Shown here one piece after another: positions 1 through 36,148 of a stretch of DNA of 36,148 nt. The translations under genes and the position numbers were made by a program. Each line of letters opens with the position of its first letter. Positions within the stretch are counted from its first letter, which is position 1. The notes under the pieces are model-generated. The model had not been told where the DNA came from and ran no database searches. It was given only the letters and a program-made list of their open reading frames with translations. The DNA lies in the NCBI GenBank assembly GCA_051532055.1, contig JAOPTX010000044.1:98947-135094 (forward strand), given 5' to 3'. This stretch comes from Fibrobacterales bacterium (GTDB lineage: Bacteria > Fibrobacterota > Fibrobacteria > Fibrobacterales > JAOPTW01).

Positions 1-34
1 CTTTTCTGTTGAAATGTCTATCGATCTATTATTC

Positions 35-517
35 TTATTTAATCAATGCCTTTATCTGAATAATGATTTTTTCCTCTTCTTCAACATCATAGCCATTCAT
101 ATGGGCTATGAGCTTGCCGGTAGTATTAAATACCATCAGAGAAGGTACTGCGGTAACTCCAAGTTTTGGTGCAAGAGTGCTTTTTTGGTCAAAGAGTACA
201 GGGTACTCAATGCTATTTTTCTTGATGTATTTCTTAAGTTTCTTTTTCTTAAACTTTTTGTCGGTATTAATACCAAGTATTGCGACCTTATCTGATGAGG
301 AGCTTTTGTATATCTCATTGAGTTTTGGGAAAATATACCGGCAGGTAACACACCATGTAGCCCAAAAATCAAGAACAACAACTTTGCCTTTGTATTCATC
401 AACCGTGTGGGTTATGCCTTCAATATCTGAAAGTGAAAATGAAGGAAGAGTGTACTCTTTTGCCGCCAGAGGAAGGGTAAGAGTGATGATCGTCATAAAA
501 GTGAGTAGCCATTTCAT
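35..517 (-). CDS. TlpA/ResA-like thiol-disulfide oxidoreductase (exported thioredoxin fold)
   Basis: Signal peptide (MKWLLTFMTIITLTLPLAA); KGKVVVLDFWATWCVTC CxxC motif; cis-Pro loop AVP; GGAG SD upstream of the ATG. Confidence 0.92.
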   Translation of the reverse strand: MKWLLTFMTIITLTLPLAAKEYTLPSFSLSDIEGITHTVDEYKGKVVVLDFWATWCVTCRYIFPKLNEIYKSSSSDKVAILGINTDKKFKKKKLKKYIKKNSIEYPVLFDQKSTLAPKLGVTAVPSLMVFNTTGKLIAHMNGYDVEEEEKIIIQIKALIK

Positions 518-547
518 GGATGTCTCCTTTGTGTTGAGTGTGCTGAG

Positions 548-1768
548 TTAAAATGCGTATTGGATTCCAAGGAGGAGATCTGCTTGAGTATAATAATTAG
601 ATACTCCCATGAAGTCATCTATGCCACTATACCAGGTATCTCCAAAAAATTGATAGAGGTCAGGATTGTTTTGTGTACTTCGATAGAGGTAGTTAAAAGT
701 GAAGTTCCATTGTGTAGGTACAAACCAAATATCCTCCCATGAATCGGGAAAACCACCGGCAAGTTTAAAACCAAAGAGGTTGCTAAAGAATGAGTAGTAT
801 CGTATGTCAGCTGAACGATATTTGTCATCGGTGCTGTATTGCGCATAGATAAAATCCATAGAGCCTTGAGTGTAAAATCGGTGTCTCAGTCGTATATAGA
901 GTTCATCAGTGATGTGTTGAAAAAGTTTGGTATCGATAGTGTGTGACTTCATTCCCCAGCTATCATGGTAGTTTCGGTAGTGCACATTTATTGAACCAAG
1001 ATACTCATCAAAGAGTTCGTACCCTTGGATAATATTAGCAGAGAGGGCAATGCCTGTTTTTGCATCAGGTACACGCTCTTCTTTTGAATCGCCGTCTTCA
1101 AGGGTAACAGGGCGATAGGGGTGGCCAAGAAAACCCCAAGAGTCGATATAGTTACCCGAGAGACTAACCATGGTAAAAGGGGTGAGACTTTGTGCAAATG
1201 AAAAACTAAAGGAGCTAATGTTTTTATCTCCCCCAGGGGCAAACCCTTCGCGACTATGATAGGTATCAAAGAATCGACCATAGCTGGTGCTTATAGTGGT
1301 GTTGCGTTGGTTGAAATCTAATGCGACGTTGATACTCGGCGAATAAGAAGTGTAATCTGGTTCATGACTCATATAGAATCCGAGGCCAATGATATCGCCT
1401 TGATTATTTCGACTGACATTAAAACTTTCAGAAAACCGTATTTCTGGTTTAGTAGCACCAGATAGTGCATCAATAGGGCTATCTGGTTCTGATAGGAGTA
1501 AGGTTTTATCGTTAGATACCGTGTTTAATCTATTGTATCCAAGACCTCTACTCGCACCAGTCACTGCATCAATCTCTTGCTCATAAGAGATTGACCATAG
1601 TTCGTCCAGCCATTTCGTGAGAGCAAGAACAGGGGTATAGGCAGTTACCTGGTTTTTATCGGTATAGAAATGATAGCGCAAATTAAGTGAGCTCTCAGAA
1701 CCTGAAGCGAAAAGGGGAGCTACAATGAGGAGGGGAAAGACAAGGAAGATAACGACTTTAACAACCAC
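548..1768 (-). CDS. DUF3570-family putative outer-membrane beta-barrel with two flavinylation-type motifs
   Basis: DAVTGAS and DALSGAT motifs, SHEPDYTS, ERVPD, RNYHDSWG and SADIR segments typical of the family, C-terminal IQYAF. Start moved from 1798 to GTG at 1768, which has GGAGG 5 nt upstream and overlaps the end of the DUF4266 gene. Confidence 0.85.
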   Translation of the reverse strand: MVVKVVIFLVFPLLIVAPLFASGSESSLNLRYHFYTDKNQVTAYTPVLALTKWLDELWSISYEQEIDAVTGASRGLGYNRLNTVSNDKTLLLSEPDSPIDALSGATKPEIRFSESFNVSRNNQGDIIGLGFYMSHEPDYTSYSPSINVALDFNQRNTTISTSYGRFFDTYHSREGFAPGGDKNISSFSFSFAQSLTPFTMVSLSGNYIDSWGFLGHPYRPVTLEDGDSKEERVPDAKTGIALSANIIQGYELFDEYLGSINVHYRNYHDSWGMKSHTIDTKLFQHITDELYIRLRHRFYTQGSMDFIYAQYSTDDKYRSADIRYYSFFSNLFGFKLAGGFPDSWEDIWFVPTQWNFTFNYLYRSTQNNPDLYQFFGDTWYSGIDDFMGVSNYYTQADLLLGIQYAF

Positions 1769-1973
1769 ATCCACCTCCAGCACCCGCAGATCCACCAACT
1801 GAACCTTCTCTTCGAGGAAAGTTATGGCCTTCTAAGGTACTTTCAATAGGGTCTTCAGAGAGTTGCATTACAGGGTCACTCAGATATTCACGGTCCATTT
1901 GAGGAACCATTGCGCAATTGATTATACTTAAAAGTAACAGTACTAATAATAGTATATATGTTGTTCTTACCAT
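1758..1973 (-). CDS. DUF4266-family small lipoprotein
   Basis: Lipoprotein-like signal ending in Cys; REYLSDPVM and the diagnostic C-terminus REGSVGGSAGAGGGCGC. Confidence 0.9.
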   Translation of the reverse strand: MVRTTYILLLVLLLLSIINCAMVPQMDREYLSDPVMQLSEDPIESTLEGHNFPRREGSVGGSAGAGGGCGC

Positions 1974-2551
1974 CGTTCCTTCTTATGACAGGCATTCGTA
2001 GAACAGGTTTTCGTCTTAAAATTATATGTCGCTGGTATACGTTCACCATCTTCTTTCTCTAAATTTGTTTCTGCGAGTTCAACATTAATCGCACCATTTT
2101 TGTGGTAGAGCGTTGTACGGTAATGAGGAACGGAGTCATAGTCAAAAAGATCGGTGAGATATTCTTGGACTTCTGAAAAATCTGTTGATCCTATAAGGTG
2201 TGAGAGATCGGGGTAGAGTATAGAATCAGTTGAAGAATACTCAGTGTTAATTCCGCGAACAGTATGTATGGACAATGCATGGCAGTCAACACAGGTAATG
2301 ATACCATTTGGGTTGTATTTGTCAAAGGTGTTGTCTCTGTCGTCAAGGTGGAGGCGGTGCTCTCCTGTTTTTGGAAGAGCCTTATGGCAGGTATTACAGT
2401 TATTGGTCTCTTGCCACTCATGTGCCACTTCAGTTTTTGAAAGCTTTGCATTGAGTTGATTTGGGTCAGCATCGACGATGGTACAACTGCTCGCGAGAAT
2501 ACCAATGAACAGTGCGATTAAGGCACTTACTTTTAATTGATAGTGTATCAT
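1967..2551 (-). CDS. Multiheme c-type cytochrome lipoprotein (2x CxxCH + 1x CxxxxCH)
   Basis: Lipobox ASSC; CNTCH (2384-2398), CVDCH (2279-2293), CSTNACH (1985-2005); extra His residues (GEHRLH, YHKNG) as candidate distal ligands. Confidence 0.82.
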   Translation of the reverse strand: MIHYQLKVSALIALFIGILASSCTIVDADPNQLNAKLSKTEVAHEWQETNNCNTCHKALPKTGEHRLHLDDRDNTFDKYNPNGIITCVDCHALSIHTVRGINTEYSSTDSILYPDLSHLIGSTDFSEVQEYLTDLFDYDSVPHYRTTLYHKNGAINVELAETNLEKEDGERIPATYNFKTKTCSTNACHKKERW

Positions 2552-3450
2552 AGTGAATATACGATAGAAATATCTTTGAAGTTATCCTCTGACTCCTCAA
2601 TTAAAAATGGATCTCCGTTAAGATCCATTTCAACTGAGTGTATTCTTCCTCTAAATTCATCACCATCTTTATTGTCTTCAGTAAATTCAAAGTATACGGT
2701 ATAGGTACCCGGGGTAACTATCTCTTCATCTCTATTTTTTAGGTCCCAAGAAATTTCACGTTCACGATGATTTCTTGTAGTTGCTCCTGATATTCCGTCA
2801 GGCTCTAAATCACCAAGGCTGTTCATCCAATTAACAAGGTGTTTTTCTTCTTCCTCGCCTCTTGCATTTAACGTTTTAATAAAAGAGCCATCTTCTGTTA
2901 ATACATATACTGCAAAAACAAAACCTTTTCCTTTACCACTCATGGAATATTTTCCATCATAGGTTACTGTTGTATAGTGTATATTAATGGTTCCTGATAG
3001 TTCTGTCGGCTCTTGTGAAGATGAAAGTGGTTCCAATGAAGAACTACTTTCACTTGAGCTGATTTCAGATGATGAACTTCTTTTTTGGACTTTCTGTGAA
3101 GATGATTTCTCTATAGATGATGATGAAATGTTTTTATCATTAATGAGAGAGGATGAAATCTCTTCGCTGCTTATTGAACTGGAACTTGGCTCTTTCCTTT
3201 CATTTGAGCTCGGTTCTTTACTTTCTATTGATTGTGTGTGGTCTTTTTCTCCTTCAGAACTGCTAAACTCTTGCTTTAGTGATGAATCTTCACTTTCACT
3301 ACTTTCCGCTGCTTTAGCGAGTTGCTTCTCCATAGAACTCTCAATATCATCAGATGGAGCTAAAGTATTTCGCTCCGGAATAGTATCTTCAATTGTACAT
3401 GATACAAATGTGACTAAAGCGAGTATAATGCCATAATAAGCTATTTTCAT
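2548..3450 (-). CDS. DUF2271-domain lipoprotein with Ser/Glu-rich linker
   Basis: Lipobox FVSC; long Ser-rich linker; C-terminal domain FAVYVLTEDGSFIKTL...DGISGAT...SWDLKN...PGTYTVYFEFTED. Confidence 0.82.
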   Translation of the reverse strand: MKIAYYGIILALVTFVSCTIEDTIPERNTLAPSDDIESSMEKQLAKAAESSESEDSSLKQEFSSSEGEKDHTQSIESKEPSSNERKEPSSSSISSEEISSSLINDKNISSSSIEKSSSQKVQKRSSSSEISSSESSSSLEPLSSSQEPTELSGTINIHYTTVTYDGKYSMSGKGKGFVFAVYVLTEDGSFIKTLNARGEEEEKHLVNWMNSLGDLEPDGISGATTRNHREREISWDLKNRDEEIVTPGTYTVYFEFTEDNKDGDEFRGRIHSVEMDLNGDPFLIEESEDNFKDISIVYSL

Positions 3451-3593
3451 AGGAATCTCTTAGATATGTGTGTGCCTTGCCCCAGTGGTAATATATATTC
3501 AAGAGGCAAATTCTCATACTACTATATTAGGTTTTTGAGATACTGATAGATTGTTGTTGTGTATAATTCCGCTTATAAATGCTGTTTTTATGC

Positions 3594-4745
3594 TTATAAC
3601 GCCCGAAATATCACCTGAGCCAACTCATCATCAGTCAAAGGAATGGTATTCCCTTTCATAGAACTTGTATTTTTCGAAACAGCTACAATAGAATCGATCT
3701 TACCGGCTGTCACTCCATATTCAGCAAGGCCTTTGATGTTAAGTGATTTATTTAACTGAGTAATAGCACGTACGGAATCCTCAGCTTCAGCCATGGGGTT
3801 GCGGGTCAAGAGGAGGGCGAGTTCTTCATAGCGGTTTTGCTGCTCTTTGGTACCTCGTTCAGTCACTGCTTTTATATTGGCTTGGAGAACATAAGGGAGG
3901 AGGGCGGCGCAAATGGCACCGTGGGGAGCGTTGAACATGCCTCCTATAGGGCCAGCAAATCCATGGACTGCTCCAAGTTTAGCATTGGCCAGCGCAAGTC
4001 CACCCATAAGACTCACATAAGAGAGGTTTGTCCGCGCTTCAATATCCATAGGTTCATTAAATGCCTTAAGAAGTGCTGGACTCGCCTTTGCTATGGCTTC
4101 TCTACAAAGTGTATCAGTAAATTCGTTGCTCATGCAAGAGACAAATGGTTCAATAACTTGTGTGAGGGCATCCATACCCGTATATGCGGTAATGTGAGCG
4201 GGCACTGATGTGGTGAGGTCGGGATCGATCAGAGCGATATCCGGAATCATATCAGAACTACGCATACTCACCTTGATTGCGTGCTCTGGTGAGAAGAGTA
4301 CTGCGTTTTTAGTCACCTCTGCTCCTGTGCCAGACGTTGTGGGAACTGCTATAGTAGGGAGGCTTTTTTGAGAAAAAGGCTGCCCTTTGCCGATGACTTC
4401 AAGGTAATCTAGGACGGCTCCACTGTTCGGTGCCATAATTCCTACGGCTTTTGCGGTATCAATGACACTTCCTCCGCCAATTCCAACAATAAGGTCAGCA
4501 TTACATTCTCGAGCTTGGGTGGTGATTCGGTCAATTATTTCCAGTGAAGGCTCATTTTCAACGGTGCTATAAAACATCTCGATACCTGTTGCAGAGATAC
4601 GATCAAAGAGTTCACTCCATCGTTCAGTAGCACTTCCAATGACAAAGAGGACACGGGATCCAAGGCTTGCTATTCGCGTTGGGAGTTCTTCGCTTTTACC
4701 AGCGCCAAAAATTATGAGCTGCGGGCTTTCAAAGTTAAAGAGCAT
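3594..4745 (-). CDS. Iron-containing alcohol dehydrogenase
   Basis: GIGGGSVIDTAK, PTTSGTGAEVT, GMDALTQ, LGAVHGFA and PHGAIC motifs. Confidence 0.93.
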   Translation of the reverse strand: MLFNFESPQLIIFGAGKSEELPTRIASLGSRVLFVIGSATERWSELFDRISATGIEMFYSTVENEPSLEIIDRITTQARECNADLIVGIGGGSVIDTAKAVGIMAPNSGAVLDYLEVIGKGQPFSQKSLPTIAVPTTSGTGAEVTKNAVLFSPEHAIKVSMRSSDMIPDIALIDPDLTTSVPAHITAYTGMDALTQVIEPFVSCMSNEFTDTLCREAIAKASPALLKAFNEPMDIEARTNLSYVSLMGGLALANAKLGAVHGFAGPIGGMFNAPHGAICAALLPYVLQANIKAVTERGTKEQQNRYEELALLLTRNPMAEAEDSVRAITQLNKSLNIKGLAEYGVTAGKIDSIVAVSKNTSSMKGNTIPLTDDELAQVIFRAL

Positions 4746-5046
4746 AGTCGGTGTCTTTTACGTAGATTGTTTGATAGATATTGTTTTTGCGAGGAGTGTC
4801 CATCATAGGCTCAACGATTTCGCGCCATTTTTTATAATGAGCTGTCTCTTTATGTGCGGCAGGTGCATCGCTATCGCGGTACACTTCAACTAACATAAAC
4901 TTTTGAGGATCTTCAATTTCTTGAATCAGGTCAAATCGTGCAATACCTGGTTCCTTGTTGCTTTGAGATGCATTCTCAATAGTCGCTTCAATAAACTCTT
5001 TAAGATACGATTCTTTTACATGGACATATACATTAACAGTAATCAT
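4735..5046 (-). CDS. Antibiotic biosynthesis monooxygenase (ABM) domain / LsrG-like protein
   Basis: EPGIARFDL...FMLVEVY...AHKETAHYKKW pattern; overlaps the ADH start. Confidence 0.88.
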   Translation of the reverse strand: MITVNVYVHVKESYLKEFIEATIENASQSNKEPGIARFDLIQEIEDPQKFMLVEVYRDSDAPAAHKETAHYKKWREIVEPMMDTPRKNNIYQTIYVKDTDYAL

Positions 5047-5233
5047 AGGGTTCTCCTCTTTGTCTATAATGTAATAAGAGCGCTTTAGTTTCTGTAGTGA
5101 AGAATTCTTGTCGTGCTTAAAAAAATATGATTTTACGTTATTTGGATACTAATGCTCCCTCTGCTAAAGCTAATATAGTGCTCCTTTACTATTATTGTTG
5201 CAAACCAACAATACTCTATACACTGGGAGAATC

Positions 5234-5821
5234 ATGGCTGGACCACGCGATATTCTATTAGACTCATTTTTGCCATCATTACAAGAACGAGCAGAACAAA
5301 AATGTGAGCTCTGTTTTTCCGAGACCGATCTCGCTATTTATGAAGTACCTCCAGTGGTAGATCCGCAAATTGACCGGTGTGTATTATTGTGTAAGACTTG
5401 TTCGAGCCAACTTTCAGGAAGTGATTTAGATACTACTCATTTTTTGTGCCTGAATGAATCAGCCTGGAGTCAAGTTCCTGCGGTTCAGGTTGTTGTATGG
5501 CGACTCCTTAAAAAGCTCACTACGGAATCGTGGGCTCAAGATCTCCTTGATCAGATCTATCTCGAAGAAGAGGTTCAGAAATGGGCAGAAGATAGTGGGG
5601 AAGAGGTTGCAGGCAACGTTGTTGATGCAAATGGCGGTGCGCTTAGTGAAGGAGATACCGTTACAGTCATCAAGGATTTGAATGTGAAAGGGACCTCTTT
5701 TGTTGCAAAACGGGGTACGGTAGTAAAATCAATACACCTTGGTCGTGACCCTGAATTAGTTGAAGGAAAAGTAAATGGGGTTGTAATTTTTCTCAAAACC
5801 TGTTTTCTTAAAAAATCCTAA
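5234..5821 (+). CDS. PhnA-domain protein with N-terminal zinc-ribbon-like Cys pairs
   Basis: CELC...CKTC; C-terminal DANG..L.EGDTVTVIKDLNVKG...KRGTVVK. Start set at ATG 5234 after GGAGA. Confidence 0.88.
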   Translation: MAGPRDILLDSFLPSLQERAEQKCELCFSETDLAIYEVPPVVDPQIDRCVLLCKTCSSQLSGSDLDTTHFLCLNESAWSQVPAVQVVVWRLLKKLTTESWAQDLLDQIYLEEEVQKWAEDSGEEVAGNVVDANGGALSEGDTVTVIKDLNVKGTSFVAKRGTVVKSIHLGRDPELVEGKVNGVVIFLKTCFLKKS

Positions 5822-5951
5822 GTTTCTTTCAAGAGAGTGATGGGGATCACAGTTTGTTATGGCTCATAATAAAAAGTGAGCACTACCATTTTTGTATACT
5901 CTTCTTATAGCTATATTGATATAATCTTCAATCACCTTTTTAAGGATCAAT

Positions 5952-6674
5952 ATGGCCCTCCTACGCATTATGTATGTGTCTTCATTAGTAGTACTATTCA
6001 CTCACTGCGCTAGTAGCATTACCCCCAAAATTTCTTACAATGATCTCGGATCAGTAGAGAAGGTTGTGTATGGGGCAATAACGGGACTCTCATATGCTGA
6101 CCCACGAATAGAACTGCTGTATACTACTAATCTAAAGCCTGAAGGGACAATCTCAGAATGTAATACCTATTACACTCGTAACCCTGAAACTCATAAAATA
6201 GATACACTCTATTTTATTCAAAGAATAACAGGAAACCAACTTTTAATGCGTTCAATAAATTTATATGGCTCTAAAGTAAAAGAGTACAATGAAAATATTT
6301 TATTAAATAAACCACAAGTTATTGATCATATGCCTGGTCCAAAGGAAGAAGTACTGCGGAGTCTTGGATATATGCTTAAAAGGATTCCTGATACTACTAA
6401 AGCGGTTTATATTGGAACCCTTGATGTGAGCAATCTTCATGCACTTGAATCAGAAAGTGAGAATGAAAATGTTGATATTGCTGTTACCGACTCGAAAGTA
6501 CAGGTGGATTCATATTTGCAAAATATATTTATGAACTTCGACTTGTCGATAGCGGAAAACTACACATTAAATGTGATGAAAAATACTTATTCAGTAAAGA
6601 GTGAGGGTGTCATTGGGTCACGGCCAGTTCATGATGAGCTTCTTGACATCATTATGATCAAAAATATGGAATAA
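5952..6674 (+). CDS. Hypothetical lipoprotein
   Basis: 240-aa ORF, AAGGA SD, hydrophobic N-terminus followed by Cys (LFTHC); terminator downstream. Confidence 0.65.
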   Translation: MALLRIMYVSSLVVLFTHCASSITPKISYNDLGSVEKVVYGAITGLSYADPRIELLYTTNLKPEGTISECNTYYTRNPETHKIDTLYFIQRITGNQLLMRSINLYGSKVKEYNENILLNKPQVIDHMPGPKEEVLRSLGYMLKRIPDTTKAVYIGTLDVSNLHALESESENENVDIAVTDSKVQVDSYLQNIFMNFDLSIAENYTLNVMKNTYSVKSEGVIGSRPVHDELLDIIMIKNME

Positions 6675-6714
6675 CCCTCGTTAAGTCCATTTTCACCAAT
6701 ATATCAGAGTAATT

Positions 6715-6749
6715 AAAAAGTCAAATGAGTTCCTCATTTGACTTTTTTT
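6715..6749 (+). terminator. Intrinsic terminator (potentially bidirectional)
   Basis: AAAAAGTCAAATGAG-TTC-CTCATTTGACTTTTT perfect hairpin with T tract, 40 nt after the stop at 6674. Confidence 0.85.
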
Positions 6750-6985
6750 ATGAACTAAATGTAAACATTTCAGGGGGGGAGGAATGTAAACTAATGGGTT
6801 ATGCATTTTTCCACACCTCAATTCTTTCTATTCTTAGAGAGCCATAACTGCTCACACACACAGGCAGTTAAATGTGCACAGGGGAAAATAACTGATCGAC
6901 ATTGATATAACACATCATGTATATACCTAAAGACAAAAGGTATGTACTGGCATAAGTGGATCTACATAATTTGAGGGGAACATCC

Positions 6986-9727
6986 GTGAAAAAGAAAGCG
7001 CACAACACAAAAGTATCTAACGTATTTTCTAAACAGTATCTAATAATTGCAATGTTTTTATGTTTAGCAGTAATCGAAGTATATGCAAATCCAGTAATAA
7101 TCAATAGCTTTAATAGTGCCCAAGATTGGACGGGCTTGAAAACAACACCTCATGGACTCCCTATGGCCCGTAGTGGGTTCAATAACGTAAATATTGAAGG
7201 GGGAACTGTTGGATATGTGTATCTCTGGGGTGGAACGAATGGTAAGACTGGAGTCATTCAAATGGATGTCTCTGATCTCTCAGGTCTTGCTGACCTCGTT
7301 CTGACCAGTAGTGCTCCCAAAGATGTAGCGGAACATTTACATGTGAGTCTCTACGATGGGAACTGGCATACCGTAATCCTGGGCGATTATGGCTCCCTTC
7401 GCGGATCAATGTCGGATATTTCTATCCCACTTAAAGATTTTAATGCGAACCTTAGTTCAGTATCAACACTAAAACTTGAGTATAAAGCCCCAGGTTTTGT
7501 AGCTATGGAGCACCGCATTAATCACATAGAGGCATCGGGAATTGGTAATACTGCCCCTGTTGCTCAGGGTGAATCGTATTCTGTCACTGAAGACCACTCG
7601 CTTATTGTAAATGGAACGGGTGTATTGAGTAATGATAGCGATGCTGAAGGTGATGCATTGACTGCAACAATTACCAGTCAAAGTACTCAGGGAACAGTAA
7701 CCTTGAATAGTAATGGTTCATTTGTATTTGTACCTACCTATAACTTCTCAGGAGCAACCTCATTCTCTTATCGCGCATATGATGGAATAGCCTATTCAAA
7801 TACTACAGTGGTATCGATAACGGTTAATGGCGTTAATGATGCACCCATTGGGCGTTCAGATACTTATTCAACATCAGAAGATACTGACCTCTCTATTAGG
7901 GCACCCGGCGTATTAAGTAATGATACGGATCCCGATAATGATCCTCTGACAGTACAATTAATTTCAACGGTTTCCTCTGGTACACTTACTCTCGATAGTA
8001 ATGGTGCATTTGAGTATAGCCCCATCCCTGATTGGAATGGTACTACGCAGTTTAGCTATAGTGCATTTGATGGGGTAGCATATACTGACACCGTTGTAGT
8101 ACAACTTGTAGTAGCTTCAGTAAATGATGCACCGATTGCATTACATGACTCTTACTCACTGATGGAAGATTCAACACTTGTAATTACTGGCTCCGGAATA
8201 CTCGCAAATGATAGCGACCTAGAGGGGGATGCTCTTACTGCAATACTTAATTCAAATGTTACCAATGGCACATTACAATTACAATCAAATGGCTCGTTAC
8301 GCTATACTCCTGATGCAAACTTTTTTGGAAGAGATAGTTTTTCCTATACTGCCTTTGATGGGACAGATGCATCAAATGTGAGTTTTGTATTTTTTGATAT
8401 CGCAGGTCAAAATGATGCTCCAGTAGCACAAAGTGATAATGCATCGGTTTCTGAAAATGGTTCAGTAACGGTAAATGCTCCGGGGCTTCTCGGTAATGAT
8501 TCTGATGTTGATAACGACCCATTAACGGCAGAACTTGGTAATGATGTGACTCATGGTAGTTTAGTCCTCAATAGCAATGGCTCATTTACCTATACGCCTG
8601 ATCAATATTATGCAGGTACGGACTCATTTACGTATAGAGCAAAAGATGCGAGCTCATATTCAATTGGTACTGTAGTGACAATTTCTATTACTGCTATTGC
8701 TCCTATTATAACAGTACAACCACAAGATCAAAGTGTACTTGTTGGAGGAATGGCAACTTTTAGTATTAGTGCTGCCGGTTCTTCTATTCAGTATCAATGG
8801 TTTAAAAATGGGGTAGCCCTTTCTGGAGCAACGCAGGCTCAATATAACACTGCAGCTGCAACCATTGCAGATGATAGCACGCGCTACTCTGTAACTGTTT
8901 CAAACAGTGCAGGATCTATTTCAAGTAATAATGCGATTCTTTCAGTATCAACTATACCGGTACCACCTATTGTAATTACCCAACCTGTTTCTCAAACGAC
9001 GAAAGAAGGCAAAGCGATAGTATTGAGTTTGGTTGCGACAGGTACCGGCCCAATGTCCTATCAATGGTATAAAGATGGCGTTGTAATAGCAGGTGCAGTA
9101 TCAGATATGTATACCACTCCAGTACTTGATAGAACGGATGATAGCACCTACTTTTTTGCAATTGTAACAAATGCCCTTGGTGACGATACTTCAGATGTCG
9201 CACTACTTAGAGTATTGGCAACAGTGCCCGACAATAAAAAAATAGCAATAGCAGGTGAGTTATATGATGTGAATGGGACACCTCTTGGAAATCCTGTCCC
9301 TGTAGCAATAGACTTCTCTGTAACACTCTACAACGCAGAGGTTGGAGGGGATACGCTCTATACTGAACATTTTATGGCGAGTAATGGTGAAGCAATAACA
9401 GTGAGTGATGGACATTTTGTAGTACGTCTTGGGGAAGGAGTTGCTACAACAAATCTTCAACAGGTAGTGACTAATAATGCCCGCATATGGGTTGAAATTA
9501 CCGTAAATGATGGTACTCCTGATGTGCTTTCTCCACGAACTCCTATGACTGCAGCACCTTTTTCACTTGCAACACCGAATCCAATTAAAGCAACGTCAAT
9601 TGTGTTAGAAGCGGCAGGAGAACCAAATGTACTCGGAGTTACTGCAACAATAGGAACCTATTATGTGAATACTCTCGATGGCTCAACGTGGTTAAAAATT
9701 AATACTCAATGGATAATAGTACAGTAG
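6986..9727 (+). CDS. Large secreted adhesin-like protein: putative CBM-like N-domain, 4x Big_9/cadherin-like repeats, 2x Ig domains, C-terminal fibre-base-like module
   Basis: Signal peptide ending VYA; four 96-aa N[DT]AP...GVL.ND.D.[ED].D.LT...G.F.Y.P repeats; two P.I..QP...YQW.K.G Ig domains. Start set at GTG 6986 after GAGGGG. Confidence 0.85.
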   Translation: MKKKAHNTKVSNVFSKQYLIIAMFLCLAVIEVYANPVIINSFNSAQDWTGLKTTPHGLPMARSGFNNVNIEGGTVGYVYLWGGTNGKTGVIQMDVSDLSGLADLVLTSSAPKDVAEHLHVSLYDGNWHTVILGDYGSLRGSMSDISIPLKDFNANLSSVSTLKLEYKAPGFVAMEHRINHIEASGIGNTAPVAQGESYSVTEDHSLIVNGTGVLSNDSDAEGDALTATITSQSTQGTVTLNSNGSFVFVPTYNFSGATSFSYRAYDGIAYSNTTVVSITVNGVNDAPIGRSDTYSTSEDTDLSIRAPGVLSNDTDPDNDPLTVQLISTVSSGTLTLDSNGAFEYSPIPDWNGTTQFSYSAFDGVAYTDTVVVQLVVASVNDAPIALHDSYSLMEDSTLVITGSGILANDSDLEGDALTAILNSNVTNGTLQLQSNGSLRYTPDANFFGRDSFSYTAFDGTDASNVSFVFFDIAGQNDAPVAQSDNASVSENGSVTVNAPGLLGNDSDVDNDPLTAELGNDVTHGSLVLNSNGSFTYTPDQYYAGTDSFTYRAKDASSYSIGTVVTISITAIAPIITVQPQDQSVLVGGMATFSISAAGSSIQYQWFKNGVALSGATQAQYNTAAATIADDSTRYSVTVSNSAGSISSNNAILSVSTIPVPPIVITQPVSQTTKEGKAIVLSLVATGTGPMSYQWYKDGVVIAGAVSDMYTTPVLDRTDDSTYFFAIVTNALGDDTSDVALLRVLATVPDNKKIAIAGELYDVNGTPLGNPVPVAIDFSVTLYNAEVGGDTLYTEHFMASNGEAITVSDGHFVVRLGEGVATTNLQQVVTNNARIWVEITVNDGTPDVLSPRTPMTAAPFSLATPNPIKATSIVLEAAGEPNVLGVTATIGTYYVNTLDGSTWLKINTQWIIVQ
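7547..8698 (+). repeat. Four tandem 288-bp (96-aa) Big_9/tandem-95-type coding repeats
   Basis: Repeat starts at 7547, 7835, 8123 and 8411 (NTAPVA, NDAPIG, NDAPIA, NDAPVA) with exact 288-nt period; diverged at DNA level. Confidence 0.9.
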
Positions 9728-9730
9728 AAC

Positions 9731-9752
9731 ACCAGTAAACGAACCAGTAAAC
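9731..9752 (+). repeat. 10-bp direct repeat ACCAGTAAAC x2
   Basis: Copies at 9731-9740 and 9743-9752 in the 37-nt gap, directly before the AAGGA SD of the protease gene. Confidence 0.7.
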
Positions 9753-9764
9753 AAGGATTTAAAA

Positions 9765-12700
9765 ATGAAAATATTTAGACCATTTCATTTTTCCGTATTG
9801 TGGTATGTTGTTTGTATAGTGGTCATGGCTATACAAACTGCGTGGGCTGTTGCACCGGAAGAAGAGAACACAGTACCCTTAATGTCAAATAATCTATTTG
9901 AACGAGGGTTAAAAAATGTTAAAAAAGTCACGATTGATGATCTTAAAAATGTAGGAGAATCAATTATGGCACGTACAGTCTCACTTAATGGAGAGATTAA
10001 GTACGAAATAATTGAACGGCTCAACACTCGATTTAAAGAACATTTCTCTATAATGGAAGAAGTGTCTACTAAAAAAGATAAGCGGGGTAATACTCATATT
10101 CGTTTACAGCAGCGCTTTAAAAACGTTCCTGTTATTGGTGGCGATATCATTGTACATATAAATAAAGGCAATGAGGTTTATGCTGTTTCAGGTGGAATAG
10201 CAAAAGATCTAAACCTTGAAGTTAATTTGTTTAAAATATTGATGAGTGTAAATGGCCCTCTAGTGGGGAGCTTTAGTAATGAGTCAATGGATATGGAATC
10301 CGAAGAGTTAACTGTTTTTAATGGTTCCGTAGCATGGCAAAGAATATTTCGTGATACAACAAAAACAGTTGAAGGCCGATGGAAAGTGTATGTTGATGCC
10401 TTGACTGGTGAAGAATTGTTTATTGAAAACCAGATAATTCATGCCGCTCCTAGCGGTGGACAAACTCACATGGTACATGGTTCTATACTTCCTGATGAGG
10501 GGGGGCATAGAGTTACCATAGATGGATGGGTTGATATCCACACTAATTATTTCTTGTATAATGCCATCAATAAATGGAAAATTACAAATGATAATACGAA
10601 TGATTGGGAATTTAATTCGAGTGATGATTGGGGAGGGAACGATCCTGCAGCAATCTCATTAGCAAAGAATATTGAAGTAATTCAAGAGTATGTTTCAAAT
10701 GTAATTGGATTGAATAGTTATGATGATAATGGTACACCGATACATTGCCATGTACATACTGGTTCGAATTATGTTAATGCCTATTGGAATGGGAGAGGGT
10801 TATACTTTGGTGATGGAAACGGTACAACTGCAAACGCATTAACGGTTCTCGATATTGCTGCTCATGAATATGGACATGCAATTACCACATACTCTTCGAA
10901 TTTAGTTTACTCCTATGAATCAGGGGCATTGAATGAATCTTTTTCAGATATAATTGGTGCTCTTGTCGAATTTGATACACAAGCGGATGGGCGTACTGAG
11001 TATCCAGATAGTCGAGGTGGAGAATCTGATTGGCTAATCGGAGAAGATAGTTGGGTAAGTAGAGATGCATTGAGAGATATGCAAAACCCGAATCGTTTTA
11101 GTCAACCAAAGTTTTATAAAGGTCCTTATTGGTATTCAGGAAGTAGTGATAATGGTGGTGTTCATACTAATAGTGGGGTGCAGAACTATGTTTTTTACCT
11201 TCTTGCTGAGGGTGGTGCTGGAGTAAATAATGGTACCTCATACTCGGTCATAGCAATGGGCATTGAACAGGCTGGTGAAATTGCGATGCATGCTAATATG
11301 TATAACCTCTCAAGTAATGCGACCTATGCTGATTCTCGAGATGCATGGATTCTCGCAGCAACATCTCTTGGATATAGTACTGTACAGGTTCAGGCAGCAT
11401 GGGCAGCAGTTGGTGTTGGAGCTGTTGCACAAACATCTTACCTTGAAGTCCTTCAAGATTCAGTTGTATTTGATACTGTCCCCGTTGGGATAATCGATAC
11501 GCTTTCAATTACGTTACGTAATAGTGGAACCTATGAAACGGTGGTCAACTCACTCTCAAGTTCAAATAACCATTTCAGCCTTGTGAATCATTCTCCATTT
11601 GTTGTACCAGCTCAGGGAGAGTATATACTTAATATTATTTTTACACCAACAGCCTCGAGGTCTGAGTATGGAGAGTTGACTATACAAAGTTCCGCTGATG
11701 ATTATCCTGAAATTATAGTACCACTGGTTGGAGAGGGTATGGAGCCTCCCCAATTAGAAATTTCAAAAAATGCGATAGAAGTGATGGTACTCCCTAATGA
11801 GATATATATCGACTCTTTGATTATTACAAATAATGGTAGTGCTCCTTTAGAGTATCACCTTGAAACGAATAATACTCAGTATGTGCCCTTAAACCCCGTC
11901 ACTCAGGTCTACCCAGATTCCTGGCATCAACCGACACCTAAAGGGGGCGTAGATGCTGTTCTTGGTAATCCTATAGCGGTCAGTACCGGGGGGCCGGATG
12001 CTTATGGCTACCTATGGGAAGATTCAGATGCCCGTAGTGGTATATCTTTTAGTTGGGAAGATATCAGCAGTAGCGGTATCATTCTCGATTCGATTTCTGT
12101 GTGTGATGATTGTTTCGAATCAGTGACCCTTCCTTTTGAATTTGAATTCTATGGAAATCGTTTTTCTTCAATGCACGTGAGTTCTAACGGAACGATAAAT
12201 TTTGGTGTGGGACTTTCGCCGTTGGGCAATGTAGTATTGCCTTCGACCGTTGCCCCTGAAAATCTCGTTGCTGGACTATGGGATGATCTTGTTCCACGGA
12301 TATCGGGTACAATCTATATGGAGTCATTTTCAGATCGAGTTATTGTACAGTATGACTCGGTTCGGCAAATAGGCACCCTTAATGATTTTACATTTCAGAT
12401 GGTACTCTATAAAAATGGCAGTATACAATACAATTACCTTAAGGTAGAAGGGAGCGCAGCAAGTGCTACTGTTGGCATTCAAAATGGAATGCAAAATGAT
12501 GGATTAACAGTAGTCTACAATGCCCCATATATTCACGACTCTCTTTCGGTATTGATCTATACTGGATCTACTTTCATAGATCTTGAGCACGATAATGGTG
12601 TGGTACGAGCGGGAGAGAGTGATACTGTTGCCATAGCTTTCAATAGGGTAGGAATGGCTGAAGGTGTCTATACGGCAGACCTGCAATTGACTCATAATGA

Positions 12701-13556
12701 TCCAGATATTGTAAATCCGGTAATTATTCCCGTTTCCCTTATTATTGAGTCAACCCCTGTTTCAAAGCTCGAAGCATCGGTTACTTCGATTACTTTCGGT
12801 GCGGTACCACTAGGTCGATCAAACGTTAAAGAGTTGGTTTTACGGAATTTTGGGAATAGTGATACCCATATATCTCAATTCCAATGTTCTATAAGTGGTA
12901 TTGGAACTAATATTGTAGTTCCGGTAACTATAGCTGCCCATGGTGAATATCGAGTACAGCTTGAATATACGCCAAATCAGGTTGAACAAAGAGTTGGTCA
13001 AATAGTTATTAGTAGTGATGCATCTGGAAATTCTCCATTGGAAATTGATATTGCAGTTGAGTCATATCAAGCAGCAGATTTATACGTGTCACCAAGTGAA
13101 ATTAACCGAGCAACGCTTGCAGGGAAAACCATAGTTGAAAAAGGCACGCTCATAAATAATGGGGGAATACCTCTTAATTTCGTTATTGGATTTGAGAACG
13201 TCTCTATTGGTGATTCAATCGTCTGGATAACAACACCAACCGACTCAGGAGTAATTGTCCCTGGACTTTCACATGAAATTAATGTTGAATTAAATGCTAA
13301 TCAATTGTCCCCTGGAATGTATAGTGCGCTTATTACAATTGAATATAATGGTATTGATGGTGTAGCGTTTGATTCGATACCAGTAACGTTTACCGTTATA
13401 GATTCTGCTGTGACCGGTTCAACTCATGTTCATTCTGTTGGCCCTGGGCATGAATCAGTTATGAGTGGTTCAAAATATCAAGCGTATGGCGTATCTCTTG
13501 GTAGTGCAGTAAATGGAACCTTTCAAGGGCGTCGATACAAAGCCTATATACGGTAA
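9765..13556 (+). CDS. Secreted M4 (thermolysin-family) zinc metallopeptidase with FTP propeptide, ASH/choice-of-anchor-D-like Ig domains and a nidogen-like domain
   Basis: Signal peptide ending AWA; HIRLQQRFKNVPVIG (FTP); NAYWNG, HEYGH (10863-10877), GALNESFSD and DNGGVHTNSG; repeated L.N.G Ig domains; GGPDAYGY...LPFEFEFYG...VSSNG...LWDDL domain. Confidence 0.92.
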   Translation: MKIFRPFHFSVLWYVVCIVVMAIQTAWAVAPEEENTVPLMSNNLFERGLKNVKKVTIDDLKNVGESIMARTVSLNGEIKYEIIERLNTRFKEHFSIMEEVSTKKDKRGNTHIRLQQRFKNVPVIGGDIIVHINKGNEVYAVSGGIAKDLNLEVNLFKILMSVNGPLVGSFSNESMDMESEELTVFNGSVAWQRIFRDTTKTVEGRWKVYVDALTGEELFIENQIIHAAPSGGQTHMVHGSILPDEGGHRVTIDGWVDIHTNYFLYNAINKWKITNDNTNDWEFNSSDDWGGNDPAAISLAKNIEVIQEYVSNVIGLNSYDDNGTPIHCHVHTGSNYVNAYWNGRGLYFGDGNGTTANALTVLDIAAHEYGHAITTYSSNLVYSYESGALNESFSDIIGALVEFDTQADGRTEYPDSRGGESDWLIGEDSWVSRDALRDMQNPNRFSQPKFYKGPYWYSGSSDNGGVHTNSGVQNYVFYLLAEGGAGVNNGTSYSVIAMGIEQAGEIAMHANMYNLSSNATYADSRDAWILAATSLGYSTVQVQAAWAAVGVGAVAQTSYLEVLQDSVVFDTVPVGIIDTLSITLRNSGTYETVVNSLSSSNNHFSLVNHSPFVVPAQGEYILNIIFTPTASRSEYGELTIQSSADDYPEIIVPLVGEGMEPPQLEISKNAIEVMVLPNEIYIDSLIITNNGSAPLEYHLETNNTQYVPLNPVTQVYPDSWHQPTPKGGVDAVLGNPIAVSTGGPDAYGYLWEDSDARSGISFSWEDISSSGIILDSISVCDDCFESVTLPFEFEFYGNRFSSMHVSSNGTINFGVGLSPLGNVVLPSTVAPENLVAGLWDDLVPRISGTIYMESFSDRVIVQYDSVRQIGTLNDFTFQMVLYKNGSIQYNYLKVEGSAASATVGIQNGMQNDGLTVVYNAPYIHDSLSVLIYTGSTFIDLEHDNGVVRAGESDTVAIAFNRVGMAEGVYTADLQLTHNDPDIVNPVIIPVSLIIESTPVSKLEASVTSITFGAVPLGRSNVKELVLRNFGNSDTHISQFQCSISGIGTNIVVPVTIAAHGEYRVQLEYTPNQVEQRVGQIVISSDASGNSPLEIDIAVESYQAADLYVSPSEINRATLAGKTIVEKGTLINNGGIPLNFVIGFENVSIGDSIVWITTPTDSGVIVPGLSHEINVELNANQLSPGMYSALITIEYNGIDGVAFDSIPVTFTVIDSAVTGSTHVHSVGPGHESVMSGSKYQAYGVSLGSAVNGTFQGRRYKAYIR

Positions 13557-13592
13557 GCTTATTTAAAAAGCATCATGGTATATCATGTTTTC

Positions 13593-13623
13593 AAAAAAAG
13601 CCCGATTAGATTCGGGCTTTTTT
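13593..13623. terminator. Bidirectional intrinsic terminator
   Basis: AAAAAAAGCCCGA-TTAGAT-TCGGGCTTTTTT between convergent genes. Confidence 0.88.
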
Positions 13624-13735
13624 AATACGGCCGTTAACGTTCATCCGTATATTTAGCACACAAACTATACGGAGGAGGGTAATGTCGTTGATTAGATAAA
13701 TCGAGTTGAAAACTTTTTTATAATATGAGCGGATA

Positions 13736-14713
13736 TTATTGATCACAGAGTTCGAGAAAATTTGAAATTCTAAAAATGGCAACATACTCTCGGAATTTAA
13801 ATACGCGGTCAAAGCGTTCTGGTTCAACACAAATAATACTTTCAGAATGAGTAGAGTGCATAGATTTAATTTTTTTCACATCTTCTCGAACGACTCCATT
13901 TTCGGTGAGTGCATCGAGAGCATCTCTAAAAGTGGGCTCATCCATTGGGGCATCCGATTTTTTAAGAGCAAGCGCCAATTGATTAATAGTGATCTGGAGT
14001 TCGTTACCTTTTTTTGAACCCTTTTCAAAGCCAACGTATTTTAAAAATTGAATTGCTTGAACTTGTTCTTCTGTAGTAACAGTCTCTTCTGGGACACGTG
14101 TGTGATTGTGTCTTGCATAGAGATATTGGTAATACATTTCAATAGCTTCAAAATCATTTACTATGACTACATCAGGGTCCATTTCGATGAGGCTCACATT
14201 GAAGAGCCCTGAAAGGAGACGTCGTGTACCATCTTGGGGGAGCCCATAGAGAGACTCGACCTCTGCCACAATTTGAGAAATCAGAATTTCGTCTTCACCT
14301 TTGTGTGTTATGAGTACTCTCAAAAGTGAGGGGAGGCAGTGCTTTAAATCTTGCTGATATTTTTTATGAGTGGTATCACGGAGTCGTGAAACCAGAATTT
14401 TAATAATACTGACTAACCAGGGGGGGATTTTTTTATATGTCGCTTCGAGTATAGCTCGATTGATGGTGACTACTTGCGTCTCTTGAGTGGCCATTGCCGA
14501 TGCAGAGCGTGGCTCATTGTCAAAGAGCGAAAGCTCACCAAGTACAGCGCCAGGGCCAAGGGTTGCAACGGTAACACTCTTCTCGCCCTCTTTAATGATT
14601 ATGTCTACTTCACCACTGCGAATGATATACATCTCATTGCCCAAATCACCTTCGGCAAAGAGATATTCATTCGCATTAAAAGTACCACTCGCATTGGTTG
14701 CTGGTTTTGACAT
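13736..14713 (-). CDS. Cyclic nucleotide-binding (Crp/Fnr-like) protein with extended C-terminus
   Basis: LFAEGDLGNEMYIIRSGEV...GELSLFDNEPRSASA phosphate-binding cassette; C-helix ILVSRLR. Confidence 0.88.
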   Translation of the reverse strand: MSKPATNASGTFNANEYLFAEGDLGNEMYIIRSGEVDIIIKEGEKSVTVATLGPGAVLGELSLFDNEPRSASAMATQETQVVTINRAILEATYKKIPPWLVSIIKILVSRLRDTTHKKYQQDLKHCLPSLLRVLITHKGEDEILISQIVAEVESLYGLPQDGTRRLLSGLFNVSLIEMDPDVVIVNDFEAIEMYYQYLYARHNHTRVPEETVTTEEQVQAIQFLKYVGFEKGSKKGNELQITINQLALALKKSDAPMDEPTFRDALDALTENGVVREDVKKIKSMHSTHSESIICVEPERFDRVFKFREYVAIFRISNFLELCDQ

Positions 14714-14861
14714 GTCTCACATCTGGTATATTCTTATGCTCTATTATAGTAAAAAATAGGTTTGAACGCTAGAAGAGTTTCTGGATATTTATTCTCATAG
14801 AGTCATATCTATAAATACCTAGTAGCTAGGGGGCAATTATGGTGTACTGAGAGGCATTTGA

Positions 14862-15545
14862 TTAGGTATTGCAAAACTGTTCGAGTTCTTCAATATCTGA
14901 AATAGTCATTTTTTGATTGTATTGATCCTCAGACATTAATATTCCTTTTAATTTTAGAGTATTAATTGCAGTTTGAAACTGTTTTTTGGTAGCTCGAGTG
15001 AGATAGCAATACTCATCAACAAACTTCATGGTATCAAAATTCATCCAATTTGCTTTCATGATTTCGCTGTCTTCTTTACACTTGGAGAGCAGAAAGAGTC
15101 CGAGACTTTTATCCACTTTTTTAAAGAGTGGTTTATCAACCATCTTATTGGTATTTCTAATGCGTGAGGCAATAATTTTGATAACTGCAGTGAGCCATCC
15201 AGGTAGCTTTTTAAGCATGAGCCCAAAGGTCATTTCATTAATGATAGTTACTGTAGTGGGTACAGTTGCAGTCGCTGTTGCTGAACGGGGTTGGCGGTCT
15301 ATGAGGGCCATTTCACCCATAATAGCACCTTGCCCAAGTCTAGCTAATTCAATATCTTCGGGAGGTCTTCCTGTAGATATTGCTATTTCACCATTCTGGA
15401 TTATAAAAAGCTCTTTACCGACATCACCTTCGGCAAAGAGTTCTTCATCAGTCTTGAAAGTTTTTTTGGGAATAACAATCTTACGGCGTCCGGTTTTAAG
15501 CGGGCTTGAAGAATCTCCTAAATTGACTCTCGCGTTAGCTTGCAT
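14862..15545 (-). CDS. Cyclic nucleotide-binding (Crp/Fnr-like) protein
   Basis: LFAEGDVGKELFIIQNGEI...GEMALIDRQPRSATA; C-terminal wHTH-sized region. Confidence 0.88.
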   Translation of the reverse strand: MQANARVNLGDSSSPLKTGRRKIVIPKKTFKTDEELFAEGDVGKELFIIQNGEIAISTGRPPEDIELARLGQGAIMGEMALIDRQPRSATATATVPTTVTIINEMTFGLMLKKLPGWLTAVIKIIASRIRNTNKMVDKPLFKKVDKSLGLFLLSKCKEDSEIMKANWMNFDTMKFVDEYCYLTRATKKQFQTAINTLKLKGILMSEDQYNQKMTISDIEELEQFCNT

Positions 15546-15578
15546 TCCCTAGTTGAAATAGTGACTAATAAGTAGTTA

Positions 15579-15923
15579 CTATTTTCTCTCTTTAATACGA
15601 GCTGATTTACCGCTTCTTTCACGCATGTAGTAAATTTTCGCTTGACGAACTTTACCTTTGCGCTCTACTACGATAGATTCAACACGTGGTGAATGTACAG
15701 GAAAAATTCTCTCAACCGCAATTTGGCCAGAGATTTTTCTTACAGTTACAGTTTTTGCAACTCCAGCATTTTTGAGCTGAATTACTACGCCTTTAAAAGG
15801 CTGAATTCTCTCTTTGTTACCTTCAATAACTTTGAAGTTCACAGTAACAGTATCACCTGCTCTAACTTCTGGAAGGTCTGCTTTAGTATTTTCTTTATTA
15901 ATTTGTTCTAATGTCACTGACAT
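15579..15923 (-). CDS. rplS: 50S ribosomal protein L19
   Basis: GDTVTV..KVIEGNKERIQPFKGVVI...VERIFP.HSP...GKVRQAKIYYMR; context after trmD. Confidence 0.98.
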   Translation of the reverse strand: MSVTLEQINKENTKADLPEVRAGDTVTVNFKVIEGNKERIQPFKGVVIQLKNAGVAKTVTVRKISGQIAVERIFPVHSPRVESIVVERKGKVRQAKIYYMRERSGKSARIKERK

Positions 15924-16111
15924 CGTTAAAATTCCTTTTAACTAAAAATAGTCACTCTTTTTTCCAACGAAGCAAATGTAATTTATTTTACTATAAAATC
16001 CCACCCAGTGCCACGAAATTTGCATCAGATCTCATTAAAATAGTGAAAACATTTTAATATGCTCAAATTTGTACGTCTAGGTGGATATAGTAGAGGTGTT
16101 TGATGAGAGAT

Positions 16112-16780
16112 TTATTTAAGAAGGTCAGGGCGACGCTCTTGAGTGCGTTTGAGGCTTTGCTCTTTTTGCCAAATTTTAATTTTTTTATGATCGCCTGAAA
16201 GAAGTACGTCAGGAACTTTCATGTCTTCAAATTCACGAGGGCGAGTATAGACTGGCCATGCAAGCCTGTTTTCATAAAATGAATCAGATGTTGCCGAGTC
16301 TTGGTTGCCAAGAGCTCCCGTAATCATCCGGGTAGTTGCGTCTACGACTACCATAGCGCCGAGTTCTCCACCGGTAAGAACATAATCCCCAATGCTCACC
16401 TCGTGGGTTACATACTTATCGCAGACCCGTTCATCAATCCCTTTATAGTGGCCACATATAATAGTGATGTTTTCAGCGGTGGCAAATTCTTTAGCCATAG
16501 CTTGATCAAACACTTTACCTTGAGGGGTCATGTAAATAACAATGCCGGGCTCCGTATGAGATGCTTTTATTGCATCAACAATAGGCTCTGGTCTGAGGAC
16601 CATTCCGGCTTCACCGCCATAAGGAGTGCTGTCAACTTGGCCATACTTATTGATGGCAAAATCTCTGAGATCAATAAGGCTTACATCAATAACTTCTTTT
16701 TCTTGGGCGCGGCCAATGATTGAGTGCCCCAGTAATTGGAACATTTCAGGGAAGAGGGTAATGATATTGATTTTAAGCAT
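16112..16780 (-). CDS. trmD: tRNA (guanine37-N1)-methyltransferase
   Basis: ITLFPEMF, PYGGEAGMVL, CGHYKGIDERV, SIGDYVLTGGE, YTRP. Start moved to ATG 16780. Confidence 0.97.
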   Translation of the reverse strand: MLKINIITLFPEMFQLLGHSIIGRAQEKEVIDVSLIDLRDFAINKYGQVDSTPYGGEAGMVLRPEPIVDAIKASHTEPGIVIYMTPQGKVFDQAMAKEFATAENITIICGHYKGIDERVCDKYVTHEVSIGDYVLTGGELGAMVVVDATTRMITGALGNQDSATSDSFYENRLAWPVYTRPREFEDMKVPDVLLSGDHKKIKIWQKEQSLKRTQERRPDLLK

Positions 16781-16787
16781 AAGGCAC

Positions 16788-17339
16788 CTACTCGATGCTT
16801 TTAAGGAACTCGTAGGTTTCACTGAGGAAGTGCGTATCAACTATCACTACCTGACGTTCATCGTCGATATCAAGAACACATTGATCTATCCAAGGAGCCA
16901 TTATGTCATGACCTTGGTATTTGATATGGAAGGTATTGACTGAAGGGTGTTCAATGACCTCTTTAACCGTTCCGAGGTCTGCACCACCAGATGATTCAAC
17001 CTGAAAGCCTTCGAGATCAGAAAGGTAGAATTCACCCTTTTCGAGAGGAAGTCGTTCATCATTATGAATGAGAATAATCCATCCGTTAAATCGTTTGGCA
17101 TCTTCGGGACTGGTTATCTCTTCAAACTTAACAAACCAGAGATCTTGTTTGATGCGAGCTGATTCGATTGTCAGTTCTTTAATGTCAGTAAGTTTGCGAG
17201 GAGATTGGATAAATATTTTATCCAAAAGAGAGAGCCGATCGAGATCAAAGGTCAATGGCATGACCTTGATCTCACCTTTTACGGCAAAAGGCTTCAGCAG
17301 TTTTCCAACTGCTGTGTAATCATTCGGGTTGAAGTCCAA
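16788..17339 (-). CDS. rimM: Ribosome maturation factor RimM
   Basis: VGKLLKPFAVKGEIKV, LPLEKGEFYLSDLEG; located between rpsP and trmD. Confidence 0.95.
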   Translation of the reverse strand: MDFNPNDYTAVGKLLKPFAVKGEIKVMPLTFDLDRLSLLDKIFIQSPRKLTDIKELTIESARIKQDLWFVKFEEITSPEDAKRFNGWIILIHNDERLPLEKGEFYLSDLEGFQVESSGGADLGTVKEVIEHPSVNTFHIKYQGHDIMAPWIDQCVLDIDDERQVVIVDTHFLSETYEFLKSIE

Positions 17340-17353
17340 TACCCGATCCTTAA

Positions 17354-17776
17354 TTATTCTGCAGCTTCTTCAGTAGATGCTTCTGCGGCAGCAGCCTCAG
17401 CAGCAGCAGCTTCTTTGTCTGCTTCTATTTTCGCAAGTGCTTTCTTACTTGGTTTTTTATCTTTCTCAACGAGAGGCTTAGGAGTTACAACAAAGTTGCT
17501 GATGTCTTCACCTTTTTTAGCAGCAACGTACATTGCGTATACGCCGGCTTGCTTAAGAAGAGATTTGACGGTATCAGAAGGCTGTGCACCTTTAACCATC
17601 CAGTCTACAACTGTTGAGTTTTCAAATGAGATTTCTGCTGGTTGGATATTAGGATTGTAATATCCAACATTTTCGATGAACTTGCCATCGCGTGGTGAGC
17701 GACTATCTGCTACTACTACAGAATATATAGCCTCGTGTGCTCTACCTTTTCTAGCTAAACGTAATACTGTTGCCAA
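17354..17776 (-). CDS. rpsP: 30S ribosomal protein S16 with C-terminal extension
   Basis: LRLARKG...VVADSRSPRDGKFIENVGYYNP...GAQPSDTV. Start set at TTG 17776 after GGAG. Confidence 0.97.
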   Translation of the reverse strand: MATVLRLARKGRAHEAIYSVVVADSRSPRDGKFIENVGYYNPNIQPAEISFENSTVVDWMVKGAQPSDTVKSLLKQAGVYAMYVAAKKGEDISNFVVTPKPLVEKDKKPSKKALAKIEADKEAAAAEAAAAEASTEEAAE

Positions 17777-17926
17777 GTGGTACTCCAAAATTGGTTTTAG
17801 AAAATTATCGTGACAAACTTAATATAAAATAGAAGGTTCTGCAATGACTGGTGGAGAAATTTATCTTACTATGGCTATAAATTGCTTAGTTAGATGTCAG
17901 AATGCTATAAAAACTTAAAATTAGTT

Positions 17927-17949
17927 AAGGAAACCTTGTGGGTTTCCTT
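17927..17949. terminator. Hairpin between ffh and rpsP, possible terminator
   Basis: AAGGAAACC-TTGTG-GGTTTCCTT perfect 9-bp stem about 75 nt past the ffh stop; the U tract on the minus strand is weak. Confidence 0.5.
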
Positions 17950-18023
17950 TTAAAGAACGGTTATATTTGAGGATAGTGAGTAGCTCTGCGGGGTATTATT
18001 GTCGTGAATTAGAGAAAAAGTTA

Positions 18024-19379
18024 CTACTGGCCCATCATTCCTTTTAATTGACTCATATTGGGCATGCCACCTTTGCCACCTTTCATTTTTCCTGTCATTT
18101 TGGTCATTTGTTTCATCATTTTTTTCATGTCTTCAAATTGTTTTACTACTTGATTGACTTGTTGAACCGATGTTCCAGAGCCACGAGAAATTCTTCTTCT
18201 CCGGCTTGCATCAAGTACTTTAGGGAACTTTCGTTCCTTTGGTGTCATAGAAGAGAGGATCGCTTCGATTGATTTAAATTCGTCACCTTTAAGGGCATCT
18301 TTCATTTTGCCCATTCCGGGGATCATGCCCATGATGTCTTTAAGAGGGCCGAGCTTTTTAATCATGCGGAGTTGACTGAGAAAATCTTCAAGGTCAAATT
18401 TGTTGCTCATCAACTTATTGGTGAGCTTTTTAGCCTCTTTTTCGTCAATTACTTCTTGAGCGCGTTCTACAAGCGATACCACATCACCCATGCCGAGGAT
18501 GCGGTTTGCCATGCGGTCGGGATAAAATACCTCTATATCGGCAAGTTTTTCACCAGTACCAATAAAGCGAATAGGGACGCCACCCGCCACTTTTTTAATA
18601 CTAAGGGCGGCACCGCCACGGGTGTCACCATCAAGTTTTGAGAGGCAGATACCCGTAAATTTAAGGCGATTATAAAATTCTTCGGATACATTGACTGCTT
18701 CCTGTCCAAGCATCGAGTCTGCTACAAAGAAGATCTCATGTGGCTTGACTGCAGCCTTTACATCTTCGACCTCTTTCATCAATGCTTCATCAATTTGTAG
18801 TCGACCAGCAGTATCGTAAATGATGACATCAAATTCGTTTTTAATGGCATATTCCCGTGCGTTTTTTGAAATCACAACAGGATTGCCTTGCCCCTCTTCA
18901 AAGACCTCAATTCCGAGAGATTTCCCAAGAATTTGAAGTTGTTTTATCGCTGCGGGGCGGTATACATCAGCAGCTACGAGTAGGGGCTTTAGTTTCTTTT
19001 TGTTTCTTAAATGGAGGGCTATTTTTCCAGTAAAGGTTGTTTTACCAGAGCCCTGAAGGCCGACCATCATGATACTAAAAGGTCTTTTTCCTTCAATCTG
19101 GAGCTCATGAGCCTTGCCACCCATGATTTCAACAAGTTCATCATTGATAAACTTTACAATCATTTGAGCGGGGTTAACTGACTGGAGAACTTCTTGGCCA
19201 AGTGCTTTCTCTTTTACTGCATTGACAAACTCTTTTGTGACAGAAAAGTTGACATCGGCTTCGAGAAATGCACGGCGTACTTCACGGAGGGCAGTTGAAA
19301 TATTCTCTTCGGTGATCTTAGATTCACCTTTGAGGGTTTTGAAAACACCTTCTAAACGATCGGAGAGTTGAGAAAACAT
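18024..19379 (-). CDS. ffh: Signal recognition particle protein Ffh
   Basis: GLQGSGKTT, DVYRPAA, DTAGR, KLDGDTRGGAALS, RILGMGD and Met-rich M domain. Confidence 0.98.
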   Translation of the reverse strand: MFSQLSDRLEGVFKTLKGESKITEENISTALREVRRAFLEADVNFSVTKEFVNAVKEKALGQEVLQSVNPAQMIVKFINDELVEIMGGKAHELQIEGKRPFSIMMVGLQGSGKTTFTGKIALHLRNKKKLKPLLVAADVYRPAAIKQLQILGKSLGIEVFEEGQGNPVVISKNAREYAIKNEFDVIIYDTAGRLQIDEALMKEVEDVKAAVKPHEIFFVADSMLGQEAVNVSEEFYNRLKFTGICLSKLDGDTRGGAALSIKKVAGGVPIRFIGTGEKLADIEVFYPDRMANRILGMGDVVSLVERAQEVIDEKEAKKLTNKLMSNKFDLEDFLSQLRMIKKLGPLKDIMGMIPGMGKMKDALKGDEFKSIEAILSSMTPKERKFPKVLDASRRRRISRGSGTSVQQVNQVVKQFEDMKKMMKQMTKMTGKMKGGKGGMPNMSQLKGMMGQ

Positions 19380-19758
19380 AAGCTCAGGGATTTAGGATTA
19401 CGGCCTTAAAATAGCAAAATTTATGGTAAAGGGAAGGAGTGGGGCGTTCTGACAGGTAATCAATAGTTCTCAATCGGGCATTTGACTATGAAATGAACCG
19501 TCATAATTATGTATGAATTGTATTCATCAATAGATTATATTAATGGGTGTGTACCGGTGTAAATACACTTATTTTAGTAAATGAAGCATAAAAACGCCAT
19601 TTTTAGTTAGGAATACCCTTGCGGACCCTGAGATCATGTAATGTGAACATAAAGTAAACAAATAGTTATTAGGTTTTATGTAGAGGACTAATTAAATCTG
19701 ATATCAAATGGTGGTGAAGTTATATTGGTCGCAATAACTATTATACATTGGAGAGGCG

Positions 19759-21333
19759 ATGAAACTCTTTTGGGTGATCACAGTAACAGCTTTTTGGACT
19801 ATATTAAATGTAACAGGGTGTTCTGGAACAACTCCTGGATCCGTAAGTATTCCACGTAAACCACTTCTTAAAGGGGAGTACAAGTCGTTAGGGAACTCAG
19901 TGGCTCAGATTGAAGTAAAAGAAGTGGATGGCCATTGGAAGCTGTATAGGAATGGCGAAGAGTATTTTGTAAATGGTGTTGGTGGTTGGCAACAACGTGA
20001 CTATCTTTTAGCGTCTGGTGGTAATTCAATTCGTACTTGGGGTATTGACGAACATACCATCCCCCTACTTGATAGCTGTGCGAAAGAAGGGATTACGGTT
20101 CATGTTGGCCTTTGGGTTGATCATGAGCGTCATCTCATTGAAGCAGTTAATGCTCGGAAAATAATTCGATTAGCGTATAAGAAAATAACCGGAACTCAGG
20201 TTGAGACGGTCACGGATATTGCGCTCATTAAAGAGACTCTTCTTAAAAACAAGTCAAGCTTTGCACAGTATATTGTGGATGATATAAAGAAAATTAAGTC
20301 TCATGATGATCTTGATACTACAATAGGATACAATAATGATGCATGGTTTGCTGAACGATTTGAATTTTACAAAAAGCAGATACTTTCTATTAAAGACCAC
20401 CCAGCGCTCTTAATGTGGGGTATTGGGAATGAAGTACAAACCAATCACTATCTTGACAAAGCGGATAATATTCAAAAATCATTTGACCTAAACCCGCGTG
20501 TGTGGCAACAAATTGGGCGGCTCGCCACTTTTATTAAAAAAGTTGATGGCAACCATCCAACCTCTACCATTCTTTATTGGCCTGAGAGTGACGCAATTGA
20601 AGGGATTAAAAAATATGCGAAAGATATTGATGTACTCGGTCTTAATGCCTATGCAGGGATATCTGTAGTGTTTAGGGATGCAGTAAATAATGGATGGAGC
20701 GGACCAACAATTGTTACGGAATATGGGCCCGATGGGCATTGGGAAGTAGGTAAAACTGAGTGGGGAGCTTATATAGAAGATAACTCTACTACTAAAGCAA
20801 CAAAATATAAAAAACGTACACAACAGCTGCATCGGGAGGGCTCATGTCTCGGTGGGTATGCATTTCTATGGGGTGAAAAACAAGAACGTACCAGAACGTG
20901 GTATGGTTTGATTTTTAATGGAAGTGATGTTACAGCGGGTGCTGATGCACTTGCTAAGGTTTGGACCGGTAAATATCCTAAAAATCGTGCGCCTATAGTA
21001 CGAACTCTTAAAATAGATAATCGATATGCCAAAGATAATATTCGTTTTTCAAAGGGAGCAAGCTACACTGGTAAACTTGATGCCGTTGATACAGAAGATA
21101 AGCGTAATCTCGTATATGTATACGAACTCCTGAGGGAATCCCAATCTAAGAAAATTGGTGGAGAGGAAGAGGATGTACCAGAGACTATTGTAGGGGCAAT
21201 ATCAGCTGTTAATGAAGATGGAACTTTTGAGATAGAAGTGCCTAAAGATAAGGGACCCTATAGACTTTTTGCCTATGTGTATGATCAGAATGGGAAAATG
21301 GGGCATGCGAGTTTCCCCTTTTTCGTAGAGTAG
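19759..21333 (+). CDS. Clan GH-A (GH2-like TIM barrel) glycoside hydrolase lipoprotein
   Basis: Lipobox VTGC; GGNSIRTWG; KDHPALLMWGIGNE (acid/base); IVTEYGP (nucleophile); C-terminal beta domain; GGAGAGG SD. Confidence 0.85.
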   Translation: MKLFWVITVTAFWTILNVTGCSGTTPGSVSIPRKPLLKGEYKSLGNSVAQIEVKEVDGHWKLYRNGEEYFVNGVGGWQQRDYLLASGGNSIRTWGIDEHTIPLLDSCAKEGITVHVGLWVDHERHLIEAVNARKIIRLAYKKITGTQVETVTDIALIKETLLKNKSSFAQYIVDDIKKIKSHDDLDTTIGYNNDAWFAERFEFYKKQILSIKDHPALLMWGIGNEVQTNHYLDKADNIQKSFDLNPRVWQQIGRLATFIKKVDGNHPTSTILYWPESDAIEGIKKYAKDIDVLGLNAYAGISVVFRDAVNNGWSGPTIVTEYGPDGHWEVGKTEWGAYIEDNSTTKATKYKKRTQQLHREGSCLGGYAFLWGEKQERTRTWYGLIFNGSDVTAGADALAKVWTGKYPKNRAPIVRTLKIDNRYAKDNIRFSKGASYTGKLDAVDTEDKRNLVYVYELLRESQSKKIGGEEEDVPETIVGAISAVNEDGTFEIEVPKDKGPYRLFAYVYDQNGKMGHASFPFFVE

Positions 21334-21367
21334 TAGTTGACTCATTAACAAAAGAAAGATTATTTTT

Positions 21368-21403
21368 AAAAAGCCTGATTCATTAGATTGAATTGGGCTT
21401 TTT
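21368..21403. terminator. Bidirectional intrinsic terminator
   Basis: AAAAAGCCTGATTCA-TTAGAT-TGAATTGGGCTTTTT between convergent genes (two G-U pairs on the + transcript). Confidence 0.78.
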
Positions 21404-21884
21404 AGCTAAAAAGTTCTTGGTCGATAGGGATATCGGCCTTTTCCATGTACTCAATTATGCGGTCTCGATGTAAATCATCTTCATCTTTAAGTTGTTTGAA
21501 AATTTTCATAACTTCATTAGATGAGTCCATGTCGATAACCGATTGAAATTGTCCCTCTCCAAGGCCAACTTCTACATAGAGCGCGATGTTGAGGGCTCTT
21601 TCTCGAGTAATCTCTTCGGTTCTTACTTGGCTGATGAGTTCTTCAAGTGCGGCTATGGGGGCTTGAAGCTCTGTTTCTAAAAAACGTTGCAAGGGCTCAG
21701 GAAGCCCAGAGTCTGTCTCTATAGTTTGTGCAAAGCTTAGTATTGAAGCATGGTTCTTTTCTTCGAGTACCATATGCCACCAAAAACTTGCATCTATCTC
21801 AAACTGATGATAAAAGCAGAGATAGAGTTCTGCTGCGAGGTGTTCAAGGCGAATTGCGCTATTGAGAAATGACTCTTGAACCAT
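21402..21884 (-). CDS. Ferritin-like (rubrerythrin-family) protein
   Basis: AIRLE..AAELY, EEKNH, ALYVE and EDDLH pattern of a diiron four-helix bundle. Confidence 0.78.
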   Translation of the reverse strand: MVQESFLNSAIRLEHLAAELYLCFYHQFEIDASFWWHMVLEEKNHASILSFAQTIETDSGLPEPLQRFLETELQAPIAALEELISQVRTEEITRERALNIALYVEVGLGEGQFQSVIDMDSSNEVMKIFKQLKDEDDLHRDRIIEYMEKADIPIDQELFS

Positions 21885-21974
21885 GGGGTCACCAGTAGAA
21901 CGTTATTCTGGATTGAGTATACCACGCTTTGCTGAAAATGTGGTAGTAAATAGATAATGGGCCGGGGAAGGCCG

Positions 21975-22454
21975 TTATTTATGAGAGAGGCTATCGATGT
22001 TCATTGGAGTGGTTTCCATGGAAAATGATTGGGGCACACGCACCCATTCGGCCGTTCTTCCTATGAGTGAAAATCCTATATATCCTCTAACTTTTAAAAT
22101 AGACTTTTGGATTTTCATTTCACAACTATATGTTTTGCCATTATTCGGATCATATACGGTGCCTTCCTCGAGTTCATCATCATCGAATTCAAAGTCTTTA
22201 AGGATTTCAAGGTCTATTATAGGAGTGTTTCTGAGGGAGGTATCGGGGTTGTTAGAGTCGACCTTTGGAATACCATTGCTGTCGAGTGGGTCCTTTAGCC
22301 AGCGAATTACTCCGTAAATCTTATTCTTTTTTTGAAAGAGTTCCACGATACTTTCATTGTCTTTAGTAAACCATTTTCCTAAGAAATCATCTTTTGAGGC
22401 TGAAATGAGCATAATTGATGAAAGGAGAGTAATGAGTGTTACTTTTTTTAGCAT
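21975..22454 (-). CDS. DUF2147-family exported protein
   Basis: GKWFT, D.NNPD.SLR..PI, GTVYDPNNGKTYSC, LKVRGYIGFSLIGRT..W. Start moved to ATG 22454, which gives a signal peptide. Confidence 0.9.
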   Translation of the reverse strand: MLKKVTLITLLSSIMLISASKDDFLGKWFTKDNESIVELFQKKNKIYGVIRWLKDPLDSNGIPKVDSNNPDTSLRNTPIIDLEILKDFEFDDDELEEGTVYDPNNGKTYSCEMKIQKSILKVRGYIGFSLIGRTAEWVRVPQSFSMETTPMNIDSLSHK

Positions 22455-22700
22455 ACTATGGCTCACAATAGAGAGGATACAGATTGAAAATAAATATTTA
22501 TGAGAGTTAATGGGCAAAAACTCACTCTTTGAGTAATTTTAGCCACTTGTTACAGGGGGGATGTGATTTTGAGAGTGCTCAACTTTGCTAAAATATGATA
22601 TATGAATGCCTTATGGATGCTATAGGTAAAGAAATATTATTGTAAAACAGAGGTAAAATACTACCTTTCAACCACTTGAAAATTGAGCAGGAGCCGTCTA

Positions 22701-25700
22701 TTGTATCTGTCGAAGCTAAAGATATTTGGTTTTAAATCTTTTCCTAATAAAGTTGAAGTAAACTTTCCGGGAAATGGTATTACTGCTATTGTTGGCCCCA
22801 ATGGTTGTGGAAAATCAAATATTATGGACTCAATTCGTTGGGTACTCGGTGAACAAAGGGTAAAACAGCTCCGTTCCAAAAATATGAGTGACGTAATATT
22901 TTCGGGTACTGCCGACAAACCTGCACTTAATTTTGCTGAAGTTTCACTTATTATTAATAACGAGAGTGGTCAACTCCCTTCTGATTATCCCGAAATTCAA
23001 ATAACGCGTCGCGCCTATCGGAGTGGAGAATCTGAATATCTCATAAACAATCAAGAGTGTCGTCTTAAAGACATTCATGCACTTTTTTACGATACCGGTA
23101 TGGGCGCTGCATCATATTCTCTCATGGAGTCGCGAATGATTGATGCACTCCTCAGTGATAAAGCAGAAGAGCGTCGGCACCTATTTGAAGAAGCATCGGG
23201 TATAAGTAAATATAAGCAACAGCGTAAAGAAACGTTAAGACAACTAGAGCGAACTGCATTTGACCTTGAGCGAGTGGAAGAGTCACTGAGAATGGTTCGA
23301 CAGTCAGTAACACGTTATGAAAACCAAGCAAAAAAGGCTGAACAGTGGCGTACTCTAACCAATAGAGGTAAAGAGCTTGAAATCTCAATGGGCTATGATA
23401 AATACTTTGAATATAAGTCTGCCTGTCAGGAGTTTGAAAAGCGTAAAGTTGCTGAAGAAAATAGAATGACTGAACTTCAGGCCAAACTCTCGACAATAGA
23501 GCTTACCCTTGAAGAGAAAAAATTGACTATGGCCGATGAAGAAGAGGCCCTGCGTGAAGCAGAGCAGGTTGTGTCTAATAGAAAAATGGAAATTAATGAT
23601 GCTGACCACGAAGCAAAGCGTGCTCGTGAACGGGTTACTCATCAAAATGAAAGTGTTGAACGCTTTCTACAGGAGATAGAGTCAAGTAAAGAGCGACTTC
23701 GAGAGATTGATGGTGAACGACTCATTAAAAATGAAGAACTTGCACAGTTTCAGGAAGAGCTTGAAGGTAAAGATGAATTTATCGCCAATTTCGAAGAGGA
23801 ACTTCAGGTTATAAATAATCGCCATTCTGAAGTCCGTGAACATGCTCGTGACTTAAATGCTGAGTTGATGAAGCTTATCGAAGTACATTCTCAGGTGAAA
23901 AATAAATATGAACGAGCGCTACAAGAAATTGAAAATTTTGAAACTCAAAAATCTTCTCTACAGGGGGAGCTTGTTGACCTTACCGATAAAATTGAAGAGG
24001 TAGAGGGTGAATTTGAGAATGTGCAAGAGTCTGATTCTGACTTAGAAGAACGACAAGAAGAACTTCAAGAACAATCTACGCAATCACAAAATGCCCTCGA
24101 AGAGGTTCGGGAACGCCTTGATGGAATTCGTGAACAAGAGCGTACAATCTCTTCTTCAAAAGTATCGATACAATCTGAACTTGATGTATTAAAAAAAGTT
24201 ATTAATTCCCATGAAGGCGTTTCTGGTGGAGTTAAAAATATTTTAAATGAGAAGGCTGATATTGCCCAAGGGATTCTCTCCGATAAAATAAAAGTTATTG
24301 GTGAGCACCCTGATGCCGTAGAGTTTTGTTTAGGCGATGCAATGCAGTTTGTAATTGCAGATACATTAGAAGATTCAGAAGTACTTCTCGAATATTTAGA
24401 AGGAGAGCAAAAAGGTAAAGCAGTGTTTGCTTCTCTCGATAGACTTACTCAGTATAGTCGAACGAGGCCAAATTTATTTGGGGAGGGGCACATTGGTTGG
24501 GTAGATCAGCAAGTGGATAGTGATGATTTGTTGACTCATGCTTTAGAAGCTATTGTAGGTAACTATTATCTCGTATCAAATTTTCAAATTGCGAGTAGTC
24601 TTGCGGATGATCACCGTGAACATGATGTGTGGTTTGTGGCAGTAGACTCAATGCGTGCGATACATACCTCTGGTATTGTCAAAGGTGGTAAAGGGAGTGA
24701 TGATGGTGGACTTCTTAAGAGGAAAAGTCGTGTAGAGGAGCTTGAAAAAGAGCTCATTGATGTTACGTATCAACTAGAAACTGTTGAGCTTGAAAGAGAA
24801 GAGCTTATGGAAGCGGTGACTGTACATGCAACAACTATTGAAGAGTCTAAAGAAGAACTCGATATTATTCGTGGGCAACTACAAAATACCATTCAAACGC
24901 GCAGTATTGCACAGACTCGCCTTCAGAGTATGCGGGAACGAGAAGAGAGTATTCAATTTAAAATTGAAGATTTTGACGAAAAAATTATTCCCCTAAAATC
25001 TGCACTTGATGAACAGAGTACAGGAGTTGATGATTCTGCGGGGCGCCGCCAAGAACTTGAAGAGCAACATGAACTTGCTGTAGAAGAGCAACAAGAGATA
25101 GAGACTCAAAAATCATCGAAAGAAGAAGAATACAAAGAGGTAGGAACCATGGTGCTGCAGATTCGTGGTGCCATTAATAAACTACAACAAGAAATTGAAT
25201 ACAATAATAAGCTTGAAGTTAACTTAAAAGAGACTGTTGAAAAACGCCAACTCCAGATTGAAGAGAGTGAGGGGTTTGTACAAGAATCTTTGGAAGTGAT
25301 GCAGGGCCTTCAGAATAAAGTAGAAGAACTCTATGAAGTGTTAACCATCGAAGAATCGAGGCGTGATGATGCCCGAGAAATTTTCGATGAGAAACGCTCA
25401 AGTCTTGATGTGTATCAGAAAGAAATTCAGACAATACATGCTCAAATTCGTGAAGCGACAGAGCATATTCACAAATGTGAAATTAAGACTTCAGACCTTG
25501 GGGTTAAAGCCTCTCATATCAAAGAGAGAATTTATGAATCTTATGAAGTAGATCTTGAAACTGATGAGTCTATTACTCGGGTTGATTATGATGAAGATGA
25601 AGCGCGTAAAGAAATTACTCAGTTAAAAGAGAAAATTAAGAAGCTGGGGAATATTAATACCGGGGCTCTTGAAGATTATGAAGAAGAGAAAGCGCGACTC

Positions 25701-26258
25701 GAAGATACTGAGAAACAGTTTAAAGACCTTGATACAGCTCGGATATCACTCGAAAAAACCATTCAAAAATTAGATACTGTCGCTCGTGAACGATTTATGG
25801 AAACCTTTAATCAGGTGAAAAATAATTTTCAGGATGTGTTTGCGAGCCTGATGCATCAAGGTGAAGCGAAGCTGAGTCTCGAAGAAGGTGTTGATCCTCT
25901 TGAGGCAAAAATCGATATTAATGCACGACCTACTGGGAAAAAAATGCGTGGTGTGACATTGCTCTCTGGGGGAGAACGGGCGCTTACGGCAACGGCATTG
26001 TTGTTCGCTCTCTATATGGTAAAACCTTCGCCATACTGTATTCTTGACGAAGTTGACGGCCCTCTGGATGATGCGAACATTGGTCGCTTTGTACAGTTGT
26101 TGCGCCGATTTTCACGTCAGACGCAGTTTATTATTATTACGCACAACAAACGAACTATGGCAGCATCAGACCGTCTCTATGGAGTAATGCAAGAGGTGAA
26201 AGGTATCTCTAAAGTTACTTCTGTACAACTTGAAGAAGCCGCGGATATTGTTGGATAA
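22701..26258 (+). CDS. smc: Chromosome segregation protein SMC
   Basis: GFKSF, Walker A GPNGCGKS, coiled coils with a central hinge, LSGGE signature, Walker B ILDEVD, ITHNK. Start set at TTG 22701 after AGGAG. Confidence 0.97.
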   Translation: MYLSKLKIFGFKSFPNKVEVNFPGNGITAIVGPNGCGKSNIMDSIRWVLGEQRVKQLRSKNMSDVIFSGTADKPALNFAEVSLIINNESGQLPSDYPEIQITRRAYRSGESEYLINNQECRLKDIHALFYDTGMGAASYSLMESRMIDALLSDKAEERRHLFEEASGISKYKQQRKETLRQLERTAFDLERVEESLRMVRQSVTRYENQAKKAEQWRTLTNRGKELEISMGYDKYFEYKSACQEFEKRKVAEENRMTELQAKLSTIELTLEEKKLTMADEEEALREAEQVVSNRKMEINDADHEAKRARERVTHQNESVERFLQEIESSKERLREIDGERLIKNEELAQFQEELEGKDEFIANFEEELQVINNRHSEVREHARDLNAELMKLIEVHSQVKNKYERALQEIENFETQKSSLQGELVDLTDKIEEVEGEFENVQESDSDLEERQEELQEQSTQSQNALEEVRERLDGIREQERTISSSKVSIQSELDVLKKVINSHEGVSGGVKNILNEKADIAQGILSDKIKVIGEHPDAVEFCLGDAMQFVIADTLEDSEVLLEYLEGEQKGKAVFASLDRLTQYSRTRPNLFGEGHIGWVDQQVDSDDLLTHALEAIVGNYYLVSNFQIASSLADDHREHDVWFVAVDSMRAIHTSGIVKGGKGSDDGGLLKRKSRVEELEKELIDVTYQLETVELEREELMEAVTVHATTIEESKEELDIIRGQLQNTIQTRSIAQTRLQSMREREESIQFKIEDFDEKIIPLKSALDEQSTGVDDSAGRRQELEEQHELAVEEQQEIETQKSSKEEEYKEVGTMVLQIRGAINKLQQEIEYNNKLEVNLKETVEKRQLQIEESEGFVQESLEVMQGLQNKVEELYEVLTIEESRRDDAREIFDEKRSSLDVYQKEIQTIHAQIREATEHIHKCEIKTSDLGVKASHIKERIYESYEVDLETDESITRVDYDEDEARKEITQLKEKIKKLGNINTGALEDYEEEKARLEDTEKQFKDLDTARISLEKTIQKLDTVARERFMETFNQVKNNFQDVFASLMHQGEAKLSLEEGVDPLEAKIDINARPTGKKMRGVTLLSGGERALTATALLFALYMVKPSPYCILDEVDGPLDDANIGRFVQLLRRFSRQTQFIIITHNKRTMAASDRLYGVMQEVKGISKVTSVQLEEAADIVG

Positions 26259-26275
26259 CCTTAAAACGAGAAACT

Positions 26276-26866
26276 ATGAAAAATACAATTTGGACGCTCT
26301 TATTCTTTATTGGTATTGCTGTAGCGGATACTGCAATTGTCCCAGTAACTGATTCGGTACAATCGTCAGCCCCAACAGAAGCAACGAGCGTTATTGATCA
26401 TGTTATTAACAATAATATTCCCTTTGCTGGTGTTGCTCTAAGCCAAACTTATGCGCAAGAAGTATTAACTACATGGGAATCTGTAGGCATACCGTTACCC
26501 GCTAAAAAACTCTTTATGAGTAAAGAGATTGAGATTACAAATGCGACAGAGATCTATGGTCGAATACTCCTTAAGTGTGGTACTATTCACCCATTTGAAA
26601 AACTACAGACTCTTTCAATTGATTCTGTTAAAGGAAAGTGCTTTGAAGTGTCGGGTAAATTGTTTCAGCAATTTGAAGATAAAGCAGGGATCTATCACAG
26701 CAATGACTTCTACTTTTACCTCTCAACAAATTCAGCGCCTCCCGAGGCAGTAAGTGGTTGGGTGTATGCAGACTCTGTATTTAGTTATAGGACAGCTATG
26801 GGTGAAGAAAAATCGTTGATTCATCTTAAAGAACATCTGCTTTTTATTGAACGTGGCTTATTTTAA
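26276..26866 (+). CDS. Hypothetical exported protein, possible C-terminal OB-fold
   Basis: Signal peptide ending AVA; GKCFEVSGKLFQ...FSYRTAMGEEKSL resembles extracytoplasmic OB-fold segments (weak). Confidence 0.6.
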   Translation: MKNTIWTLLFFIGIAVADTAIVPVTDSVQSSAPTEATSVIDHVINNNIPFAGVALSQTYAQEVLTTWESVGIPLPAKKLFMSKEIEITNATEIYGRILLKCGTIHPFEKLQTLSIDSVKGKCFEVSGKLFQQFEDKAGIYHSNDFYFYLSTNSAPPEAVSGWVYADSVFSYRTAMGEEKSLIHLKEHLLFIERGLF

Positions 26867-26900
26867 TTCGCACTGAAAAGCATTCTTTTCAAAGATTAAT

Positions 26901-27929
26901 ATGAAATTTTTAGTTGTTGTATTTTTTGTTTCCTCATTATACGCACAATCAGTAGATGAGCGAGACCCTTCTCCCCGTTTTGGTTCTACGTATGCTACGT
27001 TGTTTACTAACCCCCTTGTGTCCTACGGATACTGGGAGAGTAATCTTGATATAGGCCTTATCCTGAGTACAGAATTTTCAGGAACGCCTTTATTCAGAGG
27101 ACAGGGCTCTATTAAGGGACTCATGGAGACAAGATTTGCTTGGTTTGGAGGAGAACTTGAATATCATTCATATTTAAAAGGTACATTACCTGGGGCGATA
27201 AAAAAAACTGCGAAACATAATCCAACAGGTGCAGTTGTTGGGGCATTCGTAGTGGCAATTCCTTTTTTAAAGATATCTCTAACCTATGATGATAGAGTGT
27301 TACCGGAGTATTATTGGTTTCAAGATAATAAAAAACAGTATTGGCACTACAGAGATTTAGAGCAGCTGAAGGAATGGTGTGGGTATGGTTATGAAACGAT
27401 GCGTTCAGAGGGATGTAATTATGATGAACGAGGCATATTTACCTATGATGATCAACAGGAATTAAATTCAGAATTGAATTATAACTTAAGTTTCTATGAA
27501 CATGAAATGAATAGATCAGAAGAAGTAAATTGGCTTTTAGAAGAGGCGATTATTGAACATGAAAATCATATTGAAGACTCGTTTGTTAATTATTATGGAT
27601 CGGCTATTTCCCCTTTTGGGATTAAGGTAGCAAGTAAATTTGGTCCACTTTTTTTTGAGTTTATCTTTTCTGGTCGGTATACATCTGCCATATATCATTT
27701 TTTTGTAGAGAATCAATTTGAGTATGTGCTACTTGAAGGCGGTGTTTATTTGTATCGACATGAAGGTATTACTCAATCAACTATTCATGTAGGAATTGGA
27801 GGGCCATTCATTGCTATAGGAGCAAAAGGTCAAAAGTCCTTACTTGTATCACCAATAAAAATTGAATTCTCAAAATCTGATTCAGGCTTTTACCTTGGGT
27901 ACACCGGTATTTTGCGGTTTGGCTTGTAA
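26901..27929 (+). CDS. Hypothetical exported protein, possible outer-membrane beta-barrel
   Basis: Short signal peptide ending LYA; aromatic-rich amphipathic strands; C-terminus FYLGYTGILRFGL. Confidence 0.55.
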   Translation: MKFLVVVFFVSSLYAQSVDERDPSPRFGSTYATLFTNPLVSYGYWESNLDIGLILSTEFSGTPLFRGQGSIKGLMETRFAWFGGELEYHSYLKGTLPGAIKKTAKHNPTGAVVGAFVVAIPFLKISLTYDDRVLPEYYWFQDNKKQYWHYRDLEQLKEWCGYGYETMRSEGCNYDERGIFTYDDQQELNSELNYNLSFYEHEMNRSEEVNWLLEEAIIEHENHIEDSFVNYYGSAISPFGIKVASKFGPLFFEFIFSGRYTSAIYHFFVENQFEYVLLEGGVYLYRHEGITQSTIHVGIGGPFIAIGAKGQKSLLVSPIKIEFSKSDSGFYLGYTGILRFGL

Positions 27930-28011
27930 AAAAAGATTGCATTTTTCCTCAATTAAGCGTTAGGTTGTAAGGATTTACTGAGTAAGGCGACAAATGTTAA
28001 AAGGTGGAACT

Positions 28012-28896
28012 ATGCGATTATTACTGATACTACTCCTCTCAATGCAAACTTTTCTTATGGCACAAGGTTTGGTTATGAGAAATCACGGTGCTCATCCCTT
28101 TCTTGTTGAGAGCCCAGAGGGACTTCTTTCGGCTACTCATTACAGTGCAGAGGCAAGTAGAGGATTTGGGTCTACTGGTCAAGAGCACTATTGGAATATT
28201 AAATTCAATGCCCTTATTGAATTTTATAATTGGGGTTCGGTAAAGCTGGGCTTGATAGGTTCAAATGAACTTACTGCGAATCCTTATAGCGATATTTCAT
28301 TTAATCCTCGGAGTTCCAATTGGAATGAACGGATTATTGTCTATGTGGACCATGGTGCTATCACTAGTGAATGGGGGATAACCCATCAGTGTAAGCATGA
28401 TATTGACAATCATGGTACAGCACAGAGAGGTGACGGCACAGGATTTGTTGGTGGCAATAGGGTGATTGTACTTACCAGTGTTCATGGTGGTGCGTCAACG
28501 CGCAATACTTTTTTGAGTGGTAGGATAACCGTGGATTCTGATGTTCGATTTAATCACTATATTCTGGCAGTAGATGAAATTGTGGGTGATACTATTCAAT
28601 CACTTGATTGGAGCACAATACGCCAATCCTTGCATTTGGGGGTAAGGGCGGGATATGCCATAGGGGGAGATAATCTAATATATCTGAATAGTTGGGTAAA
28701 TCCGATACGTATGGGTGGTGGTTCTGATATGCAGGTGCCTTATCATGTAGAGTCTGGGTTAAGCTTGGCAGGTCATTCGGCGTACTTAGATATTTATTAT
28801 GCTTATGAACATTATTTTGATGATGTTATAAACCCCTGGAGCCAATCATCAGATGTCTATTCATTAGGTTTGAGAATTCGGAGTAGTGTTTTTTAA
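28012..28896 (+). CDS. Hypothetical outer-membrane beta-barrel-like protein
   Basis: Signal peptide from ATG 28012 (AGGTGG upstream); alternating strands; ends YSLGLRIRSSVF with terminal Phe. Confidence 0.6.
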   Translation: MRLLLILLLSMQTFLMAQGLVMRNHGAHPFLVESPEGLLSATHYSAEASRGFGSTGQEHYWNIKFNALIEFYNWGSVKLGLIGSNELTANPYSDISFNPRSSNWNERIIVYVDHGAITSEWGITHQCKHDIDNHGTAQRGDGTGFVGGNRVIVLTSVHGGASTRNTFLSGRITVDSDVRFNHYILAVDEIVGDTIQSLDWSTIRQSLHLGVRAGYAIGGDNLIYLNSWVNPIRMGGGSDMQVPYHVESGLSLAGHSAYLDIYYAYEHYFDDVINPWSQSSDVYSLGLRIRSSVF

Positions 28897-30653
28897 ATAA
28901 TACTACTCTGAATGTTTTGATTGATTGTGTTTTTCCCCTCAGCTTTTGCCCTATAGAGTCCTTCATCGGCTGTTTTTATAAGTTGAGGTATTGTTTTGTT
29001 TCGTAGGTCCCTAAATGTGGCTAGGCCGACGCTAACCGTAACAAAATCAATCTGAGAATCTGTGTGATGTCCATGAGAGATGCGTAAGTTACTAATGCCA
29101 TCCAAGATAGAAAGTGCAACAGTAGCACCGTACTCTTCATCTGCATCTGAGAGAATTACGGCGAACTCTTCACCCCCATATCGCGCCATAATATCACCGG
29201 GTCTCTGTGCTACCTTGAGTTCGAGTAAGAAGAGACCTACTTTTTGAAGACATTCATCACCAGCAAGATGCCCGTAGTTGTCATTAAAGGGTTTGAAGTC
29301 ATCAATATCAAATATTACAAGGGTAATTGGTTTGTTGTATCGATGGCAACGCCCCCATTCTTTTTGTAGGTGACTATCAAAGGAGCGTCTATTTGATAGT
29401 CCGGTAAGGCTATCAGTTACAGAGAGGGCTTCAAGTTCTCTATTGAGTATTTGTAATTCATTCTGAGCTTGAAGTAATTCTTTTGTACGTAACTGTACTC
29501 GATCTTCAAGTTCATCATGGGCGCGTTTTAGCGCTTGCTGGCTTTTGTGTTTAATCTTGTTAATGAGAAGAAAAAATACAACAGCAAGTGCTACAATAAT
29601 TGTAAGTACTATTTGTAAAATAATAAGAGTTTGACTAAAAGTGCCAAAGGCTTCATCCTTATCAATTTCAGTGACGAGTCCAACACCAAGGTCATTATCC
29701 CAAAGCCATACACCACATACTTCAACTCCTCGATAATCGCGGTAACCTTTCATATCAAAGCCACTCTCTTTTTGAGTGAGTGATTGCGCCATTCTGGTGA
29801 GGGGCCATTGCTCTTTTTCAGAGTCTGTGTAATTATGGGTTAAAAGGTTTTTGCCAGGGTCACGAACAATAACATTGAGGATACTTTTATCTCGAGGTTT
29901 AATTAGTCGTATTTGTTGCAGTTGATCATCAAATCTACTGTTGCTGACAAGTCTGCCCTCTGAGTCTATGGCATATGTTTCGCCACTTTTACTATACCGG
30001 CCTAGTTGAATTATTCTTGTAAAGTTTTGGGTTGGATCAATGCGTAATGTGAGAACGGCAAGAATCTCCCCGGAGTCCATTATGATTGGTGCCGCAATAA
30101 ACATTGTTGGGTCGTTACGGCCCATAAGTTTATTGAGTGGGTTAAGAGGAACATCTGATTGAATGGTAGGGATAAATCGGGTGATTCCTGCAAATGTTTC
30201 GTCAAGATACTCTTTCCTATGGGCGTCAATAAGGTTTTGAGTACCAATATTGTTGTTGCGCATAGATGCGAGGCTTTTTCGATCTACACCTATGATAAAA
30301 AAACCATTATATCCGTTTTTTTTAATAAAGGGTGTCATGAGTTCACGGAGGAGCTTTTGCGTTGGGCTTGAAACTAGGTCTTGGCCTTGTTTGTGCTCTT
30401 CGATAAGGCTTCGAGTTAAAAGGAGTAGTTCTGGTTTTTGGGTGAAGTTGGAAATTTCTGCCTGAGCATATGTGCCCCACATGTCGAGTCCAGAGAGAGT
30501 TGTATGCAGTACTGTTTTGAGTGATTCGTATAGTTTTTTTTCCTCTTGCTCTTTGATTGCCCCTAGGGCAAGGAGAGAAACTAAAGATATTACCAATATA
30601 AAGAGAGCTGTGATCAGCTGTGTAATATGCTTTTTAATCCACTGGATAATCAT
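28893..30653 (-). CDS. Membrane sensor diguanylate cyclase (Cache-like periplasmic domain + GGDEF)
   Basis: Two TM helices around a periplasmic region (GETYAID, YRDYRG.EV); coiled coil; DSLTGLSNRR, DIDDFKPFNDNYGH, I-site RPGD, GGEEF. Confidence 0.93.
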   Translation of the reverse strand: MIIQWIKKHITQLITALFILVISLVSLLALGAIKEQEEKKLYESLKTVLHTTLSGLDMWGTYAQAEISNFTQKPELLLLTRSLIEEHKQGQDLVSSPTQKLLRELMTPFIKKNGYNGFFIIGVDRKSLASMRNNNIGTQNLIDAHRKEYLDETFAGITRFIPTIQSDVPLNPLNKLMGRNDPTMFIAAPIIMDSGEILAVLTLRIDPTQNFTRIIQLGRYSKSGETYAIDSEGRLVSNSRFDDQLQQIRLIKPRDKSILNVIVRDPGKNLLTHNYTDSEKEQWPLTRMAQSLTQKESGFDMKGYRDYRGVEVCGVWLWDNDLGVGLVTEIDKDEAFGTFSQTLIILQIVLTIIVALAVVFFLLINKIKHKSQQALKRAHDELEDRVQLRTKELLQAQNELQILNRELEALSVTDSLTGLSNRRSFDSHLQKEWGRCHRYNKPITLVIFDIDDFKPFNDNYGHLAGDECLQKVGLFLLELKVAQRPGDIMARYGGEEFAVILSDADEEYGATVALSILDGISNLRISHGHHTDSQIDFVTVSVGLATFRDLRNKTIPQLIKTADEGLYRAKAEGKNTINQNIQSSII

Positions 30654-31118
30654 TATCGTTTTTCTCTATTAATGTTAATAGGACCAAATATGATTTCATT
30701 CTTATAGTGTAATACTATTGTAAGCGGAGTGCTATGTATTTATGCTGAGGATAACTACAAAAAGAGGGGATAAGAGTGGATAATTGGCGTGACATGAGGA
30801 GAACCCTCAACGTTAAGTGAGTAACATAAGGTTTTTTTTGAGGACCGCAAACGCTACATTTGTAACGCATTCAAAATTTACTCCTGTGATTACATGACGT
30901 TGAGATGCCTCTTAAGTTATAATGAATTCAAAATTGTATGGTTTAATAATTTGAAATAGTTGGGTATTTGTCTGTTTTATGCTATAAAATAGGCAAATTG
31001 TATTCCCAGTTTGTAATTATTAATTACCAAGATGTACTGAATGCCCCCCCTATCCTGTTACAAAAAAGGGATAAAAATGTATATTGCATTGTTGTTCTTT
31101 TAACTGGTTTTCTTGATT

Positions 31119-34100
31119 ATGGCCTTACAATATGTACTCGGCACCGACATTGGATCCACGACCTGTAAACTCATTGTAGTTGAGCGGGAGACTAAAAAAA
31201 TTGTCTGGCAAAAATATGAGCGGCATCATACTAAGCAAGCCGAAAAATTGTTGTCTCTACTAAAAGAGGCAGAAGCAGAAATACCGGCAATAGCTGATCA
31301 AGAGACAAAAATATTTATTACAGGTTCTGGAGCAACACCACTAATCCCTCATCTTGGAGCAAAATTTGTTCAAGAAGTGAATGCGGTAGCGATGTCTGTT
31401 GAAGAACTTCATCCAGACGCACACAGTGTGGTAGAGCTTGGTGGACAAGATGCCAAAGTTATTGTGTTCAAGGAGAACCCTGAGACTGGACAAAAGACTG
31501 CGATCACCAATATGAATGAAAAATGTGCATCGGGGACTGGGGCGACTATTGATAAGTGTTTTATCAAAGTGGGTGCGAAAGAAGGTGAAGCACAGAAGCT
31601 TCAATTTGACCCATCTAAATTACATCATGTTGCAGCAAAGTGTGGTGTTTTTGCCGAAACTGATATTGTGAATTTGGTAAAATCAGGGGTACCTGCTCCT
31701 GAGATACTTAATTCTCTCGCTGATGCAATTGTAAATCAAAATCTTTCAGTCTTAACGAAAGGGAATACTCTCCTTCCTGAAGTGATACTATTGGGCGGTC
31801 CAAATACGTACCTGCCTTTTCTTCAGCAGTGCTGGCGTTATAGAATTCCTGAAATTTGGGAAGAGCGTGGTATTTCATATGATAAAGAGCGTCCTATAGA
31901 AGAGTTGATTGTCGTTCCTGAAAATTCAGAATTTTATGCAGCATTTGGCGCAGTCCTTTATGGTCTAAAACTCACAGGGGAAGAGGGTGTTTATAAAGGC
32001 GTAGGTGGTCTTGAAGTATTTACAAAAGGTGGCAGAAAAGAGCACCTTAAAGATAAAGTTTCTAAAGCCCTGGTTAAAGATCAGGATGAACTCAACGCCT
32101 TTAAAACAAAGTATGGTATACCAAAATTTATATCAGCGACCTTTGAAAAAGGTGAAGTAGTTGAAGGCTATATTGGCCTTGATGGAGGCTCGACCTCTTC
32201 AAAATGTGTTCTTCTGGATCGCGACAGAAATATCCTTAAAAAGGAATATGTACTTTCAAAGGGTAATCCAATTAAAGATACCAAAGAAATGTTGGCAAAT
32301 TTAAAGGCCTATGTCGAAAGTTTTGGTGCGACCTTAAAAATTCTTGGTTTTGGTGCGACTGGATATGCGGCACCAGTTCTTGAAAAATCAGTCCAAGCAG
32401 ATGTTAATATTATTGAAACAATTGCTCATATGAAAAGTGCTGTAAGTTACTTTGGTGATGTTGATGTAATCTGTGATATCGGTGGACAAGATATTAAAGT
32501 ACTCTTTTTAAAAAATGGTGAGCTTCGCAACTTTAGACTTTCTAATCAGTGTAGTGCTGGTAATGGCATGCTTCTACAGGCTATGGCTGATCAATTTAAT
32601 GTACCTATCACAGAGTTTGCAGAAACTGCATTTAATGCGGACTTTGCACCACTCTTTAATTATGGGTGTGCAGTGTTTTTAGATTCAGATAGAGTAAACT
32701 TTCAAAAAGAGGGCTTCTCTAAAGAAGAGCTCATGGCTGGACTTGCTCAAGTGCTCCCTAAGAATATATGGCAGTATGTGGTGCAAATTCCTCGGCTTGC
32801 AGAACTTGGTACTCGGTACGTCCTCCAGGGAGGAACACAGTATAACCAAGCGGCAGTAAAAGCACAAGTAGATTATATTATGGAGCGTGTTCCAGGTGGT
32901 GAAGTCTTTGTGCACCCTCATTGTGGAGAGGCTGGGGCAATTGGTGCTGCTTTTGAAACAATTGACGTTGTGGAGAGTCGCGGATATTCTACCTTTATAG
33001 GTCTCGAAGATACCATTAATCTTGAATATACGACTAAAAATGATGAAAGTACTAAATGTAATTTTTGTGCTAACAACTGCTCACGGACCTATATTGATAC
33101 AAAATCTCCTTCGGGAGTTTCAGCTCGCTATATCTCAGGATTTTCATGCGATAAGGGTACTGTTGAAGATACTGCGGCCCTTAAAAAAATGCAACAAGAG
33201 CTACGCGCTGTGTTATCAGATAACCCCAATATGGTAACTACTGAAGCGAAGAAATGTTTCAAACACTTTTATGAAGCATTAGAACTTCCTCCAGAAGGAG
33301 AGTCAACACGCGACACTAAAGAAGTTAAAAGTTGGATTGGGGTTACAAAGAGAAAAGAATATAGTCGTGGGTTTCAGCGTTCATCTATTGAAGCGATGGA
33401 GCGAAGAGCACAGCTCAGAATTGGTATGCCTAAAGCGCTCAATATGTGGGTGACGGGTCCATTTTTCAGAACCTTCTTTGAAACTCTTGGTGTCCCAGAA
33501 AAAAATGTTGTCTTCAGTGATGACACGACAGAAAAAATGTCGAAAGAGGGAATGAAATATGGGTCTATTGACCCCTGTTATCCTGCAAAGGTTGCACAGG
33601 CGCATATCCATAATTTGATCTTTAAAAAGCACGCTCGTAAACCACTTGATTACATTTATTTCCCATGTATAACTCGAATCCCGAGTTATCTCAATAAAAT
33701 AATGGGTCAAACAGCGTGCCCCGTAGTGCAAGGTACGCCCAAAGTAATGCGCGTATCCTTTACTAAAGAGACTGATTATTTTGCAAAGAATAATGTTGAG
33801 TACATTGATGATCCTGTAAGCTTTACTGAACCAAACTATCTTAAAAAACAATTGTTTGAAACATGGAGTGAAATCCTTCAAATTACAAAAGATGAACTAG
33901 ACTTTGCTGTTGATGAAGGGTTTAAAGCATGGAAAGAGTATGAAGCTGACCTAGAAGAGCAAGGTAAAGAGATTATTGAAACAGTAGAACGCGAGAACAG
34001 AATTGCGATTCTTGTGCTGGGAAGGCCGTATCATAGTGATCCAGGAATTTCTCATCAAATTACAGAAGAGTTTCAGGCACTTGGTTTTCCAGTACTTTCT

Positions 34101-34529
34101 ATGCGCTCTATACCAAAAGATCCGGAATGGCTCTTTAAATATTTTGAAGCTGACCTTGCTAAAGAAGGTGTGGATTCACCATTAGAAATTAATGATGTAT
34201 GGCCAGAAAACTTTAGCACTAACTCTGCACAAAAAGTGTGGGGTGCGAAATTTGCTGCTCGTCATCCAAATATCGCAATTCTTGACCTCTCTAACTTTAA
34301 GTGTGGTCATGACGCTCCGACCTATGGCATTATCGATGGGATAATAAACACATCCCAGGTTCCATTCTCGGCATTACACGATCTTGATCAAACAAAACCT
34401 GCTGGATCGATGAAAATTAGAATTAAAACCTATGCCTACAATCTCGAAAAGAGAATGCTAGCAATGCGCAATGACAAAGAGGCGACAGAACCTTTGGTAC
34501 TCGAGTCAGTTATTGCAGATACCCTGTAA
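31119..34529 (+). CDS. 2-hydroxyacyl-CoA dehydratase activator-type protein (2x BadF/BadG/BcrA/BcrD ATPase + DUF2229-like region)
   Basis: GTDIGSTTCK and GLDGGSTSSK; ELGGQDAK and DIGGQDIK; Fe-S Cys in CASGTG/CGVF and CSAGNG/CAVF; CNFCANNC; CYPAK; GRPYH; FKCGHD. Start set at ATG 31119. Confidence 0.92.
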   Translation: MALQYVLGTDIGSTTCKLIVVERETKKIVWQKYERHHTKQAEKLLSLLKEAEAEIPAIADQETKIFITGSGATPLIPHLGAKFVQEVNAVAMSVEELHPDAHSVVELGGQDAKVIVFKENPETGQKTAITNMNEKCASGTGATIDKCFIKVGAKEGEAQKLQFDPSKLHHVAAKCGVFAETDIVNLVKSGVPAPEILNSLADAIVNQNLSVLTKGNTLLPEVILLGGPNTYLPFLQQCWRYRIPEIWEERGISYDKERPIEELIVVPENSEFYAAFGAVLYGLKLTGEEGVYKGVGGLEVFTKGGRKEHLKDKVSKALVKDQDELNAFKTKYGIPKFISATFEKGEVVEGYIGLDGGSTSSKCVLLDRDRNILKKEYVLSKGNPIKDTKEMLANLKAYVESFGATLKILGFGATGYAAPVLEKSVQADVNIIETIAHMKSAVSYFGDVDVICDIGGQDIKVLFLKNGELRNFRLSNQCSAGNGMLLQAMADQFNVPITEFAETAFNADFAPLFNYGCAVFLDSDRVNFQKEGFSKEELMAGLAQVLPKNIWQYVVQIPRLAELGTRYVLQGGTQYNQAAVKAQVDYIMERVPGGEVFVHPHCGEAGAIGAAFETIDVVESRGYSTFIGLEDTINLEYTTKNDESTKCNFCANNCSRTYIDTKSPSGVSARYISGFSCDKGTVEDTAALKKMQQELRAVLSDNPNMVTTEAKKCFKHFYEALELPPEGESTRDTKEVKSWIGVTKRKEYSRGFQRSSIEAMERRAQLRIGMPKALNMWVTGPFFRTFFETLGVPEKNVVFSDDTTEKMSKEGMKYGSIDPCYPAKVAQAHIHNLIFKKHARKPLDYIYFPCITRIPSYLNKIMGQTACPVVQGTPKVMRVSFTKETDYFAKNNVEYIDDPVSFTEPNYLKKQLFETWSEILQITKDELDFAVDEGFKAWKEYEADLEEQGKEIIETVERENRIAILVLGRPYHSDPGISHQITEEFQALGFPVLSMRSIPKDPEWLFKYFEADLAKEGVDSPLEINDVWPENFSTNSAQKVWGAKFAARHPNIAILDLSNFKCGHDAPTYGIIDGIINTSQVPFSALHDLDQTKPAGSMKIRIKTYAYNLEKRMLAMRNDKEATEPLVLESVIADTL

Positions 34530-34540
34530 GGAGAATATTC

Positions 34541-36115
34541 ATGACAGCTGTTTTAAATAATATTCGAGAACAATGGAGTGACAATCATACCCAAGCGTTT
34601 ACTCTCGAAGAACGGGCACATGTAACCGTTCTCTCTACTGGGTTACCTGAAAACACTATCAAACTGCTGAGGGCAGCATTGAAGCCTGTAGGTATTCGCT
34701 TTCGTCCTCTCGAAACTCCTGGGAACAAAGCCCTTGAGTTTGGTAAGGAGTTTGGGAATCGAGGACAATGCAATCCAACCTACTTTACAGTGGGGAGTTT
34801 GATACAACAATTGGTCTATCTCAGAGATGAGAAAAAGATTCCAATTGAAGATATTAAGAAAAACTATGTCTTTATGACTGCAGGTGGGTGTGGTCCTTGT
34901 CGAATGGGTATGTATGCAACTGAATATCGCAAAGCACTGAGAGATAGTGGTTTTGAAGGGTTTAGAGTTATTCTTCTTACTCGTTCAGGAGAAGTGAGTT
35001 CTGAGCAGTCTTCTGGCCTTGATATGAGTAAACGCGAGCTTATCCGCATTTTTACCTCTATTCTTTTTGCTGATGTTATTAATGTGATGCATAAACGTCT
35101 TCGTACATATGAAGTTGATAAAGGAAGTGCCGATAGAGCTGCTGATCGTTGTCGTAATGTGATACAGAAGGCGTTGCAGACTAAAAAATCTCTACTTGTT
35201 GCAGCATGGAAGTGTCGTAAAATATTGAAAAAAGTTAAGACTGACAAACTCCAAGTACGTCCTAAAGTTCTCATTCAGGGAGAGTTTTGGGCAAAGACAA
35301 CTGAAGGCGATGGGAACTATGACTTGTATCGCTTTTTAGAGAATGAGGGTGGTGAACCTGTAATTGAGACAATAACTGACTGGTTGCTCCATCAAATGTG
35401 GCGTGCCCGATGGGAAGCTGATCGTCGTCTTGATATGTCATTTCAAGACTCTGGAGATGGTGGTCTTGATGGGGTCAATATTAGGTCACTTAAAAGAAAA
35501 CTATGGATTGGTGATCGTATAATGCGTGGGATCTTTTATTCATTAGGATATATTTCGGGGTTAAGAAGATTCCATCTGACTGATCACGATGCACTTGGTG
35601 AAGTAGCACACGAATATATTGATAATCATCTCGATGGTGGCGAAGACAATATGGAGATTGGGCATCACATAAATACTTTTGAGCATAACCATGCAAATAT
35701 GGTGCTCAGTGTAAAACCGTTTACCTGCTTAAGTTCAAATGGGGTGAGTGATGGAATTCAGCCTATCATCTCTGAGAAATATCCTAATAGTATTTTTGTT
35801 TCGGTTGAGACAAATGGAGATGCTCCCGCTAATTTTTACAGCCGTGTTCAAATGCAGCTTTTTAAAGCAAAGCAGGCAGCTCAAAACGAAGTTGATCGTG
35901 CTCTTGAAATGACAGGCCTTACAATGGAAAAAGCATACGAAATGCTTAAAAGGGACAAAAAGCTTAATAGTCCTCTTTACGTGAGTCCTCATGCTTTTGC
36001 CTGCCCAGCAGCAAACTTGATCTTAGAACTTGGTGGCATACCGGGTAAACGTGAGATCCATGTTATGCCGGTAAAAAAAATGGCTGATCCTAAAGTTACA
36101 GCATCAGTAGCTTAG
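34541..36115 (+). CDS. 2-hydroxyacyl-CoA dehydratase-like partner subunit
   Basis: NRGQCNPTYFTVG, GGCGPCRMGMY, GEFWA and SVKPFTC motifs; AAGGAG SD overlapping the upstream stop. Confidence 0.85.
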   Translation: MTAVLNNIREQWSDNHTQAFTLEERAHVTVLSTGLPENTIKLLRAALKPVGIRFRPLETPGNKALEFGKEFGNRGQCNPTYFTVGSLIQQLVYLRDEKKIPIEDIKKNYVFMTAGGCGPCRMGMYATEYRKALRDSGFEGFRVILLTRSGEVSSEQSSGLDMSKRELIRIFTSILFADVINVMHKRLRTYEVDKGSADRAADRCRNVIQKALQTKKSLLVAAWKCRKILKKVKTDKLQVRPKVLIQGEFWAKTTEGDGNYDLYRFLENEGGEPVIETITDWLLHQMWRARWEADRRLDMSFQDSGDGGLDGVNIRSLKRKLWIGDRIMRGIFYSLGYISGLRRFHLTDHDALGEVAHEYIDNHLDGGEDNMEIGHHINTFEHNHANMVLSVKPFTCLSSNGVSDGIQPIISEKYPNSIFVSVETNGDAPANFYSRVQMQLFKAKQAAQNEVDRALEMTGLTMEKAYEMLKRDKKLNSPLYVSPHAFACPAANLILELGGIPGKREIHVMPVKKMADPKVTASVA

Positions 36116-36148
36116 AGAACATTTGAAAAATAAAAAGGGTCCGGATTA

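Follow-up and report, generated by a model that had tools for sequence, protein, structure and literature searches.

What do two large signal-peptide proteins encoded side by side have in common if both end in tails that match nothing in Pfam (E≤0.1)? The question is raised by a pair of co-directional genes, P1 and P2, in a 36,148-nucleotide stretch of DNA from a Fibrobacterales bacterium (hereafter the window). The tail of P1, module A, and that of P2, module B, had been proposed from sequence to form a candidate surface-anchoring or assembly system. We followed this up with profile, genome and structure-based searches.

Results

Layout of the two-gene unit

The initial annotation described two large signal-peptide proteins separated by 37 nt and bracketed by terminators, and both points hold (Table 1), the signal peptides having been judged by eye. 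The upstream hairpin (−16.5 kcal/mol, z −7.6) and the downstream one (−17.7 kcal/mol, z −6.1) fold far better than shuffled sequences, with 0 of 200 shuffles equalling either; a simple terminator scan called neither. P1 starts at a GTG codon preceded by a GAGGGA site. P2 has the features of the Peptidase M4 (thermolysin) family: an FTP propeptide, M4 and M4_C domains, and an HExxH motif followed downstream by Glu and His. No anchor, type IX secretion (T9SS) C-terminal domain (CTD) or outer-membrane gene lies inside the unit, and neither chain carries a CTD, lipobox or barrel.

Table 1. Features of the P1–P2 unit (window coordinates)
Feature	Position	Strand	Basis
Hairpin with A- and T-tracts, terminator of upstream gene	6715..6747	.	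Fold energy
Gene P1, 913 aa: signal peptide, head, Ig/cadherin stalk, module A	6986..9727	+	ORF, domain search
P1 Sec-type signal peptide	6986..7087	+	By eye; orthologue L038 shares start
P1 head domain, unassigned (residues 35–187)	7088..7546	+	Paralogue has F5/8-type C at same position
P1 stalk: 4 Big_9/cadherin-like repeats and 2 Ig domains	7547..9226	+	Domain search
Module A1: MAT-fibre-base-like beta-sandwich, first strand predicted absent	9227..9568	+	Profile homology, model
Module A2: small C-terminal beta knob	9593..9724	+	Sequence, alignment
Intergenic spacer, 37 nt, AGGA site	9728..9764	+	Sequence
Gene P2, 1263 aa: signal peptide, M4 (thermolysin-type) pro-protease, ASH/Cep192-type Ig domains, module B	9765..13556	+	ORF, domain search
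M4 catalytic region, HExxH at 10863	10557..11417	+	Pfam, motifs
Module B: ~46-aa Gly-rich tail, three predicted strands, internal repeat	13416..13553	+	Alignment, profile
Terminator hairpin, end of two-gene unit	13594..13623	.	Fold energy

P1 had been called a glycan-binding stalk. The stalk, built of Big_9/cadherin and Ig domains, is confirmed; glycan binding is unsupported for P1 itself because its head has no match in Pfam or among PDB sequences, and it is an in-genus paralogue that has an F5/8-type C domain in the place of the head.

Module A is homologous by profile to the MAT fibre base

Module A (166 aa) comprises A1, its first 114 residues, and in most members the A2 knob, which follows A1 for about 45 aa in 110 of the 150 A proteins listed. 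Among these 150 representatives, drawn from 495 with E≤0.001, the module is never more than 25 aa from the C-terminus, and in 119 it is preceded by over 100 aa of cargo. The cargo consists of varied stalks and lectin-type proteins: a lectin-type domain (PA14, F5/8-C, LamG) was found in 10 of 26 A proteins and a peptidase (M14) in one, so that the division between binders and enzymes is not absolute. Six proteins are made up of a signal peptide and A1 alone.

The mosaic adhesive trimer (MAT) fibres of Bdellovibrio bacteriovorus have an N-terminal base domain, NF053851, whose binding or surface partner is stated as unidentified in the Discussion of their description (Caulton et al. 2024, PMC10769870). 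NF053851 matched A1 of P1 with E 0.0011, albeit at 18.8 bits against a family cut-off of 60, and matched 13 of 58 A members at E≤0.05 (best 5e-6). Compared with MAT-like N-terminal bases of the same phylum, A1 scored 99% by hhalign (E 6e-18). As judged from these profiles A1 is homologous to the conserved MAT base domain, though below the family cut-off, which bears out the fibre-base identity first suggested for the P1 tail.

A PDB sequence search gave nothing below E 0.25. Fold searches, which barely covered the A2 knob, returned generic Ig-like matches only (best Z 6.9), with no Foldseek match to PDB at E≤0.001. The one BFVD fold match, at 2e-5, was an uncharacterised cyanophage protein, minor-tail entries scoring more weakly. 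PHROG matches were scattered, each occurring in at most 2 of 58 module members; module A was absent from the viral contigs and phage records searched, and from plasmids searched with an N-terminal-type A as query. Atlas look-ups were uninformative (0.83 and 0.76). Locus scans using broad alignments gave no usable pattern; a narrower scan yielded 11 genome loci and 3 metagenome loci, ten of the former being titled Fibrobacterota or a lower rank thereof and the remaining one ‘uncultured bacterium’. An earlier tally of 106/296 was set aside because its alignment took in an Ig domain. No description of either module was found in the literature searched, a body of sources in which subscription journals were largely not represented.

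Module B is mostly a protease tail and is conserved alongside A

Module B ends in Y/F-x-hydrophobic-x-L-K/R, and its internal repeat is significant (hhalign E 1e-5). All of the first 19 matches end within 1 aa of the C-terminus, and genomes carry one or two copies. Its cargo is mostly proteases, a peptidase domain being present in 15 of the 17 B proteins scanned; there is also one stand-alone protein of signal peptide and B. Relatedly, five giant proteins encoded directly 3′ of single A genes carry a B-like motif immediately after their signal peptide, although these N-terminal motifs score weakly (E 3e-4 to 1e-2). Both tails thus recur on other cargo in profile searches, as had been anticipated.

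Related organisms share gene order, and one genome (G134) holds an orphan B fragment, so it might be asked whether the tails are remnants, no longer functional, of a fibre-base/adaptor cassette that was passed on as a unit. We regard this as highly improbable, since across many families both modules retain 20–55% identity and keep certain Gly, Glu and Arg positions invariant, even though their cargo and the order of the genes vary.

A and B are encoded side by side

The expectation that the two tail profiles would co-occur in adjacent genes was met when 296 whole genomes were searched: 22 of the 24 B matches with E<1e-8 lie beside A, on the same contig and within 13 kb. Of the two others, one (G000:C84) sits in the distal part of a gene that a contig break has divided, and the beginning of that gene comes after an A gene on contig C4; the other is the G134 orphan, which has neither a start nor A. 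It should be borne in mind that 21 of the 24 came from the training alignment, itself gathered next to A genes; a weak match in G026 (E 0.008) was left out of the counts. A strong C-terminal A was present in 20 of 21 B genomes versus 36 of 295 genomes overall, and a Fisher P value for this co-occurrence is an overstatement because related genomes are not independent.

B and A genes were neighbours in 23 fetched loci, in the orders A-B, B-A, A-B-A and B-A-A. A also occurs without detectable B, in 14 of 57 fetched loci as two A genes and in 14 of 57 as a lone A, many of these being on short contigs. An unsystematic look saw no third gene recurring beside the fetched loci. One protein, P0130, is a natural B-linker-A fusion (hhalign E 1.6e-4), for which no relative was found among proteins of near length.

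The tails do not match T9SS export signals in sequence

Neither tail matches TIGR04183 or PF18962, and no CTD was detected in Pfam, NCBIfam or genome-specific profiles, so the view that the tails differ in sequence from T9SS CTDs and FlgD-Ig stands. The host genome does encode SprA and PorV. A profile built from its own T9SS-like tails recognised 73 among 3751 tails; against that profile the tail of P2 scored E 3.7, and neither the A tails nor the tail of the B paralogue gave a match at E<10. SprA_N matched all 24 B or B-like genomes tested, 23 of them above cut-off; as the count covers only such genomes, the presence of SprA may not discriminate.

These data bear on the idea that A and B do not bind each other but are independent, non-standard C-terminal signals for export or anchoring, by T9SS or some other path across the outer membrane, which stay together through co-regulation of their cargo. 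In keeping with it, both modules are strictly C-terminal in most members, SprA is present, many A loci lack B, and the B ending loosely resembles CTD last strands. A1 can also be aligned with the C-terminal ~90 residues of PorU (1068–1158; Z 6.0, rmsd 3.3, 86 aligned), but many unrelated Ig folds tie with this match. Against this, an independent export signal would be expected to turn up on genes elsewhere in the genome, as the 73 T9SS-like tails do, whereas B is nearly always beside A; B-like motifs occur at N-termini and in the B-A fusion; and the stand-alone forms of A1 and B carry no cargo for export. We consider independent signals unlikely.

A model of the natural fusion suggests strand complementation

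In order to gain insight into how A and B might interact, the P0130 fusion was modelled with AlphaFold. It was folded with A rows only, because MAFFT did not place B rows on its B part. The model is intramolecular and represents B by one sequence; its confidence is modest, and it lacks a control strand. B residues 54–67 form a strand (pLDDT ~60) amid disorder, the only one of the three B strands that is ordered, and this middle strand is placed as the missing first strand of the A1 Ig-like sandwich. Consistent with this placement, all eight PDB entries common to both top-50 lists align 11–22 residues further N-terminal than with A alone, and the extended alignments begin in the B strand. An interface between the tails, which had been put forward as a test, is predicted in this one model.

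Taken with gene adjacency, the model makes it reasonably probable that A and B are a cognate docking pair, in which a B strand completes the A1 sandwich, encoded side by side across Fibrobacterota. Such a pair likely assembles complexes of protease and binder. The earlier proposal of a two-part docking/export device is accordingly retained in its docking part; the tails do not look like an export machine, and A often lacks a detectable B.

A different arrangement is that A and B bind only as the clasp of a periplasmic or vesicle-borne complex, or that A docks on a third, unlinked surface protein with B letting the protease ride along. The lack of a CTD, lipobox or barrel on P1 and P2 would fit, as would the finding that the host genome has no Bacteroidota-type small adaptor at E<1 and the missing surface partner of MAT (PMC10769870, Discussion); double-A loci without B, moreover, imply that A has other partners. 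Yet no recurring third gene was seen in the look at fetched loci noted above. Long Ig/cadherin stalks with lectin heads and M4, S8 or C25 proteases are typical extracellular proteins. We think this arrangement quite improbable.

Discussion

In the reading of A and B as a docking pair, P1 and P2 would both cross the inner membrane by Sec. A may then oligomerise, probably as a trimer like MAT fibres and with the A2 knob helping. A single B, with its two or three repeated strands, could occupy the open grooves of as many A1 domains, so that several stalks would share one protease at their base. The complex would reach the cell surface or medium, perhaps most readily by way of SprA/PorV (T9SS), although neither chain carries a standard CTD; of all the steps this one is the weakest, and it is proposed tentatively. 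There the stalk heads might bind a surface or glycoprotein and keep the protease in place.

A broader and more speculative reading, which we hold to be possible but doubtful, is that A/B is a portable, genetically encoded donor-strand clasp, one three-stranded B peptide locking into the open grooves of an A oligomer. Attached N- or C-terminally to proteases, to lectin stalks and to giant RHS/RCC1 proteins, it would build cellulosome-like extracellular complexes in Fibrobacterota, and B-type peptides would be the missing partner of the MAT fibre base. Relevant here are genes for ~50-aa Gly-rich peptides that adjoin A-type genes at N-terminal MAT-like fibres (e.g., L081, L135, L144). The resemblance of B to such small T9SS-tagged partners is non-significant by profile (probability 0.3–1%; best single E 0.006), and the in-register likeness reached via N-terminal B-like forms is weak (15.7 versus a best of 11.4 in 100 shuffles). 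The earlier statement that the two module types are neighbours in fibre loci is supported for A as a fibre base, and for B the homology to small partners is only suggestive.

The fibre base partner of MAT is an open question in print (PMC10769870, Discussion). The A/B loci offer a small soluble pair, stand-alone versions, a natural fusion and a testable strand-complementation prediction, specifically one B per two or three A. If the docking pair is real, it would constitute a new Gram-negative route to binder-plus-protease complexes without scaffoldin, and A/B would be a compact natural docking tag.

Comparison with known systems

The conserved base carrying variable adhesive heads is shared with MAT fibres. 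In those, however, the base is N-terminal and the variable tip C-terminal, whereas the base is C-terminal in P1 and all 150 listed relatives; the MAT shaft is phage-fibre-like, with or without an S74 chaperone, whereas P1 has a beads-on-a-string Ig/cadherin stalk and no S74. Unlike MAT, the A locus has a partner tail fused to proteases in the next gene. Small-partner loci differ again: in them the peptide precedes a bare CTD at the N-terminus and the fibre begins with A, whereas in P1 and P2 both modules are C-terminal on large cargo without a CTD, B being the last element of P2.

The T9SS type A C-terminal domain (TIGR04183/PF18962; PMC10994853) is a C-terminal beta-sandwich on signal-peptide cargo. 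Module A is likewise a predicted C-terminal beta-sandwich on such cargo in a SprA/PorV host; unlike the CTD, A1 is followed by the 45-aa knob in most members, and neither A nor B has a CTD sequence match.

In chaperone-usher and type V pili, donor-strand complementation has a short peptide complete an Ig-like fold in trans, and cohesin–dockerin systems attach enzymes to a binding scaffold by means of a modular pair of tags. Should the model be right, A/B would resemble the former in completing an Ig-like fold with a strand in trans and the latter in being a tag pair. No sequence relation to any of these systems was found (no Pfam match), the locus encodes neither a chaperone nor an usher nor a scaffoldin repeat, and polymer formation is not implied.

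Two-gene unit and a second pair

Bounded by terminators, P1 (an adhesin-like stalk gene) and P2 (the next gene, an M4 protease) form a two-gene unit in the window, with products ending in modules A and B, respectively. The catalytic motifs of the P2 protease are intact; the P1 head matched no family in Pfam and PDB sequence searches. Relatives are titled as Fibrobacterota in their records. The paired C-terminal modules described in the initial annotation are real and conserved. A second A/B pair occurs in the source genome (G000), where an M4 gene follows the A gene and runs off contig C4, and B lies at the end of contig C84. These pieces correspond to residues 1-1102 and 1996-2572 of a complete 2572-aa M4+S8 protein in a sister genome, and are two parts of one gene.

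Features of the window and of other source-genome contigs
Feature	Coordinates	Strand	Description
Barrel and cytochrome-like genes	548-3450	minus	DUF3570 barrel, multiheme-cytochrome-like gene, DUF2271 gene
Upstream gene	5952-6674		240-aa protein, lipoprotein-like N-terminus, no Pfam match; also upstream in sister genome; separated from P1/P2 by a terminator
P1	6986-9727		Signal peptide, 150-aa head, four Big_9/cadherin repeats, two Ig domains, 166-aa module A
Spacer	9728-9764		Short direct repeat, CCAGTAAAC twice, ahead of P2 ribosome site
P2	9765-13556		Thermolysin-type M4 pro-protease, ASH/Cep192-type Ig domains, ~46-aa module B tail
cNMP genes	13736-15545		Two cNMP-binding-domain proteins in tandem, convergent with P2
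Second A/B pair	G000:C4:199734-205377 + G000:C84:16855-18587		F5/8-C stalk protein, then M4+S8 protease split over two contigs
Its A gene	G000:C4:199734-202019		Ends in A
MAT-like gene (locus L079)	G000:C105:1-3208		N-terminal A base, pentapeptide-repeat shaft, broken by N runs

Modules A and B

Searched against 1.84 billion representatives, module A retrieved 495 relatives at E≤0.001. Among the 150 matches listed, the module lay within 25 aa of the C-terminus in all 150, cargo exceeded 100 aa in 119, and the last ~45 aa (A2) were present in 110. The AlphaFold model is confident (pLDDT 90), and shows A1 as a beta-sandwich, with A2 forming a small knob apart from it. Because A1 matches the NCBIfam model Bdello_MAT_N, if weakly (E 0.0011, and E≤0.05 for 13 of 58 members), and aligns at 99% probability over 107 columns with 12 N-terminal MAT-like bases chosen independently, by that model, it can be assigned on sequence as a fibre base like that of the mosaic adhesive trimer (MAT) fibres of Bdellovibrio bacteriovorus, relocated to the C-terminus; the initial annotation had likewise called the end of P1 fibre-base-like. 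The N-terminal forms often stand at the head of S74-capped fibres.

Iteration from the P2 tail through 40 fetched loci gave 19 matches to module B, none of them more than one residue from a C-terminus. In the profile, IG(x)SA...G turns separate three predicted strands, and an internal repeat is clear. As had been anticipated, both modules recur on other cargo: lectin-type domains (PA14, F5/8-C or LamG) in 10 of 26 A proteins scanned, and M4, S8 or C25 peptidases in 15 of 17 B proteins scanned. The other A proteins had an M14 peptidase (one) or only Ig-type stalk families at E≤1e-9, and the other B proteins were one with a precomputed C1 domain and one fragment. A stand-alone 112-aa B protein and a singleton B-linker-A fusion, P0130, also exist. 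In six loci (L086-L090, L129) giant proteins, 3600-3900 aa where length is visible, themselves end in A, and in four of these a second, ~1000-aa A protein adjoins.

Co-occurrence across genomes

Among 296 genomes of the phylum, B was matched in 22 at E≤0.01 (25 matches, one of which, at E 0.008, was discarded). A was matched in 53 at E≤0.001; this figure includes N-terminal forms that match weakly and a single unpublished genome, which underlies none of the claims made here. The expected adjacency held, in that 22 of 24 strong B matches were on the same contig as an A module and within 13 kb of it, 21 of the 24 having been in the profile training set and genomes of kin not being independent; the remaining two are the C4/C84 contig break and an orphan fragment in another genome (G134). 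Twenty of 21 B genomes fall among the 36 of 295 with strong C-terminal A, and both strong forms are absent from the largest family (151 genomes). The informative point is the near absence of B apart from A: the whole-genome search found almost none. B also adjoins A in two metagenome loci outside the training set, both retrieved via A.

The 57 fetched loci comprised 23 with C-terminal B beside A, five with a B-like motif just after the signal peptide of a giant RHS/RCC1 protein following A, one orphan B, 14 with two A genes and no B detected, and 14 with a single A gene, often on a short contig. Thus B needs A, but A can do without a detectable B. The N-terminal B-like motifs gave pairwise E values of 3e-4 to 1e-2 and a profile score of 17.1, versus 15.5 at most among 150 shuffles. 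Where C-terminal B accompanied knob-bearing A, there was a single A gene (13/13 loci); with knobless A there were two in 7/10, one often being a stand-alone signal-peptide+A1 protein.

Giant RCC1-repeat or RHS-type proteins bearing the B-like motif lie directly behind the A gene in L049, L052 and L054-L056; the small gene following the RHS protein of L056 may be an immunity gene. Two A-tailed genes precede giants of up to 5000+ aa in L042, L044-L047, L050, L053 and L058, where no B was detected; the start of several giants is of beta-helix type, and a similar C-terminal domain closes three of the loci.

Predicted contact between A and B

The initial annotation had envisaged an interface between the two tails, and a contact was predicted, in intramolecular form only, when P0130 was folded with AlphaFold using an alignment covering its A part only. 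B residues 54-67 formed a strand at pLDDT ~60, other N-terminal residues being below 50. Eight PDB entries appear in both top-50 lists, that of the fusion and that of A alone, and for every one the fusion aligned 11-18 more residues, starting 11-22 residues earlier, in the B strand; with 4yok, for example, the aligned span grew from 135-226 to 122-226, the number of aligned residues rising from 84 to 99 and Z from 6.8 to 7.4 (rmsd 3.4 for the longer alignment). Because the alignments lengthen in this way, the middle strand of B would, in this single model, take the first-strand position of a complete Ig-like sandwich. AlphaFold may fill an open groove with any amphipathic strand that is available. 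In stand-alone A1 proteins the chain itself supplies nothing for the first-strand position, which agrees with the modelled placement.

We consider it reasonably probable that A and B are a cognate donor-strand docking pair, from a MAT-like base and its partner, coupling proteases to binder stalks; the repeated B strands could then serve two or three A subunits. An internal clasp, or involvement of a third partner, seems distinctly unlikely.

Comparison with T9SS cargo and MAT fibres

Neither tail matched T9SS C-terminal domain (CTD) profiles, public or built from the source genome. SprA and PorV-family genes are present there, together with 14 or more CTD proteins that pass the cut-off, and SprA_N was matched in 24/24 genomes, the set tested being those with B or B-like forms. 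Published work describes recognition of T9SS substrates via the CTD bound to PorV inside SprA (PMC10994853) and Por-type tails in Chitinispirillum (PMC4814513). A and B might be independent export signals; with B so seldom apart from A, we think this improbable, if less so than a clasp or third partner, and retain the docking pair as the preferred reading.

In N-terminal fibre loci of Fibrobacterota, a small gene for a ~50-aa Gly-rich peptide plus CTD-like tail often stands beside the A gene. Seven loci (L081, L094, L135, L136, L144, L149, L150) have such small signal-peptide proteins, most with the CTD-like tail, adjoining N-terminal MAT-like fibres. B and this peptide are alike by eye; profile tests were not significant, and weakly positive via N-terminal B-like forms. 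The small adaptor was not found in the source genome, nor seen directly upstream in L079.

For MAT fibres, Caulton et al. (PMC10769870) describe an invariable N-terminal domain, without PDB homologue, that binds an unidentified surface element. We found no description of the C-terminal A/B pair in the literature searched, and this form, real and conserved, appears to be undescribed. The P1/P2 system differs both from a MAT fibre and from standard T9SS cargo.
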